64,000 nucleotides of DNA from Calditrichia bacterium (GCA_028284905.1 JANQQU010000003.1:1-64000); one strand, 5' to 3'; counted from the stretch's first letter, positions 1 through 64,000 are shown. Program-made: numbers and translations. The notes: generated by a model not told the origin, from the letters alone.

Positions 1-7
1 TTCACTA

Positions 8-72
8 TACCTCCTTGACCATGACCTTAATTGATGAGTTCTTTTAATATGGCAAGGAGGTATCTTTTTTTC
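8..72 (+). terminator. Candidate intrinsic terminator (14-bp stem with one bulge: TACCTCCTTGACCAT / ATGGCAAGGAGGTA, long loop, then T8)
   Basis: Inverted repeat 8-22 / 49-62 followed by TCTTTTTTTTC at 63-72. Implies a plus-strand transcript ending at the window edge. Confidence 0.45.
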
Positions 73-286
73 AAATATAGTTACTTTGGGGCGAGGAGTG
101 CAGCGACGAAGCAATCTCTATCCTACAACTAAGAGATTGCTTCACTGGGCAAAAAACGCCCGTTCGCAATGACGGTATCACGTTACTCTTATTGCTGCGT
201 AACATGTGTATAATAAGCGCTTCAAACATCGAAGACTGATATAGCTGGGTGTTGCAGAAGCAAGTGCAGTATCCCACCGGCCAAAA

Positions 287-652
287 TCAAAAACGCTCAA
301 CGAGTGCCCGAAACTCCCCGAGACGAAAAGGTTTAGCGATGAAAACGTTGCCCGTCTGTTCGAGAATATCATCCAGTGCCTGATCGGTTTCGTAACCGGA
401 CATAAAGATAAAGGCATTCTCCAGGTCGGGCAGCCGGTTTACTATTTTTTGATACAATTGAGTGCCGGTCATATCCGGCAGGGAAAGATCCAATACAATA
501 ATGTCAACCGATTCATTATCCAGGTGCGCAAGTGCCTGATCTGCCCGTCTCACCCGGCTAATCTCATAAGCATTCATGCGCGTAAGCACATTGACGACCA
601 GGTCTGCAATATCCGGTTCATCCTCGACAACCAGCACCTTTTTTCGGGACAT
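287..652 (-). CDS. Single-domain response regulator (CheY-like receiver)
   Basis: 121 aa. VLVVEDEPDIADLV...IIVLDLSLPDMTG...KPF receiver motifs with conserved Asp pocket. Overlaps gatB start by 1 nt. Confidence 0.85.
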   Translation of the reverse strand: MSRKKVLVVEDEPDIADLVVNVLTRMNAYEISRVRRADQALAHLDNESVDIIVLDLSLPDMTGTQLYQKIVNRLPDLENAFIFMSGYETDQALDDILEQTGNVFIAKPFRLGEFRALVERF

Positions 653-653
653 T

Positions 654-2084
654 TTATGCTTTCAGTTGCTTCCTTAATATTTCATTCACCATGCCGGGAT
701 TCGCTTTACCGCGAGTGGCTTTCATTACCTGCCCGACAAAATAGGAGATAATTTTTTCTTTTCCCGCACGGAATTGTTCCACCTGCTTAGGATTATCGGC
801 AATTACCTGGGCAACTATACCTTCCAGTTCACTGGTATCGGATATTTGTGCTAATCCCTTCTTCTCTACGATAGCGAGGGCTTCATCCTCATTGCCGAGC
901 ATTTCTTCAAAAATATCCCGGGCAATCTTTGCGCTAATGGTATTTTTCAGAATCAAATTCAGTAAACCGGCAAGGCGCTGGGCGGAAATCGTAAAATCCT
1001 CCACATCGATCTTTTGCTCTTTCAAAACACGCAACACATCGGTCATCACCCAGTTACTGACGAGCTTGCTGTCCTCGCAGGATTTCGCCACGGCTTCAAA
1101 ATAATTGGCCAACGCTTTCGAAGCTGTCAGCACTTCGGCGTTATAAACCGGCAGCTTATATTCACTGACAAAACGCTGCTTCTTTTCCTCAGGCAGCTCG
1201 GGCAGTTCTGCGCGCACAGCCGCAATCCATTCCTCGGAAATTTGCAGCGGCAGCAGGTCCGGCTCGGGAAAATAGCGATAGTCGTGCGCTTCTTCTTTGC
1301 TACGCATGGCGCGAACAGTGCCGACATTTGCATCCCAGAGCAGTGTTTCCTGAACGATGGTGCCACCGTTGGAAACGATATCGGTTTGGCGCTCAATCTC
1401 ATAATTAATTGCGCGTTCCACATTGCGGAAGGAATTCATGTTTTTCAGCTCGGTCTTGGTACCAAATTCGCTACTGCCACGCGGGCGGATGGAAACGTTG
1501 GCATCGCAACGCAGACTACCTTCTTCCATATTGCCGTCGCAAATTTCCAGGTAGGTAACGATCTGCTTTAATCCGGCCAGGTAGGCGTGCGCTTCCGCAG
1601 CACTGCGCATATCCGGCTCGCTGACAATTTCCAGCAACGGTACGCCGCTGCGATTAAGATCGACTAAAGTATCGACACCAGCATCATGAATCGATTTGCC
1701 GGCATCTTCTTCCATGTGGATACGCGTGATGCCAATTCTTTTTGTCGGTTGATCTTCCAGGGTAATATCCAGGTGCCCATGTTCGCAGATCGGCAATTCG
1801 TATTGGGAAATCTGGTAGCCTTTCGGCAGGTCCGGATAGAAATAATGTTTGCGGGCAAAGCGATTGTAAGGAACGATCGTGCAATTGGTTGCCAGTCCCA
1901 GACGGATGGCAAAGTCCACCACCTTTTTGTTTAACACCGGCAATACGCCGGGCATTCCGAGAACAACCGGATCGGTTTGCGAGTTCGGTTCACCACCGAA
2001 AGCGGTACTGGACCCGGAAAATATTTTCGCGTCGGTTAACAACTGGGTGTGAACTTCCAATCCGATAACTACTTCAAAATCCAT
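654..2084 (-). CDS. gatB: Asp-tRNA(Asn)/Glu-tRNA(Gln) amidotransferase subunit B
   Basis: 476 aa. N-terminal [15 protein letters not shown]... is classic GatB; GatB/YqeY C-terminal region present. Confidence 0.95.
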
Positions 2085-2269
2085 GTTAAGCTCTGTTTTT
2101 AAGATAGTCTATGCGCCAATTCTGTTAATGCCCAATTTCCAATCTAAAATGTCCAATTTCGAAGGAAAGAAGCGAAAATTTATCAGCTTAGGGCAATAGC
2201 ATACTTCGAAATTGAAAATTGAGTATTGGACATTGGATATTTCAATCTTTGTTGTTCAATTTGCCCACT

Positions 2270-3712
2270 TTATTCCGCAAGCAAATTCTCAATATATCCT
2301 GCCATCCGGAACAGTTTTTCTTCCTGGAAAGCACCGGCGATTAGCTGTAGCCCAATTGGCAACCCTTCCGTCGTTTTCCCAGAGGGCATGCTGAGGGCAC
2401 AAATACCTGCCAGATTAACGGTGACGGTGTAAATATCCGAAAGATACATTTGTAACGGATCGTCGACCTTTTCGCCGATCTTAAATGCCGGACTCGGTGT
2501 TGTTGGCGTTAGCAGCAGATCGACATCTTTGAAGGCATCATCAAACTGATTTTTTATCAGGCGGCGAACCTGCTGGCCTTTTTTATAATAGGCGTCATAG
2601 TAGCCGGAAGACAGCACGTGTGCACCGAGCATGACTCGTCGTTTCACTTCCGCGCCGAATCCCTCTGAGCGGGAACGGGTATACATTTCGTTTAAATCGC
2701 CAACCTCCTCTGCACGATGGCCATAGCGAACGCCGTCGTAGCGGGCCAGGTTCGAAGAGGCTTCCGCAGTAGCGATAATGTAATAGGCGGCAATGGCATA
2801 ATCATTCAGGGAAAGGTCTACCGGCTTGATGGTCATGCCGGCATCTTCCAGTTGCTTAGTGACGGCTTTTATATTATCGGCAATTTCACTATCCAACCCT
2901 TCCTGAAAAAACTGGGTCGGTAATCCGATTGTTAAACCTGTTACATCGCCACCGACAGCTGCGGTATAATCCGGCACCATTTCATCCATGGAAGTAGAAT
3001 CATTCGGATCCAGGCCGGAAATGACATTGAGCATCAGCGCTGCATCACTCACATTTTTCGCGAATGGCCCGATTTGGTCCAGCGACGAGGCAAATGCCAC
3101 CAGCCCGTAGCGGGAAACCCGCCCGTAAGTCGGCTTCATCCCGACGATGCCACAAAAGGCCGCCGGCTGACGAATAGAACCGCCGGTATCACTCCCCAGG
3201 GATAGATCTGCCATACCAGCAGCAACGGCAACTGCCGAACCGCCACTGGAACCGCCGGCCACCCTTTCCGGATCAATCGGATTACGGGAATGGCCATAAT
3301 AGGAATTTTCGGTGGAAGAGCCCATCGCGAACTCGTCGAGGTTGGTTTTGCCGATAATGATACCATCTTCAGCAATAATTTTACGCACGACAGTAGCGTC
3401 ATACGGGGAAACAAACTGATCGAGTATTCGGGATCCGCAGGTAGTGCGCTGACCTTTCATGCACATATTATCTTTCAGGGCGATAAATAATCCCGCGAGG
3501 CTTCCCAGTTTGGCGCCACCGGCACGCTTTGCATCAATCGCTGCCGCTTGCTGTCGCGCTTCGTCTCCGTAAACCTGAATAAATGCGTTCAGAGATTTAT
3601 TCGCTTCGATTCGCTTCAAATATTCTTCAACGGCATCGACTAAAGTAAAATCACCAGCGATATATTGCCGATGCCTTTGTAATGCATTCTCCAAAGACCC
3701 GCTCCTGTTCAT
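2270..3712 (-). CDS. gatA: Glutamyl-tRNA(Gln) amidotransferase subunit A (amidase signature family)
   Basis: 480 aa. Amidase signature [14 protein letters not shown] and Ser-cisSer-Lys context. Confidence 0.95.
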
Positions 3713-3842
3713 TATGGGTAGCGTATGAGGTTTGTGTGCTGCAAAGAAGCTGACGGCATTTACATTCGAAAGCGGACCAAGCCGTATATTTCAGACAAAT
3801 ACCGGCAGCGACAGGCGGATTGTATACTGCAGATATTGTGAA

Positions 3843-4076
3843 TTATTGATCTTTTTGAGCTTGCTCTTTTGCTTCAGACGGCTGTGTATTGCTACGAGGC
3901 TTTTCGTCAATCTGGCTCATATCAAATTCTTCTCTTAATCCCGATGTCGCATGCTTGAACTCTTTGATGGAGCGTCCCAGGGAACGTGCAAGCTCCGGCA
4001 GCCGCTTAGCGCCGAATAACATCAAAATAACAAAAAAGATAACGATTAATTCGCCGGCACCCATTCCAAATGGCAT
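3843..4076 (-). CDS. tatA: Twin-arginine translocase TatA/E
   Basis: 77 aa. MPFGMGAGELIVIFFVILMLFGAKRLPELARSLGRSIKEFK is typical TatA TM + amphipathic helix. Confidence 0.85.
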   Translation of the reverse strand: MPFGMGAGELIVIFFVILMLFGAKRLPELARSLGRSIKEFKHATSGLREEFDMSQIDEKPRSNTQPSEAKEQAQKDQ

Positions 4077-4200
4077 AATAAAATCTCCTGGTTGTTAAAT
4101 ATTCTGGCAACTCATATTGCTTGAAAATTATTTCGAAAACATCCGGTTTTCTGTCTTAATAAAGGCCATAAATAGTTATAAAACAATATTCGAAAAAAAA

Positions 4201-4461
4201 TTACTCCATTACTTTAAAGAGCCAGGCCACGAGAAAAATCCCGATAACACTGACGATATTTAAATTAACGCCAAAGCCCAGAGTAAAATTGATGACTCGT
4301 AAATCCAATTTTGCCGGGCCGGCTGCAAAGCTTAAGGGTCGCAACAGTGCTTCTTTAAATCCCCCGGGTGGCAGAAAATTTACCATACTGCTCAGGAAAT
4401 ACCCAACAACCGTTCCCAGAATCAATATGAGCAAATAGTAGCCAAGATTTTTCTTCTTCAT
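4201..4461 (-). CDS. Small membrane protein (DUF4321-like)
   Basis: 86 aa with two hydrophobic segments. Located immediately downstream of purQ as in many genomes. Confidence 0.45.
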   Translation of the reverse strand: MKKKNLGYYLLILILGTVVGYFLSSMVNFLPPGGFKEALLRPLSFAAGPAKLDLRVINFTLGFGVNLNIVSVIGIFLVAWLFKVME

Positions 4462-4479
4462 CGGTCAATTCCCTCCAAA

Positions 4480-5154
4480 CTAAGCAGTTAAAGATTCAAA
4501 AATCCAGCGGCCATCATCGGAGCCGAGCAGGCTTTCCACGGCGCGTTCCGGATGTGGCATCATACCGAGCACATTCCCTTCCCGATTAACGATTCCGGCG
4601 ATATTATCCAGAGAGCCATTGGGATTGGCAGCTTCGGTAACATCATTGCCTGGCGTGGCATATCGAAAAACAATCTGATTATTCTCTTGTAGAGATTCAT
4701 ATCCTGCCGGATCAATGAAATAGCGGCCTTCGCCATGGGCGATAGGGATTTGCAAGGCCTGATCGGGAATTGCCCGGCTAAAGCGCGTATCACTATTTTC
4801 CGTCTTCAAATAAACCTGCTTGCAGATAAAGCGCAGGTTGGCATTGCGCATCAGGGCGCCGGGTAACAAACCGGCTTCCACTAATATTTGAAATCCATTA
4901 CAAACCCCGATAACGGTCTTGCCGCTTTTCGCAAAACCCACCACCGCTTTCATAATCGTGGAAAAACGGGCAATGGCTCCGGCGCGGAGATAGTCGCCAT
5001 AGGAAAATCCCCCTGGTAATGCAACCAGGTCATATTCGGACAGATCGGCGGTTTTATGCCAAACATATTCGGCATCATGCCCAAGCATATTTAGCGCATG
5101 GTGCATATCATGATCGCAGTTGGAACCTGGAAATACAACAACGGCTGACTTCAC
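4480..5154 (-). CDS. purQ: Phosphoribosylformylglycinamidine synthase subunit PurQ (glutaminase)
   Basis: 224 aa. VVFPGSNCD...GVCNGFQIL class-I GATase motifs. Overlaps purS by 4 nt. Confidence 0.9.
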
Positions 5155-5405
5155 GCTTTTTCTCCCAGGTATTCAATTTCAAAATCTTCGATAACAGTAT
5201 TCGCTAATAATTTACGGCTGGCTTCTTCTACCATATTATGAATGGTTTCCGGCGTGCCGTCGTCCGGCACTTCCAGTTCGATCAGCTTACCGACCCGCAC
5301 ATCGTTAATACCATCGAATCCCAGGTTTTGCAGCGCATGGTGCACAGCTTTTCCCTGCGGATCGAGAATGCTCTTTTTTAATCTGATTTTTACAGCAACT
5401 TTCAT
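5151..5405 (-). CDS. purS: Phosphoribosylformylglycinamidine synthase subunit PurS
   Basis: 84 aa. Typical PurS size and sequence; sits directly upstream of purQ. Confidence 0.85.
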
Positions 5406-6157
5406 TTTCGTTCCTTTGTTTTCGATACACCGGCTTTTTCCTGTTGGGAAAATATCAAGAGCCAGATAATTCTGATCGGCCCGGAAAGAATGTAGATCAT
5501 TATTAGCGGAAAGAACGTCCGCTGCGGATAGATGAGGATAATGATGATACCGATAATTACCGCAAGAATTTTCAGGCGATTAATCCGGCTGCTTTGCAGG
5601 GAAAAATTCGGCATGATCTCGTAACGGATATTGGTAATCATCAGAATTGACACGAGGAGAACGATGGTCATAAAAATCTTTTCCCAGCGAAGTTCTCCCC
5701 AGATATCATAGTTGAACAGCACAAATGTACAAATCGTAATCGCCGCGGCCGGGCTCGGCACTCCTTCGAAAGCGTCTTTATCAAAACCTTCCAGGCGGGC
5801 ATTAAAACGGGCGAGGCGAATAGCGCCAAACACCAGCGGCACAAAACTGAGCATCAGTCCGGTAGTGCCCCATTCCTGAAAGAGCACGTAATAGGATAAG
5901 GCGGAAGGCGCAAGGCCGAAGGAAATGACATCTGCGAGGGAATCGTATTGTACCCCAAACTCCGAGGCGCCATCGACCATTCTGGCCAGCTTGCCGTCCA
6001 GTACGTCCAGTACGCCAGCAGCGATAATCAACCAGGCGGCCGTAGTAAAACGGCCTTGAGCGGCAAGTAATACCGAATAATATCCGCAGAACATATTGGC
6101 CATGGTAAAGAAACCCGGCACCAACGATGCTCGCGCACGCATTCGATCTTCCAGCAT
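5402..6157 (-). CDS. pssA: CDP-diacylglycerol--serine O-phosphatidyltransferase (CDP-alcohol phosphatidyltransferase family)
   Basis: DGKLAR...DSLADVISFGLAP CDP-OH phosphotransferase motif. The ORF extends to 6217 but the likely start is the internal Met (MLEDRM...) at about 6157. The first 20 codons overlap a conserved upstream motif. Confidence 0.8.
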   Translation of the reverse strand: MLEDRMRARASLVPGFFTMANMFCGYYSVLLAAQGRFTTAAWLIIAAGVLDVLDGKLARMVDGASEFGVQYDSLADVISFGLAPSALSYYVLFQEWGTTGLMLSFVPLVFGAIRLARFNARLEGFDKDAFEGVPSPAAAITICTFVLFNYDIWGELRWEKIFMTIVLLVSILMITNIRYEIMPNFSLQSSRINRLKILAVIIGIIIILIYPQRTFFPLIMIYILSGPIRIIWLLIFSQQEKAGVSKTKERK

Positions 6158-6244
6158 GTTCTTTATTTTTTCGATGACTGATACCCACTTATTTAATGGC
6201 CAATGCCCAACTTTCAATTTCCAATGCCAAAAGGCAACATCCCA

Positions 6245-6961
6245 TCAGGAAGACAATTCGGTCTTCGGTAATTCTACCACGCGCTGCTCTTCGGATTGCT
6301 GGTCCCCCTCATTGGGGAACGTCGCCAGAATACTGACACCGCCACGGACCATCTGCCCGGATTTAACATTGATTTTCGCATCCAGCGGTACGAAGACATC
6401 CGCCCGGCTGCCGTAACGGATTAATCCCATCCGTTCGCCGGCCTTACACCAGTCGCCTTCGCGAATGTTGCAAACAATTCGACGGGCAATCAATCCGGCA
6501 ATTTGCTTAAACATTACCTGGTGACCGTATTGGTTTACCATTCCGATTGCCGTTTGCTCATTTTCCACGGAAGCGTCTTCCTTAAATGCCGCTAAAAATT
6601 TCCCGGTCCGGTGCACCACATAATTGACGGTACCGGCCATCGGCGTTCGGTTGACATGAACGTTAAAGACCGAAAGAAAAATGCTAATCCGCCGGACTTC
6701 CCGGTTAAAATATTCCGTATCCTTGACGCGCTTAATTTCCATCACCTTACCATCTGCCGGTGATAAAACAGCCAATGGGTTTTTCGGGATTTCCCGGTCA
6801 GGATCCCGAAAAAAGAACAGGTTAAAAATAGATAAAACACCAAGAATCACCGTTGCAACCAACGATACCGGATGCGGAAAAGCAAACCACAAGATCAGGC
6901 TCACCAGAAACGCCACAAATGTTCCGATGATGATACCATAACCATCTTTTGCAAACACCAT
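6245..6961 (-). CDS. psd: Phosphatidylserine decarboxylase proenzyme (short type)
   Basis: 238 aa with Psd-related core and N-terminal TM. Adjacent to pssA. Confidence 0.8.
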   Translation of the reverse strand: MVFAKDGYGIIIGTFVAFLVSLILWFAFPHPVSLVATVILGVLSIFNLFFFRDPDREIPKNPLAVLSPADGKVMEIKRVKDTEYFNREVRRISIFLSVFNVHVNRTPMAGTVNYVVHRTGKFLAAFKEDASVENEQTAIGMVNQYGHQVMFKQIAGLIARRIVCNIREGDWCKAGERMGLIRYGSRADVFVPLDAKINVKSGQMVRGGVSILATFPNEGDQQSEEQRVVELPKTELSS

Positions 6962-7028
6962 ATTCTCCTTCTACACATGCACCGGAAGCGCCATGCTGAA
7001 CCATGGATCGCCCACGAGGGGCAATACA

Positions 7029-7721
7029 TTATTCGCCAAAAATGCGGGCTTTCAGCTGCTGATATTCATCTTTGCTCTTATCGGATCCTTCCGGCACTCT
7101 ATCGAAACTACCATCTTCTTTGACAAACCACAGATTCAGCGTATCCAGAGATACTTCATCCGCGAGCACAATTTGATTATGAATACGACCAAATTCCAGA
7201 CTAAAATTAACTAATTTCAGCTTTTTCCGGTCAAAGAAAGATTTGAAAACCGCATTCACTTTTGTGGCAATTCTCATAATGCTGGTCATGTCTTTTCGCT
7301 CGCACAATCCCAGTGCATAGGCATGATATTCATTGATCATCGGACGGGTGTTTTTCTCATCCTTGTAGTATAATTCGACGATCGGATATTCCAGAACAGT
7401 GCCTTCATCGATGCTTAAACGTTCAGCCAATTTTTTAGATGCAACATTGTAAACATCTACAACCATGCTGATACTCTCGCTCTTCTTTGCCAGGAAACTC
7501 TTCGAATCAAGTTTCTTCGCAAAATGAGTCGGGACGTTATAGCTTTCGAGATACTCAAACAGATAAGATGTAACTGTGTTATTCATTTCAGCAATCTCGC
7601 CACCATCTTTTTTCTTGCCTTTACCAGTAGAATCATTGTAGGCAACAATCACCTGATCACTTTGATTCGTCGAATATACTTTCTTGGTAGGGCCGTCAAC
7701 CAGTAAGTCTTTAATCTCCAC
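7029..7721 (-). CDS. purC: Phosphoribosylaminoimidazole-succinocarboxamide synthase (SAICAR synthetase)
   Basis: 230 aa. Global similarity to PurC (YSTNQSDQVIVAYNDSTGKGKKKDG...). Confidence 0.9.
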   Translation of the reverse strand: MEIKDLLVDGPTKKVYSTNQSDQVIVAYNDSTGKGKKKDGGEIAEMNNTVTSYLFEYLESYNVPTHFAKKLDSKSFLAKKSESISMVVDVYNVASKKLAERLSIDEGTVLEYPIVELYYKDEKNTRPMINEYHAYALGLCERKDMTSIMRIATKVNAVFKSFFDRKKLKLVNFSLEFGRIHNQIVLADEVSLDTLNLWFVKEDGSFDRVPEGSDKSKDEYQQLKARIFGE

Positions 7722-7804
7722 GAGTTGTTCCTCCGCTTTAAAGTAGTAATCTGCGCTTTCGCGTTTATTTATTTTATTTTATTTATTATCAATATCTTAA
7801 AGAA

Positions 7805-9103
7805 CTAGCTGTCCAGTCCCAGTCGCTGAAATACGGTGTTAATATTTCTCAATCGATTTTCCAGACTGCAAATATTATCGAGCGTTTCCGCAGAGAGATA
7901 TTGCAGCACCGTTTCATCTTTTTTCAACTCGTCCAGCAGCGTTGTCTGATTATGCCAGACGTTTAAGGCATTTCGCTGCACCAGGCGATAAGCCTCTTCC
8001 CGACTAACGCCCTGATCCACCAGGTTGAGCAGGATCGACTGGGAAAATACCAGTCCACGATTCGCTTCCAGGTTTTCTTTCATGCGGTCGGCATTTACTA
8101 CCATCCCATCGAGCAGGAAGCGGGTTTTCTCCAGCATGTAATAGAGCGTAATGGTTGCGTCCGGCATAATGACTCTTTCTACTGAAGAATGGGAAATATC
8201 CCGTTCATGCCAAAGCGCGACATTTTCCAGGGCGGCAACCAGATGCCCCCGTAACAAGCGGGCCATACCGCTAATCCGCTCGGACACGATCGGATTTTTC
8301 TTATGCGGCATCGCAGACGACCCTTTCTGGCGGGAACCAAAGGGTTCTTCCACTTCCAGCACTTCTGTGCGCTGCAGATGGCGAATCTCCACGGAAATCT
8401 TCTCCAGTGTCGCAGCGATAACGGCCAGCATGGACATATATTCCGCATGGCGATCCCGTTGCAAAATCTGCGTAGAAATCGCCGCCGGCTTCAGGCCCAT
8501 TTGCTCACAGACATATTCTTCCACGAAAGGCTCGAGATGGGCAAAGGTTCCCACGGCACCGGAAATCTTACCGGCTGATACCGTTTCAATCGCTCGTAGC
8601 AGGCGTTCCCGGTTCCGTAACATTTCACTATACCAAACTGCCAGCTTAAATCCAAATGTCAGCGGCTCGGCATGTACGCCATGGGAACGTCCCACAGCTA
8701 CTGTATCCTTATATTTAACTGCCTGCTTTTTTAGAACGGCGATTACGCTATCGACTTTTTCCAGGATCAATTCGCCGGCTTGCTTCATTTGCACTGCCAG
8801 TGTGGTATCCAGTACATCCGAGGAGGTCATGCCGTAATGAATGTGGCGGGAAGGTTCACCGACATATTCAGCAACATTGGTTAGAAAGGCGATCACATCG
8901 TGATGGACTTCCGCTTCAATATCGAGTATGCGCTGGACGTTAAAGTCCGCTTTTTCCCGAATAACTGCGACATCCTCGGCGGGAATGTCTCCTAATTTTG
9001 CACGTGCTTCGCAGGCATGAATCTCAATGTCCAGCCAAATGCGAAACCTGTTTTCGTCTTCCCAAATTTTCCCAATTTCCGGGAGCGTATAACGTTCGAT
9101 CAT
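7805..9103 (-). CDS. purB: Adenylosuccinate lyase
   Basis: 432 aa. SSDVLDT, GRSHGVHAEPLTFG fumarate-lyase signature. Confidence 0.95.
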   Translation of the reverse strand: MIERYTLPEIGKIWEDENRFRIWLDIEIHACEARAKLGDIPAEDVAVIREKADFNVQRILDIEAEVHHDVIAFLTNVAEYVGEPSRHIHYGMTSSDVLDTTLAVQMKQAGELILEKVDSVIAVLKKQAVKYKDTVAVGRSHGVHAEPLTFGFKLAVWYSEMLRNRERLLRAIETVSAGKISGAVGTFAHLEPFVEEYVCEQMGLKPAAISTQILQRDRHAEYMSMLAVIAATLEKISVEIRHLQRTEVLEVEEPFGSRQKGSSAMPHKKNPIVSERISGMARLLRGHLVAALENVALWHERDISHSSVERVIMPDATITLYYMLEKTRFLLDGMVVNADRMKENLEANRGLVFSQSILLNLVDQGVSREEAYRLVQRNALNVWHNQTTLLDELKKDETVLQYLSAETLDNICSLENRLRNINTVFQRLGLDS

Positions 9104-10389
9104 CTTCTTTCTGGCCTCGATTCCAAAGTGACTTGTATTTGAAATTTTCTTTCTTCCCGCACAACGTCAAACGTAATGACGCTACCGACCTTTAAATCCA
9201 GATCGCGCAGGTTCTTGATTAAATTATCAACATTCGTGACGGATTTGCCTTCCAGGGCGACAATAATATCATATTCGCGCAGACCGGCTTTATAGGCTGG
9301 GCCACGGCGATCAATTTCCGTAATGATCGCTCCCTGACGTACCGATAGTCCCAGTGCATTAACAATCCGGTTGTTCAGGCTTTGCGCATAGATGATGCCA
9401 TGCCAATATTCCCGGTCGATGCCCCCTTTTTCACGAATTTCCGCAACAACCTCTTCGATGTGCTGCATGGGAATGGCAAACCCGATCCCGATATTGCCTT
9501 CGTTCCCCTGGCTACCGGTGTAAATGAAGGTGTTCATTCCAATCACCTGACCCAGCGCATTTACCAGCGGGCCACCACTATTCCCATGGTTGATAGCGGC
9601 ATCCGTTTGGATCATATCCTGGTAAAGGCGCTCTTCCCGGGTGCGGCCCCAGTCGCGGTCCAGCGCACTGATGACCCCAACGGTTACCGTTGGCTGGTCG
9701 TTAAGTGCTACCAGGCCGAAGGGATTTCCCAGGGCAATGACCCATTCGCCAACCATTAAATCATCGGAGCGTCCCAATTCGAGGTAAGGATATTCCCCCG
9801 GTTCAATAATTTTTAGCAGGGCGATATCGCTAAGCCGGTCACTGCCTTCTACCTGGGCAGTTTTATGGCGGCCGTCCGGCAGGGTAATAACGATCTCTGT
9901 GGCATCTTCCACCACGTGTTCATTGGTAATGATATATCCATCTTTCGAAATCAGAAAACCGGAGCCCAACGACTGGATTTCCTGTTTGTACCAACGATTT
10001 CGATACAGTTCCGGAAACAGTTCCGCAAAAGGATTGCGCTCCCGATACCGTTTAACCTGGGTGACGTTAATGCCCACAACCCCGGGGCTGGCTTTTGCCA
10101 CTGCCCGGGTAATAGCGGTTTGCCGGGATGTATAAATGCTGTCCGTAATAACATGCTTTGTTTCCGTTTGCGCATAAGCGTTGTTGATGAGCGAAGAATC
10201 GCTGCTGCTCCCACTGTCACTACCGGATTGGCAAGCAGCGCCGCCAACAAAAAAATACGCCATCAGCAAACCGCTAATGATGGCGAAACGGCTACGGCCC
10301 TGAAAAGTCAATCTTAACAACTTCATTATCTTCGACGGTATGTTCATAAACCTGAATTGCGGCGCTAAAAAACGGTTGTTTTCTTTCAT
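9100..10389 (-). CDS. HtrA/DegP-family periplasmic serine protease with PDZ domain
   Basis: 429 aa. Signal/TM segment, trypsin-like core (TNEHVV, GNSGGPL) and a C-terminal PDZ. Overlaps purB by 4 nt. Confidence 0.85.
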   Translation of the reverse strand: MKENNRFLAPQFRFMNIPSKIMKLLRLTFQGRSRFAIISGLLMAYFFVGGAACQSGSDSGSSSDSSLINNAYAQTETKHVITDSIYTSRQTAITRAVAKASPGVVGINVTQVKRYRERNPFAELFPELYRNRWYKQEIQSLGSGFLISKDGYIITNEHVVEDATEIVITLPDGRHKTAQVEGSDRLSDIALLKIIEPGEYPYLELGRSDDLMVGEWVIALGNPFGLVALNDQPTVTVGVISALDRDWGRTREERLYQDMIQTDAAINHGNSGGPLVNALGQVIGMNTFIYTGSQGNEGNIGIGFAIPMQHIEEVVAEIREKGGIDREYWHGIIYAQSLNNRIVNALGLSVRQGAIITEIDRRGPAYKAGLREYDIIVALEGKSVTNVDNLIKNLRDLDLKVGSVITFDVVREERKFQIQVTLESRPERR

Positions 10390-10422
10390 TTTTTACCTGC
10401 CGATAATTTCCCAACTTGTAAA

Positions 10423-11157
10423 TTAATTATAGTCTACTTTCTCCAGCACCAATCCCTTCGCGGGTGCAGCCGCACCGGCGGCTTTTCGGTTGCGGGAAGC
10501 AAATATTTTTTCAAACTCGGCCTCGGAGGACTTCCCCCGGGCAACGTCGATAATCGTACCGACAATCGTCCGGACCATGCCGTGCAGGAAGCGGTTAGCG
10601 CCGACCCGGTAAATCCAGACATTTTCTTCCTGTCGCCAAAACGACTCATAAACAATACAGCGCTTGTGCGAGCTTTGCACCTGCACACGGGAGAAAGCGC
10701 CAAAATCATGATCTCCCAACAATTTTTCCGCGAGCGGATTTAACAACGAAGTATCGAGCTTTTGAAACAACTGCCAACAGAAAGCGCGCATTAAAGCAGT
10801 TCTCTCCGTGGAGATGTAATACTGATAGGTTCGCCGGGTCGCATCGAACCGGGCATTAAACTCCGGTGCAACAACCGCCGCGGATCTCACCGCAATATCG
10901 TCCGGCAAGTGGTGATTCAGCCCCATCTCGATGCTGTGCATCGGTAAATCCTTTTCAAGCTGAAAGTTCACGACCTGACCACGGGCATGAACACCGGTAT
11001 CGGTACGACCAGCAGCGGTAACTCTTAAGCGTTCCCCGCTTAGCTTATAAATCGCCTCTTCCAGACACCCCTGGACGGTGGTCAGATTATCCTGATACTG
11101 CCAGCCATGGTATGCCGTCCCTTCATACTCGACCACTACTTTAATATTCCGTTTCAT
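10423..11157 (-). CDS. truA: tRNA pseudouridine(38-40) synthase
   Basis: 244 aa. YEGTAYHGWQ...RTDTGVHA TruA motifs. Confidence 0.9.
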   Translation of the reverse strand: MKRNIKVVVEYEGTAYHGWQYQDNLTTVQGCLEEAIYKLSGERLRVTAAGRTDTGVHARGQVVNFQLEKDLPMHSIEMGLNHHLPDDIAVRSAAVVAPEFNARFDATRRTYQYYISTERTALMRAFCWQLFQKLDTSLLNPLAEKLLGDHDFGAFSRVQVQSSHKRCIVYESFWRQEENVWIYRVGANRFLHGMVRTIVGTIIDVARGKSSEAEFEKIFASRNRKAAGAAAPAKGLVLEKVDYN

Positions 11158-11912
11158 CCCTGTCCCACCATTCTAAAGAGCGGTAGATGAACAAGGGCAA
11201 CTGTAACGGTTACCAACGCATGCCGCATTGTTTGCCAGCGCTGGGCAGCCGCGGCGACAGTCTGCTCGGTCTGCTGCTTAAATGCCGCATATTCTTTTTC
11301 GCTGCTATCGAGTATATGCGCGATAAAACGGTAGATTTGGTCGAGCAGATGGAGGAAACGATCTTTCAGAGAAACTTCTTTCTTCGCTTTTGCCGTTTTC
11401 AATTCCGCTGATACGGTTTGGCGGTAATCCAATGCTTTCGGCAACAGATACATCACATACAAGCCAATGCGCAACCAACCCTGCAAAACGGTCTTCCAGC
11501 CTCTTTCCGATCCACTCAATGCCCGGTAATAATGCACCACTTCCGGTTTGTCCGCGGTATAAATCGCTGCAGCAAAAAGCAGGAAAATTAATACCACCTG
11601 ACTAACAAACAGAAACGCAGTTAACAAGCCATCATCGGTAATCGTAATATTGAGGGGAAGTTGCAGTAGAATTTTGCCGTAGCCATTGACGGCTTGCAGA
11701 ATAAACATAACGAATAAAAGCGCCGCAAAAAAATAACCCTGCCGGGGGAAGCGAAATATGGACACTTTTTCGAAACGTATTAGCAGAATAAGCAGTGTGA
11801 TCAGGGCGGTATTGTAAACCCAGTTCTGAAACCATACCGCAAATCCTAATAAAAATAAAGCTAAACAGAGTTTATAAACCAAATTTAACTTCTTCAAACA
11901 ATACCTGCACAC
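11154..11912 (-). CDS. Polytopic membrane protein of unknown function (possibly ECF-transporter T-component-like)
   Basis: 252 aa with at least 5 hydrophobic segments and no recognisable catalytic motif. Overlaps truA by 4 nt. Confidence 0.4.
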   Translation of the reverse strand: MCRYCLKKLNLVYKLCLALFLLGFAVWFQNWVYNTALITLLILLIRFEKVSIFRFPRQGYFFAALLFVMFILQAVNGYGKILLQLPLNITITDDGLLTAFLFVSQVVLIFLLFAAAIYTADKPEVVHYYRALSGSERGWKTVLQGWLRIGLYVMYLLPKALDYRQTVSAELKTAKAKKEVSLKDRFLHLLDQIYRFIAHILDSSEKEYAAFKQQTEQTVAAAAQRWQTMRHALVTVTVALVHLPLFRMVGQG

Positions 11913-12122
11913 TAATTTTAGACAGCTTATAATATAATATCTTTTCTCAGGAAGTCAAATCGAATAAGAATTGAGCGGAGGGCTTAAAACTACAGGGGAA
12001 AACAGAGATAGGCCGGTAAGAATTTGCCGGGGAAAAGTGGTGGTTATTAAGCGGAGACTTAAGGGGCTTGGGCCGGCAGTAGCAGTGAATTTTGCTTAAT
12101 TTTTTAGCCTCAGGAAAATCTT

Positions 12123-12791
12123 TTAGATCAGGCGTTCCTTAAGGGCTTTTGAAACCACATCGATTTGGGAATGCACCTGAAGTTTGGCATAAATGTTTTT
12201 TAAGTGCGTATCAACCGTAAAAAGACTGATACACAACTCTCCGGCAATATGCTTTTTATTCATTCCATTCACCAATAGCTGCAGAATCTCTTTTTCCCGG
12301 CCGGTAAGCCCATACTCTTTTTTCGGCTGGGAATATTGGGTGAACATTTTTAGCACTTTCGCAGCGATATGCGGATTCATTGCCGCACCTCCGCTGAGCA
12401 CATCAGTCATATACTGACAAATATTCTCCGAAGAAGCAGATTTGAGCAGATAGCCGGAAGCCCCATAGCAGAGGGCATTAAAAATATTATCATCATCATC
12501 AAAGACTGTCAGCATAACGCTTTTGGAAGCCGGTGACAATTGCTTGAAATGGCGAATCCCTTCGATGCCGTTCATCCCCGGCAAATCGATATCGATGAGA
12601 ATAATCTCCGGGGCAAAGCCCTCTTCTACAGCCTGAATTCCCGCCTCACAAGATTCATAGGCATGATTGCATTGTAACGATTCGCAATCGTTGATCAGTT
12701 CTTGAATCGATTCCCGGTAGAGTTCATCATCTTCGATAATCATTACGTTAATCTGGTTGTCCAAAGGCTGCTCTGCTGGTTTCATGGGCAT
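12123..12791 (-). CDS. Two-component response regulator, NarL/FixJ (LuxR HTH) family
   Basis: 222 aa. N-terminal receiver (VMIIEDDELY...ILIDIDLPGMNG) and C-terminal LuxR-type HTH (LTGREKEILQLLVNGMNKKHIAGELCISLFTVDTHLKNIYAKL). Confidence 0.9.
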   Translation of the reverse strand: MPMKPAEQPLDNQINVMIIEDDELYRESIQELINDCESLQCNHAYESCEAGIQAVEEGFAPEIILIDIDLPGMNGIEGIRHFKQLSPASKSVMLTVFDDDDNIFNALCYGASGYLLKSASSENICQYMTDVLSGGAAMNPHIAAKVLKMFTQYSQPKKEYGLTGREKEILQLLVNGMNKKHIAGELCISLFTVDTHLKNIYAKLQVHSQIDVVSKALKERLI

Positions 12792-12890
12792 TATCCTGAG
12801 TTATTAGCTATCAAGTATGGCATAACATACATAACTTTTCCAAAATTTTCCATACCCGGATCGCGGTATATTTTTTTCCTTCATTAATTT

Positions 12891-13053
12891 CCATTCATCC
12901 TGAGCTTGTCGAAGGGTGAATTGCTGCACGGCCTAATCATCCTTCACAAAAACGTAGGACATCTAACCTACCGGTTAATTCATCCTACAAAGTCCAATCC
13001 TCCTACCAACATCCTTGCAGTAAATCCCCCTTCGACGGGCTCAGGATGATTGG
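12891..13053. mobile_element. MITE-like element: ~25-29 bp imperfect terminal inverted repeats (CCATTCATCCTGAGCTTGTCGAAGGGTGA / TCCCCCTTCGACGGGCTCAGGATGATTGG) flanking ~105 bp
   Basis: Direct reading: left arm 12891-12919, right arm 13025-13053, about 22/25 core matches. Non-coding position between divergent genes. Confidence 0.5.
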
Positions 13054-13090
13054 GGGTGGTTTGGTCAGCATTTTCTTACTTTTTCCACCA

Positions 13091-13140
13091 TTTCAAACGC
13101 GGAATTTTTCCGCATTTCCCCGGAGTTTCCGCATTTCTCT
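13091..13140. promoter_or_regulatory. Perfect palindrome GCGGAA-TTT-TTCCGC followed by direct repeat TTTCCGCATTTC x2 (candidate operator)
   Basis: Seen at 13091-13105 and about 13097-13137, upstream of the outer-membrane protein gene and divergent from the LuxR-type regulator. Confidence 0.3.
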
Positions 13141-13211
13141 CTTTCGTGAAGCGCCAATCAACCAAACACTTAAACTATTGTTTTAAAATTACATACAAGT
13201 GTTTTTAAAAA

Positions 13212-13228
13212 GTTGGCACCATCCTTGT
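13212..13228 (+). promoter_or_regulatory. Possible sigma-54 promoter variant (TGGCAC-N5-TTGT)
   Basis: TTGGCACCATCCTTGTC lies ~50 bp upstream of the ATG at 13280. The -12 is TTGT rather than TTGC, the same variant seen upstream of hsp20. Confidence 0.3.
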
Positions 13229-13279
13229 CTTATACATAAGCGAAACAGAAACTGAAAAATTAACAGAGTGGAGTTTAGA

Positions 13280-13930
13280 ATGAAAAATTTACGTCTTTTA
13301 TCAAGTGTTATCGTCTTGCTCCTGCTGGCAAGCAGTAGCAGTTGGGCGAATAACTGCCGATCCAAGAGCGGCATTGGCTTCCGGGGAAATTACTGGAATA
13401 TGATTGATGGCCAGCAGCGAATTTATGTCTATAATGATGGCGAAATCAGCAGCGTTAATGTTGGCGGCTTTGGTGGTTCGCTGTTCTTTTTTACCCGGGT
13501 GCAGGAACAACTCTCTATGGAATTTACCCTTGGCGCACTCGCGGCAGTTGTAGAACACCGGGAATATTATCATTGGGAAGATGTGGAAGTGAATGCCGTT
13601 TTTCCGCTATTATTTGGCTTCCGCTACGATCTGATGTCGGAAAAATCCCGCAGTGCCATGCAGCCTTACCTGATGTTTGGTGCCGGGGCTTACATTCTCA
13701 ATGATATTTCCGTGCAGGAATATGATTACCATGAAGAAGAGGTATCCGTCAGCTCAGTCAGTCGCCCGGGTGTTTATGTCGGTGGCGGCGCCAACCTGAT
13801 GCTTAGCAACACTTTCGGATTTTCCTATGATATTAAATACCATTGGGTTGACTTCGATGATTCCCAATACCAAAACGGATTTGAATTCGGCCTGGGGCTG
13901 GTGTTCCAATGGGGCCGCTTCCGGAAATAA
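13280..13930 (+). CDS. Outer-membrane beta-barrel protein (OmpW/OmpA-like 8-strand barrel family)
   Basis: Signal peptide MKNLRLLSSVIVLLLLASSSSWA, alternating hydrophobic beta-strand pattern, C-terminal aromatic (FQWGRFRK). Paralogous to the N-terminus of the next gene. Confidence 0.6.
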   Translation: MKNLRLLSSVIVLLLLASSSSWANNCRSKSGIGFRGNYWNMIDGQQRIYVYNDGEISSVNVGGFGGSLFFFTRVQEQLSMEFTLGALAAVVEHREYYHWEDVEVNAVFPLLFGFRYDLMSEKSRSAMQPYLMFGAGAYILNDISVQEYDYHEEEVSVSSVSRPGVYVGGGANLMLSNTFGFSYDIKYHWVDFDDSQYQNGFEFGLGLVFQWGRFRK

Positions 13931-14099
13931 CGTTCAGGAACAAAATTGATAACTATGTTGAAAATTAACGATTTCCACTTTACGCATGCAGATGACCGGA
14001 TTAAATTATTAGGCAGAAACATATTAGCGCTTATTCCCATAAAGAAACGGTTAATGTCTCGAATAACTAAATTTTCAATATAGCAAAGCAGGTGAAAAA

Positions 14100-15761
14100 T
14101 TGCGGGTTAAGAAACTATTCATTTTGATAATAGCTGGCTTTATTATGACAGCACTACACAGCACATCACTCCTGGGACAGGGCATGCTTCGCTCTCACGG
14201 CCTGGGGTTACGAGCTGGCTTCTGGAATGCCGGGGGCGGATCACTCAGCCTTAGCGTGACGAACTCTACGGACCCCACGAACCAGGGCACACCGGCCGTC
14301 GAACTGGACGGCTACGTTGGTGGATGGCTGTATTATTTCTCCCGGCTGGATAAGGAATGGTTCCTGGAGTTCAACCTTGGGGGACTGAGCAGCGTTAGTG
14401 CCGCTACGGAAGCAAACGATTCTGTTTCCGTCGATGTGAATGCGATTGTCCCGATGCTCATTGGTATTCGCCGCTACATTTTTTCATTTCGTTTTCCTTC
14501 CCGGGTAATGCCTTATCTGAATGCCGGCATCGGCCCGTACTGGCAAAGCGCTATCGAAGTAGAGGACTCGATTGATGAAACGGAAACAGTATTTCTCGAA
14601 TCGAAGATGGACATGGGTGGATTTCTCGGCGGCGGTACCGATATCGCCCTGAGCAGCTGGCTCGCCTTGAATATGGATGTCAAATATCATTTTGTCGATT
14701 TTCAATCGAAGAATGTCAACAGCGGCGCGGAGATTAATTTCGGCCTTAGTTTTCGCTGGGGAAAACGTCCGCAGCTCTTTCGGGTGAAGGATACCAAAAC
14801 GATCACCGCGAATATTTACCCGGCATATTATCAATATTACAATGGCGCGCCGCTGGCATTGGTGACCGTGGAGAATACCGCTGGTTTCCCGATCGACATC
14901 AATATTCGCAGCCGGATGCATCCGTTCTCCCATCGTTGGAAAAACAGCGGCTTTGCCCGTCTGGCGAAAAATGAAACGAAAGATTTCACCGTGAAAGCAG
15001 TGCTTGGTAACGACATTACCAACGTGGATGAACATCAGCCGGCAGTGCTGGAGGTGCAGGTAGAAGGGAAAGGCGGCACCACTTTGAAGCAGGAAGTATC
15101 TTTGCCGCTCACCGTGCACTCCCGCAATTCCTGGAATGGCGACATGGATATGCTCTCATTCTTTTTAACCCCGGATGCCCCGGATATTCTCAACTTTAGC
15201 CGGGAACTGGTGCGGGAAACCAGCAAGCTCGATCAACCGTCGATTGGTAATTTGACCATCGCCCGGGTCCTTTTTGAAGAATTAAAGCAGATGGGCCTGT
15301 TGTATCAGAGTGATCCGAATATTCCCTTTTACAAGGATGACCGGGTGCAATTTGCCTCGGAAACCCTGCGCCTCGGTAGTGGTGATTGCGATGACCTGGT
15401 AGTGCTCTATGCTTCGCTCCTGCAAAGTCTCGGCATTAACACCTCATTCGTGCGGGTGCAGGATCCGGAAAAAAGTATCGCCCACCTTTACTTGATTTTT
15501 GATTCCGGAGTGCCGATTGAGCAAGCTGCACAAATCAGCAGTAATGAAAAGCGCTATGTTGTTCGGGAAACCCCGGAAGATGAACGCTTTGCCGGCAGCG
15601 AAGAACAAGCATTCAGCACCGTCTGGATTCCAATAGAAACAACAAAAATTCCGGAAGGATTCGAAGCCAGCTGGAATGCCGGCGCCCTGCAATATCTGCA
15701 GGAAGGTGTCGTTCGAAACGGCCTGCTGGAGGGTTGGGTCGAAGTCATTGATGTCGAGTAA
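14100..15761 (+). CDS. Fusion protein: N-terminal outer-membrane beta-barrel domain + C-terminal transglutaminase-like (Cys-protease fold) domain
   Basis: Residues 1-220 parallel the preceding ORF (DVKYHFVDFQ vs DIKYHWVDFD; FGLSFRWGKR vs FGLGLVFQWGRFRK). The C-terminus has GSGDCDDLVVLYASLLQSLGI...AHLYLIF...VWIPIETT, resembling the transglutaminase-like Cys/His/Asp core. Confidence 0.6.
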   Translation: MRVKKLFILIIAGFIMTALHSTSLLGQGMLRSHGLGLRAGFWNAGGGSLSLSVTNSTDPTNQGTPAVELDGYVGGWLYYFSRLDKEWFLEFNLGGLSSVSAATEANDSVSVDVNAIVPMLIGIRRYIFSFRFPSRVMPYLNAGIGPYWQSAIEVEDSIDETETVFLESKMDMGGFLGGGTDIALSSWLALNMDVKYHFVDFQSKNVNSGAEINFGLSFRWGKRPQLFRVKDTKTITANIYPAYYQYYNGAPLALVTVENTAGFPIDINIRSRMHPFSHRWKNSGFARLAKNETKDFTVKAVLGNDITNVDEHQPAVLEVQVEGKGGTTLKQEVSLPLTVHSRNSWNGDMDMLSFFLTPDAPDILNFSRELVRETSKLDQPSIGNLTIARVLFEELKQMGLLYQSDPNIPFYKDDRVQFASETLRLGSGDCDDLVVLYASLLQSLGINTSFVRVQDPEKSIAHLYLIFDSGVPIEQAAQISSNEKRYVVRETPEDERFAGSEEQAFSTVWIPIETTKIPEGFEASWNAGALQYLQEGVVRNGLLEGWVEVIDVE

Positions 15762-15797
15762 CATTAAATACTGAACTTTTAGAGAGATAGGAACAAC

Positions 15798-16508
15798 GTG
15801 ATGAAAAAGATTTTGATTAGCCTGTTTATGATTTGTTTGTCGCTGCAGCTGGCGGCGGAAACCAACGCGAAAATTGTCGCGATGGATGGGGATGTAAAAA
15901 TCCGCCGGGGCATCGAAGAGACCTGGCAGCCAGCTGGACTGCAGGTACTTCTGAAAGAGATCGATACCATCACGACCGGAGAAGACGGAGAAGTCACCCT
16001 GGCAATTTACGACGGACTGGAATTCCGCCTCGGTCCCAACGCAATCCTCGATATTGCCGATCTGAAAAAAGTCAGCGAACAGGAAATGTTCTTATTCCTG
16101 ACTCGTCAAAAAGTTGACCGCCTGAAAAAACGGGAAGGCAAGCGAAAGCTGCGCACGACTAACATTAGCGCCCCGCATGGCGAAGATAAATCCGCAAAGA
16201 TGAATGAGGAAAGACCGGTCGTTCAGACGCCCTGGGAAAGTGAAAAGAATGGCGCCACGGCATTGTTCTCCCAGGCATATTACACCAATGCGGTTGTGAA
16301 ACTACACAAGATTGCAACCCGCTATCCGCGTATTGAAAAGTGCAGTGAGTTTCATTTCCTCCTGGGCAGATCATTTGAACTGCTCGAGCAAAACGGACAG
16401 GCGATCGACGCGTATCGCGCTGCGGCATCTGCTGCTGGGGACAAAGACTGTGATAATCCCAAATGGGTAGAAGAAGCCCGCAAGGGATTGGATAGATTGA
16501 AGAATTAA
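15798..16508 (+). CDS. Secreted protein with FecR-like beta domain and helical (TPR-like) C-terminus
   Basis: Signal peptide MMKKILISLFMICLSLQLAA. GDVKIRRG...AILDIAD resembles a FecR domain. Confidence 0.45.
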   Translation: MMKKILISLFMICLSLQLAAETNAKIVAMDGDVKIRRGIEETWQPAGLQVLLKEIDTITTGEDGEVTLAIYDGLEFRLGPNAILDIADLKKVSEQEMFLFLTRQKVDRLKKREGKRKLRTTNISAPHGEDKSAKMNEERPVVQTPWESEKNGATALFSQAYYTNAVVKLHKIATRYPRIEKCSEFHFLLGRSFELLEQNGQAIDAYRAAASAAGDKDCDNPKWVEEARKGLDRLKN

Positions 16509-16672
16509 CGCATACTACAGGGGCTTTCTAAGCATCAGAAAGCGTTAGCAAGAGAATAAACACAAGCAGCAAACAACATCCGGCCGGAAAGTGCCACTCT
16601 CCGGTAACAGGATAGCTTTGTCTAAAAAATTCCCGTCAGCCCCGCTGCGGGAGAAAGAGAAGGAGAAAAATC

Positions 16673-17539
16673 ATGTATTCATTACTGACCTGGAAAAGAG
16701 CACTTTTTTACTGTGGTGTAATCCTCATCGTCTTATTTACATCCTGCGTTGTGGAACCTTATGACGACGATTATGTCCATAATTTACGTTACTCGGCATC
16801 GGAAGATTTTTCCTTCCAGCTGTCGCCGAACGACCAGACCCGTTTTACCCTGGACGCCATCAATGGCACGGTAGAAATTATCGGCCGAAGCGATCGCAAC
16901 ATCGTCGAGATTTGGGGTGAGCGGATTGCGGAATCAGACAGCCGGAGAGACGCCGAGAATTATCTTGATCGTCTCGATGTAGAAGTTACCCAGCGCACTG
17001 AGGAAATTTTTGTGCAAACACTGCAGCCGAATGATACCCACGGCCGCAATCTCATCGTGCATTATTTTGTGCGGATTCCGAAAAGTTGGGATGTCGAAGC
17101 CTATCTCACCAATGGCGAGATGACCATCAAAAACCTCACCGGCTATGTCGATGCAGAATTGACCAACGGCGAATTTAACCTGGAAAGTGTTGCTAATACG
17201 GTCGATATCAACATGACCAACGGTAATATGTTTCTGAATGACGTTCGCGGCAGCGTTGATGCCGATGTTACCAACGGTAATATCGATACCCGGATGATTC
17301 TCCCTGCTTTTGGTACTTGCAATATGAATACCGTCAACGGGCAGATTCGCCTCTATATTCCCGAAAGCACTTCCGCGGAATTTAGTGCGAACGTTACCAA
17401 TGGGACTATTTCGTTGAACAACCTCGATCCCCAGGATCTTCAGTCGACATTGCGCAGCAAGTCTGGCGTTCTCGGCAGCGGCGAAGGCGAAATTGATCTG
17501 AAAACAGTGAACGGCAACATCATCATTAATGGCTTGTAA
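16673..17539 (+). CDS. DUF4097-family putative adhesin (repeated beta-helical TNG/VNG motifs)
   Basis: N-terminal TM/lipoprotein-like signal. Repeated 'x-TNG-x-I' units (LTNGEMTI, LTNGEFNL, MTNGNMFL, VTNGNIDT, VNGQIRL, VTNGTISL, VNGNIIING). Confidence 0.65.
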   Translation: MYSLLTWKRALFYCGVILIVLFTSCVVEPYDDDYVHNLRYSASEDFSFQLSPNDQTRFTLDAINGTVEIIGRSDRNIVEIWGERIAESDSRRDAENYLDRLDVEVTQRTEEIFVQTLQPNDTHGRNLIVHYFVRIPKSWDVEAYLTNGEMTIKNLTGYVDAELTNGEFNLESVANTVDINMTNGNMFLNDVRGSVDADVTNGNIDTRMILPAFGTCNMNTVNGQIRLYIPESTSAEFSANVTNGTISLNNLDPQDLQSTLRSKSGVLGSGEGEIDLKTVNGNIIINGL

Positions 17540-17615
17540 ATAAAAATATTTATCCACATGAGGCAGCAGTTACCCTGGAGGGGGTAAGGACTATTTTAGA
17601 ACAGGAGAAGAAACG

Positions 17616-19946
17616 TTGAAAAAGTATCTGTTTAGTTTACTCTTGATAATTATGACCAGCGGCAGCGGATTCGCACAGGCAGCAGATGAAAGCTCCCTCA
17701 GCGGTTACGTCTATGATAATGCCAACAAGGAAGCACTGATTGGGGTGAACGTTTACATCGCCGATCTGCTGGTTGGCGCTGCGACAAACACCAGCGGGTA
17801 TTACATTATCCCGAAGGTGCCGCCGGGAGATTATACCATTATCTTCGAATACCTCGGCTATCGAACCGCTTCCCGGAAAGTGACGCTTGAAGCGGAAGAA
17901 GACAAAGTTCTCGACTTTTTCCTCAGTGAAGCTGTAGTGGAAGGGCAAGTCGTGCAAGTCGTTGCGGATTCGATTCGGGTGAGTGAAAAGCTTTATCGCA
18001 AACCGGTTTCCAATGTGCAGTTAAATGCCCGCCAGATTAATGCGATTCCGCAGGTGGCGGAGTCGGACTTGCTCCGTTCCCTGCATAGCTTACCGGGTAT
18101 TTTGCCGGTATCAGATTTTTCCTCGGCGCTTTACGTGCGGGGCGGTACGCCGGATCAAAACCTTTATTTGCTGGACGGCACCGACGTTTACAATCCGGAA
18201 CATGCTTTCGGGATTTTTTCCACCTTTAACACCGATGCCATTAAGCATGTGGATATTTCCAAGGGCGGTTTTAGCGCAGCCTATGGCGGCCGCCTCTCTT
18301 CCGTATTGGATGTGATCAACCTGGACGGCAATCGCGAGGAATTTGAGGGCAGTGCAGCAATTAGTCTACTTTCTGCGAAAACCACTCTGCAGATGCCCAT
18401 TGGGAACAGTGGGGCAATTTCCGGATCCATTCGCCGCACCTATTTCGATCAAACGATTGCCGGCGCCATTGATGAAATCCCCGATTACTATTTCTATGAC
18501 GGCAACCTGAAAGCATTTTACGAGATCGACAAAAAGAACAAACTCACCCTCAGCGGTTATGGCGGCCGGGATGTTCTTCGGGTCATTTTTAACGAAGACG
18601 CCAGCGAAGAAGCGGCATTGGAAACCGATTGGGGAAATAAGACCGGTAGCCTGAAATGGACCCGGGTGTTTAATCCGCGCCTGTTTGCCAATTTCTGGAT
18701 TACCGGCAGCCGTTTTACCGGCAACCTGAATCTGGGAGAAACGATTCCGGTTAATGAGCGAAATTTCATCTCGGACCTGACTTTCAAAGGAAACATGGAA
18801 TATCATTATTCCCAGGAATTCCTCGCGCAATTTGGCTTCGAGCAAAAAAATCTTCATGTCATATTTCGGCAGGATTTTCCCGGAGGCGAGGTTGATGTTG
18901 ACGAAAATGGCACTCACTACGTCGGCTATCTGCAGGGCAACTGGCGCCCGGGCAGCCGCTGGGATATTGAAGCAGGATTGCGCTTCAACGTCTTCAACTC
19001 TGATACCACTTATCGGAATGCCGAGCCGCGCCTCTCGCTCAAATATCGCCTGAATAAAACCACCAATCTCAAGCTGGCCAGTGGCGTTTATTATCAATAC
19101 TTACAGCGGATTCCGCGCTCGTTCGTTACGGATATTTGGGCGAACACCAATAGCTTTCAGCCGCCCTCGAACGCCCGGCATTTCATCCTTGGTTTCCAGA
19201 AAGAGATTGCTGAGAACTACCAGTTTGAAGTAGAAACCTATTACAAGGAATATGAAAATATTTATCGTTTCGACCCGAACTTCCTCACTAGTCTGGAAGC
19301 GGGGCGTTTTAATGACGATAATGAACCAGTATTCACTTCTGCCAAAGGTTTGTTCAACCAGGGCGATGGCGAATCTTACGGCTTCGAGATGATTCTCCGT
19401 AAGGATGTTGGCGCAATGACCGGCTGGATCGGCTATTCTTATGCCCGTACGGAATACAAATTTCCAAGTATCAACGATGGGGAAGTATTTTTACCGCGCC
19501 ACGATCGTCGCTCGACGCTCAATGTGGTTGGTAACATCGACGTGAAGAACCTGATTAACCACACCCAGGGGAAACCGTTCCGGAAGCATCGGGGCAACTG
19601 GCGGGTTGGCGTCAACCTGATTTATGCCAGCGGGCAACCGATTACCATGCCCGGCTCGGCTTATATTACCGGCTCGGCGCCGAATGCGAATAATCGTTTC
19701 GTCAGCTATTATCCGGCGGCGATCAACAATTATCGTTTGCCTCATTATGCCCGGCTGGACCTCAGTATTTCCTATAAGCGGCAATATAGCGGCTGGACCT
19801 TCTCTCCCTATCTGCAGATTTACAACATCGGTAATCGCAAAAATGTCTGGTTCATCGATTACGATTACAGCAATGGCATCAGCGATATTGAAACGATCAA
19901 TATGTTCCCGATTCTGCCGACCATCGGGGTGAACTTTACATTCTAA
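17616..19946 (+). CDS. TonB-dependent outer-membrane receptor with N-terminal carboxypeptidase-regulatory-like (CarbopepD_reg) domain
   Basis: 776 aa. Signal peptide, LSGYVYD...GVNVYI...TNTSGYYII CarbopepD_reg, plug domain, C-terminal beta-barrel ending in aromatic F. Confidence 0.85.
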   Translation: MKKYLFSLLLIIMTSGSGFAQAADESSLSGYVYDNANKEALIGVNVYIADLLVGAATNTSGYYIIPKVPPGDYTIIFEYLGYRTASRKVTLEAEEDKVLDFFLSEAVVEGQVVQVVADSIRVSEKLYRKPVSNVQLNARQINAIPQVAESDLLRSLHSLPGILPVSDFSSALYVRGGTPDQNLYLLDGTDVYNPEHAFGIFSTFNTDAIKHVDISKGGFSAAYGGRLSSVLDVINLDGNREEFEGSAAISLLSAKTTLQMPIGNSGAISGSIRRTYFDQTIAGAIDEIPDYYFYDGNLKAFYEIDKKNKLTLSGYGGRDVLRVIFNEDASEEAALETDWGNKTGSLKWTRVFNPRLFANFWITGSRFTGNLNLGETIPVNERNFISDLTFKGNMEYHYSQEFLAQFGFEQKNLHVIFRQDFPGGEVDVDENGTHYVGYLQGNWRPGSRWDIEAGLRFNVFNSDTTYRNAEPRLSLKYRLNKTTNLKLASGVYYQYLQRIPRSFVTDIWANTNSFQPPSNARHFILGFQKEIAENYQFEVETYYKEYENIYRFDPNFLTSLEAGRFNDDNEPVFTSAKGLFNQGDGESYGFEMILRKDVGAMTGWIGYSYARTEYKFPSINDGEVFLPRHDRRSTLNVVGNIDVKNLINHTQGKPFRKHRGNWRVGVNLIYASGQPITMPGSAYITGSAPNANNRFVSYYPAAINNYRLPHYARLDLSISYKRQYSGWTFSPYLQIYNIGNRKNVWFIDYDYSNGISDIETINMFPILPTIGVNFTF

Positions 19947-19975
19947 AGACAGCGACAAGTATTAAGGAGATACCA

Positions 19976-20884
19976 ATGAACCTGAAAACATATATCAAGA
20001 ATGGATTGCTGATTTTATTCTTCGCTGTCCTGTTCAATGCCTGCGGAGAAGGTACGGTTAACATCGATGAAAATCAGTATGAAGCGAAGATCGCCATCGA
20101 AGCGATTCTCGTTCCCAATCAGCCAGTAGAGAAGATTTACATTTCCCGTAATTTCCGGGTAAATCAGAATCTGCAACGCACCAACATTTTTCTTCCCAAT
20201 GCCGATGTCGTCTTGACGGACGTAGATAATGACGAGATCTATACCCTACAATTCGATTCGGATAAATTATGGTTTTATTATCCGGGAAATGACCTGACCA
20301 TCGGCTACGAACAGACCTATCGTTTGGATGTGACGGCAAGAATCGAAGGGGAAGTATTACAAGCCAGCGCCACCACTACCACCCCGAAAGCCGGTCTGGA
20401 CATTGTTGGCGTCAATTACGATACCCTTGCTTATTTTCAACGCAATGCCAATGACGAGCTGCTTTTCTTCGAATTGGCATTTCAGCGAGCGCCCGGCACC
20501 GATTTTTATTTACAAACCACCACGGCACTGGATGCCGAGGTGAGCAGCTTCGTTTACGATAATCCCTACGACGACTATACCGAAGAAGAAGTGCTGGACG
20601 ATCTCACCGATTTTAGTTACGAATGGGAGTGGATCCAGAACACTCCGATGACACCGGGCATTACCAATATGGAAATCTTCTGGTTCGATATCTGGTTTTA
20701 TGGCCGCTATGAAATTGTGGTCTATGCAGCAGATCCGAATTACCAGGATTTCCTACGCACCTACAGTGAAGTACAGGATGATGACGGCAACTTCCACGCG
20801 CCGGTGTTTCATATTGAGGGAGATGGCATTGGGGTGTTTGGGTCGGCTGTTGCGGATACGGTTTATTTGACGGTTATACCGTAA
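19976..20884 (+). CDS. DUF4249-family lipoprotein (partner of CarbopepD_reg TonB receptors)
   Basis: Lipobox LFNACG. Size, position immediately downstream of the TonB receptor, and sequence character fit DUF4249. Confidence 0.6.
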   Translation: MNLKTYIKNGLLILFFAVLFNACGEGTVNIDENQYEAKIAIEAILVPNQPVEKIYISRNFRVNQNLQRTNIFLPNADVVLTDVDNDEIYTLQFDSDKLWFYYPGNDLTIGYEQTYRLDVTARIEGEVLQASATTTTPKAGLDIVGVNYDTLAYFQRNANDELLFFELAFQRAPGTDFYLQTTTALDAEVSSFVYDNPYDDYTEEEVLDDLTDFSYEWEWIQNTPMTPGITNMEIFWFDIWFYGRYEIVVYAADPNYQDFLRTYSEVQDDDGNFHAPVFHIEGDGIGVFGSAVADTVYLTVIP

Positions 20885-20913
20885 TATATATAAATTGTGT
20901 ATGGGTAATTCAT

Positions 20914-20941
20914 GTAGAGACAGTTCATGAACTGTCTCTAC
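20914..20941. repeat. 28-bp perfect palindrome GTAGAGACAGTTCATGAACTGTCTCTAC (family copy 1)
   Basis: Perfect self-complementarity. Lies between convergent genes (DUF4249 / pspA), so it may act as a bidirectional terminator hairpin. Confidence 0.6.
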
Positions 20942-20969
20942 AATGTTTTGTTAATTAAACTTCGGAGCG

Positions 20970-21704
20970 TTATTCGCTTTTTGCGGTATCATCACTACCG
21001 GCGTTCAACCCCATTTTTGCCTTCAGGGCGGCCAGTGAGTCGGATGCGGCAACAGCAGTGTCATCTGCAAGCGCGCGTTCGATTTCTTCGTCGGTGCTCA
21101 ATGAAGCATCACTCATTTCGCCATAAGCTTCTGCCAGTGCTTCTTCTTCCGTTACCTTGTCCTTCATTTTTTCCAGCATAGCGACTGTACTGGAAGAATC
21201 TACCTGGGACATCTGCTTGTTAATCTTTTTCATAGATTCAGCAGTGCGTGCCCGGGCACGTAAGGTAATCAGTTCATTTTCATATTTGGTGATAGCAGAC
21301 TTAAGCTTATTGACCTTGCTCTGCAGCTGGTCAGCCAATTTTTGCTGATGGGAATGGTTGGTCAAAAACTCCTTGGAGCGGTTTTCTGCTTCTTCTTTGC
21401 GGGTTAAAGATTCCATCGCCAGGCGATCGGCATCGGCCATTTCCATCGTGCCCTTCTCGGCTTTCTGCAGTAACAGCATAGCTTTTCTTTCATAATCAAG
21501 GGCGCGTTTTTTCTGGTCTTCGCCATCTTTACGCATGCGGATAGAAATTGCTTTTACTTCTGCCAGACTTTTCATGGCACCGGCGAGGTCTTTTTTAAGA
21601 TCGCGAATGCCCTGCTCAGTCATTTTGATCGGATCTTCCAGTTTATCGACAACGGAATTTGCTTCTGCTTTGGTGATTCGAAAAATTCTCGAAAAGATAC
21701 CCAT
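20970..21704 (-). CDS. pspA: PspA/IM30/Vipp1-family membrane-stress protein (copy 1)
   Basis: 244 aa all-helical. MGIFSRIFRITKAEANSVVDKLEDPIKMTEQGIRDLKKDL is the canonical PspA N-terminus. Confidence 0.9.
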   Translation of the reverse strand: MGIFSRIFRITKAEANSVVDKLEDPIKMTEQGIRDLKKDLAGAMKSLAEVKAISIRMRKDGEDQKKRALDYERKAMLLLQKAEKGTMEMADADRLAMESLTRKEEAENRSKEFLTNHSHQQKLADQLQSKVNKLKSAITKYENELITLRARARTAESMKKINKQMSQVDSSSTVAMLEKMKDKVTEEEALAEAYGEMSDASLSTDEEIERALADDTAVAASDSLAALKAKMGLNAGSDDTAKSE

Positions 21705-21740
21705 GTTCTATACTCCTTTCATCAAGGTTTATCGTCGTTT

Positions 21741-22133
21741 TTAGTGTTTAATATATTCCAGCAATTCATTACCATTTTCGGCCAGGGCCAGGGAAAGGGC
21801 CTGTACCGATGCTTCCAGTTCGTTGTGATCGAGATTTTCCAACTGCAGCGTATCGCGGAAAATAACGTATTTTGCTTCATCATCAAGAACGAAAGCGCCA
21901 TGAACCATCGAACGGTTCATCTGTAACAAACGCTTGAAGAAAGTGTCAGTATCATCCGGAACCGGCATAATGCGCTGTTCCAGAACCACGATCGGATCTT
22001 CACAATCGATTACCAAGTTATTGATACCATCATCGGGATCTTGAACGACGACCAACTCTTCGCCTTCATCTTCATAAGAGATTTTCATGTTCATGTCCAA
22101 GAGATAACTTTTTACCATTTCATACTTACTCAT
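21741..22133 (-). CDS. YbjN-like (T3SS-chaperone-like) domain protein, PspA-associated
   Basis: 130 aa acidic protein. Pattern compatible with the YbjN/putative sensory transduction regulator fold. Directly upstream of pspA in the same orientation. Confidence 0.5.
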   Translation of the reverse strand: MSKYEMVKSYLLDMNMKISYEDEGEELVVVQDPDDGINNLVIDCEDPIVVLEQRIMPVPDDTDTFFKRLLQMNRSMVHGAFVLDDEAKYVIFRDTLQLENLDHNELEASVQALSLALAENGNELLEYIKH

Positions 22134-22197
22134 TTTTTCCTCCTTTGATAATAATATGGTTCGGTAAAAGGGTTATAATGTTTGTTGATTTTTGAAA

Positions 22198-22560
22198 TTA
22201 TTTACTCAAATGTTTTTGTAACTGATCATAGGCATAATTCAACTGCTGCACCAATTCGTTGGCGGTTTTTTGTTTTACGCTATCGCTGCTGTGTTTGTCA
22301 GGGTGATACTGCTTTAGCAGCCGCTTCCAGGCTTTCGTAACCGTTTCCAGATCCGCGCCATAGGGCAATTCCAGGTTGGCATAATATTGGGCGATTTTCG
22401 GATCCAGGCCGCTGTCAGCGCTGCCGCCATGGTTGCTGCCGGTTTCCCATTTGTTTCGTTTTTTCTGACGATTGCTGCTGTCGACCGTTGGCGTATCATC
22501 ATTCCGTCCGGCGTTGAAATTTGCCCGGAGAATATTATACACACGAGAGAATATTGACAT
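22198..22560 (-). CDS. J-domain protein (DnaJ-like co-chaperone, no Zn-finger/CTD)
   Basis: C-terminal J domain with HPD motif (KAWKRLLKQYHPDKH...LNYAYDQL). N-terminus is low complexity. Confidence 0.8.
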   Translation of the reverse strand: MSIFSRVYNILRANFNAGRNDDTPTVDSSNRQKKRNKWETGSNHGGSADSGLDPKIAQYYANLELPYGADLETVTKAWKRLLKQYHPDKHSSDSVKQKTANELVQQLNYAYDQLQKHLSK

Positions 22561-22653
22561 TTTGTATCGCCTTTCCAGCGCTTTTAAATCGAATATTTAT
22601 TTAGTTTTAATTTACTACTGAAATCCTTTTCAAGAACCATGCCGAATTTTGGT

Positions 22654-23697
22654 TCAAACCGTCACTTCCGGCTGGCCGTGGGCAATCAGGATCAGGTGAT
22701 CCTCATCGACGAGTTTATAGTCCGTTGCCGGATTGGAAATCACCCGTTCGCTTTGCTCCTTGTAAATGGCTAAAACAATACTGTTGTATTCCTGTTTCAT
22801 CGCGGTAAAAACTTCGATAAATGTTTTTTCCTGCAGATGCTCCGGCACGGGAATCCGGTAAAAATCATTACCGGTACCGGCACTCAGCAATTCGGAAACC
22901 ACTTTCGAGATACCATGATTCAATGCCGTGCGGGAAATCAGGTGACTACTGAATTCGTTGGTAACAATAATTTCATCCGCACGCGCCCGTTGGCAATGGC
23001 GCACATTGCGCTCATCAACCAGCTCGACAATGGTATACGCACCGCGGTTCATGCCTTCTACCGTAAGGGTTGAGAGCACCACCTGGGCATCGCGGGCATT
23101 ATCATCCAGTTTATCATCACCGAGAATAATGACCGTATTGGCCGAAGCGAGATGCGCCCGCTGCATATTTTCCTCATTAACATCCCCGTTAATGAAAAAG
23201 AGATTTTCGTCCTCTACCGGCTTTTCGTCGATTTTGGCAATCAGCACAATTGGCGACGTTGCGGTGCGGCTGTCTGATCGTAAATCGCGGAGAATTTCCC
23301 GGGCCCGGTAATTCCATTCGCAAATGATGATGTGATCGGTTAACGTAAATGATCCCATACCACGGTTTTCCTTCAGTTTTCTTTCCACAAAAACACTGGC
23401 AATTGTTGCTGTAAACATACCGAGAATGCCGATTCCCAGTAACATTGTAATCGCCCCTATCGTCCTACCACCCAGGGTTTGCGGGGTAATGTCGCCATAT
23501 CCCACAGTGGTCATGGTAACAATACTCCACCAGAATGCGTTTGTCCAGCTGACATCTTTCTCAAAAATGACCAGGCCGACAGTGCTGGTGACGAGCAAGG
23601 CAAGTATGATGAACAGTATCCGATGAATATTTTCCCGGATAATGAAATAGTTAATCTGATAAAGAACCTTACCGAGTTTTTCTTTTATTTTCACCAA
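22654..23697 (-). CDS. Potassium channel (2TM + pore loop TVGYGD) with cytoplasmic RCK/TrkA domain
   Basis: K+ selectivity filter TTVGYGDITP. RCK_N (IIICEWNYRAREIL...) and RCK_C-like region. Confidence 0.85.
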   Translation of the reverse strand: MVKIKEKLGKVLYQINYFIIRENIHRILFIILALLVTSTVGLVIFEKDVSWTNAFWWSIVTMTTVGYGDITPQTLGGRTIGAITMLLGIGILGMFTATIASVFVERKLKENRGMGSFTLTDHIIICEWNYRAREILRDLRSDSRTATSPIVLIAKIDEKPVEDENLFFINGDVNEENMQRAHLASANTVIILGDDKLDDNARDAQVVLSTLTVEGMNRGAYTIVELVDERNVRHCQRARADEIIVTNEFSSHLISRTALNHGISKVVSELLSAGTGNDFYRIPVPEHLQEKTFIEVFTAMKQEYNSIVLAIYKEQSERVISNPATDYKLVDEDHLILIAHGQPEVTV

Positions 23698-23768
23698 TCG
23701 TCTCTGCCTTAACTGCTGCGAGTATTTTTGAATCTCGCTGTCAACGTATTCATCATTGTTCTATTAAA

Positions 23769-25358
23769 TCAATAAATTTCCCAGTCACCGGCCTTGTAAT
23801 AATGAAACAGCGCCAGCTCCAGCTCCTGGTTAATTTTAATATCCTCAAAACCAGCCAATTCATTTTTTCCGAAATGCAGCATACTGATCATGGCGTCATT
23901 ATTCAGGAAGCGCGTCTCCAAATTTTCAAATTGCAAATTGCCCAACCGTTTTTTCAATGCATCCGGAGAATTTGCCTTTGCGTTTACACCAAGCACCCAG
24001 CCCCATTCTCCCAAAGTCGGAATATGATTATGATAGGGCTGCGTAGTAAGGCCGCTCGCTTCCATTGTTTTCAATATACAGAGAAATGCTTCCCGGGAAA
24101 AGAACGGACTGCCGGCCTGGGTGACCATCACGCCTCCCTTGGAAAGATGCCGTTGCGCCAGCTGATAAAACTCCCGGCTGTAAAGCCGCGCCAGTTCGAT
24201 GGTTTTCGGATCCGGTAAGTCGATAATGATCACATCATATAATTCCGGATCTTCTTTCAGGAAAGCGTAGGCGTCTGTGTTCAGGATGTCTACCCGTTCA
24301 TCTTTTAGGGCGCCTTTATTGACCTGCTTAAATAATGGGTGATTAAGTCCCAGCTCGGTGACTGCCGGATCCAGATCGACCAGGCGAACTAAGGTCACTT
24401 CCGGATATTTGAGAATTTCCCGAACGGCCATACCATCGCCGCCGCCCAGCACCAACACGCGCTCGCGGGAAACACTGGCGCTCATTGCCGGATGCACCAG
24501 CGGCTCGTGGTAGCGTTCTTCATCATAGCTGCTGAACTGTTCGTTCCCATTCAAATAGAGCCAAAAATTGTCTTTCCATTGCGTCAGCACGATACGCTGA
24601 TACGGCGTTTGTGCCTGGTAAATGACCCGGTCTACGTATTTCTGCTGCTCCCCATACAGCACAATCGGTTGCGCGGTAATCATTAACGTGATCAATAAAA
24701 GCGGCACAATGACAAAGCCGGCAGTAAGTGACTTCCGATATTCCAAAGCATCGCGATGTCGATAAAAAAGCGCAGCGGCAACGGCAAAATTAACCATTCC
24801 CAGCAGGATTGGGGTATAGGTCAATCCCAGATAAGGCAGTGCGATAAAGGCAAAGGTCAAACCGCCAAACAAAGCACCGTAATAGTCTTTTTCCATTACC
24901 GAGCTAATATTAATACGCAAATCCTCAAAGAACTGATTCAGGCGGGTAGCGATAGGAATTTCCAACCCGATTAACAGGCCGATGGAAAATGACATCGGAT
25001 AAATGATCAGACCGAGCATGGAGACATAAATCGAGAGGAAATAGGTTGTAATCGCACTGACCGCACATAGCACGGAAAGCATTAACTCCAGGGTGATGAA
25101 TGCATCCAGCATGGCAGAACGAATGTATTTACTGAGGCGACTCCCGACGCCCATGGCAAAGAGCATGATGCTAATCGTCAGCGTCCACTGCAGGACCGAA
25201 TTGCCAAGCAGGTAACTGGCCAGGGTGGACATCACATACTCGGCGACGATGCCGGCCAGTCCGGTGGCGAAGATACAGGCTTTTAGCAGCCAGTTGCCGT
25301 TGATGGACTGTGGCTGGCTGCTACTGGTTTCGTTGATGTTGTGTTCTGCTGTGCTCAC
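23769..25358 (-). CDS. Membrane-anchored polyamine aminopropyltransferase (spermidine/spermine synthase-like) with N-terminal multi-TM domain
   Basis: About 7 N-terminal TM helices. C-terminal SpeE fold: VLVLGGGDGMAVREILKYPEVTLVRLVDLDPAV...VIIIDLPDP. Confidence 0.85.
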   Translation of the reverse strand: MSTAEHNINETSSSQPQSINGNWLLKACIFATGLAGIVAEYVMSTLASYLLGNSVLQWTLTISIMLFAMGVGSRLSKYIRSAMLDAFITLELMLSVLCAVSAITTYFLSIYVSMLGLIIYPMSFSIGLLIGLEIPIATRLNQFFEDLRINISSVMEKDYYGALFGGLTFAFIALPYLGLTYTPILLGMVNFAVAAALFYRHRDALEYRKSLTAGFVIVPLLLITLMITAQPIVLYGEQQKYVDRVIYQAQTPYQRIVLTQWKDNFWLYLNGNEQFSSYDEERYHEPLVHPAMSASVSRERVLVLGGGDGMAVREILKYPEVTLVRLVDLDPAVTELGLNHPLFKQVNKGALKDERVDILNTDAYAFLKEDPELYDVIIIDLPDPKTIELARLYSREFYQLAQRHLSKGGVMVTQAGSPFFSREAFLCILKTMEASGLTTQPYHNHIPTLGEWGWVLGVNAKANSPDALKKRLGNLQFENLETRFLNNDAMISMLHFGKNELAGFEDIKINQELELALFHYYKAGDWEIY

Positions 25359-25471
25359 TTTTTGCCTTCTACTTCCCGGAATGAATCCCGGGATTAAGTT
25401 CGAACGTCCGATGAATCGGACTTTTAATCAATCTTTGATTTACAGCTACTGCCACTGTTTACTTCTACTTG

Positions 25472-26317
25472 TCAAACGACCCAGCCTACCAGGAAGGAGG
25501 CGCCGATGTAGGAGAATGCTTCGATGGCGCCGGCGCCGATATTCGGGCGTTCCTGATTCACCAGCTCATCCGTCAGGCGCTCGCCCGGCAGCAACACTTT
25601 ATCGGTGATGTAGCGAAGAATCGGTAAGAGTAACAGGCCGAATGCCACGAAACCGGCAAAGGTCGACAAATTGTATTCCCAGGAAACAAAGTCCCCGGCA
25701 GCACCGATGCGGATAATATTGCCGATTGCTATTAGCACGCCGGCAAATGCGACGCCCACAGCTGCATTGTCTTTTTCGATTTCCGCATGCAGGTCGAATG
25801 GCAGGATCTTATTATAGACGATACCGGCAACAATCAGCACTGCTTGTCCGAGAATCCAGAAAGTCGCGGCTGTCCCCCAATCGCCTTCACCGGACATTGC
25901 GCCAAAAATCACCATACCAATCGCAATATGATTGGCCGCTTCGACGATACCGGTGCCAGGGTTTTGATCGTCGATAATCTCTTTAACATTATCGAAACCG
26001 CGGAGGATAATTTTATCATTGATATAAATGGAAAAGTTCAGCAGGATAATCGAAATAACACCGTAGAAAAAGATATCGATCAAATCCACCATCCACCCTT
26101 CGGATTCGCTGGAAAGCACGCCCCCGAGCGCGATAACCAGCCCGAAATAATAACCGGCAACCGCCAGGGCCAGGGCAAAATTGTCTTTCTTAACCAATTC
26201 TTCCCGCACATTAATGCGGCGATTGCTGAAATCGTAGAAAACTTTTCCCAGGTAGAATAAAATGAAAACTGCAACTAGGTAGATTAACGCTGTTACTATT
26301 TGGTCGAGTGTCATCAC
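25472..26317 (-). CDS. DUF350-family membrane protein (two DUF350 repeats; YjfL-like)
   Basis: 281 aa with two ~130-aa internal repeats of 4 TM segments with Gly-rich helices, typical of DUF350. Confidence 0.65.
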   Translation of the reverse strand: MMTLDQIVTALIYLVAVFILFYLGKVFYDFSNRRINVREELVKKDNFALALAVAGYYFGLVIALGGVLSSESEGWMVDLIDIFFYGVISIILLNFSIYINDKIILRGFDNVKEIIDDQNPGTGIVEAANHIAIGMVIFGAMSGEGDWGTAATFWILGQAVLIVAGIVYNKILPFDLHAEIEKDNAAVGVAFAGVLIAIGNIIRIGAAGDFVSWEYNLSTFAGFVAFGLLLLPILRYITDKVLLPGERLTDELVNQERPNIGAGAIEAFSYIGASFLVGWVV

Positions 26318-26391
26318 CTCTCCTTTATTAAATCGATTGCCGCCTGTCGCTTACCACTGTCAATTGTTAATCATACTTCAAATTTATTCGC

Positions 26392-27114
26392 TTATTTACC
26401 GAAGCCACCACTTCGGCTGCGCGACCGGCTCATATTACTGCGGCGGGTCCGATTCTTCACTTTCTCGGAAAAGGAACGCTTTCGTTGTGCTTCCCGAACC
26501 TGGCGGCGCTGGAAAAAGTTTGGATTGGATTTTTTGGTGTAATTACCATAGGTGCCGTATTGATTTTTGTTGCCGAAATAAGGCTTTCCGCGGTTGCGGT
26601 AGTTGCGGTAGCTGTCGTAGTCGTTACGATAGACCGGGCGGTCAAACATGCCAAATACTGTTTGTAGCATCGCATATTTACCGTAAAATTCCCAGAAAGA
26701 AGTGCCGTTGGAATCAGTGCGCCATTGACCATATTGCGGGTTGCCAACATACTGATAGCCAGGAGGATATTGATTGTTATCGACATCACCATCTGGCGAT
26801 TTGGACGCCAGGGTCATGCCAAGATATTGATCGTACTTTTCATATTCCCGCTTGTCAACCCGCTCCCAGTCGGAAACTTCACTCCGGTAAACCATGCTAT
26901 CGCTGCCGCTTCCCCGTTCACCATAGATCGTTTTATAGCGATGATAGTATTCCGGAAAGAAATTCCCGTCCTGCTTCATATCCTCCAGAACAATCGAATA
27001 TTCCGGATACTGCTCCATACTGGATTGCAGCTTGCTAATCGGCGAAGATTTGTTACAGGCGGTAAGAAATATGCCCGCAAACAATAAGGTAAGAATGATA
27101 TAATGTCGCCTCAC
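26392..27114 (-). CDS. Lipoprotein, Tyr/Asn/Gly/Arg-rich with basic Ser/Arg tail (function unknown; occupies the position of DUF4247/YjfM-type partners)
   Basis: The ORF-track start (27219) overlaps DUF4178. A GTG at 27112-27114 preceded by AGGAGA gives VRRHYIILTLLFAGIFLTAC, a lipoprotein signal with lipobox. Confidence 0.45.
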   Translation of the reverse strand: MRRHYIILTLLFAGIFLTACNKSSPISKLQSSMEQYPEYSIVLEDMKQDGNFFPEYYHRYKTIYGERGSGSDSMVYRSEVSDWERVDKREYEKYDQYLGMTLASKSPDGDVDNNQYPPGYQYVGNPQYGQWRTDSNGTSFWEFYGKYAMLQTVFGMFDRPVYRNDYDSYRNYRNRGKPYFGNKNQYGTYGNYTKKSNPNFFQRRQVREAQRKRSFSEKVKNRTRRSNMSRSRSRSGGFGK

Positions 27115-27187
27115 AGTAATTCTCCTGATTTTGTCCCAAATGCGTGATTTGATGTGTCTCCGATCTCCATACCGCTCCGCCTTGCTA

Positions 27188-27733
27188 TTACTGTCCCGGT
27201 AAAATGTTACTAAACTCATATTCCTCTACATACCTGCCCCGGGCAGCTTCAAATTCTTCCTCTCCCCATTGCTCGATGGCAATAAAGTTCTCCTCATCGT
27301 CATCAATGAATTCCCATTGAATAAAGCCGATTTTCGGTCCCTTGCCACCTTTCATAAAATAGGCGGATCCGGATTCATCTAAATAGTAGGAGGTTGCTTC
27401 CACGACAATCTCATTGGGTGGATCATCATTGTCCATAATGTAGCGATGGATATTGCCATCGATTTTCCCGATGGGCATTTTTTTACTGATGCTCCAATAG
27501 ACCTCATCATCTTCCGTGCGTTCCAAAAAAATTTTTTCCCGGCCAGTAGTCAATTCCCACTCATCTCCATAAAGTCCATCCCCGTAATCGTAGCGGTTAC
27601 AGGCGGTTACTTCCCAGGTTTTCAGGTCATAATCGACGTAATAACCGACCTTCATCTTCACCAGTTCGAGATCCGCTAATGGATCAAAATCATCATTCTC
27701 GTTTTTGTCTTTGAACATGTCAAAAATGCCCAT
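27188..27733 (-). CDS. DUF4178-family protein
   Basis: 181 aa, acidic, Trp/Tyr-rich. Size, composition and neighbourhood (DUF350 + membrane SpeE) match the conserved DUF4178 association. Confidence 0.55.
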   Translation of the reverse strand: MGIFDMFKDKNENDDFDPLADLELVKMKVGYYVDYDLKTWEVTACNRYDYGDGLYGDEWELTTGREKIFLERTEDDEVYWSISKKMPIGKIDGNIHRYIMDNDDPPNEIVVEATSYYLDESGSAYFMKGGKGPKIGFIQWEFIDDDEENFIAIEQWGEEEFEAARGRYVEEYEFSNILPGQ

Positions 27734-27810
27734 TTTTCCTCCGGTTTACTGCTCAAAAATTCAATCTGTTACAATATTTTTAATATAGATTTTCTAATTC
27801 TGTGAATCAA

Positions 27811-27851
27811 GGTGACTGCTAAAAAACGGGTGGCCGTTTTCAGGGCCACCC
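27811..27851. terminator. Bidirectional intrinsic terminator (AACGGGTGGCC-gttttcag-GGCCACCCGTT flanked by A-run and T-run)
   Basis: Perfect 11-bp stem. TTGGTTTT follows on plus and TTTT on minus. Lies downstream of flotillin (minus strand). Confidence 0.7.
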
Positions 27852-27872
27852 GTTTTGGTTTTCACCATGGTA

Positions 27873-29396
27873 TTACTTACTATCAGCGCTATCAATCGCT
27901 TTATCAGGGTTTTCATCTTGATCAGATTGGGTGTGTCCATTTTGCGGCGGATAAGGTAATTCCTGCTTCTGGAACTGACTGAGGATGTTCACACCAGTGG
28001 CGTTTTCAATTTGCTCCGAAAGGGAGATCAGCGCGCTGGGGAGCTGATTGATAAATCGGGAAACCCCGTTGCCGTTGCCATTTCCGGAATCGATGACGCT
28101 CACCTTGTCGATAGTTACCTTGCCAACCGTATCGGTCAACTGCTGCATAATGTCCGGCAACATGTTGAGCATAAAGACTTTCTCGCCATCGCCATTAGCA
28201 TTCTGATAAACCGAGATCATCTCTGCCAATACTTCCAGGTTTGCTTTACCTTTTTCCAGGATCGGTGCGGCTTCACCCTGGGCAGCAAGTTCTTTCGCTT
28301 GCTTATCGGCGCGGGCCGGCTCGATTATGTCAGCCATCAAGCGCTTCTTCTGTAAGAGAATCCGCTCTTCTTCCATTTCCTGCTCGTATTTCGCCTTGGC
28401 TTTTTCGCCGGCAACTTCTGCTTCTCTTTCCTTAATAATCGCTTCCCGTTCCAGCTCTGCTTTCTTAATACGCAAGTTATTCTCTTCCTGCTCAATACTC
28501 TGCTGAGCAACCGCATGAGAGACTTCAACTTCCTGGCGGGCTTTAATTTGTGCAGTTTTGATTTCCTGCTCGGCCTGTGCTTTCGCGATCTCCGCCATTT
28601 GCTGGGCATGTGCTTCGGAAACTTCTACGCCTTGATGCGCATTAATTTGCGCGGTCTTAATTTCCTGCTCCGCCTTTGCTTTCGCGATTTCCGCCTGCTG
28701 ACGGGAAAGTGCTTCTGCTTCTTCCGCCTCTGCGGTTCGTAATGCTTCCGCTTTCCGCGCTTCGGCAATAACTTCCGCAGTTTTCCGGCGGCCGATCGAA
28801 TCCAGATATCCGGCATCGTCGGAAACATTTTGGATTTTCAGAGTATCTAACTGCAGACCGAGCTGGTCCAGATCGTTGTCCGCTTCGCCAATCAGGCTTT
28901 GAGCAAATTTCAAGCGATCTTCATTAACTTCTTCCGGTGTTAATGTTGCCAGAACACCTCTCAGGTTTCCTTCCAATGTATCCTTGGCAATCTTGTGAAT
29001 ATCGTTAAACGGCTTTCCTAAGAAACGCTCAACAGCATTACCGAAAGAAGGTTCATTGGAATTAATTTTAACATTGGCGATTGCCTCCACACTCAGTGGA
29101 ATGCCACCTTTGGAATATGCATTCTTCACTGATAATTCGATCGGAATTGTTTCCAGGGACATCCGGGCGGCTCTCTCCACAACCGGCCAACGGATTGATC
29201 TGCCTCCACTAATTAAACGATATCCGACCACTGAGCCATCCGGCATTTTCCGTTTTTTACCGGAAATAACGATGACTTCATTGGGATGACAAACCATCAA
29301 CAGTTTGTTAATCATCATTACTACGACAATGGCGATAATCCCCAGAATAAATATTCCGCCCGCAAAAAAATTTTCAACGCCCATAATACCCTCCAA
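27873..29396 (-). CDS. Flotillin / SPFH (band 7) family protein, YqiK-like
   Basis: 507 aa. N-terminal TM, SPFH domain, long Ala/Glu-rich coiled region with an internal 33-aa tandem duplication. Confidence 0.9.
   Translation of the reverse strand: MEGIMGVENFFAGGIFILGIIAIVVVMMINKLLMVCHPNEVIVISGKKRKMPDGSVVGYRLISGGRSIRWPVVERAARMSLETIPIELSVKNAYSKGGIPLSVEAIANVKINSNEPSFGNAVERFLGKPFNDIHKIAKDTLEGNLRGVLATLTPEEVNEDRLKFAQSLIGEADNDLDQLGLQLDTLKIQNVSDDAGYLDSIGRRKTAEVIAEARKAEALRTAEAEEAEALSRQQAEIAKAKAEQEIKTAQINAHQGVEVSEAHAQQMAEIAKAQAEQEIKTAQIKARQEVEVSHAVAQQSIEQEENNLRIKKAELEREAIIKEREAEVAGEKAKAKYEQEMEEERILLQKKRLMADIIEPARADKQAKELAAQGEAAPILEKGKANLEVLAEMISVYQNANGDGEKVFMLNMLPDIMQQLTDTVGKVTIDKVSVIDSGNGNGNGVSRFINQLPSALISLSEQIENATGVNILSQFQKQELPYPPQNGHTQSDQDENPDKAIDSADSK
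28522..28720. repeat. ~99-bp tandem duplication (2 units, ~80% identity) inside the flotillin coiled-coil region
   Basis: Units ...CTTTAATTTGTGCAGTTTTGATTTCCTGCTCGGCCTGTGCTTTCGCGATCTCCGCC... and ...CATTAATTTGCGCGGTCTTAATTTCCTGCTCCGCCTTTGCTTTCGCGATTTCCGCC... Confidence 0.6.
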
Positions 29397-29482
29397 TTAT
29401 GTTTGGTTACTATTTTATATTATTCAATGCATCTGTATCGCTTTTCCAGCGAACATTCACTGCTGTGGGCATCCTGCACCGA

Positions 29483-30130
29483 TTAGACGAATTCCTTTTC
29501 CACCACATATGCTGTATTGTCTTTCACGCGTAACACAATCACCGTTTCTCCCTCCTGAAAATTATCCCGGTCTGCTTCATCAGCGGTAATTGCCAACAGT
29601 TGAAACTTGCGTCCATTGGCATTGAGGGTAATTTTTCCCTTGTTTTGCCGCGATAAATTGATGGTAACATTTGCCGGCATACCGGTTAATGAATTTAGGT
29701 TGAGAGAGCTGTCCACTTCGTTGCGAACGAGGTGATTGAGTGTTTTGTGCATTAGAAAACTGGCAATACCTCCCATTACGATAGCACTTGGGAGGGTAAT
29801 AAAGGCAGGAATGTTAAGTAGATTAAAAATGGTGCCAGTCATTCCGAAAAAAGCGACAAAGAAGATTGCATTGCGAAAGCTGAGAAACTTCGCGCCTTCC
29901 ACCAGGCCTTCGCTATCGGCAGCATCCCCCGCGGCGTCACTGTCTACGTCGACGTCCGCATCTGCATCAATGTCCATATCGCTCTGAAAATCTACATCGC
30001 CGTCGACATCGACATCCATTTCAACATCCGCATCCACATCAACATCCGCGTCTGTATCTCCACCAAAGAATAAAGAGATCGCAATAAATATTCCCCCTAC
30101 TATGAAACAGGCGAGATAAATTTTAAACAT
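29483..30130 (-). CDS. NfeD-like / YqiJ-like membrane protein (flotillin partner) with poly-acidic (D-V/A)n linker
   Basis: 215 aa. N-terminal TM, acidic repeat DADVDVDADVEMDVDVDGDVDF...DIDADADVDVDSD, 2 TM, C-terminal OB-fold-like beta domain. Lies immediately downstream of flotillin. Confidence 0.6.
   Translation of the reverse strand: MFKIYLACFIVGGIFIAISLFFGGDTDADVDVDADVEMDVDVDGDVDFQSDMDIDADADVDVDSDAAGDAADSEGLVEGAKFLSFRNAIFFVAFFGMTGTIFNLLNIPAFITLPSAIVMGGIASFLMHKTLNHLVRNEVDSSLNLNSLTGMPANVTINLSRQNKGKITLNANGRKFQLLAITADEADRDNFQEGETVIVLRVKDNTAYVVEKEFV
29935..30065. repeat. Hexanucleotide-periodic GACATC/GACGTC-type repeat encoding the (Asp-Val/Ala)n tract
   Basis: Seen directly as ...GTCGACATCGACATCCATTTCAACATCCGCATCCACATCAACATCCGCGTC... 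Confidence 0.5.
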
Positions 30131-30273
30131 GGCGCGCTCCTCAGTTTGTCATCGGTTCTGTCGATTATTTTTTTAAAAGGTAGAGCCGGGACAGGCGGTC
30201 AACCTGCCCGTGCTCTGGCATACCGGATGGGCACAACCGGTTGCTATCTATGTTAAAGGCATTGGCAATGGGA

Positions 30274-30996
30274 TTAGGAATCTTTCTTCTTGCCGGCTAA
30301 TTTCTTTTTCAACTGTGCTAATGCATCTTCTACGGATTTATCCTTCATTGCCTTATCGAGATCGATTTCTTTCTCTTTATCGGCACTTTCCAGCTTTAGC
30401 AATTCTTCCGATGCTTCCGCTTCTGCTTCCATTTGCAGGATCTTACCTTCGTAGGATTCCAGGGCTTTAATGGAGTCCAGATCACTAATGGAACTGGAAA
30501 TACTTCCCATTGCTTCCCGGGATTTCTTCAGAGCATTCTGGGTGCGCATTTGCGCGTCTGCGGCCAGCTTGCGCCGAATCAATTCTTCTTTCTTCCGCCG
30601 GGCGGTCTGAACCTGATCTTCCAGTTTATCCAGATTTTCCTTCATCTTTTCCGCGAGTGCTGTGGCAGTTTCTATTTCAGTTTCCAGGGCGCTTACCCGG
30701 TTGTCCAGTTCCAGCTTTTTCGTAATAATCTGACGGGCAAATTCCTCGTCGCCGCTCTCCAGGGCTGCTGCTGCCTTTTTCTCCAGCACCTCCGCCTGTC
30801 CACGGGTCATTTCGATTTTCTTCTCCAATTGCTTTTGCTGACCAATCGCTTTCACGGTTTCCCGGCGGAGTTCGATAATGCTTTCTTCCATATCGCGGAT
30901 AAGCTGTTTTACCATTACCTCCGGATCTTCAGCGGCATCCAGCATATGATTCACATTTGCTGAAATCAATTTGGAGATACGTTGTAAGATGTTCAT
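30274..30996 (-). CDS. pspA: PspA/IM30/Vipp1-family membrane-stress protein (copy 2)
   Basis: 240 aa. MNILQRISKLISANVNHMLDAAEDPEVMVKQLIRDMEESI is the canonical PspA N-terminus. Confidence 0.9.
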   Translation of the reverse strand: MNILQRISKLISANVNHMLDAAEDPEVMVKQLIRDMEESIIELRRETVKAIGQQKQLEKKIEMTRGQAEVLEKKAAAALESGDEEFARQIITKKLELDNRVSALETEIETATALAEKMKENLDKLEDQVQTARRKKEELIRRKLAADAQMRTQNALKKSREAMGSISSSISDLDSIKALESYEGKILQMEAEAEASEELLKLESADKEKEIDLDKAMKDKSVEDALAQLKKKLAGKKKDS

Positions 30997-31053
30997 GATA
31001 GAACCTCCATTAAGGATTTGTATTTACTTCGGACAGTCTGTGCTTGTCCCCCG

Positions 31054-31443
31054 TTAAGCCTGCATGATCCGCCGGATGTCTAGCCCTTCCTTATCGAGAG
31101 TGATTAACAAACCGGTCGATGCTTTGCAGTGCTTCAGGTAATTTCTTAATTTCACTTCATCGGTCAGGTTAATTTTTCTGTCCAGGCGGATAAACACCGC
31201 CAGGTCGTCAAAACACAAGAAGTCTTCTGTTACTTCTTTTCCTGATACTGCCGCAACTGCTCTGAGATTTTGAAATTTAACATTCTTCAGTTCGAATTCT
31301 TTCATCAATGCTTTTGCATAACTGCTGTTATTGTTATGCTGGGCGGTGCGATAAAAAGCGCGTTGCGCAGCGCGGATGATTAAAAAGGTTTTGGCCTCCC
31401 AGATGTCGGCCGCTTTGTTTTGATGTTTGCTTGTGTGTACCAT
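31054..31443 (-). CDS. GxxExxY-family (PD-(D/E)XK-like fold) small protein
   Basis: 129 aa. The pattern ...YAKALMKEFELKNVKFQNL...DFLCFDDLAVFIRLD...LRNYLKHCKASTGLLITL matches the GxxExxY architecture. First gene downstream of the sigma-54 promoter. Confidence 0.45.
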   Translation of the reverse strand: MVHTSKHQNKAADIWEAKTFLIIRAAQRAFYRTAQHNNNSSYAKALMKEFELKNVKFQNLRAVAAVSGKEVTEDFLCFDDLAVFIRLDRKINLTDEVKLRNYLKHCKASTGLLITLDKEGLDIRRIMQA

Positions 31444-31535
31444 TGCCCTCTACCCTCGTCAGCACATTAAATCTTCTGACTTTGCCTTCTTTAAGGCTTT
31501 TTCTTTTTCTCTTTTAACTTGCTACTTGTGCTATT

Positions 31536-31552
31536 CGCAACAGGTGTGCCAA
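31536..31552 (-). promoter_or_regulatory. Sigma-54 (RpoN) promoter, -24/-12: TTGGCACACCTGTTGCG
   Basis: Exact TGGCAC-N5-TTGC on the minus strand. Lies ~90 bp upstream of the GxxExxY gene and 0.54 kb upstream of pspA copy 2, and immediately downstream of the pspF-like gene. Confidence 0.7.
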
Positions 31553-31587
31553 ACAAGGGAATGCGGGTTTCAGGGGTTTTTCGGGGG

Positions 31588-31634
31588 AAATTTGGTGGTT
31601 TTTTTCGCCAACTTGGTTTTTTTCACCACCAATT
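31588..31634. promoter_or_regulatory. Inverted repeat AATTTGGTGG-N27(T-rich)-CCACCAATT upstream of the sigma-54 promoter (candidate enhancer/UAS)
   Basis: Arms at 31588-31598 and 31626-31634, lying 40-100 bp upstream of the -24 element. Confidence 0.35.
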
Positions 31635-31644
31635 ATCTGGTGTT

Positions 31645-32619
31645 TTACACCATTAATTCTTCAAGCTTGTATTTCTTATAGAAGTGCCGAAACTGATCGT
31701 AAGTCATTCCGAGCATCTCCGCGGCACTGCGCTGATTGCCTTCGGCTTCTTTCAATGCATTTAGGAGGAGGGTCTTTTCGTAGGCGCGAACTTTCTCGTA
31801 AAAATTTCCGCGAATGGGTTCTACCGAGGTAATTTCCATTGGCAGCTCGCTGGCGTGGATCGTGCCGTCTTCATCATAAAAATAAAGCCGCTCTATCATG
31901 TTTTTTAGTTGGCGGATATTGCCGGGCCAATAATAATTTTTCAGTTCGTTAATGGCCGAGGGCGTAAAGTTTTTTTCATCCAGATTGGGAATTTCCCGAT
32001 GGAGTTTGTCGATGAAATGGGCGATCAGGGCGGGAATGTCCTCCCGACGCTTTCGTAGGGGTGGGAGGGTTAGCTCTGCAAAAGAGAGGCGATCGTAGAG
32101 GTCTTCCAGGAATTCGCCATTTTTCATCATCTTTTCCAGGTCGGCATTTGTCGCGGCGATAATCCGTACATCGACGGTAATCGATTTGGTGCCCCCTAAT
32201 CTTTCGAACTTCTGATATTCAATTACCCGCAGCAACTTCTCCTGCACCGTGCGATTCATGTTCGCCACTTCATCGAGGAACAATGTACCGCCGTCGGCAA
32301 TCTCCAGTTTGCCGGCCTGGGCGTCAACCGCGCCGGTATAAGCCCCTTTCTCCCGGCCAAACATTTCAGCGATGATCAAATCTTCCTGAAAAGCGGCACA
32401 GTTTACAACAATATATGGTGCCTCGCCACGGCCGCTCTCGTTGTGAATGAATTGGGCAAGCAGCTCCTTGCCGGTGCCTCGCTCTCCACGGATCAACATG
32501 GGGCGGGCAATTTTTGCATAAGTAGATGCCTGCTGTAAGACTTTTACATATGCTTCGCTGTTCCCGATGCCAAAAGGAATTTTATTTTCGATTATTTGTT
32601 TTTTCATTTCGCCGGCCAT
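31645..32619 (-). CDS. pspF: PspF-like sigma-54-dependent transcriptional activator (AAA+ domain + C-terminal HTH, no receiver domain)
   Basis: 324 aa. Walker A GERGTGKE, GAFTGA-like loop (GAYTGA), Walker B/R-finger region, C-terminal Fis-type HTH. The receiver-less architecture is typical of PspF. Confidence 0.85.
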   Translation of the reverse strand: MAGEMKKQIIENKIPFGIGNSEAYVKVLQQASTYAKIARPMLIRGERGTGKELLAQFIHNESGRGEAPYIVVNCAAFQEDLIIAEMFGREKGAYTGAVDAQAGKLEIADGGTLFLDEVANMNRTVQEKLLRVIEYQKFERLGGTKSITVDVRIIAATNADLEKMMKNGEFLEDLYDRLSFAELTLPPLRKRREDIPALIAHFIDKLHREIPNLDEKNFTPSAINELKNYYWPGNIRQLKNMIERLYFYDEDGTIHASELPMEITSVEPIRGNFYEKVRAYEKTLLLNALKEAEGNQRSAAEMLGMTYDQFRHFYKKYKLEELMV

Positions 32620-32743
32620 TGGAATTTTATCTTGCTGCTATCTGAGGGTTTCGGACGATTACAATGCCCATACAACGGGCGGTGGACTGGAAAATAGTAA
32701 ACATATGGGAAAAATGAAAGTGCGATGATAATCGATAATCGTA

Positions 32744-32771
32744 GTAGAGACGATTCATGAATCGTCTCTAC
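32744..32771. repeat. 28-bp perfect palindrome GTAGAGACGATTCATGAATCGTCTCTAC (family copy 2)
   Basis: Perfect self-complementarity. Differs from copy 1 (20914-20941) only at two symmetric positions (AG/CT to CG/CG). Confidence 0.6.
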
Positions 32772-32914
32772 TCTACCACAAAGGTTAACCTGACAGCCCT
32801 AAAAATAACCATTGTTCGGAGAAGCAAAATGGAAAATGCCACAAAATGGGTATTTTTTAAGGAGATATCCTTTGTAGATTTCAATATATCTAAAGTTCCG
32901 GATATTGCCGGTCC

Positions 32915-33646
32915 ATGAAACCGAAGGAGTTCTCCATGCGATTTTATCTACCGATATTATTTGTGCTGCTGATAATATCATCCCTTACATTTGCCCAAAG
33001 CATCTATTTAGGTGCTAGCGGGACACTATCCACCAGTATTAGTGAGAGCAATGCAGAAGCGCCAATAGTCGATCATCGCAATGTTGGCATTGCCGGCCTT
33101 GACTTCCGCTACAAATTTCAGAATGAGTTGCCGTTATCTATCGGCTTGCAGGCCCGCTACGGGGAACGCACTTTACTGGATCGCGGCCCGGTTTTCGGCG
33201 ATGGCACTGCAAATCCTACCGGACTAAACCGGGAATTGAAAATTTTTCTGATGGAGGTTCCGCTATTATACCATCGCCCGCTTTCCCAAACCTGGGCTTT
33301 AAACGGTGGATTGCAAAGCGGTTTCGCTTATTTGAAAGTAAATGAGCTGGCAACTTTTCATGCATCTGGCGATGGTGAAGCGGTTGCTCAGGCTACCGGC
33401 TCAGGTTCGGGAACATCTTTTTCCCTTACACCGGTTCTGCAGTTAACGCATCAGCTGAGCGCACCGGCCTTTCTCACCATTGGCGCCGAATATCGCTTAC
33501 TGCAGTTTGACGTCACCTGGATCAAAGATTTCGAATTTGCCGAGAATCTCAATCCCTTGCTTTCCGATGCCACCGGCACTTTTGACCTCGACGGCTTTTT
33601 CTTCAATGTCGGGCTGCATTTTAAACTGTGGGAATCGGACGATTAG
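32915..33646 (+). CDS. Outer-membrane beta-barrel protein (hypothetical porin-like)
   Basis: Signal peptide MRFYLPILFVLLIISSLTFAQS, amphipathic beta-strand periodicity, C-terminal ...FKLWESDD. Confidence 0.5.
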   Translation: MKPKEFSMRFYLPILFVLLIISSLTFAQSIYLGASGTLSTSISESNAEAPIVDHRNVGIAGLDFRYKFQNELPLSIGLQARYGERTLLDRGPVFGDGTANPTGLNRELKIFLMEVPLLYHRPLSQTWALNGGLQSGFAYLKVNELATFHASGDGEAVAQATGSGSGTSFSLTPVLQLTHQLSAPAFLTIGAEYRLLQFDVTWIKDFEFAENLNPLLSDATGTFDLDGFFFNVGLHFKLWESDD

Positions 33647-33715
33647 ATTACAATTGTCAATCGACCTTTGGGTTATAGTTTATACACATCTTTTACGTTG
33701 GGCAAAAGAAGGTTA

Positions 33716-33890
33716 GCGATATTTCGCCCTTACAGGGCTTATGATTATTTATAGATAACTTGGCTATAAATATTTTGCCCTACAGGGCATTCGATTTGTT
33801 TCTAAATCACGTTTCAGAAGAGAAATCCCGTAGGGACGATCTATTTATAGCTAAAGTGATAACAAGAAATATTTCGGCCCCATGGGGGCG
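33716..33890. repeat. Tandem ~50-bp repeat (4 units), each with an AT-rich leader (ATATTTCG) and a short GC hairpin (GCCCTTACAGGGC / GCCCTACAGGGC / TCCCGTAGGGA / GCCCCATGGGGGC)
   Basis: Hairpins at 33725-33737, 33776-33787, 33825-33835 and 33876-33888. Spacer-like segments share TATTTATAG. Confidence 0.5.
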
Positions 33891-34063
33891 TCATGTATAC
33901 CTGCTTGCAAAGCGGAAAATAACCATAGCCTAAAGGACTACTACAAGACCTTACCTCTTTCTTTAAAACGTATTTATATTCTCCACGAAAAATGCGCTGG
34001 ACTTTCAACTCCGGAAAAAGCATATTTACAGACAAATCAATCCTAAACGGAGAAAGGGAGTCT

Positions 34064-34480
34064 ATGAAACAGCAATATTTTTTAGCAGCAATTTTCGTTT
34101 CGTTATTTCTGTGGGTGGTATCCTATAGCGCCTACCAGGAAGGAGATGCGGTATCCGTTAAGAATTTTGTTTTCTGTACCGGCGTGGAAGAAAGACAGCC
34201 GGTCGGGCAGGATACTGTATTTAGCAATACCATCGAACGGATTTACTGCTACACAGAATTTACCAGCAGCACCGGAAACGAAACCGTCCACCATGTTTGG
34301 TATCATGGGGAAGAAGAACGGGCCCGGGTCGCGCAAAACATCAAATCGACGCGCTGGCGGAGCTGGAGTTCCAAACGAATCGTTCCTTCCTGGAGCGGTG
34401 ATTGGCGGGTCGATATCGTTGCAGCAGACGGTAGCGTTCTGGCCAGCAAATCGTTTACGGTTCGGAAAGACGGGGAATAG
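34064..34480 (+). CDS. Membrane-anchored hypothetical protein (possibly DUF2914-like beta-sandwich)
   Basis: Likely start at the Met at 34064 (RBS GGAGAAAGGGAG), not 33992. Single N-terminal TM then a soluble domain. Confidence 0.4.
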   Translation: MKQQYFLAAIFVSLFLWVVSYSAYQEGDAVSVKNFVFCTGVEERQPVGQDTVFSNTIERIYCYTEFTSSTGNETVHHVWYHGEEERARVAQNIKSTRWRSWSSKRIVPSWSGDWRVDIVAADGSVLASKSFTVRKDGE

Positions 34481-34536
34481 ATTTTCGGTCTTCCCGATTA
34501 TTACCTGATTTTTTTATCTATTTAGTGGCACTTGGC

Positions 34537-34590
34537 AGTGGCAGTCGGCAGTTAACAATTACGGCTTACTGCAACTGCCACTTATTTATT
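34537..34590. terminator. Hairpin between convergent genes (AGTGGCAGTCGGCAGTT...ACTGCAACTGCCACT, then TATTTATT)
   Basis: Imperfect 15-17 bp stem between the end of the 34064-34480 gene and the end of rfbB. Confidence 0.45.
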
Positions 34591-35656
34591 GTTCTCCATA
34601 TTGCTCCTTCATCCACTGTTGATATTCACCGCTTTTCACTCGAGATACCCACTGATCATTTTCCAGATACCACTCGATGGTTTTGCGGATGCCGGTCGTA
34701 AAGGATTCCGCCGGACGCCAGCCAAGCTCTTGATTAATTTTGCTGAAATCGATCGCATAGCGCCAATCATGGCCGGGGCGATCCTTAACAAAGGTAATTA
34801 GCTCTTCCCGGGGGGCGCCACCATCTGCCGGCAGAATTTCGTCCAGGCAGCGACAAATTTCCCGAACAACCTCAAGATTTTTCATTTCGTTATCACCACC
34901 GACATTATAAGTCTCTCCGTGGCGGCCACGGTTCATAATTGCCCAGATGGCAACGCAGTGATCCCGCACGTAGAGCCAATCCCGCACGTTGCTGCCATCG
35001 CCATACACCGGCAGCGGCTTGCGCGCCTGCGCATTGAGCACCATTAAAGGAATCAGCTTCTCCGGAAATTGAAAAGGCCCGTAATTGTTGGAGCAATTGG
35101 AGATAGTAACCGGGATGCCGTAAGTTTTATAATACGCCCGCACCAGATGGTCGGAAGAAGCTTTCGAGGCGGAATAGGGACTGTTTGGCTTGTAAGAGGT
35201 TGTTTCGGTAAAAAATCCTTCATCCCCCAGACTGCCAAACACTTCATCGGTACTGACGTGGTGAAACAGCTTCAACCCATCCTGACGCTCGCGGGCAATT
35301 TCCAGCAAGTTGAAAGTACCGATAACGTTTGTCTGGATAAAAGCACCGGGGCTAACGATCGAGCGATCCACATGGGATTCCGCCGCAAAGTGACAGATTG
35401 TATCAACGTCATACTTTTCAGCAATCAGCCGCAGTTTTTCCAGATCGCAGATGTCGGCATTTTCGAAGATGTACCGCTCGGGAAAGTCTTTCTCGATGCT
35501 CTGCAGGTTTTCCGGATTACCAGCGTAGGTAAGCACATCAACATTGATAATTCTACCGGAAAAATCGGTTTCTCCTAATACATAATGGATAAAATTTGCG
35601 CCAATGAATCCACTGCCGCCAGTTACTAAAATGTTTTTCATTCGTGTCTCTTTCAT
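34586..35656 (-). CDS. rfbB: dTDP-glucose 4,6-dehydratase
   Basis: 356 aa. NILVTGGSGFIGANF Rossmann motif, YSASK catalytic motif, global RmlB similarity. Confidence 0.95.
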   Translation of the reverse strand: MKETRMKNILVTGGSGFIGANFIHYVLGETDFSGRIINVDVLTYAGNPENLQSIEKDFPERYIFENADICDLEKLRLIAEKYDVDTICHFAAESHVDRSIVSPGAFIQTNVIGTFNLLEIARERQDGLKLFHHVSTDEVFGSLGDEGFFTETTSYKPNSPYSASKASSDHLVRAYYKTYGIPVTISNCSNNYGPFQFPEKLIPLMVLNAQARKPLPVYGDGSNVRDWLYVRDHCVAIWAIMNRGRHGETYNVGGDNEMKNLEVVREICRCLDEILPADGGAPREELITFVKDRPGHDWRYAIDFSKINQELGWRPAESFTTGIRKTIEWYLENDQWVSRVKSGEYQQWMKEQYGEQ

Positions 35657-35821
35657 TTATTAGCCACTGATAAACACTGATTTTCACAGATAAAGAACTT
35701 ATCTCCCATAGTGCTCTTTATCCGTAAGAGTACGTGTATTTTCGAGGGAAAATTCATTAAAAAAATTGGTTCTATTACATATTTTGTGATTCGATATTAT
35801 TTGTAGCACCTTTTATGTAGC

Positions 35822-35965
35822 ACCTTCAGGGTTAAAACTTATAACCGACTCTCCCTTTGGAACTTTGCGGTAATAATACGCCAAAGGCGTTACAGATCTC
35901 AACCGTGGGGCGTTGTTTTTTCGCGCCCCACGGTTAGAGATAATTTTTACAAACCCTGAAGGGGT
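35822..35965 (-). other. Structured intergenic element: outer helix (ACCTTCAGGGTT / AACCCTGAAGGGGT) enclosing a perfect 12-bp hairpin (AACCGTGGGGCG / CGCCCCACGGTT) and a second small hairpin (ACGCC-AAA-GGCGT); candidate cis-regulatory RNA or small repeat element
   Basis: Nested inverted repeats read directly. GC-rich stems in an AT-rich 465-bp spacer between the exonuclease gene and rfbB. Confidence 0.4.
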
Positions 35966-36121
35966 TACAGAATTTTTCATCTTAAATATTGCCAGTAAAT
36001 TCATTTTCACAAAATTTAGCAAGCAACAGATCAATATCGTTACGTTAAGTATTTACACCGCTGATTAGAAAACGTTTGAAAGGAAAGTATTTTCGGCAAG
36101 CAAAACAGGCGAGAAGCAAGG

Positions 36122-36802
36122 CTACTTCGCGCCGCTAAACTCATAATTTGCTTCGCTAATGACCGGTTCATAGCGGTAAACTTTATTCCAAAGATTCAAG
36201 GTTGTCGCAACATCAAATTCGCAGTACCGGACAATTCGCTCCCATTCATTTTCGATATAAGCATCAAACACTTTACCGCCGCTTAAATCCCCTTTCGGGC
36301 TGGGAATGCCATGTAATTCCGCTAAAATTCCCAGGGACATCACCTTGCTGAAATCCCAGTTATAGTAATGCATCATCAAATCGAAGTGCGGGTCGCTGCG
36401 ATAGCGGGCGAGCATACGAAAGCGATCATTAGACGGCTTGATGCCATGATAGGTCATTCGCTGCAGAATGAAGGGTATATCGAAACCGATACCATTGTAA
36501 TGAACAAACACCCCACGCACCGTTTTGATGACATGATTAAACTCTTCGAGGATCTTGTATTCGTCATGCCCGTAAAGGGACTTCAACTTTATTTTTTCGC
36601 CATCATGAATGTAGCCGAGGGAAATACAGATCACCTTTCCAAAATCACCATTGATGCTGGCAAAATAGCGAAAGTCAAAATCCGGATTACGCTCCTTTTG
36701 ACGATCGATTTTTCCCTGAACATATGCCTGCACTGTTTCGCTATATTCCGAAAAATCGGCGGCCGGAACGGTTTCAATATCTAGCGCGAGATGGTCTGCC
36801 AT
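36122..36802 (-). CDS. Predicted 3'-5' exonuclease, RNase H-like fold, PolB-exonuclease-related (COG3298-like)
   Basis: 226 aa. LALDIETVP (Exo I DxE), YNGIGFDIPF (Exo II), conserved Asp/Tyr in the C-terminal part. Confidence 0.65.
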   Translation of the reverse strand: MADHLALDIETVPAADFSEYSETVQAYVQGKIDRQKERNPDFDFRYFASINGDFGKVICISLGYIHDGEKIKLKSLYGHDEYKILEEFNHVIKTVRGVFVHYNGIGFDIPFILQRMTYHGIKPSNDRFRMLARYRSDPHFDLMMHYYNWDFSKVMSLGILAELHGIPSPKGDLSGGKVFDAYIENEWERIVRYCEFDVATTLNLWNKVYRYEPVISEANYEFSGAK

Positions 36803-36919
36803 AATATATCCTCTGGATGAAAATGTTTGCGGTGGCTGTCTGCTGAATAAAAACTAATCAATCCCTGATGCGTTTGCAAGGGCTAAGAGAGTTACAAATT
36901 CGGAATTCGGAATTCCGAA

Positions 36920-37420
36920 TTATGGAATGTAGCCTTCAAACTTCTTTAGTAAATCCTGCATGGAAGGCATTTCCAGGTGGCGCACTTTCGCCCCGGATGA
37001 TGTAAAGATCAATTCCGATGCCTGGTGAAAATCCTGCCCACGATATTTATCGGAAAGATAAATGACTTCCTTGATTTTCTTTTGGGCAATCTGTTTAGCA
37101 CATTCGTTACAAGGAAAAAGTGTGGCATAAATACGGCAATTACGGAGGTCATTGGTGGTTGAACTGAGAATAGCATTCGCTTCCGCATGAACGACGTAGG
37201 GATACTTGGTATTAATCCAGTCGCCTTCCCTTTCCCAGCTGAAATTCGCCTCGTCTACCCCGGCGATAAAACCATTGTAGCCAGTACCAACAATATGGTT
37301 TTCATCATTAACGATCACTGCGCCCACTTTACTGCTGGGATCTTTTGATCGCAATGAAGTAAAGATCGCGATTCCCATAAAATATTCATCCCAGCTTAGA
37401 GAAATGGATGACTGCGCCAT
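36920..37420 (-). CDS. dCMP deaminase (ComEB/cytidine-deoxycytidylate deaminase family)
   Basis: 166 aa. HAEANAI and PCNECAKQI zinc-binding motifs. Confidence 0.85.
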   Translation of the reverse strand: MAQSSISLSWDEYFMGIAIFTSLRSKDPSSKVGAVIVNDENHIVGTGYNGFIAGVDEANFSWEREGDWINTKYPYVVHAEANAILSSTTNDLRNCRIYATLFPCNECAKQIAQKKIKEVIYLSDKYRGQDFHQASELIFTSSGAKVRHLEMPSMQDLLKKFEGYIP

Positions 37421-37591
37421 TAATACCTCCGCTTATTTGTAGTTATTTCCTGCATAAAAAAGCAGCGTCACGACTATTTTTAAGTGATTATAGACAATTC
37501 GAAGTCTATCAAAAAAAGACATTCCAATATAACATTTCAGGAGTGAATAACAATCCCCAATCAGGAGATTTCGGCGGGGAAATAGTTCCGG

Positions 37592-38974
37592 CTAAGGTTG
37601 TCGCCAAACAGCGCTTTCCGGGAAAAAAGCATACCATCCAAACCAAAAGGATAGGTGACCGGGAATTCGTGATAAGGTAATCGCTCCATCGCTGCGGCGC
37701 AGTTGTTCTTCGCTAATTTCCCATTCATGGCCTTCAGAATCCAGCATGCGATTCCCGGGGCGTTTTTCCAGGAATTCAACGTCATTACGTTCATATATCC
37801 GTACCGCCATATTTTCCGCATCGGCGATCACCAGTAAGTTTTTTTCATTGAATGTATCGTTGATCAATGACTGTTTTGCCAGCTCCTTTAACGGATAGGC
37901 AAGAGAACGTCCATTGATATGAGCCCCATAGATCCAGTCTTTCGCCTGCAGGCGATTATCCCGCCAGGCAACCGGGAACATGGTTTTATCGCTATCGAAG
38001 TAAGCTTTGTAAGCGGCGCCGGGACTGTAATCCCGTTCATGCCCGGTCTTAATATCCAACACCTTTGTTGCCGGATAACGCTGGCGCCACTCTCCCCAGG
38101 TGGTGCGCACGGTATAAAACGGCCGCAGCTTCATATCAGCATCGGCAGCCGGTCCGGAAACCGCTTCACCGGTTAAGCTGGACCAAAGGGAATTGGTCTG
38201 GCGGTCATACATTAGCTTGTTGCTGCGGTATAACAATCCGGACGATCCAAAGGTGGCTGTAAGGCTATCATTTATTTTACCAAAGTAGGCAATCGCCGCC
38301 CCGCAAAGCGTGCAATAGGTTAATGAAATTGCTTCACCACCGATAGTAGTGTTAAGCATCTCGTGCCAGTTCAAAATCCGCAACGGATAAGCCCGGAACT
38401 CACCATTCAGCGCAATACCAAAAACGTCATCGCTATCGCTTAGATAGAATGCCTCCTCTGCCGGCAACAGGGGCGGGTTATCCAGTGCCGGGATGCCATC
38501 TTTGGCAACGCCGCCCCAAACCACCTCATCGAGACGAATTCGAAAATTACGGTCATCAGCAAAAAATGCAGCGATGGCCGGGTCGATATTGTTGTATAAA
38601 TAGAATTTGTAGGATTGATAAACCGGATGGGGCGTAACTTCCTGCTGACCAAGCCATTCCATCCAGCGTGGCCAGTCTGCATCCATTTTTTTACCAGATA
38701 TTTTTCGGAGCGGCTTTTTCCATTCTTTTGGAAAACGGATCAGCTGCATGGCATCCATAAATGCCGGCAAAAGTGAGAGATCTTCTTTCGCTGCCAGCCA
38801 ATCTGCCGACTTCTTTTGGATCGTCGGACTTTTGCTAAGCAGTCCTTTCATTTTTTGCAAAATTTCCTGATCGTTCCCATACGATCCCTGGCCTAGTGCT
38901 GCCGATATCAGAAAGGTAATGAGGATGGTTATCTGAGTCCATAAATTTGCCGGCATGTTTTTTCTAAAGCGCAT
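37592..38974 (-). CDS. DUF3179-family protein (secreted/membrane-anchored)
   Basis: 460 aa. N-terminal TM. C-terminal signature ...LSFWFGWYAFFPESAVW typical of DUF3179. Confidence 0.7.
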   Translation of the reverse strand: MRFRKNMPANLWTQITILITFLISAALGQGSYGNDQEILQKMKGLLSKSPTIQKKSADWLAAKEDLSLLPAFMDAMQLIRFPKEWKKPLRKISGKKMDADWPRWMEWLGQQEVTPHPVYQSYKFYLYNNIDPAIAAFFADDRNFRIRLDEVVWGGVAKDGIPALDNPPLLPAEEAFYLSDSDDVFGIALNGEFRAYPLRILNWHEMLNTTIGGEAISLTYCTLCGAAIAYFGKINDSLTATFGSSGLLYRSNKLMYDRQTNSLWSSLTGEAVSGPAADADMKLRPFYTVRTTWGEWRQRYPATKVLDIKTGHERDYSPGAAYKAYFDSDKTMFPVAWRDNRLQAKDWIYGAHINGRSLAYPLKELAKQSLINDTFNEKNLLVIADAENMAVRIYERNDVEFLEKRPGNRMLDSEGHEWEISEEQLRRSDGAITLSRIPGHLSFWFGWYAFFPESAVWRQP

Positions 38975-39061
38975 TATGCGTCCTTTCCGATCCTATATAC
39001 CAATTGCGCCAACATAATAAAACTGGTAGTAACAATGCCTCACAAAAGAATAACATCCTGT

Positions 39062-39104
39062 AAAAAAAAGGGGGGCTGCTCGGTCTTTCGACACCAGCAG
39101 CCCC
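39062..39104 (-). terminator. Strong intrinsic terminator on minus strand (GGGGGCTGCT...AGCAGCCCC followed by T8 on the minus strand)
   Basis: 9-10 bp GC-rich stem. On the minus strand it is followed by CCCCTTTTTTTT. Located ~310 nt downstream of the stop of the 39417-39908 gene. Confidence 0.65.
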
Positions 39105-39416
39105 TGGAGGGGAGGGAAGGAGTATAAATAAACTTAATTGGGGTTTTGCTACTGTTCTCCTCAACAACTTTACATAGAACAAACCTCATGCCATATTCTG
39201 GTCACGTTTAAAAAACGCAACACCAAATTCCATAAACTCAATTTTTACAAAATCTTAAACAAAGACCCTTATTAGTAAGCCCTGGCTAATAATGCCCGTT
39301 TGTGCGTATTAATACACAGCGAATCAGTAAAACTGGGGGATATGCCTCAGATGCAAAAAAAACGGCAGACATTAAAAAATGCCCGCCGTGAAATATGCTT
39401 CGTAGCTGTCGATTAA

Positions 39417-39908
39417 TTACTTGATTTCTTTTCCATACTTTTTATGAAAATGGTCTCTTGCGCCAATCACCCAGCCGTCGCGGCGAATGCGCCCGGGAAA
39501 CTCACCGATTTTACCGGACAGCTCATCGATATCCTTATCGTCCATTGTTGCGATCTGGCTAAAACGAAAAATGCCCATATCGTTCAGGCGTTTTTCAAGC
39601 ACTTTTCCGATCCCCCAGATCTTCTTGAGATCATCCCGCTCATCTTCTTCGACATCCGGAACAACAACAGCTGCGACCGGTGTCGCTTTCAATGATTTCC
39701 GGCAGTCTTCCAGATCGGATGTTAGACTATCCACTTTTATCCGATAAGCCTGAATTTCTTCTTCCAGGCTATAGAGATTCGCCTTGGAAATATTCCGGTC
39801 TTTTTCATCGCGTTCATAGCGCGCTTTGCTCCAGAAATAGCCGATAATAAATCCCAGGATAAACGCTGCCAAGAGGCACAAAATGATTTGAGTAATCAGG
39901 TAGGTCAT
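39417..39908 (-). CDS. Membrane-anchored protein with C-terminal helix-hairpin-helix-like domain (DUF4332-like)
   Basis: 163 aa. N-terminal TM, central coiled coil, C-terminus ...LKKIWGIGKVLEKRLNDMGIFRFSQIA...GRIRRDGWV resembling HhH modules. Confidence 0.4.
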   Translation of the reverse strand: MTYLITQIILCLLAAFILGFIIGYFWSKARYERDEKDRNISKANLYSLEEEIQAYRIKVDSLTSDLEDCRKSLKATPVAAVVVPDVEEDERDDLKKIWGIGKVLEKRLNDMGIFRFSQIATMDDKDIDELSGKIGEFPGRIRRDGWVIGARDHFHKKYGKEIK

Positions 39909-39909
39909 C

Positions 39910-40638
39910 TTAATTTTCCTCCAGAACGTTAAATTCTACACGACGATTTTGCTGCTTGCCGCTCTCTTCATCATTATTAGCCAACGGCTTAGTTGCGCCA
40001 TAGCCAGCACTCTTCAGGCGGGCACCATCAATATTTTTCCCGATCAAATATTGGCGAACAGCGTTGGCGCGATTTTTACTTAAGTCCAGGTTATACTGAG
40101 CATCGCCTGTGGCGTCTGTGTGCCCGGCAATTTCAATAACAGATGAAGGCTTCTGATTTAAAATGCCGGCAATTTCATCTAGTAATGTATAATTGGCGAC
40201 ATCGATAACCGCACTGTTAGACTCAAACTCGATCGTTTTCCCGGCCAGCAACGCATCCAGCTTAATCTGTGTTTCGGTTTTAGGCTTCGCTGGTGCTGCT
40301 GTAGTATCCAGCGGTGGCGGGGCTGGTGCCGCGACGGTCAGATTGTTTACCACACCGGCCACCCCATACACATCGCCAACGATGCCCGTTGCCTGGTCAG
40401 CAACCTCCTCGCTGGCAACTTCCCCGGCCAGGATTGCGTGGCGACCATTAAAACTCACATCCGACAACGAAATACCAGCATTTGTTAACGCTTCCCGGGA
40501 GCGATCGGTAAGATCCCGGGCCATCTCATCTGCATGAAGAAAAATGCAAAGCAGGCAAATGATCAAAAATCCCAGGAGCCCCAAAATAGCAAGGGTAAAT
40601 CTGCGTTTCATCTTAAACCTCAGTATTATTGGTAGCAA
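39910..40638 (-). CDS. OmpA-family protein with BON domain (peptidoglycan-associated, OmpA/MotB C-terminal domain)
   Basis: 242 aa. BON-like segment, then OmpA_C: IEIAGHTDATGDAQYNLDLSKNRANAV...NRRVEF. Confidence 0.85.
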   Translation of the reverse strand: MLPIILRFKMKRRFTLAILGLLGFLIICLLCIFLHADEMARDLTDRSREALTNAGISLSDVSFNGRHAILAGEVASEEVADQATGIVGDVYGVAGVVNNLTVAAPAPPPLDTTAAPAKPKTETQIKLDALLAGKTIEFESNSAVIDVANYTLLDEIAGILNQKPSSVIEIAGHTDATGDAQYNLDLSKNRANAVRQYLIGKNIDGARLKSAGYGATKPLANNDEESGKQQNRRVEFNVLEEN

Positions 40639-40802
40639 AAATTTTTCTCAGCTTCGTTTGAAAATAGCTTTTAAAAAAATTTGCCCTGTAAAATAAATGA
40701 TATTTTTTGATTATAAGTTTGCTGCAAAGTGAGTGATTTCCCATAGCTCCGAAAAGAAAATGCGGCAAAAGACACTATTTTAACAAATATCAATAGAATT
40801 CC

Positions 40803-42179
40803 TTAAATCAAGTGATACTTCTCCAGGCGATAGCGAAAGGTATCCCGGCTAAGGTGCAGCAGCTTTGCTGCCCGGGACTGATTGCCCTCGGCAATCGCCA
40901 TTGCATCCTGCAACAGTTTTTTCTCAATTTCATCGAATGAAATGCCTTCCGGTGGTAATTTAAACCGTTCCAGCGGCGAGGCGGATGGTTCGCTGCTACT
41001 GAGCATACCGATCTGCAGATCTTCCGCATCAATCGCATCTCCTTCGACAAAGATCATCGCTCGTTCAATAGCATTGCGCAATTCCCGGACATTCCCAGGC
41101 CATTCGTGATTTCGCAATTTATTCCGCGCTTCCGAGGTAAATCCCTTTACTGATTTTTTGTAGCTGATATTCAGCCCATTAACGAAATTACTAGCCAGCG
41201 TGAGAATATCATCCCCCATCACTCTCAAGGAGGGAAGATCAATATTAACAACGCTTAAGCGATAAAATAAATCTTCCCGAAATGCTTGTTCGTGGACCAG
41301 TTTCTTTAAATGACGATTGGTAGCGGTAATCAATCGAATATCTACGGATATTTCTTTATTACTGCCCAGTCGGCGAAAACGGCGAGTTTCCAAAAAGGAG
41401 AGCAGCTTTGCCTGCAGCTTCGGCGGCATTTCCCCAATTTCATCGAGGAATAATGTGCCATTATGTGCTGTTTCCAACAGTCCGGGCTTCGTGGTCATCG
41501 CATTGGTGAATGCACCCTTTTCGTAGCCAAACAGTTCGGATTCCAGCAATGTATCCGGAATCGCCGCACAGTTGATTTCGACAAATGGCGCCTGGCTTCC
41601 CTGGGATGAGTAATGGATAATGCGGGCTATCATGCTTTTTCCGGTGCCGCTTTCTCCGGTAAGCAGGATTGTTGCTGTCGGGATCTTCGCAATCTTTTCG
41701 ATCGTACGCTTCACTTTGCTAATCGGCTCGGAGTCTCCCCAGATATGAGCAAATCCTTCGCTGGATTGTGCTTTTAAAATGCCTTCAAGTAGTTGTATTT
41801 CATTGCGTTGTTGGTTGACTTGCTGTTGCAGTGTCGCTTTATCGGTAACATCCGTTATCAGGCAAAAGAGCGGCTTATCCGCATCATCAGTGGGATGAAA
41901 CGAAATATTAAAATAGTTAATCTCGCCATCTTCAGATTCGCGGTTGATATTTTCCAGGGAGAATGTCGGTTGGCTGCCATCGATAATGGCAGAAAGGATT
42001 GCTTCCAGGCCAAAAGTTTCCGGGAATAGCTGGGTAATGGACTGCCGCTGAACATCCCCGGTGGAAACTGTAAAGCGAGCAAACCGTTTGTTCGCAGTCA
42101 CTACCCGGCTCTCCGGGGAGAGATAGGCGAAACCGTAAAGGTTCTGACTCAGTAAATTTTCAAAAAACAGCGTGTCCAT
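40803..42179 (-). CDS. Sigma-54-dependent transcriptional activator with N-terminal PAS domain (no receiver domain)
   Basis: 458 aa. PAS, AAA+ (GESGTGKS, GAFTNA variant of GAFTGA, ESELFGYEKGAFT), C-terminal HTH. Confidence 0.9.
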   Translation of the reverse strand: MDTLFFENLLSQNLYGFAYLSPESRVVTANKRFARFTVSTGDVQRQSITQLFPETFGLEAILSAIIDGSQPTFSLENINRESEDGEINYFNISFHPTDDADKPLFCLITDVTDKATLQQQVNQQRNEIQLLEGILKAQSSEGFAHIWGDSEPISKVKRTIEKIAKIPTATILLTGESGTGKSMIARIIHYSSQGSQAPFVEINCAAIPDTLLESELFGYEKGAFTNAMTTKPGLLETAHNGTLFLDEIGEMPPKLQAKLLSFLETRRFRRLGSNKEISVDIRLITATNRHLKKLVHEQAFREDLFYRLSVVNIDLPSLRVMGDDILTLASNFVNGLNISYKKSVKGFTSEARNKLRNHEWPGNVRELRNAIERAMIFVEGDAIDAEDLQIGMLSSSEPSASPLERFKLPPEGISFDEIEKKLLQDAMAIAEGNQSRAAKLLHLSRDTFRYRLEKYHLI

Positions 42180-42182
42180 AAT

Positions 42183-42710
42183 TTAGCTGGATGCAATAAG
42201 TAGACCAAGTTTTTCAAATGCGGCTTCAACATTATTATTTTCTTTTGCACTGGTCAGCAAGACCGGCGCTTTTAATGTCTCACCCAGTTCTTCAAGTTGC
42301 TGGATATTCTCACTCTCGGCAGCAATTAAATCAAATTTATTTCCGGCGAGCACAAATGGCGTACCGGGTGCAGTTTGCTGATAGGCTTCGACAATATTAT
42401 TCGCGACCGAAATACTATCCGGGCGGGTAAGATCGGAGACAATTAGCGCACCGTGGGCGCCAATCATATAATTCTGAATTTGTGGCGTAATCACTTCCGC
42501 GCCTTCAATATCCCAGAGCAAAAAGTTAAACTGCACTATTTTGTGTTGATCGGTTTCTATTGGAGAGAGGAGTTTTTGACAAACTTTGATACCGATGGTA
42601 GATTTGTATTCATCATCAAATTTGTTATATACAAATCGTTCGACCAGGCTCGTTTTACCGACCCCGAACATTCCCAGTATACATATCTTCTTCTGATTCA
42701 TGCTGTTCAT
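42183..42710 (-). CDS. Ras-superfamily small GTPase (MglA/Rab-like)
   Basis: 175 aa. P-loop GMFGVGKTS, switch I T (TIGIKV), WDIEG (DxxG), GNKFDL (NKxD), SAK. Start is 4 nt after the upstream activator's stop... tight spacing with both neighbours. Confidence 0.8.
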   Translation of the reverse strand: MNSMNQKKICILGMFGVGKTSLVERFVYNKFDDEYKSTIGIKVCQKLLSPIETDQHKIVQFNFLLWDIEGAEVITPQIQNYMIGAHGALIVSDLTRPDSISVANNIVEAYQQTAPGTPFVLAGNKFDLIAAESENIQQLEELGETLKAPVLLTSAKENNNVEAAFEKLGLLIASS

Positions 42711-42711
42711 T

Positions 42712-43596
42712 TTAGCTGTTCTGTGTTACTTCCAGATAGGACTTTAAGGGTTGTTCGATTTCTTTCAGGTGAGAGTTGTCGCCATCATGGTCTCTTAATT
42801 TGCGATAGAAACGACCATGAATGTTTTCATGAAGCTCCCGGACACTTTTCGAGAAATCTTCCGGAGGAATGCCATTATAAACAACTGCAAGATAGCTGTA
42901 AATGGCACTATCGATGCGAATGGTTGATTTGCTGTGCTCAATTTCCCGAAGCTCGCCGGGGTCATCGTTCGAAAAAGATGTTTCCACAAAGGATTTAATT
43001 GCCGTCAGCATTCCCCCGATAATATGCGCATCATCATTTTCAGGAGATAATCCTTCCCGGTTGGCGTAAGAGACTAATAAACCGGAGTTCTTTGCAATCA
43101 GAAAAACCCGCTGTATCTCAAATGGTAGTGCATCTCTCATTATCAATTCTGCCTGGCTAACGCCTTTGAAGCGAGCAATAAGCGATCGAAACCAACGGGA
43201 GAAGTTGAAAGTTTTGTTCAGCTGTTGATTGATATTCGCCGCGAATTTTTTCATCGCTTCAGTGACGGCTTTGCTGACCATTCGCCCGACAATCGGGTAC
43301 ATCGCATCAACCATATCTTCTTTGGCATCGCGAATTTGGACTTTGATCGCCTCGCTCATCACCGGTGCCAGGGACTCCGCCATTTCCGCTTTGGAATTAC
43401 GAATCTTATTTTCCAGTAACTCCGCGATTACCGGTTGCAGGGTTTCGATGAGATGATCTTTCTCGTTCAGCTGTTCATGAAGCCGCTGAATTTCCGCTTC
43501 AAGTTGCTGGATACGATTCTGATCTTCGGTAAGCAGCAGATGCTTTAACTGTTTGAAGGGGTCATCAAAAGAATTTGGTATGTCCCGATTATTCAT
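42712..43596 (-). CDS. Roadblock/LC7 (MglB-like) domain protein with N-terminal coiled-coil extension
   Basis: 294 aa. C-terminal ~110 aa alpha/beta segment (FLIAKNSGLLVSYANREGL...IIGGMLTAIKSF...RIDSAIYSYLAVVYNG) consistent with the Roadblock fold. Ends 2 nt before the GTPase start. Confidence 0.55.
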   Translation of the reverse strand: MNNRDIPNSFDDPFKQLKHLLLTEDQNRIQQLEAEIQRLHEQLNEKDHLIETLQPVIAELLENKIRNSKAEMAESLAPVMSEAIKVQIRDAKEDMVDAMYPIVGRMVSKAVTEAMKKFAANINQQLNKTFNFSRWFRSLIARFKGVSQAELIMRDALPFEIQRVFLIAKNSGLLVSYANREGLSPENDDAHIIGGMLTAIKSFVETSFSNDDPGELREIEHSKSTIRIDSAIYSYLAVVYNGIPPEDFSKSVRELHENIHGRFYRKLRDHDGDNSHLKEIEQPLKSYLEVTQNS

Positions 43597-44011
43597 CGTT
43601 ATTCAGTGCGTCACTTTGTCCGTTAGTTAGCTGAACTTTTTTGCCTGTCTGCAACCGCTCTCCCATTTCTATCAGATACTCTGCCAGTGTAGACCGCTGT
43701 ACGCTGTTTTGGTCACATGATTTTATCATGCCACTCAAACGAGTGTCGAGATCTTGCAAACGATCCTGAAAATTTTTGTCCAGATCGGATATCTGCGAGC
43801 GCAGTTCCTGATGTTTTTCTTCATTTGTCGTTTTCAAGGTGTCGATCGATTTTTGAAGCGCGTCCAGGGATTGCTCGACTCTTTTTTGCAACGCAGCGAC
43901 TTCGCCGGTTACAGAATTAAACTTTTCATTTAATGCATCTACCTGTTGCCCAAAAAGCAACTGGCGAATTTGATCCATGGTGTTTTCAGAAGGGGCATTA
44001 CTCTTGCTCAT
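43589..44011 (-). CDS. Coiled-coil protein of unknown function
   Basis: 140 aa, all-helical heptad character. Overlaps the downstream gene by 8 nt (translational coupling). Confidence 0.5.
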   Translation of the reverse strand: MSKSNAPSENTMDQIRQLLFGQQVDALNEKFNSVTGEVAALQKRVEQSLDALQKSIDTLKTTNEEKHQELRSQISDLDKNFQDRLQDLDTRLSGMIKSCDQNSVQRSTLAEYLIEMGERLQTGKKVQLTNGQSDALNNDE

Positions 44012-44178
44012 GACAGCTAAATCTCCCTTTTATTTTATCCAGCAAGTAACATATCCCTGATTGATTTACTATAGCATATACCTATTCGACCGGAAGGCGA
44101 ACAGTGTAGTGTGGTGGTATTATAACGTTTTAATATCTGCATAATTTTTTATGAATGCAAGAATTAGAACGTTTTCCG

Positions 44179-45063
44179 CTATCGGGTAATATTCAGGTTA
44201 CCAGAACGATTTACCGGCAAATCAATATTTTTTAACAGTGGCAAAGAAGTATCAAAACCAAATGTGCCATCAAAATTGTAATTCACACTGTTATTCCCGG
44301 AAAGCAGGTTAAATACGGTTTGACCGACTTCCAGAAAGTTCAGAGAAATCGGCACACGCAGGTTTCCTTTGCCATTTCCGGCAATCTGCATCGCCTGACT
44401 GCTTAACCCTTCTGCCCAATTTTGGCCATTCACATTAAAATTGTAGTTCATATTTTTTAAGGAGAATGCAAATCCATTCGGGTTATCCACTTCGATGTTC
44501 AGGGCTAAATCCGCGCCGGTCAGGTTTAATTTATCCAATTTCAGTGAAGCAACTTTCACTTTCGGCACCTTAATCATTGGCACCTCGCCACTATGACTGA
44601 CAGGAATTCGGGTTTTGCCAAGCAGGGGAAGGTCTACGGTTACCCCGACGTCAATCTTGTAACCAGAGTTATCCTGATTTTTCAAAGCGGCGAAAGTGTT
44701 ATACAGATCTTTAAAATTTAGGGTGAGCGGAATTTCAAAGTTACTGGTTTGGGCGGCGCCGATTTCCTGCGGCGAGTCCTGCTGCCCGGTGAGGAATGAT
44801 GACTGATTGATCTGGAAATCGTAATCGAATCCCATCAGATTAGCGGACACCTGATTCGGATTTTCTACGGCCAACTCAACTGCCAAATCGATATCACTCA
44901 GGCTCATACCGGTAAAACGGACATTTTTTACACTCACATTCGGCTTCTGCACATTCATCAGGTTCTGAACGGTGGCACAGCCAGCAAACCATAAACAAAG
45001 CGTCATTAGCATCCAGAAAGAGAGTCGCTTTTGTAGTAACTTAGTCATATGAAATTCCTTCAA
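44179..45063 (-). CDS. LEA type-2 (water-stress/hypersensitive-response domain) lipoprotein, two LEA_2 repeats
   Basis: Lipobox WFAGCAT. Repeated VKNVRFTGMSLSDIDLAVELAVENPN / LKLDKLNLTGADLALNIEVDNPN motifs. Confidence 0.7.
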   Translation of the reverse strand: MKEFHMTKLLQKRLSFWMLMTLCLWFAGCATVQNLMNVQKPNVSVKNVRFTGMSLSDIDLAVELAVENPNQVSANLMGFDYDFQINQSSFLTGQQDSPQEIGAAQTSNFEIPLTLNFKDLYNTFAALKNQDNSGYKIDVGVTVDLPLLGKTRIPVSHSGEVPMIKVPKVKVASLKLDKLNLTGADLALNIEVDNPNGFAFSLKNMNYNFNVNGQNWAEGLSSQAMQIAGNGKGNLRVPISLNFLEVGQTVFNLLSGNNSVNYNFDGTFGFDTSLPLLKNIDLPVNRSGNLNITR

Positions 45064-45078
45064 TTTTATCTTTCAATA

Positions 45079-46383
45079 TTATAATACGCTTTTTAGTATC
45101 TCTACAAAGTGATATATATCGGAATAACTATTATAGAGCGGCACCGGCGCTACACGGATGACATCCGGCTCCCGCCAGTCGCAAACCACACCACGTTCGC
45201 TGATGGCATCATACACCCGTTTCCCTTCGGAAGCAACTACTAAGGAAAGCTGGCATCCACGCGATTCGACTTCGTGCGGAGTAATGTAGCTAATTTTTTC
45301 CGGGCCAATTTCGTCAACAAGAAAGGCCAGGTAATTGGTTAACTGAATACTTTTCTCCCGCAGAGCCTCCATACCCGCTTCGTCAAAAATATCCATGGAG
45401 GCACGTAAAGCAGCCATCGGTAGTATGGGTGGATTGCTTAACTGCCAGCCTTCCGCGCCGGGGATTGCCTGAAAGTCCGGCCCCATTTTAAAACGGGTAT
45501 GTTTATCATGGCCCCACCAGCCGGCAAATCTTGGTAAATCCTGACGATCCGCGTGTCGCTCGTGGACGAAGCAGCCAGCCAGGCTTCCCGGCCCGCTATT
45601 CAAATATTTGTAGGAACACCAAGCAGCAAAATCTGCATCCCAGTCATGTAACTGCAATGGCACATTACCGGCCGCATGGGCAAGATCATACCCCACCACA
45701 CAACCCTGCTTATGCGCCAACGTGCTAATTTGCCCCAAATCGAAGAATTGCCCGGTGTAATAATTCACCCCGCCCAAAAGCACCAGGGCGATTTGCGATC
45801 CTTCTCTTTCGAGCATATCGGCGATATCTGCCATTCGGTGGGTTACTTCCCCTTCCCGCAAAGGCAACTCCAGAAAAGCATCGGCGGGATCGTATCCGTG
45901 AAAAGAGATTTGAGACTTTACCGCATATTGATCGGATGGGAAGGCATTCGCTTCGATCAGTATCTTATAGCGTTGTGGGGTCGGGCGATAAAAGGAAACC
46001 ATCAGCAGGTGCAGATTAACCGTCAGACTGTTCATCACCACCACTTCCTGCGCCTGCGCCCCAACCAGGCGGGCAGTCGCGCGGGTTAAATTCTCGTGGT
46101 ATGGCATCCAGGGATGTTTCGCGCGAAAATGTCCTTCAACCCCATGCGCTTCCCAATCGGCTAATTCCTGCTCGACGTAGGCCCGCACGGATTTCGGTTG
46201 CAGGCCGAGAGAATTACCGCAGAGGTAAATCACTGGGTTGCCATCATGATGTTTGGGGTGATTAAAAAGATCCCGATAGCGAGCAAGTGGGTCCGATGTG
46301 TCTAAATGCTGGGCGAATTCCCGATCCGTTTTAAATGTCATCAATATATCCCGGTTGATATAAAAGGCATATTCAGCAAACAA
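45079..46383 (-). CDS. kynU: Kynureninase
   Basis: 434 aa. PLP-fold type I. N-terminus FAQHLDTSDPLARYRDLF..IYLCGNSLGLQPK is typical of kynureninase. Confidence 0.9.
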   Translation of the reverse strand: MFAEYAFYINRDILMTFKTDREFAQHLDTSDPLARYRDLFNHPKHHDGNPVIYLCGNSLGLQPKSVRAYVEQELADWEAHGVEGHFRAKHPWMPYHENLTRATARLVGAQAQEVVVMNSLTVNLHLLMVSFYRPTPQRYKILIEANAFPSDQYAVKSQISFHGYDPADAFLELPLREGEVTHRMADIADMLEREGSQIALVLLGGVNYYTGQFFDLGQISTLAHKQGCVVGYDLAHAAGNVPLQLHDWDADFAAWCSYKYLNSGPGSLAGCFVHERHADRQDLPRFAGWWGHDKHTRFKMGPDFQAIPGAEGWQLSNPPILPMAALRASMDIFDEAGMEALREKSIQLTNYLAFLVDEIGPEKISYITPHEVESRGCQLSLVVASEGKRVYDAISERGVVCDWREPDVIRVAPVPLYNSYSDIYHFVEILKSVL

Positions 46384-46442
46384 ACAAGGTTACAGCATCA
46401 GAATACGATTGTCAACGGTCGATTAAAGATTTTCGAGAGGCG

Positions 46443-46488
46443 GGGAAACATCCCCTAAAACGCAAAAAGCGGGACAAGCCCGCTTTTC
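46443..46488 (-). terminator. Intrinsic terminator(s) downstream of clpP (AAAAGCGGG-acaag-CCCGCTTTT plus second hairpin GGGGA-aaca-TCCCC)
   Basis: On the minus strand the stem is followed by TTTTTGCGTTTT. Confidence 0.65.
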
Positions 46489-46512
46489 TGCACAAAAAAT
46501 TTAGTAAAACAA

Positions 46513-47115
46513 TTAGATCTCGTCTTCGGATTTGACAACCTTACCAACCAGGCCATATTTGATGGCTTCGTCGGCAGACATCCAAAAATTACGATCGCTG
46601 TCTTTTTCGATGCGGCTGACCGACTGTCCGGTCGCATCGGCAAAAATCTGGTTCAGGCGACCGCGCATTTTCACGATCTCTTTTGCCTCGATGCCAATAT
46701 CAGTGGCTTGTCCCATTACGCCGCCGCTCGGCTGGTGCAGCAAAAAACGGGTATTCGGCAGGCAGAGGCGATCTTCTTTTTCTGCGGCAGCAAAAATCAA
46801 TGCGCCGGCACTGGCCACCCAGCCGGTACCAATGATTTTAACCCGCGGCTTTACGAAACGAATCATATCGAAAATGGTATCGCCGGATTCCACATGGCCG
46901 CCCTGGGAATTGATAAAAATCTTGATGTCTTCATCAGAATCAGCCGCCAGCACCAGCAATTTTCGACTGACATCTTCCGCCAGTTTTTGATTGATGCCGC
47001 CGTAGATCAGTATCGTCCGGGTTTTTAAAAGTTTTTCACCCAGCCCCCGGCTTTTTTCTTCTTTATCTTTCTTTTGATCTTCCAGACGAATGTCCAACAT
47101 CCAATTCTCCTTCAA
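46513..47115 (-). CDS. clpP: ATP-dependent Clp protease proteolytic subunit
   Basis: 200 aa. Ser (GWVASAG), His (LLHQPSGG) and Asp (SDRNFWMSA) triad context; global ClpP similarity. Confidence 0.9.
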
Positions 47116-47287
47116 GGTTATTACTGTAAGTCCTGCTTATTTTCATTCGTTAAATATAATCAATCCCAACAGGGAAATATAAAAAAAATTCCCGCGCTGG
47201 CGAAAGCCATAATTTAGCTTTTTTCCCGCTGCCGAAACTCGCTGTAGTCACGGATTTTAAATTTTCTTCTCAATTCCGCTGCTCCCG

Positions 47288-48028
47288 TCAGGGTAATAAA
47301 GGCGCAAAGGGATCCTGATGGTGAAAAAGTTCATTCAAATCTTTTCCGGCAACAACATCGCGAACATAGACTTCGGCAAGCTTACTCTTATGCCGCGTCG
47401 AAATTTTTACGCCTGTCGATATTGTCATCCACTCTTCCCAGCTAAATTTTAACCCGCCAAAAGGCAACATAGATACCCACATTTGCCAGTGCGTTGGCAA
47501 TCCATCCTCTCCAACAATCCAAAGATAACTATCCCCGGGAGTAACACCGCCACTTTGATAAGTAATCAGCAATCCTTTGCCACCATCTTCCAGGTCTACA
47601 ATGCTGCGAACAGTACCATCGTCAAACAGTTTGGAGATTGGGTTGAGCCAAAAAGAATCATTCGCCCAAATGCTCCATCCTTTCTTTACTAGTTCATCAG
47701 CAGCTTCTCCCGATACCGGCGCACCATTCTGAAAAGCGATGCCGCTTCGCTGATTAATGTTTACCAGCGCTTCATTGTCTTCCCAGCGTACCCGGGCGAA
47801 ATGGCGATCTTTGTCCCATAACACTTCATGAATACCCCGAAAGTTCCAGCTGATAGCACCGGTGCTGTCCCATTGCGCATGGTTTATTGCCTGCATCATC
47901 TTTTTTGCCAGCGCATCTGCTTCCGGGCCCGGCGTTCCCTCCGGTTGCGGTTCATGTAAAAAGAAATATACACCGGCGATGAATAACACAATTAGCGCCA
48001 GGATTGTGATTACTATTTTCTTGAGCAT
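47288..48028 (-). CDS. Membrane-anchored periplasmic protein of unknown function
   Basis: 246 aa. N-terminal TM (ITILALIVLFIAGVYFF), Trp-rich soluble domain. Confidence 0.45.
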   Translation of the reverse strand: MLKKIVITILALIVLFIAGVYFFLHEPQPEGTPGPEADALAKKMMQAINHAQWDSTGAISWNFRGIHEVLWDKDRHFARVRWEDNEALVNINQRSGIAFQNGAPVSGEAADELVKKGWSIWANDSFWLNPISKLFDDGTVRSIVDLEDGGKGLLITYQSGGVTPGDSYLWIVGEDGLPTHWQMWVSMLPFGGLKFSWEEWMTISTGVKISTRHKSKLAEVYVRDVVAGKDLNELFHHQDPFAPLLP

Positions 48029-48207
48029 TTTTTTTCCGTCCAGTCAGTTTCATCTGTTTTTGAGTCCCGAAATATAATTGTATTGCGCCCGGAAACAACC
48101 GGAAACATTAAAACGGGCATTCCATTCCCGCACCATTTCGAACATCATTCTGTTCCGGCAGGGACAAAAACAGCCCATTTTCTTTAAAAATAGCGCTTTT
48201 TAGCAAC

Positions 48208-48223
48208 TGGCACGGCATTCGCA
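48208..48223 (+). promoter_or_regulatory. Sigma-54 promoter candidate: TGGCACG-GCAT-TCGCA
   Basis: The -24 TGGCACG is perfect. The -12 is TCGC (GC retained) with correct spacing. It lies ~45 bp upstream of the ATG at 48267. Confidence 0.5.
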
Positions 48224-48266
48224 AAAGGCAGTGATGAAAACGAAACAGACAACGGAGGTTATCAAC

Positions 48267-48578
48267 ATGCAATATTCAAAAAAGTTATTATCGCTGATTT
48301 TCCCGGCAGTGCTTGCCGTATTAATGTTTAGCAGCTGTGCCACTCGTACCGTCTATGTTCGCACCGGCCCACCGGTAGCGAAAGTAGAGGTGCGCACCGC
48401 CAAACCTTACAATAATGCTGTATGGATTTCCGGGCATTATGTTCGTAAAGGAAATACTTATGTCTGGAAAAAAGGATACTGGACAAAACCGAAAAAAGGA
48501 TTTGTTTGGGTGCCCGGCCATTGGAAAAAATCGCGCGCTGGCTGGACCTGGAAAGCCGGCCATTGGAGACGCGCCTAG
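48267..48578 (+). CDS. YXWGXW-repeat lipoprotein
   Basis: Start at 48267 (RBS GGAGG), not the upstream GTG. Lipobox MFSSCAT. Repeats GHYVRKGNTYVW / GYWTKP / GFVWVPGHW / GWTWKAGHW. Confidence 0.6.
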   Translation: MQYSKKLLSLIFPAVLAVLMFSSCATRTVYVRTGPPVAKVEVRTAKPYNNAVWISGHYVRKGNTYVWKKGYWTKPKKGFVWVPGHWKKSRAGWTWKAGHWRRA

Positions 48579-48721
48579 GAGACACCGGCTGATGAGTTTT
48601 CCAGCTCATCAGCCGTTTTTTATTTTCCTCCCACCTACTTCCCCTGTAACGAAGAATTATCATTCAAAGAACTTCTTTAGTCGCTCACCTTCGGCAACTG
48701 CGTTTATTCATTTTTTCAAAA

Positions 48722-48807
48722 ACACCTGTGGTAGATTATTCACACCTGTGGTGGAGATTCATTGTTGAGCTACGTTGTTCGTTGTTCGTTCTTCGTCCTT
48801 CGTTGTT
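48722..48807. repeat. Direct repeat ACACCTGTGGT(A/G)GAGATT x2 followed by 5 tandem heptamers (CGTTGTT/CGTTCTT/CGTCCTT)
   Basis: Seen at 48722-48759 and 48773-48807, upstream of the lipoprotein gene at 48949. Confidence 0.45.
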
Positions 48808-48948
48808 CATTTCACATCTGTTTTTATTAAACTTAGACTCAGAACAAAAATCTCGTTTCGGTTTTGGCACAGTTTTAGACTTACTGTCTGGTGAAGTGAG
48901 TGACGCGGGCACCCGCTTTCCAAACAAACTCAGTAAAGGAGATTTCTG

Positions 48949-50412
48949 ATGAAACGCTATTTAAAGAATTTTAGACTCAACCAATTATTCCTTTTGGCCG
49001 GCCTGTTATTTTTCCTGAGCAGCTGTGAAAATACGGTCGACCCTCCCGATGATAATAACAACCCGGATTTTTCCGTCAATGCCGGTGTAAAATCGACTGC
49101 CCAGTTTGGCTGGCAAATGATGCATCAGGTAAATACCAGTCGCCAGTTTAACGACATCCTCGAAGGGGAGGATGGTGCCGTTACTGATGAAATGGGCATG
49201 ATCAACACCATGGGGAAGGTTCGCAAGCAAGCGTCCAAGATGTATCAGGTTCGGGACTACGCCCGGGCAGCGAATATCATCCGGAAAGGCGCCGGCGATA
49301 GCCTGGTATGGTATGAAGAGTGGACCGATCCGGAAAGTGGTATCTCCGGACGGCGTGGTTTATTTTATGATCCGGAAAGCGGCAACGCTCGCATCTACGA
49401 AGTTATCTTCGATTTTCCAGCGGACGTGGAAATTAGCTACGATTCCACCAGTGTAGCAGCATTCCTGGGGCCGGATTTAAATGATGATAGCGATGACCGG
49501 GTACTTTCGCTGGATAAGGAAACTCGTTTTAACCCAGGCTTTCAATTGATCAGTGTTCTCAGCAATGTCACCCCAACCGCCTATGATGACGACAACGAAA
49601 TCATCAGTGCGACGGCAGAAAACATTGTTAATTATGCCGGTGAGGCCGAATTAAGCAAGTTGACGCAAAACGCTGAGTTCAACCATGAAGAGAACAGCAC
49701 TTTCAGCGAGCTGCTCGAATTTCGAGATAACACCACTCACAGCCGCTCCATCACTTTCTATCCCAGCAACACCGGTATTTTTTCCGAATCCTGGCGCGAT
49801 GGCAGCACCGTCACCGGCGACTTTGACGATTTTGAAGATGATAACCAGGGCTCGGTAAATCGTATTATCAATTTTGCCAGCAATCCGCTGGTCACCCGTC
49901 TGGAGCAGGGTGCTGCCTACGCACTCAACCCGGATGATTCTTCCAGCACTGCCACCCTCACTGAAATCATCGACTTTACCACCGGCAATGTGGATTCTAC
50001 CAAAGTTAACCTGCAGCGCCGCATGGAAGACGGATTTTGGAGAGAGTATTTAACCATTCGCACCAACAATGAAGGCCAGGCCTCGCTGAAGATTTCCTAC
50101 TTCGATGAATACAAGGAGATCGAGGCCGAGCATATCGATACCGAAGATCGCTACTATCGCCTCAATGCAGTGGAATATCCCGATGGCAGCGGCGAACTCT
50201 GGCTGAAAGTTTATACCTCACAAGCCAGCTATAATAATGGCGATGCGCCGATTTACACCTTGCACATCATCTACGGCCCGGATGGCAGCGGTAGTGGCGA
50301 GCTTGCCGATGGAAATACCACCTACCAGGTAACACTTTCCGCGGACGGTGAAATCGAGGTCGTGAATAATACCGGCGAAAGCGAAGCATTCAGCGCCTAT
50401 AGCAGCAATTAA
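48949..50412 (+). CDS. Lipoprotein of unknown function
   Basis: 487 aa. Signal peptide with lipobox LSSCEN. No recognisable catalytic motifs. Confidence 0.5.
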   Translation: MKRYLKNFRLNQLFLLAGLLFFLSSCENTVDPPDDNNNPDFSVNAGVKSTAQFGWQMMHQVNTSRQFNDILEGEDGAVTDEMGMINTMGKVRKQASKMYQVRDYARAANIIRKGAGDSLVWYEEWTDPESGISGRRGLFYDPESGNARIYEVIFDFPADVEISYDSTSVAAFLGPDLNDDSDDRVLSLDKETRFNPGFQLISVLSNVTPTAYDDDNEIISATAENIVNYAGEAELSKLTQNAEFNHEENSTFSELLEFRDNTTHSRSITFYPSNTGIFSESWRDGSTVTGDFDDFEDDNQGSVNRIINFASNPLVTRLEQGAAYALNPDDSSSTATLTEIIDFTTGNVDSTKVNLQRRMEDGFWREYLTIRTNNEGQASLKISYFDEYKEIEAEHIDTEDRYYRLNAVEYPDGSGELWLKVYTSQASYNNGDAPIYTLHIIYGPDGSGSGELADGNTTYQVTLSADGEIEVVNNTGESEAFSAYSSN

Positions 50413-50442
50413 AACAGACTTTTGTTACCTCATCATCCCAAA

Positions 50443-50481
50443 AATTCCCGGGGAGATGCTACTTCCCGGGAATTGAATTTT
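50443..50481 (+). terminator. Intrinsic terminator (AATTCCCGGG-N12-CCCGGGAATT + GAATTTT)
   Basis: Perfect 10-bp stem immediately after the 48949-50412 gene. Confidence 0.65.
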
Positions 50482-50553
50482 AGACGAGAATTTCCTTGAA
50501 AGGCATATGATGTTCTCATACATTCAACGTATCATTAAAAGACAATCGCTTAA

Positions 50554-51882
50554 ATGAGACACTTTATTCTACATTTCTCCCTCTGCATCTTAATGCTGAC
50601 AATTTCCCTGCAGGGGCAGGCGCAAAATGAACGGACGTTGCTGGTAGAAGCCATTCAATATGATGGCAATACCAAAACGAACGCGTCTGTGATTCGCAAC
50701 TACCTGACCATCCAGGAAGGGCTGCCAATAACCAAACAGCAGTTAGCGGATGATGAACAACGGTTGCGCCAAACCAATTTCTTTCAGGATGTAGAAATAC
50801 TGATTATGCCGGGTAGCGGGCAGGCGCAGGCGGTCGTCACCGTAAAAGTGAAAGAGCGACGTTGGCCTTATCTTCAGTTCAAGAGCGGATTCAATGAGCT
50901 GGACGGCTGGTACATTAGTCCCCTGGGCGTACGGTTGGACAACCTTACCGGCCATGGCAATTATTTGGGGTATGAGTTTCTTCTCGGTGATCGCTTTGTC
51001 GGTTCTTATTTTGATTTTGTTATGCCTTTCCTTGCTGGCACGGAATACAATCTAAATGCGCAAGTTCTCGGAGAGCGCCGCAATTTTATTCATTTTGTTG
51101 AGCAGGAAAGATTTGGGCAGGATGTTACCTTTGCCGGGCTAATGTTAGGCGTCAATGGCAACAGTGGACTGGCAAAGCTTTTTTCCGTAGCTGTCCGGGC
51201 AGAAAATGTGCGGGCAGACAGCATACTGAAAACTTTTCCCAACGATTCCCTGGTAATTCCATCGCCGGAATTTCTCTCTCCTTACGATGAAGATCACGGG
51301 ATCTTCAAATTTATCGCATCAATGAATATCGATACCCGTGACCGTCAGGTGAACCCGTCGAGTGGCTGGTGGGGCAGCCTGACGTTCGAGCGTGCCGCGA
51401 TGAACCGTAGTCAAACCGATTCGATACAAAATTTCAATCGTTTTATTATCGACCTCCGCCGCTATCAACCCATCTGGAAAGGGTTAACCGGCGCTATCCG
51501 TTTGAAGTATGCCGAATCCAGTGAAAATGCACCGTTTTTTGAGAGATTCTATCTCGGGGGGCCGAACTCTTTACGCGGTTATGAAGATCGAATTCTGACG
51601 CCGGACGGATACGCCTCGCATCTCTCCCAGGCCAGTGCGGAGTTGCGATTTCCACTCTCGGCGCGCCTGAAAGATAAAAGCCGTTTATCCGGCGTACTCT
51701 TCTACGATGCTGGCTATGCCTGGAATGATCCCGAGAAATGGACATTCGACAAATTGAAAACCGGGCTGGGTTTTGGCGCCCGGGTGCGAATGCCGGTTGT
51801 TGGTCTGCTCCGCCTGGATTTTGCTTATCCGATTCCCAGTTATGATTTCCGGTTCCACTTGTCGTTGGGACATACATTTTAA
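50554..51882 (+). CDS. Omp85-family outer-membrane protein (single POTRA + surface-antigen D15 barrel; BamA/TamA-like)
   Basis: 442 aa. Signal peptide, POTRA-like N-terminus, C-terminal barrel ending ...FRFHLSLGHTF. Confidence 0.7.
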   Translation: MRHFILHFSLCILMLTISLQGQAQNERTLLVEAIQYDGNTKTNASVIRNYLTIQEGLPITKQQLADDEQRLRQTNFFQDVEILIMPGSGQAQAVVTVKVKERRWPYLQFKSGFNELDGWYISPLGVRLDNLTGHGNYLGYEFLLGDRFVGSYFDFVMPFLAGTEYNLNAQVLGERRNFIHFVEQERFGQDVTFAGLMLGVNGNSGLAKLFSVAVRAENVRADSILKTFPNDSLVIPSPEFLSPYDEDHGIFKFIASMNIDTRDRQVNPSSGWWGSLTFERAAMNRSQTDSIQNFNRFIIDLRRYQPIWKGLTGAIRLKYAESSENAPFFERFYLGGPNSLRGYEDRILTPDGYASHLSQASAELRFPLSARLKDKSRLSGVLFYDAGYAWNDPEKWTFDKLKTGLGFGARVRMPVVGLLRLDFAYPIPSYDFRFHLSLGHTF

Positions 51883-51904
51883 CTTATTTTTGTAGAACAC
51901 TAAA

Positions 51905-52582
51905 ATGGTTGTGCTCTTGAAGCATTGCTATCGAACATTATTACTGCTGATATTCCTGTTGCTGTTTACCGGCGTTTACATGCCCTCACGGCAGTCACCG
52001 GATATTACAGTAACTCCGCTGCTGGAAAATGACAGCCTGATGTGCGAAATATCCTGCCCGGAATTGATTGTCGGGGATGTCCGGCAGACATTGCTATCCG
52101 GGTTGCCGGTGCTGCTGGAATTTATTCCGGAGATCACCGTTGGGGAAACAGCCACACGGCGCCTCTCCAGTTTCAAATACCGCTTAACGTACGACATCTG
52201 GGAAGACCGCTACCGGGTGGAAGGCAGGGAGCAGGACAAGTATTTTACCAGTCTGGAAGCGCTGCAGAATTACTGGGCGCCCCTTAAGAATTTATTCCTT
52301 GTTTCGGTTGGTCAATTTGCACCGGCAGAGAAAATAGTACTGGATGTCCGCCTTAAAGTGACCTTGCTTACCCGCAACCAGGGTGAAAAACTAAAGGATT
52401 GGATTTCCAATGCCCATGAAACGGAAGAAAATCGTCCGACCCTCGACCGTGATACCGGTTTTAAACTGAACCTGAACCGTTTTATCTCTCTGTTTTTCAA
52501 TAAATCCGATGTTGATGAAAACTATCAATCCCGAACGAAATCTCCAGCTTTTACCCTTACCGGCTTGCGGAAAGATCAATAA
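51905..52582 (+). CDS. DUF4390-family protein
   Basis: 225 aa. N-terminal TM/signal and a sequence pattern consistent with DUF4390. Gene follows the Omp85 gene. Confidence 0.45.
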   Translation: MVVLLKHCYRTLLLLIFLLLFTGVYMPSRQSPDITVTPLLENDSLMCEISCPELIVGDVRQTLLSGLPVLLEFIPEITVGETATRRLSSFKYRLTYDIWEDRYRVEGREQDKYFTSLEALQNYWAPLKNLFLVSVGQFAPAEKIVLDVRLKVTLLTRNQGEKLKDWISNAHETEENRPTLDRDTGFKLNLNRFISLFFNKSDVDENYQSRTKSPAFTLTGLRKDQ

Positions 52583-52750
52583 TTCTTCCGGCAAAAAGGT
52601 GCCACATTCTTTCCTGCCTCTATTTCCATCAGACATACAATCGCTTAATAAACAAGTATTTAAAGATTGCTAGAAATAGCAATCCAAACATAATCAGTTG
52701 CAATATTAGTCTTACCCAGAAACAGCCTGCCCCTCATCTAAACCTTTGTT

Positions 52751-52799
52751 TAAATGAGGTTTACAACGATTCTTTTTTTTGGCAGACTTTTTGTTGAAT
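52751..52799 (+). terminator. Weak terminator candidate (CCTCATCTAAAC-cttt-GTTTAAATGAGG ... T8)
   Basis: Stem present, but the T8 run is 12 nt away from it. Confidence 0.3.
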
Positions 52800-52891
52800 A
52801 CGTTTATAAGTAACGTATCTCGGTTAGGCCGTATACGAAAAACGGATTGCCATACGCTGAAGAAAAACGAACTGTTGATGGGGTGTTTCTG

Positions 52892-55006
52892 ATGAAGGAA
52901 AAAGTAAAAAACAAGGAACTAAGCTGGCTTTCTTTTAACGGTCGATTATTACAGGAGGCTAACGACCCCTCGGTACCACTTGTCGAACGATTTAAATTTT
53001 TAGGCATTTTTTCCTCCAATCTGGATGAATTTTTTCGGGTACGGGTCGCTATTCTTCGCCGCTTAAAAAAACTGGGAAAAAAGGCCATTAAAGTGGTGGG
53101 GGGAGATCCCAAGGAGATCTTACAAACCATCTATGAGACCGTGCTGGCGCAACAGGCAGAGTTCGATAAAATTTATCAGGAGCTGCTCAAATTACTGGCA
53201 ACTAAAAACATTTTCATTCTGGATGAGAATGGTCTGGATGCAGCTCAGCAAACATACGTCCGCAACTTTTTCCGGCAAAAAATCCGCCCTCTCTTAATTC
53301 CTTTGATGATCGATCAGATTGAAGACTTTCCGGATCTGAAAGATCATTCCATCTACCTGGCGATTCGCATGAGTAAATCTTCTGATGCAACACGATACAA
53401 ATATGCCTTAATCGAAGTACCAACCAACCTGACCTCTCGTTTTGTCATCCTGCCGGAAAGCAATGGCAAAAAATTCATTATGCTATTGGATGATGTCATT
53501 CGATTTTCCCTGAAAAATATATTCTCGATTTTTCAATTCGATCAGTTTGAAGCATATACCATCAAATTGACCCGGGATGCGGAACTTGATTTGGATGATG
53601 ATATTTCCGAAAGCTTCCTGCGAAAAATGTCGAAAGGACTGGCGCAACGCAAGAAAGGAAATCCGGTGCGCTTCATTTATGATCAGGCGATTCCGGAAGA
53701 CTTCCTAAAATACCTGACAACCCGCTTACGGGAACAGAAAAAGCTCGAAGATAATCTTATTCCCGGAGGCCGCTATCATAATTTTAAAGATTTTATTCAG
53801 TTCCCGAACCTTGGCTCCCCGGCCCTGGTATACAAAGCAGCACCCCCGCTGCCGCACCCGCTGCTTGTCGGCAGTGCAAGCATTTTCGAGAAAATCCGTG
53901 AACAGGACATTCTCCTTCATTATCCATATCAGACCTTCAACTACATCATCGATTTTCTGCGGGAGGCGGCTATTGATCCCCATGTCGTTTCCATTAAGGT
54001 GACCCTTTACCGGGTGGCCCGCGATTCTAATGTAATTAACGCGCTGATTAATGCTTCCCGTAATGGAAAACATGTAACGGTGATGATGGAACTCCAGGCC
54101 AGATTCGACGAAGAAGCCAACATCCACTGGTCGCGGCGTCTGCAGGAAGAGGGCGTCCATGTGATTCACAGTTCCCCCGGCTTTAAAGTGCATTCCAAGC
54201 TTATTCTGGTTAAGCGCAAAGTGAGAAAGAAGGTCACCCTCTATGCTAATATTGGCACTGGAAACCTGCATGAATCGACTGCGAAACTATATAGTGACCA
54301 TGCCTTGCTTACTGCAGATCCGCGCTTGACCAATGAGGTGCGGAAGGTATTCGAGTCCCTGGAAAATAATTTCAATCGTTACGTTTATCGCCATTTGCTG
54401 GTATCTCCCTTTAATATGCGCCAAAAACTGAATAAACTGATCGATACGGAAATTAAAAATGTCGGTAAAGGAAATCCGGCATACATCTTTGTAAAACTGA
54501 ACAATCTCACCGATCCCAAAATTATTGGTAAGCTTTATGAGGCCAGCCAGGCCGGTGTGGAAATTCGTTTGATGGTAAGAGGAATGTTCTCGCTAATTCC
54601 CGGCATAAAAGGGATGAGCGAGAACATCAACGCGACCGGCACCATCGATCGCTTTCTGGAACACACCCGGATTTTTGTTTTCTGCCATAGCGGCAATGAA
54701 AAGTATTATCTTTCCTCGGCAGACTGGATGCCGCGTAACCTCGACCGGCGCATTGAAGTAGCTGCGCCTATTTACGACAAAACATTGCAAAAGGAAATTA
54801 AAGATTTTCTCAACATCCATTGGCGGGATAATGTGAAAACGCGCTTATTAAACAAAAGACTGGATAATCAATACTTTCGCAACGGTAAAGACATCCGGGT
54901 TCGCGCGCAGACGTTATTGTATCGTTATTTTCAGGATAAACTAAAACCGGCCCCGGAAGCACCTGCAGAGAAAGTACCGGAAGAAAAAACGGAAGTAATC
55001 GTTTAA
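52892..55006 (+). CDS. ppk: Polyphosphate kinase 1
   Basis: PPK1 N, H and C1/C2 (PLD-like HxK) domains throughout, including EASQAGVEIRLMVRGMFSL. Start taken at the Met at 52892. Confidence 0.95.
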   Translation: MKEKVKNKELSWLSFNGRLLQEANDPSVPLVERFKFLGIFSSNLDEFFRVRVAILRRLKKLGKKAIKVVGGDPKEILQTIYETVLAQQAEFDKIYQELLKLLATKNIFILDENGLDAAQQTYVRNFFRQKIRPLLIPLMIDQIEDFPDLKDHSIYLAIRMSKSSDATRYKYALIEVPTNLTSRFVILPESNGKKFIMLLDDVIRFSLKNIFSIFQFDQFEAYTIKLTRDAELDLDDDISESFLRKMSKGLAQRKKGNPVRFIYDQAIPEDFLKYLTTRLREQKKLEDNLIPGGRYHNFKDFIQFPNLGSPALVYKAAPPLPHPLLVGSASIFEKIREQDILLHYPYQTFNYIIDFLREAAIDPHVVSIKVTLYRVARDSNVINALINASRNGKHVTVMMELQARFDEEANIHWSRRLQEEGVHVIHSSPGFKVHSKLILVKRKVRKKVTLYANIGTGNLHESTAKLYSDHALLTADPRLTNEVRKVFESLENNFNRYVYRHLLVSPFNMRQKLNKLIDTEIKNVGKGNPAYIFVKLNNLTDPKIIGKLYEASQAGVEIRLMVRGMFSLIPGIKGMSENINATGTIDRFLEHTRIFVFCHSGNEKYYLSSADWMPRNLDRRIEVAAPIYDKTLQKEIKDFLNIHWRDNVKTRLLNKRLDNQYFRNGKDIRVRAQTLLYRYFQDKLKPAPEAPAEKVPEEKTEVIV

Positions 55007-55021
55007 AGGACTGTACATAAC

Positions 55022-55049
55022 AAAGGGCGGATAAATTTATCCGCCCTTT
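55022..55049. terminator. Bidirectional terminator palindrome AAAGGGCGGATAAA|TTTATCCGCCCTTT between ppk and hsp20
   Basis: Perfect 14-bp palindrome between convergent genes. Confidence 0.6.
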
Positions 55050-55073
55050 GCAATCACTCGCTGAAAAACCGTT

Positions 55074-55514
55074 TTAGGAGATCTTTACGTCAATCTGTTT
55101 CGGTTTTACCACTTCAGCTTTTGGGATGTTGATGGTGAGGAGGCCATCTTTAAAAGTTGCATCAATTTTGTCGCTTTTAACCGCTACCGGCAATTTAAAA
55201 GTCCGGCGAAACTTACCATAACGACGCTCAACGCGATGCACATTGACATCTTTATTCTCAATTTCGGACTTTCGTTCGCCTTCGATGGTCAACAAACCAT
55301 CGGTAAGGGTAATGTTAACATCATCTTTTTTCAAACCGGGAAGTTCCATGTTCATCAGGAAGCCATCTTTATCCTCGGAGACATCTATGCTGGGTAACCA
55401 GCCAAAGCTATCCTGATCGAACAGGTCTGGTGAAAAGAAACGATCTACAAAACGGTTCATATCATTTTGAATCGAGAACAAATCTTTTCCAGGATTCCAA
55501 CGTACTAATGACAT
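55074..55514 (-). CDS. Hsp20/alpha-crystallin small heat-shock protein (copy A)
   Basis: 146 aa. Alpha-crystallin domain (F..W.PS.DV.E....F......LPG) and C-terminal I-x-I-like motif. Confidence 0.9.
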   Translation of the reverse strand: MSLVRWNPGKDLFSIQNDMNRFVDRFFSPDLFDQDSFGWLPSIDVSEDKDGFLMNMELPGLKKDDVNITLTDGLLTIEGERKSEIENKDVNVHRVERRYGKFRRTFKLPVAVKSDKIDATFKDGLLTINIPKAEVVKPKQIDVKIS

Positions 55515-55596
55515 GTTTCTTCCTCCTATTTCATTGGGTTAATGGTATCTATATTAAAGTAAAATTATAAGGTTATTTGCCTCCCAACTCGGAGGT

Positions 55597-56049
55597 TTAT
55601 TTTCCAACTTTCACTTTGATGCTTTTCGGTTTTACTTCTTCTGATTTCGGAAGCGTAATCGTCAATAGGCCATTCTCATAACCAGCTTCAATTTTGTCTG
55701 CATTCACACGGGTATTTACTTTAAAAGAGCGATTGAATTTGCCAAAAACTCTTTCACTACGAAGCACATTGATATTTTCGTCTTCGCTATTGCTTTTGCG
55801 CTCACCGCTAATTCTCAGCACGCTGTCTTCGAATTCTATTTTCAAATCATCTTTGCTAATGCCCGGCAATTCAGCGACCAGTAAAAACGCATCTTCAGTT
55901 TCGCGAACGTCTACTCGCGGCTGCCAATTGTGATCCGATTTTCTTTCTGTATTAACTCGAGTAGACTCATCAAAGAAAGAATTGAATACACTATCAATTT
56001 CTTTGGTAAGGCCATTTAATGAGTTGGGGTAAAAGTGAACTAATTTCAT
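55597..56049 (-). CDS. Hsp20/alpha-crystallin small heat-shock protein (copy B)
   Basis: 150 aa. Paralog of copy A. Confidence 0.9.
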   Translation of the reverse strand: MKLVHFYPNSLNGLTKEIDSVFNSFFDESTRVNTERKSDHNWQPRVDVRETEDAFLLVAELPGISKDDLKIEFEDSVLRISGERKSNSEDENINVLRSERVFGKFNRSFKVNTRVNADKIEAGYENGLLTITLPKSEEVKPKSIKVKVGK

Positions 56050-56120
56050 TGTATTTCCTCCTAAAAGGTTTTTAAAGTTTGGTTTTCAAAATTCTGCTCA
56101 TGCAGTTGCTTTTACTATTT

Positions 56121-56135
56121 ACAACCAGTGTGCCA
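56121..56135 (-). promoter_or_regulatory. Sigma-54-type promoter variant upstream of hsp20: TTGGCACACTGGTTGT (AAATAG follows)
   Basis: TGGCAC-N5-TTGT. The ~35-bp region is near-identical in layout to the pspA-operon sigma-54 promoter (TTGGCACACCTGTTGCGAATAGCACAAG vs TTGGCACACTGGTTGTAAATAGTAAAAG). Confidence 0.5.
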
Positions 56136-56277
56136 AAAACAAAACCGAAACCATAAACAACTGTTTAAAAACGACTTAAAAGAAAATGTTTTTTTAGATA
56201 CAGTTTAGGAGGTCAGAAAAAATTTCCGGCATGCGGACAGCGCTTGTCAGGGAAAATGTAACAGATTCACACCCGAC

Positions 56278-56310
56278 TGACAGTTTGGCAAAACTTGCGA
56301 CAAACTGTCA
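56278..56310. promoter_or_regulatory. Perfect inverted repeat TGACAGTTTG-N13-CAAACTGTCA (candidate enhancer-binding-protein UAS), with additional TGTCA/TGACA half-sites nearby
   Basis: 10-bp arms at 56278-56287 and 56301-56310, ~150 bp upstream of the sigma-54-type promoter. Extra half-sites at 56245, 56329. Confidence 0.45.
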
Positions 56311-56500
56311 AAACGCTGATTTCGCTACTGACAAATGTGGATATCACGGGTGGCGAGAATGCCTTCAATATATAAACATTGCCCAATGATTTTTAAAAGC
56401 CGCTCACAGGATACTCAAACGGAACTGGGTATTGAATTTCCCTCTCGCTGGCTTTACCTTCCAGAGATACCTAATGCCATTTCAAGATCGGATATTCACA

Positions 56501-58081
56501 ATGAATTTATATGCTGTTCCCATGCTAATTTCCGGCATTCTCTGCATGCTGCTGGCTATTGTTACCTGGCTATTTCGCCGGCGCGAACGCATTAACCGGA
56601 TTTTCTCTTTCTTTACCCTGGCATTGGCTTTGGATGCATTTGCTTTCTTTGCCTGGTTTCAATTTGGCACTCTGGAAAGCATTCATACCTGGATGCGCCT
56701 CACTTTTTCCGCAGGCTTCATTGTTCCCGCCGGACTAATCCTCTTCTTTCTTGCCTTTACCGGCTATGACAAAAATTTGTCAGCCAAAATCATGGGCATC
56801 CGGGTAAAACATTTTCTCATTGTTACCCTGACGTTCATTTTCATCACCGCACTGCTTAGCCAGTTTACCGACCTGGTGAACAAGATCCCTGAGAATCCCC
56901 AACATATCTGGGATACACCTGCAGGGCCTTTGGGAATTTTAATGCTGCCGATTTTTGCCCTAATCTTTCTCTATCTGTTTACGATGGCTTATAAAAGTTA
57001 TCGAAAGGCTGAAAGTCTTGCGCAACAGCGGTTTATCTTAATACTGATCATTGGCACATCCCTGTGGATACTTTTCGGTTATGTTGGCGCGCTGGCATTC
57101 CCGGTAGGTAGCAAAACCTGGTCTGCCATTAGTTATCTTGGCACGGGAATTATGGCGGTGTTTTACTTTGTCGCTATCGTCAACTTTCAATCAGACAAAG
57201 TGCACGCGCTTAACATCGGCCTCGAAGAAAAGGTCGCAGAGCGGACGCGCGAACTTAGCGAGAAAAACATTGAACTGGAGGATGCATTCAACCAATTAAA
57301 GGAGATGCAAAAACAAATAATCGTTCAGGAAAAGATGGCTTCGCTGGGACAGCTCGTAGCCGGGCTAACCCATGAGTTCAACACACCGATCGGTGCCATG
57401 CGTAGCATGCAAAGCACAAAGTCGAAAGCGTTGAAACGGCTGGAGAAAACATTGGCCGATGGGCATAGTGCAAACAGCGCAGACAGCCGGGAAATCAACA
57501 AAATGATGAAGGTGATATCTGACGCGGACCAACTGATCGATGAAGGCACCGGGCGCCTGCATGGCATTATTGAAAATTTGAAAAATTTTGTAAGGCTGGA
57601 TGAATCCGAGACGGTGAAAGCCGACATTCATGATGGCATCGAGAGTGTGCTGTCTTTATTGGAAAGTGATATTCTGAAAGGTATTCAGGTTACCCGCAAT
57701 TATGGGGTAGTGCCGGAAATTCTTTCTCAACCCCGCAAACTAAACCAGGTATACCTAAATATTATTAAAAATGCTGCCCAGGCAACAACCGGTAAAAATG
57801 GGCGTATCACCGTCACTACTGTTTTACAGGAAAATAGTATTCATATTTCCATCCGGGATAACGGTAAAGGCATTGAGCAGAAAGATCTCACAGCGATTTT
57901 TGAGCCGGGCTTTACCACCAAGAACGCGATCGTCCGGGCCCGGCTTGGATTGGCGATTAGCCTGCAGATCGTTCAGGAGCATCAGGGTAGTATACAGGTC
58001 GACAGCGAGCCGGGAAAAGGCTCAGTTTTCACCATCATTCTCCCGGTTGAACCTCTGCAGGATGCCCACGCAGAAAATTGA
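56501..58081 (+). CDS. Sensor histidine kinase with N-terminal polytopic membrane sensor domain
   Basis: About 7 TM helices. HisKA (LTHEFNTPIGAMRS), HATPase_c (N, G1 DNGKGI, G2 GLGL boxes). Confidence 0.85.
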   Translation: MNLYAVPMLISGILCMLLAIVTWLFRRRERINRIFSFFTLALALDAFAFFAWFQFGTLESIHTWMRLTFSAGFIVPAGLILFFLAFTGYDKNLSAKIMGIRVKHFLIVTLTFIFITALLSQFTDLVNKIPENPQHIWDTPAGPLGILMLPIFALIFLYLFTMAYKSYRKAESLAQQRFILILIIGTSLWILFGYVGALAFPVGSKTWSAISYLGTGIMAVFYFVAIVNFQSDKVHALNIGLEEKVAERTRELSEKNIELEDAFNQLKEMQKQIIVQEKMASLGQLVAGLTHEFNTPIGAMRSMQSTKSKALKRLEKTLADGHSANSADSREINKMMKVISDADQLIDEGTGRLHGIIENLKNFVRLDESETVKADIHDGIESVLSLLESDILKGIQVTRNYGVVPEILSQPRKLNQVYLNIIKNAAQATTGKNGRITVTTVLQENSIHISIRDNGKGIEQKDLTAIFEPGFTTKNAIVRARLGLAISLQIVQEHQGSIQVDSEPGKGSVFTIILPVEPLQDAHAEN

Positions 58082-58103
58082 TTCTCGGTTTTTTCTAACC
58101 AGT

Positions 58104-58547
58104 TTAATGCATCGAAAACTGTTTGGTAATTATCTGCCATCCCTCGGCCACTTTATAGAGTGTCAGATAATCTGTAAACTTCAGCTTTTCATCTTCGTAC
58201 ACGGTCAACTTCACCATTGCGGTTTGCCCGGTAACATCAATCATCACATATTCTGTTCGGTAGTTTCCCTTCGGCTTCCCGGCATTTTTTTTCCGGTTGG
58301 CCTCCAGGCGTTCGATCCAATTGTTTAGCGTTCTCTTCGAGAAAGTTTCTTTATAATAGACATACATATTAAACTCGGGGTGAATCCCTTTCCGCAAATT
58401 TTCTAATTCACCACTTCCATAAATAACGTCTACATAACTTTCCTGAACTACCTTTTTCACATCTTCTGCTTCATCAGTGGACGCCGGACCGGCCAGGCAA
58501 AAATTAGTAGCAATCAGTATTGCTAAAACCACAATCAATCGTTTCAT
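58104..58547 (-). CDS. Secreted NTF2-like/SnoaL-like fold protein
   Basis: 147 aa. Signal peptide. Cone-shaped alpha+beta pattern typical of the NTF2-like superfamily. Confidence 0.4.
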   Translation of the reverse strand: MKRLIVVLAILIATNFCLAGPASTDEAEDVKKVVQESYVDVIYGSGELENLRKGIHPEFNMYVYYKETFSKRTLNNWIERLEANRKKNAGKPKGNYRTEYVMIDVTGQTAMVKLTVYEDEKLKFTDYLTLYKVAEGWQIITKQFSMH

Positions 58548-58577
58548 GAAAAACTCCTTTATTAAGGATATTAATTA

Positions 58578-58813
58578 GGTCGTGTTGACAATCAGGTTAA
58601 ACAACAGGTTCCAGAAACTTTACAAAGCGCTGTTTATTTTGAATATAGAAATTTTCAAAAAATCCCACATTCATTCTGAGCCCCTCGTCAAGCTCAGGAT
58701 GAATAGAGGTCGTGATGTCTGTTTTTATTGTATTATCGATTCACTTTAGATATAAAATGCGATGAAAGATAGATAATGACAATTAGTAAACGTTCTTGAT
58801 TGTCATCACGACC
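58578..58813. mobile_element. MITE-like element with 17-bp terminal inverted repeats (GGTCGTGTTGACAATCA / TGATTGTCATCACGACC, 16/17) and an internal hairpin ATTCATTCTGAGC-N10-GCTCAGGATGAAT
   Basis: Read directly. The internal hairpin (58669-58704) is related to the TIR of the 12891-13053 element. An extra internal copy GGTCGTGATG sits at 58707-58716. Confidence 0.5.
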
Positions 58814-59107
58814 GAATCTAATACCCGCGAAATTTTGATAATTTTATCTCCGCTCCCGCTGGCGAGCATTTCCTCATTCCCTTAGGGCAATTCTGTAATG
58901 ATTATACGCCCAATGATAAACGGCATTCGGGGATTCAGGTTGCCGAAAAGTAGCAATTTGCGGAAATTATTTCTGCCATTCAAGCCGACGAAGACCTAGC
59001 GCCCAAAGGAATATAAATGTGTTGATTTTCCCATCGCGCATCTGCTTATTTATACCCCTTAACTGAGGGAAGACTAAACTAATTTCGAACAGCTGTGGAG
59101 GAGTGCC

Positions 59108-60577
59108 ATGCAGATAACAACACCTGATTGGGTTAAACATACCGTTTTCTATCAAATATTTCCGGATCGCTTTGCCCGAAGCGCCCGCTCGGAAACGCCT
59201 CCCGGCATTACCTTAAAGCCATGGGGCGCTCCCCCGGAAGAGCAGGGATTTCAGGGAGGAGATCTGCGCGGCATCGTCGACAAGCTGGATTATTTGCAGG
59301 ATCTCGGCATCGGTGCAATATACATGACCCCGATATTTTCTTCCGCTGCCAATCACCGCTATCACACTTTCGACTATATGCAGGTAGATCCATTGCTCGG
59401 CGGCAATGAAGCACTAAGAGAGTTGCTCGATGAAGCGCATGCCCGCAACATGAAAGTCGTCTTGGATGGCGTTTTTAATCATGCCAGTAGAGGTTTCTGG
59501 CCGTTTCACCATGTTCTGGAGAACGGTGGAAATTCTCCCTACCTCGGTTGGTTCACGATTAACGGTTGGCCGTTACGCCCTTACAATAACGACAGTGAAC
59601 ACCCGCATAATTATGCCGCTTGGTGGAACTTACCCGCATTACCGAAGCTCAACATAAAGAATCCCGGTGTTCGCCAATATATTCTCGATGTTACCCGCTT
59701 CTGGCTGGAATTCGGCATCGACGGCTGGCGCCTTGATGTTCCGGAAGATATTGACGATGAGGACTTCTGGCAGGATTTTCGGAAAGTGGTTAAATCGACA
59801 AATCCGGAAGCTTACATCTGCGGAGAGATTTGGCGGATTGCCCCGGAATGGCTGCAGGGAGATCGCTTTGACGCTCTTATGAATTATCCATTCGGCGTCC
59901 CGGCAATGAATTTCTTCGGCGCGGAAACAGTGACCGGCTATCGGAAAAATGCCCAGTATGATCTTCAACCATTGTCTGAAGATGAATTTGCCGGAAAAAT
60001 CGAGACGCTCTTTGAGACTTACGATTGGGAAGTAAACCAGGTGCAGCTCAATCTGTTAAGTAGCCATGATACGCCTCGCGCCTTGTGGGCAATGGGTGGC
60101 GATGTGAGCGCACTGAAACTGTGCACCTTTTTCCAAATGACGATGCCCGGCGCTCCGAGCATTTATTATGGTGACGAGATCGGCATGAATGCCCCGGACG
60201 ATCCCGGCTGCCGGGAAGCTTTTCCCTGGGATAATACTGCCAACTGGAATTACGAAGTGCAGGGATTTACGAAAACGGCAATAAAACTGCGCCATCGCTA
60301 TGAAGCGTTGCGGACCGGCAGTTTTCATCTGCTAACAGCGGGAAATGATATTTATGCTTTTGTCCGTAAATCCGGCGAGAGCGAAATAATCGTTGTGTTC
60401 AACCGCCGCCGGGAAGCGCAGCATATTTCCTTAAACGCAGCGTCATTTACTAAGTCCGGCACCAACTTTCAGGCCATCTATGGCAGCAGTGGTCAGTTTA
60501 CGGTCACTGATGGAGAAATTCGCGACATCACGATTGATGAGAGGGATTTGGTCATACTGACGAATTCTCCAAAATAA
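59108..60577 (+). CDS. Glycoside hydrolase family 13 (alpha-amylase superfamily) enzyme
   Basis: 489 aa. GH13 regions I-IV (DGVFNH, GWRLDVPEDI, EIW, LLSSHD). Confidence 0.9.
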   Translation: MQITTPDWVKHTVFYQIFPDRFARSARSETPPGITLKPWGAPPEEQGFQGGDLRGIVDKLDYLQDLGIGAIYMTPIFSSAANHRYHTFDYMQVDPLLGGNEALRELLDEAHARNMKVVLDGVFNHASRGFWPFHHVLENGGNSPYLGWFTINGWPLRPYNNDSEHPHNYAAWWNLPALPKLNIKNPGVRQYILDVTRFWLEFGIDGWRLDVPEDIDDEDFWQDFRKVVKSTNPEAYICGEIWRIAPEWLQGDRFDALMNYPFGVPAMNFFGAETVTGYRKNAQYDLQPLSEDEFAGKIETLFETYDWEVNQVQLNLLSSHDTPRALWAMGGDVSALKLCTFFQMTMPGAPSIYYGDEIGMNAPDDPGCREAFPWDNTANWNYEVQGFTKTAIKLRHRYEALRTGSFHLLTAGNDIYAFVRKSGESEIIVVFNRRREAQHISLNAASFTKSGTNFQAIYGSSGQFTVTDGEIRDITIDERDLVILTNSPK

Positions 60578-60665
60578 GTTGGTTAATTTTGCGGTGTTGT
60601 TTATTATAACGGCAGACGCAGCGTTCACTCGGAGCGCTGCCGATCATTAGCAGGGAAAGTAGTTT

Positions 60666-61784
60666 ATGTCGGAACAGGTTTTTGCAGCGGATGTTGGTCA
60701 TCCGGAACATCAGGAAAATATTTTGAAAGCAATGGCGCAGAATCGCCTGCCCCACGCCTTCCTTTTCTATGGTCCGGAAGGCAGCGGGAAAGACGCTTTC
60801 TCCATTGCACTGGCGCAACTACTAAACACAACTGCAGAAAATGGCGCTATTGATCCGACTTCCCCGACTTACCAAAAAATTGCCCATTTACAGCATCCGG
60901 ATGTTTTTTTCATCTTTCCGACACCAGCAAAAACCAATCTTAAAGATGAGGAGTTTATGGAAGCCTTGCGGGCCAAGGCAAATAATCCTTATCGCCGCGT
61001 AGTCTTCCCCCGGAAAAATACCTTTATTGGCATCGACACCATTCGCGGGTTGAAAAAGGAAGCACGATATAAGTTGTATGAAGGGAAGAAGAAGATCTTC
61101 ATCATCAGCGGTGCCGAGAAAATGCGGGTGGAAGCAGCCAATGCGCTCCTGAAATTGCTGGAAGAACCACCCGGCAACCTGATGTTGATCCTGATTACCA
61201 CCAATATCTACCAGATGCTGCCGACAATCAAATCCCGCTGTCAACTCATGCGTTTTTCCCCTTTGCCGGAGGCTCAGATTCAGAAAATAGTGAATCGTTA
61301 TACAAAAAATACGGATGCCAGTACACTGTCGTTATTGATCCGATTATCCGGGTATAACGTTAAACGCACCTTCGACTTTTTAGAAAAAGATATCATAAAA
61401 ATGCGGGATCAAGCAATTGACCTGCTTCGCAAAATCGTATTAATACATAGAACTCAGGAGTTGATGGAGATTGTCGAACCGTTGGTCGCCCGGCAAAGCA
61501 GTGAAGATGCAAAACTGACTCTGTGGTTTCTTTTGCTCTGGTTTCAGGATATTTTGCACCTGAAAGCAAATCTGGGCGATGAAAATTTATACAACTTTGA
61601 CAAAAAGGACACGTTAAAAAAGTTCATGGGCTTTACGCCGAATGCCGATATCACCGGTATTGTTTGGGAAATCGAATCTGCATTGCAACAACTAAGGGAT
61701 CTTCGAAATTTCAATCCTTTATTGATTTTGGCAACTCTCGCTATTAAACTTAACGAGATGCTGAAGAAAAGCAGAGCAAAATAA
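60666..61784 (+). CDS. holB: DNA polymerase III subunit delta'
   Basis: 372 aa. AAA+ HAFLFYGPEGSGKDAF. Followed by ricT/PSP1 as in the conserved holB-yaaT arrangement. Confidence 0.8.
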   Translation: MSEQVFAADVGHPEHQENILKAMAQNRLPHAFLFYGPEGSGKDAFSIALAQLLNTTAENGAIDPTSPTYQKIAHLQHPDVFFIFPTPAKTNLKDEEFMEALRAKANNPYRRVVFPRKNTFIGIDTIRGLKKEARYKLYEGKKKIFIISGAEKMRVEAANALLKLLEEPPGNLMLILITTNIYQMLPTIKSRCQLMRFSPLPEAQIQKIVNRYTKNTDASTLSLLIRLSGYNVKRTFDFLEKDIIKMRDQAIDLLRKIVLIHRTQELMEIVEPLVARQSSEDAKLTLWFLLLWFQDILHLKANLGDENLYNFDKKDTLKKFMGFTPNADITGIVWEIESALQQLRDLRNFNPLLILATLAIKLNEMLKKSRAK

Positions 61785-61800
61785 CAAGTTAGGGGCTGTC

Positions 61801-62661
61801 GTGAATACAACTTCTGAATGCAACGATATAGAATCTCCGCAGATAAATTCAACTGAAATTAGTATAGCTGAAGTTATTTTTAAAGCTGGACGAATTGGTG
61901 TCTACGCCAATCCGGCAAATCTTGATCTAAATGCAAATGACCACGTCATTGTTGAAGCAGATAAAGGTTATGATCTCGGCCGGGTAACCCTTCGTGGTAG
62001 CACTTATAATGGCTACGGCAAGAATGAGGACCTGAAGAAGATTGTTCGTAAAGCAAATGAAGACGATCTGGCGAAGTTAAAGGAAAACCGCGAAAAAGAA
62101 GATCAGGCCGTCCGCAGTTGCAAAACTAAAATTATTAAGCACCAGTTAAATATGAACCTTATTGATGTTGAATATCAGTGGGATCATAACAAACTGACCT
62201 TCTACTTCACCTCCGAAGAGCGGGTAGACTTCCGTCAACTGGTGCGAGAACTTGCCAGCCAGTACCGCACCCGTATAGAGTTACGCCAGATTGGCGTACG
62301 GGACGCCGCCCGCCATATTTCCGGTTACGGCAGCTGTGGCTGTCAACTGTGTTGCACCGTATTCCTGAAAAAATTTGAGAACATCACCACGCAATACATT
62401 AAAGACCAGTTAATCCCCACTAATCCTTCCCGGCTGACCGGCGTTTGCGGCCGTTTAAAGTGCTGCTTATCCTTTGAGCGGGATTTTTATGTGGAAGAAT
62501 TAGCAAAATATCCGACGGTGAACTCGAAGATCCGTACCCCAAAAGGCAAAGGCTACGTCGAGAAGGTAGATATCTTCAATGCCGCCGTTTACGTCAAAAT
62601 TAATGGTGATGTTGAGCGATTTAGTTTCGAAGAATTACAGCAGGAAACACAACCGGTCTAA
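61801..62661 (+). CDS. ricT: PSP1 C-terminal domain protein (RicT/YaaT-like)
   Basis: 286 aa. Cys-rich motif SGYGSCGCQLCCTVF...GVCGRLKCCLSFE. Confidence 0.85.
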   Translation: MNTTSECNDIESPQINSTEISIAEVIFKAGRIGVYANPANLDLNANDHVIVEADKGYDLGRVTLRGSTYNGYGKNEDLKKIVRKANEDDLAKLKENREKEDQAVRSCKTKIIKHQLNMNLIDVEYQWDHNKLTFYFTSEERVDFRQLVRELASQYRTRIELRQIGVRDAARHISGYGSCGCQLCCTVFLKKFENITTQYIKDQLIPTNPSRLTGVCGRLKCCLSFERDFYVEELAKYPTVNSKIRTPKGKGYVEKVDIFNAAVYVKINGDVERFSFEELQQETQPV

Positions 62662-62758
62662 AACAGTTTTTGAATAAAGAGAAACGCCGCTGCACAATCC
62701 CTGCCCTTCAGGGACGATGCAGCGGCGTTTTTTATTAGGGCCTGTCAGCAAATATAAG

Positions 62759-64000
62759 TTATTTCTCGATAAAGAAGCTCAGATACTGCAATTGCCGCCC
62801 ACGCTGAATCTGGATTACAACCGGGTCCCCGGCATTAATTTTCGCCATCTCGGCTTGCAGATTCTTTAAGCTCGTCACTTCGGCATTATTGATCGAGTAG
62901 ATTACATCTCCCGGGAAAAATTGCACATCTTCTGAAGGCGTCTCCGCGGAAATTGCTGCCACCAGCACTCCAAAGCGCTTACGTAGATTTGGCAGCATTT
63001 CTTCGACGCGACGATTGATATCGATCGCCAGCACGCCCAGGCGCGGCACCAGGTTGTCGGTACCATTTACCATTGCGCTAAAACGGCCGGGATCATCATC
63101 TCTTTCGATCACTTCCACTTCGACTTTTAGGCGCTCACTACCGCGCAGCACCTCCAGCAGAACTTTCTCACCGACTGTTTTCTGATAAAGATTCACATTA
63201 AACTGGCGGCCATTCTCCATCAGTTTGCTACCGATGGCAAAGATTACGTCACCAGGTTTTAGACCGGCAAGTGATGCCGGGCTTCCCGGATACACATCAC
63301 TCAGGATTACCCCGTAATCCTGGGACAGATTCATTACTTTTGCCATTGGCTGGGTAACTGTCTGTGCTTTCACGCCAATATATCCGCGGCGCACCCGGCC
63401 TTCCTTAAGGATTTGCTGATAGACATTTCTAACAATATTCGCCGGCACGGCAAATCCTAGACCTTCGCTGCCACCGGATTGAGAGAGGATCAGCGTATTA
63501 ATTCCCACGACCCGGCCTTCGGTATCGACCAACGGTCCACCGCTGTTTCCGGGATTGATTGGCGCATCGGTTTGAATATAGACCACCGGATCTTCCGGGC
63601 GAAACTGACGGGCAACCGAGCTGACGATTCCCATCGATACGGAATTTTCCAACCCCAGCGGACTACCAAAGGCCATCACCACCTGACCGGAGCGTAACTG
63701 ATCGGAGTCTCCTAAAGGTAGCTTTGGGAGGTTGTTACGTTCAATTTTTAATACTGCGATATCGGTTTCCACGTCGGTGCCGACAATTTTCGCCACCACT
63801 TTTTCGCCGGCTGGTTTCAGGATAGAGCGGCTGCTTTCCCGTCCCTGGCGGGATACTGGCAAGAGCACTTCCACATGGGTTGCGCCTTCGACAACATGGT
63901 TGTTGGTAACGATATAGCCGGACGCATCGAGGATGACGCCAGAGCCACTATTACGGCGTGGGGCGATAATGCTGGACGCTGTCGAGGCATCTCCCGGGCC
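62759..64000 (-). CDS. DegQ/HtrA-family serine protease with two PDZ domains (5' end beyond window)
   Basis: The ORF continues past 63874 on the minus strand: reverse translation of 63875-63950 gives GSGVILDASGYIVTNNHVVEGATH (catalytic His region). GNSGGPL Ser motif and 2 PDZ are within the window. Confidence 0.85.
   Translation of the reverse strand, partial: GPGDASTASSIIAPRRNSGSGVILDASGYIVTNNHVVEGATHVEVLLPVSRQGRESSRSILKPAGEKVVAKIVGTDVETDIAVLKIERNNLPKLPLGDSDQLRSGQVVMAFGSPLGLENSVSMGIVSSVARQFRPEDPVVYIQTDAPINPGNSGGPLVDTEGRVVGINTLILSQSGGSEGLGFAVPANIVRNVYQQILKEGRVRRGYIGVKAQTVTQPMAKVMNLSQDYGVILSDVYPGSPASLAGLKPGDVIFAIGSKLMENGRQFNVNLYQKTVGEKVLLEVLRGSERLKVEVEVIERDDDPGRFSAMVNGTDNLVPRLGVLAIDINRRVEEMLPNLRKRFGVLVAAISAETPSEDVQFFPGDVIYSINNAEVTSLKNLQAEMAKINAGDPVVIQIQRGRQLQYLSFFIEK

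Follow-up and report, generated by a model that had tools for sequence, protein, structure and literature searches.

Heat-shock control is poorly charted outside the Proteobacteria and Firmicutes, and a tandem pair of hsp20 genes in a Calditrichia bacterium raises the question of which promoter and which class of regulator govern small heat-shock proteins (sHsps) in such lineages. We analysed a stretch of 64,000 nt (64 kb; GCA_028284905.1, JANQQU010000003.1:1-64000; here called the window) with a G+C content of about 46%, and collected the features of the hsp20 locus together with a comparator promoter in Table 1. The two encoded proteins share 42% identity, and the 82-nt spacer between their genes holds a hairpin and no T-run in this orientation; hsp20-2 is probably co-transcribed with hsp20-1, and the tandem pair is kept in loci L001-L014. 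The contigs of the close Hsp20 relatives (84-89% identity) are syntenic here, with ppk followed by hsp20-2, hsp20-1 and then a divergent 7TM histidine kinase. On the kinase side of the spacer, the 90 nt upstream of the kinase ATG (56411-56500) are 79% identical to L004 and near-invariant in L001 and L003, a conservation above that of most of the spacer; an ORF opening with TTG at 56432 would lengthen the kinase by 23 residues, and the segment may be coding sequence or a leader element.

Table 1. Positions of the hsp20 operon, its predicted control elements and the comparator promoter in the window
Feature	Coordinates	Strand	Remarks
Perfect hairpin between convergent ppk and hsp20-2	55021..55050		likely operon terminator
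hsp20-2, 146 aa	55074..55514	-	Pfam HSP20 PF00011, E 1.2e-26
hsp20-1, 150 aa	55597..56049	-	Pfam HSP20 PF00011, E 5.4e-23
Predicted 5' UTR	56050..56108	-	Shine-Dalgarno AGGAGG at 56062..56057; 87% identical to L004
Predicted transcription start	56109	-	12 nt past the -12 base, from standard sigma-54 promoter geometry
Sigma-54-type -24/-12 element TGGCACactggTTGT	56121..56135	-	GG at -24/-25; GT replacing GC at -13/-12
Proximal dyad CGGAAATTTTTTCTG, CGGMAA-N3-TTKCCG type	56214..56228	-	at -93
Near-unit TGTCCGCATGCCG	56227..56239	-	at -104; 1 mismatch to TGNCA-N3-TGNCR
Distal enhancer unit 2 (candidate) TGCCAAACTGTCA	56278..56290	-	starts 155 nt upstream of TGGCAC; holds the other repeat arm
Distal enhancer unit 1 (candidate) TGACAGTTTGTCG	56298..56310	-	starts 175 nt upstream of T of TGGCAC; holds one repeat arm
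pspA-operon sigma-54 promoter TGGCACacctgTTGC (comparator)	31537..31551	-	downstream of pspF-like activator gene 31645-32619

Sigma-54 promoters form a class defined by GG and GC doublets 10 nt apart within TGGCAC-N5-TTGC. A previous sequence-only reading of the window had placed such a promoter upstream of the tandem hsp20 genes, with TTGT for TTGC at the -12. The promoter sequence that it gave is present, but the coordinates assigned to it (56108-56135) were off by one, the minus-strand segment 56136..56109 being TTGGCACACTGGTTGTAAATAGTAAAAG. Within it, the core TGGCACACTGGTTGT (56135..56121, minus strand) lies 72 nt upstream of the hsp20-1 ATG; TGGCAC, the 5-nt spacer and TTG are perfect, and the last C is T as described. 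Matches to TGGCAC-N5-TTGY are rare in the window, with three sites found against 0.27 expected in 64 kb (three were reached in 1 of 100 shuffles), namely the hsp20 promoter, that of the pspA operon (31551..31537) and a site at 13214-13228.

We then aligned the intergenic region with its counterparts in other genomes, a comparison that the sequence-only reading had itself suggested, and found the promoter core kept while the flanking DNA diverges. All three syntenic relatives (L001, L003 and L004) retain the -24/-12 element, including the T at -12, and identity between the window and the most distant of them, L004, is 90% in the element and 87% in the predicted leader, against only 44% in the spacer just upstream of the promoter. 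In L005 and L011 (Hsp20 identity 49-54%), TGGCAC-N5-TTGT stands at the same place before tandem hsp20 genes while the other DNA is unalignable; L014 has TTGA at the -12, and the best match among species-representative genomes, a Calditrichia MAG with 57% Hsp20 identity, carries TGGCACgaggtTTGA. Thus, TGGCAC-N5-TTG(T/A) is kept in relatives down to 49% Hsp20 identity. Among 80 hsp20 loci of species-representative genomes, a search for TGGCA[CT]-N5-T[TC]G[CT] in the sense orientation within 500 nt upstream returned 13 matches in 11 loci, compared with 0.61 expected from the background rate of the same loci (p = 1.5e-13; about 20-fold enrichment) and with 2 antisense matches. A metagenome scan added 11 more promoter matches, several of which are near-duplicates of each other or of genome loci. 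The gene for sigma-54 (rpoN) lies outside the 64-kb window; two Sigma54_activat proteins within it imply that the organism uses this factor. Retained in relatives and enriched upstream of hsp20, the proposed promoter withstood these comparisons and is very likely real, and its dependence on sigma-54 is what the core would predict.

If the -24/-12 match were instead non-functional owing to its GT at -12, the genes would be served by an unrecognised sigma-70-family promoter together with post-transcriptional heat control. This possibility draws on the -12 C, which is reportedly nearly invariant, with the rest of the GC doublet, in characterised sigma-54 promoters, and on the fact that promoter rules are not established for Calditrichota. 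However, the hsp20 spacer offered nothing to take the place of the element: sigma-70-like sites were not above chance, and neither a sigma-32-like pair (CTTGAAA-N-CCCCATNT) nor a Bacteroidetes-type promoter was found there. An RNA thermometer (ROSE, fourU) in the 60-nt leader was considered and rejected, the fold being no better than that of shuffles (z = 0.13), and no Rfam family came near its gathering score in the leader. Across the whole window, CIRCE matches all had 5 or more mismatches in 18 and HAIR matches 3 or more in 14, and none of these weak matches lay near hsp20. Moreover, the non-C base (T or A) is itself conserved together with TGGCAC and the spacing, and we regard a non-functional match as improbable.

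The deviation at -12 deserves attention in its own right. Orthologous hsp20 promoters keep the T (or A), with TGGCAC and the spacing, over deep divergence, and among lineages that carry the exact enhancer unit described below, 12 have T or A at this position and 3 have C. The consensus bases at -12 are said to be linked to tight activator dependence. Because the GC is near-invariant elsewhere and tied to activator dependence, and yet the deviation is conserved, the non-C base is probably functional. What role it plays is a matter of speculation; plausibly, T or A at -12 loosens the lock of the sigma-54 closed complex at the site where melting nucleates, which would make these promoters faster or intrinsically temperature-sensitive. 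As a natural variant of the position that governs activator dependence, the non-C -12 is a useful test case for the sigma-54 mechanism.

Activator sites of the sigma-54 class usually lie about 80-200 nt upstream of the promoter, and the sequence-only reading had pointed to a perfect 10-bp inverted repeat in this range as an enhancer candidate. The repeat is there (TGACAGTTTG at 56278-56287 and CAAACTGTCA at 56301-56310, separated by 13 nt), as are the additional TGTCA/TGACA half-sites at 56245 and 56328, and nowhere else in the window do 120 bp hold four or more CTG[CTA]CA sites (five here, with a density expectation of 0.17). Perfect 10-bp inverted repeats with short spacers are nevertheless not rare in the window (about 15 distinct, mostly terminators, vs about 2 in shuffles), and the 13-bp pattern introduced below, which is degenerate with nine fixed bases, occurs in the whole window at chance level (5 vs 3.9 expected). 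The significance of the enhancer candidate therefore lies in its position and in its recurrence in other genomes. From comparison of the aligned loci, a better description of the inverted repeat is a pair of 13-bp dyads of the form TGNCA-N3-TGNCR in mirror orientation. The 10-bp repeat is down to 7/10 in L004, yet the counterparts of unit 1 (TGTCAATTTGGCG) and unit 2 (TGACAAAATGGCG) agree with the consensus there, the core bases being kept and all changes falling at degenerate positions.

An unbiased 6-mer screen led to the same dyad. In this screen, 16 non-redundant sigma-54-positive hsp20 promoters were anchored at TGGCAC and the region from -230 to -41 was compared with the rest of the same loci. 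CTGCCA/TGGCAG ranked first (17 vs 2.3 expected, p = 5e-10) and CTGTCA/TGACAG second (11 vs 1.15 expected, p = 4e-8), followed by TTGTCA, TTGACA, TGCCAA and CTGACA, and the top 6-mers assemble into TGNCA-N3-TGNCR with an A/T-rich centre. Within 23 sigma-54-positive hsp20 promoters this dyad gave 28 strand-hits against 0.25 expected (p = 2e-47), with strict units in only 11 of the 23; when one mismatch was allowed, the unit appeared in 8 of 9 further promoters (0.23 expected per region), and the window gained a third at -104. The TGACAG/CTGTCA element proposed as an enhancer candidate has thus held up under comparison.

The positions of the units are fixed as well. Counted from the T of TGGCAC, they lie at -175/-176 and -155/-156 in the window and its three syntenic relatives, at -134 and -104 in L021, L022, L025, L107 and L113, and at -132 in L131. 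A composite search for sigma-54-type cores that have a unit at a distance of 60-230 nt upstream, run on both strands over all fetched loci and the window (1.18 Mb), returned 23 matches, and all 23 are sense-upstream of hsp20-containing operons. Two of these operons extend beyond sHsps: in L015 (Kryptonia), three hsp20 genes, a small gene and lon follow a promoter that has TTGA at -12 and a unit at -97, and in L054, a MAG labelled Deltaproteobacteria, a TTGA promoter whose units lie at -143 and -124 stands before a receiver-domain gene, dnaK, hsp20 and dnaJ. The window fits the resulting module definition (TGGCAC-N5-TTG(T/A/C) with at least one unit 90-180 nt upstream, sense, before an hsp20 operon) with two exact units and one near-unit, and its candidate activator sites, the units at -175 and -155 and a block at -104/-93, are positionally fixed and enriched across loci. 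The arrangement is similar to that of NtrC at glnAp2, in which two dyad sites likewise stand whole helical turns apart, at about 100-180 nt from the -24/-12 on its upstream side, but it differs in the physiological signal and in the site sequence, the NtrC site being TGCACC-N5-GGTGCA.

The palindrome at 56278-56310 could also be read as an operator that serves the divergent gene of the 7TM histidine kinase (about 56501-58081) or some other regulator, with no part in hsp20 activation. The kinase gene does share the spacer in the window, L001, L003 and L004, and the 100 nt beside its start are highly conserved. Against this, the unit recurs at fixed distances from the hsp20 promoter despite different neighbours (in L005-type loci a porin, in L015 and L054 other genes), and it is always on the hsp20 side, so that such an operator has little probability in our judgement and the units are better read as candidate enhancers of the hsp20 operon.

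Between these units and the promoter lies a second conserved block (56211-56243; 85% identity to L004). Its TGTCCG element stands at -104 to -110 in 7 of 7 Calditrichia-type lineages, and a dyad CGGAAA-N3-TTTCYG follows at -93 to -96 in the window, L001, L003, L004, L005 and L011, and at -85 in L014. Perfect CGGMAA-N3-TTKCCG is nearly confined to these promoters, with 2 other copies in 1.18 Mb, and in L005 a second perfect dyad of this type, CGGCAAgaaTTGCCG, takes the place that the centre of the palindrome has in the window. As the clearest conserved dyad in L005 and L011 is CGGMAA-N3-TTKCCG and not TGNCA-N3-TGNCR, the exact recognition sequence is ambiguous, and the proximal block may be a site for the same protein as the distal units, for another activator or for an architectural protein. 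Elsewhere in the window, CGGAAATTATTTCTG (58961-58975) is identical to the proximal dyad at 14 of 15 positions. We rejected this copy as a regulatory site, since close relatives preserve it together with all of the DNA around it and there is no promoter in its vicinity. It sits in the conserved part of a region (58548-59107) that lacks the 354-aa gene found in L001 and L004 between the amylase and lumazine-binding-like genes (L001 2161-2407) and has about 330 nt of unrelated sequence in its place.

We next compared the hsp20 promoter with the pspA promoter, which the sequence-only reading had called near-identical, concluding that sHsps belong to the same sigma-54 regulon as PspA. In such a regulon, the PspF-like activator (31645-32619) would drive both operons. 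Both are stress genes inside one 64-kb window, and the two promoters are indeed identical at 22 of 28 positions, including 12 of 18 outside the core consensus (naive p about 2.5e-4). The additional likeness, however, has no meaning that we can support, because it is not conserved in relatives: the shared ACAC (after TGGCAC) and AATAG (after the -12) are conserved in distant relatives of neither promoter, and the pspF-pspA loci of three relatives have TGGCAT-N5-TTGC with no ACAC/AATAG extension and with unrelated upstream elements. The -12 differs consistently, being TTGC in pspA promoters of 4 of 4 lineages (the window and three relatives) and TTGT or TTGA in hsp20 promoters. The upstream elements differ too. 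An inverted TTGGTGGT pair (31592-31599 and 31625-31632) around CCAAGTTGG precedes pspA, with TGGCG-N5-CGCCA in its place in L174 and L175; neither element occurs in the hsp20 region 56050-56500, and no TGNCA cluster or unit occurs upstream of pspA. Since the relatives' pspA promoters lack the extension and the upstream elements are unrelated, we reject a shared PspA/hsp20 regulon, to which we attach the lowest probability of the alternatives weighed here. The two operons appear to share a sigma factor, but not an activator nor a regulon in the usual sense. The PspF-pspA pair of E. coli, homologous to that of the window (32619..30274), resembles the hsp20 module in having a stress-responsive sigma-54 promoter with an upstream enhancer, and differs from it in the enhancer, in the -12 and in that the activator gene is adjacent to pspA but unlinked to hsp20.

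The Psp cluster itself (27873-32619, minus strand) comprises the pspF-like gene, the promoter, a PD-(D/E)XK_3 gene, PspA, a 215-aa gene and a 507-aa SPFH/Band-7 protein. Relatives (L174-L176) differ in what separates promoter and pspA, having a 125-aa gene plus DUF6141, a 128-aa gene or no gene there. The PspF-like protein has 324 aa, no sensory domain and the contact motif GAYTGA in place of GAFTGA, and several of its close homologues are labelled Calditrichaeota by their sources.

Which protein acts at the hsp20 enhancer was then approached through gene linkage. No activator gene is linked to the hsp20 module among about 170 hsp20 loci; tblastn with both window activators against all loci found hits only in L014 (5 kb away, cut), L046, L120 and L140, none of which has the unit, and a literature search found no known activator with a TGNCA-type site. 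In a narrower form of the sigma-54 explanation, the role would fall to the PAS-domain activator of the window (40803-42179). This complete Sigma54_activat and HTH_8 protein is encoded 14 kb from hsp20, and its operon also carries stress-type genes (LEA_2, then OmpA/BON). However, no TGNCA cluster lies near that operon, the protein has a variant motif (GAFTNA) for sigma-54 contact, the loci just mentioned show no activator linked to hsp20, and the genome surely encodes more activators outside the window. We consider this assignment unlikely, though less so than the other alternatives; the protein is a candidate by proximity only. It belongs to an operon-like run at 40803-46383 (minus strand) with genes for a kynureninase-like protein, LEA_2, a coiled-coil protein, an uncharacterised 294-aa protein and a Ras-like small GTPase, after which comes the OmpA/BON gene.

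A phosphorelay input to the module is hinted at by the divergent 7TM histidine kinase of the window group and by the receiver-domain gene of L054, neither of which is conserved across the module. The latter (L054 359-739) encodes a stand-alone receiver-domain protein as the first gene of a predicted sigma-54-driven dnaK-hsp20-dnaJ operon, and is possibly a feedback element of the activator pathway.

Taken as a whole, and judged on comparative sequence evidence, it is probable that the tandem hsp20 operon is governed by a sigma-54 promoter with a dyad enhancer, which form a conserved heat-shock module apart from PspF-PspA. The operon would be transcribed by sigma-54 RNA polymerase from TGGCACactggTTGT (56135..56121), with a start near 56109 and presumably upon heat stress, and activation would come from an enhancer-binding ATPase at the TGNCA-N3-TGNCR dyads 155 and 175 nt upstream of the -24. 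The lineage-specific block TGTCCG...CGGAAA-N3-TTTCYG, about 93-104 nt upstream, could bind the same protein or a second one. Under this model, the promoter-plus-enhancer module would precede hsp20 operons in Calditrichota-like, Kryptonia/Bacteroidota and several other uncultivated lineages, and would be separate from the PspF-PspA circuit of the window, with its activator encoded elsewhere. A bolder extension, which we put forward tentatively and lean against at present, is that one enhancer-binding family runs the primary heat-shock regulon (hsp20, dnaK/dnaJ and lon) through TGNCA-N3-TGNCR in Calditrichota, Kryptonia and several other uncultivated lineages that gave no sigma-32-type signal, with the non-C -12 being functional.

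The sequence-only reading regarded sigma-54 control of sHsps as out of the ordinary, which overstated the case. The E. coli ibpB promoter is bound by sigma-54 and served as a ChIP positive control (Kuczynska-Wisnik et al. 2001, via PMC2831329). It resembles the present case in placing a small heat-shock gene behind a -24/-12 promoter, bound by the sigma-54 holoenzyme in E. coli and predicted here. The ibpB gene is also sigma-32-controlled through ibpA and has the promoter TGGTAA-N5-TTGC; the window, in contrast, has no sigma-32-like site that we could find in the hsp20 spacer, a perfect -24, GT at the -12 and a definable conserved enhancer. A 2025 survey (PMC12316311) reports that in Bacteroidota and Planctomycetota sigma-54 promoters are significantly enriched at the COGs for IbpA (COG0071), DnaK, DnaJ, GrpE and GroESL, and lists ATP-dependent (lon-type) proteases as enriched too. 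Both that survey and our analysis predict sigma-54 chaperone promoters outside the Proteobacteria, L015, L016 and L020 being Kryptonia/Bacteroidota examples here, but the passages of the survey that we consulted take up neither enhancer sites nor the -12 deviation for these genes, and a search of its text gave no mention of Calditrichota. In Myxococcus xanthus, the HsfB/HsfA phosphorelay activates the heat-shock gene lonD (Ueki and Inouye 2002, via PMC9109919). An NtrC-like activator acting on a heat-shock gene is the common element, and a kinase beside hsp20 and a receiver gene heading the L054 operon are the counterparts here, while the window has no receiver-type activator and the target genes differ.

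Because ibpB, the 2025 survey and HsfA-lonD precede it, the kind of system is already known. Our literature search found no description of a Calditrichota example, of a shared TGNCA-N3-TGNCR enhancer with fixed phasing or of a conserved non-C -12, and we regard the shared enhancer motif and the conserved -12 base as modestly new. If the model is true, these lineages use an ATP-dependent activator with sigma-54, and not a heat-shock sigma factor or repressor. The enhancer consensus with its fixed spacing offers a handle both for computing the regulon in metagenome-assembled genomes and for finding the activator by co-occurrence; for the window, our result corrects the idea of one circuit common to PspA and small Hsps.

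Two further sites were observed in the window. The third sigma-54-type core, TGGCACcatccTTGT (13214-13228, plus strand), has T at -12 and lies before an outer-membrane beta-barrel gene (13281-13930; PF13505). Upstream of it (13095-13140) are a perfect dyad GCGGAAtttTTCCGC and two TTTCCGCATTTC copies 19 nt apart, elements that resemble the hsp20 block CTGTCCGCATGCCGGAAA with a different spacing. We did not assign this site to the hsp20 regulon, because it is without TGNCA units and its CGGAA-N3-TTCCG dyad is differently spaced. The other site, TGGCATgaggtTTGT at 39193..39179 (minus strand), lies between an ORF at 39417-39908 and a DUF3179 gene, and about 70 nt past it is a strong G+C hairpin with a T-run (about 39125..39060, minus strand); this region could give rise to a small sigma-54-driven transcript or could merely be the terminator of the upstream gene.
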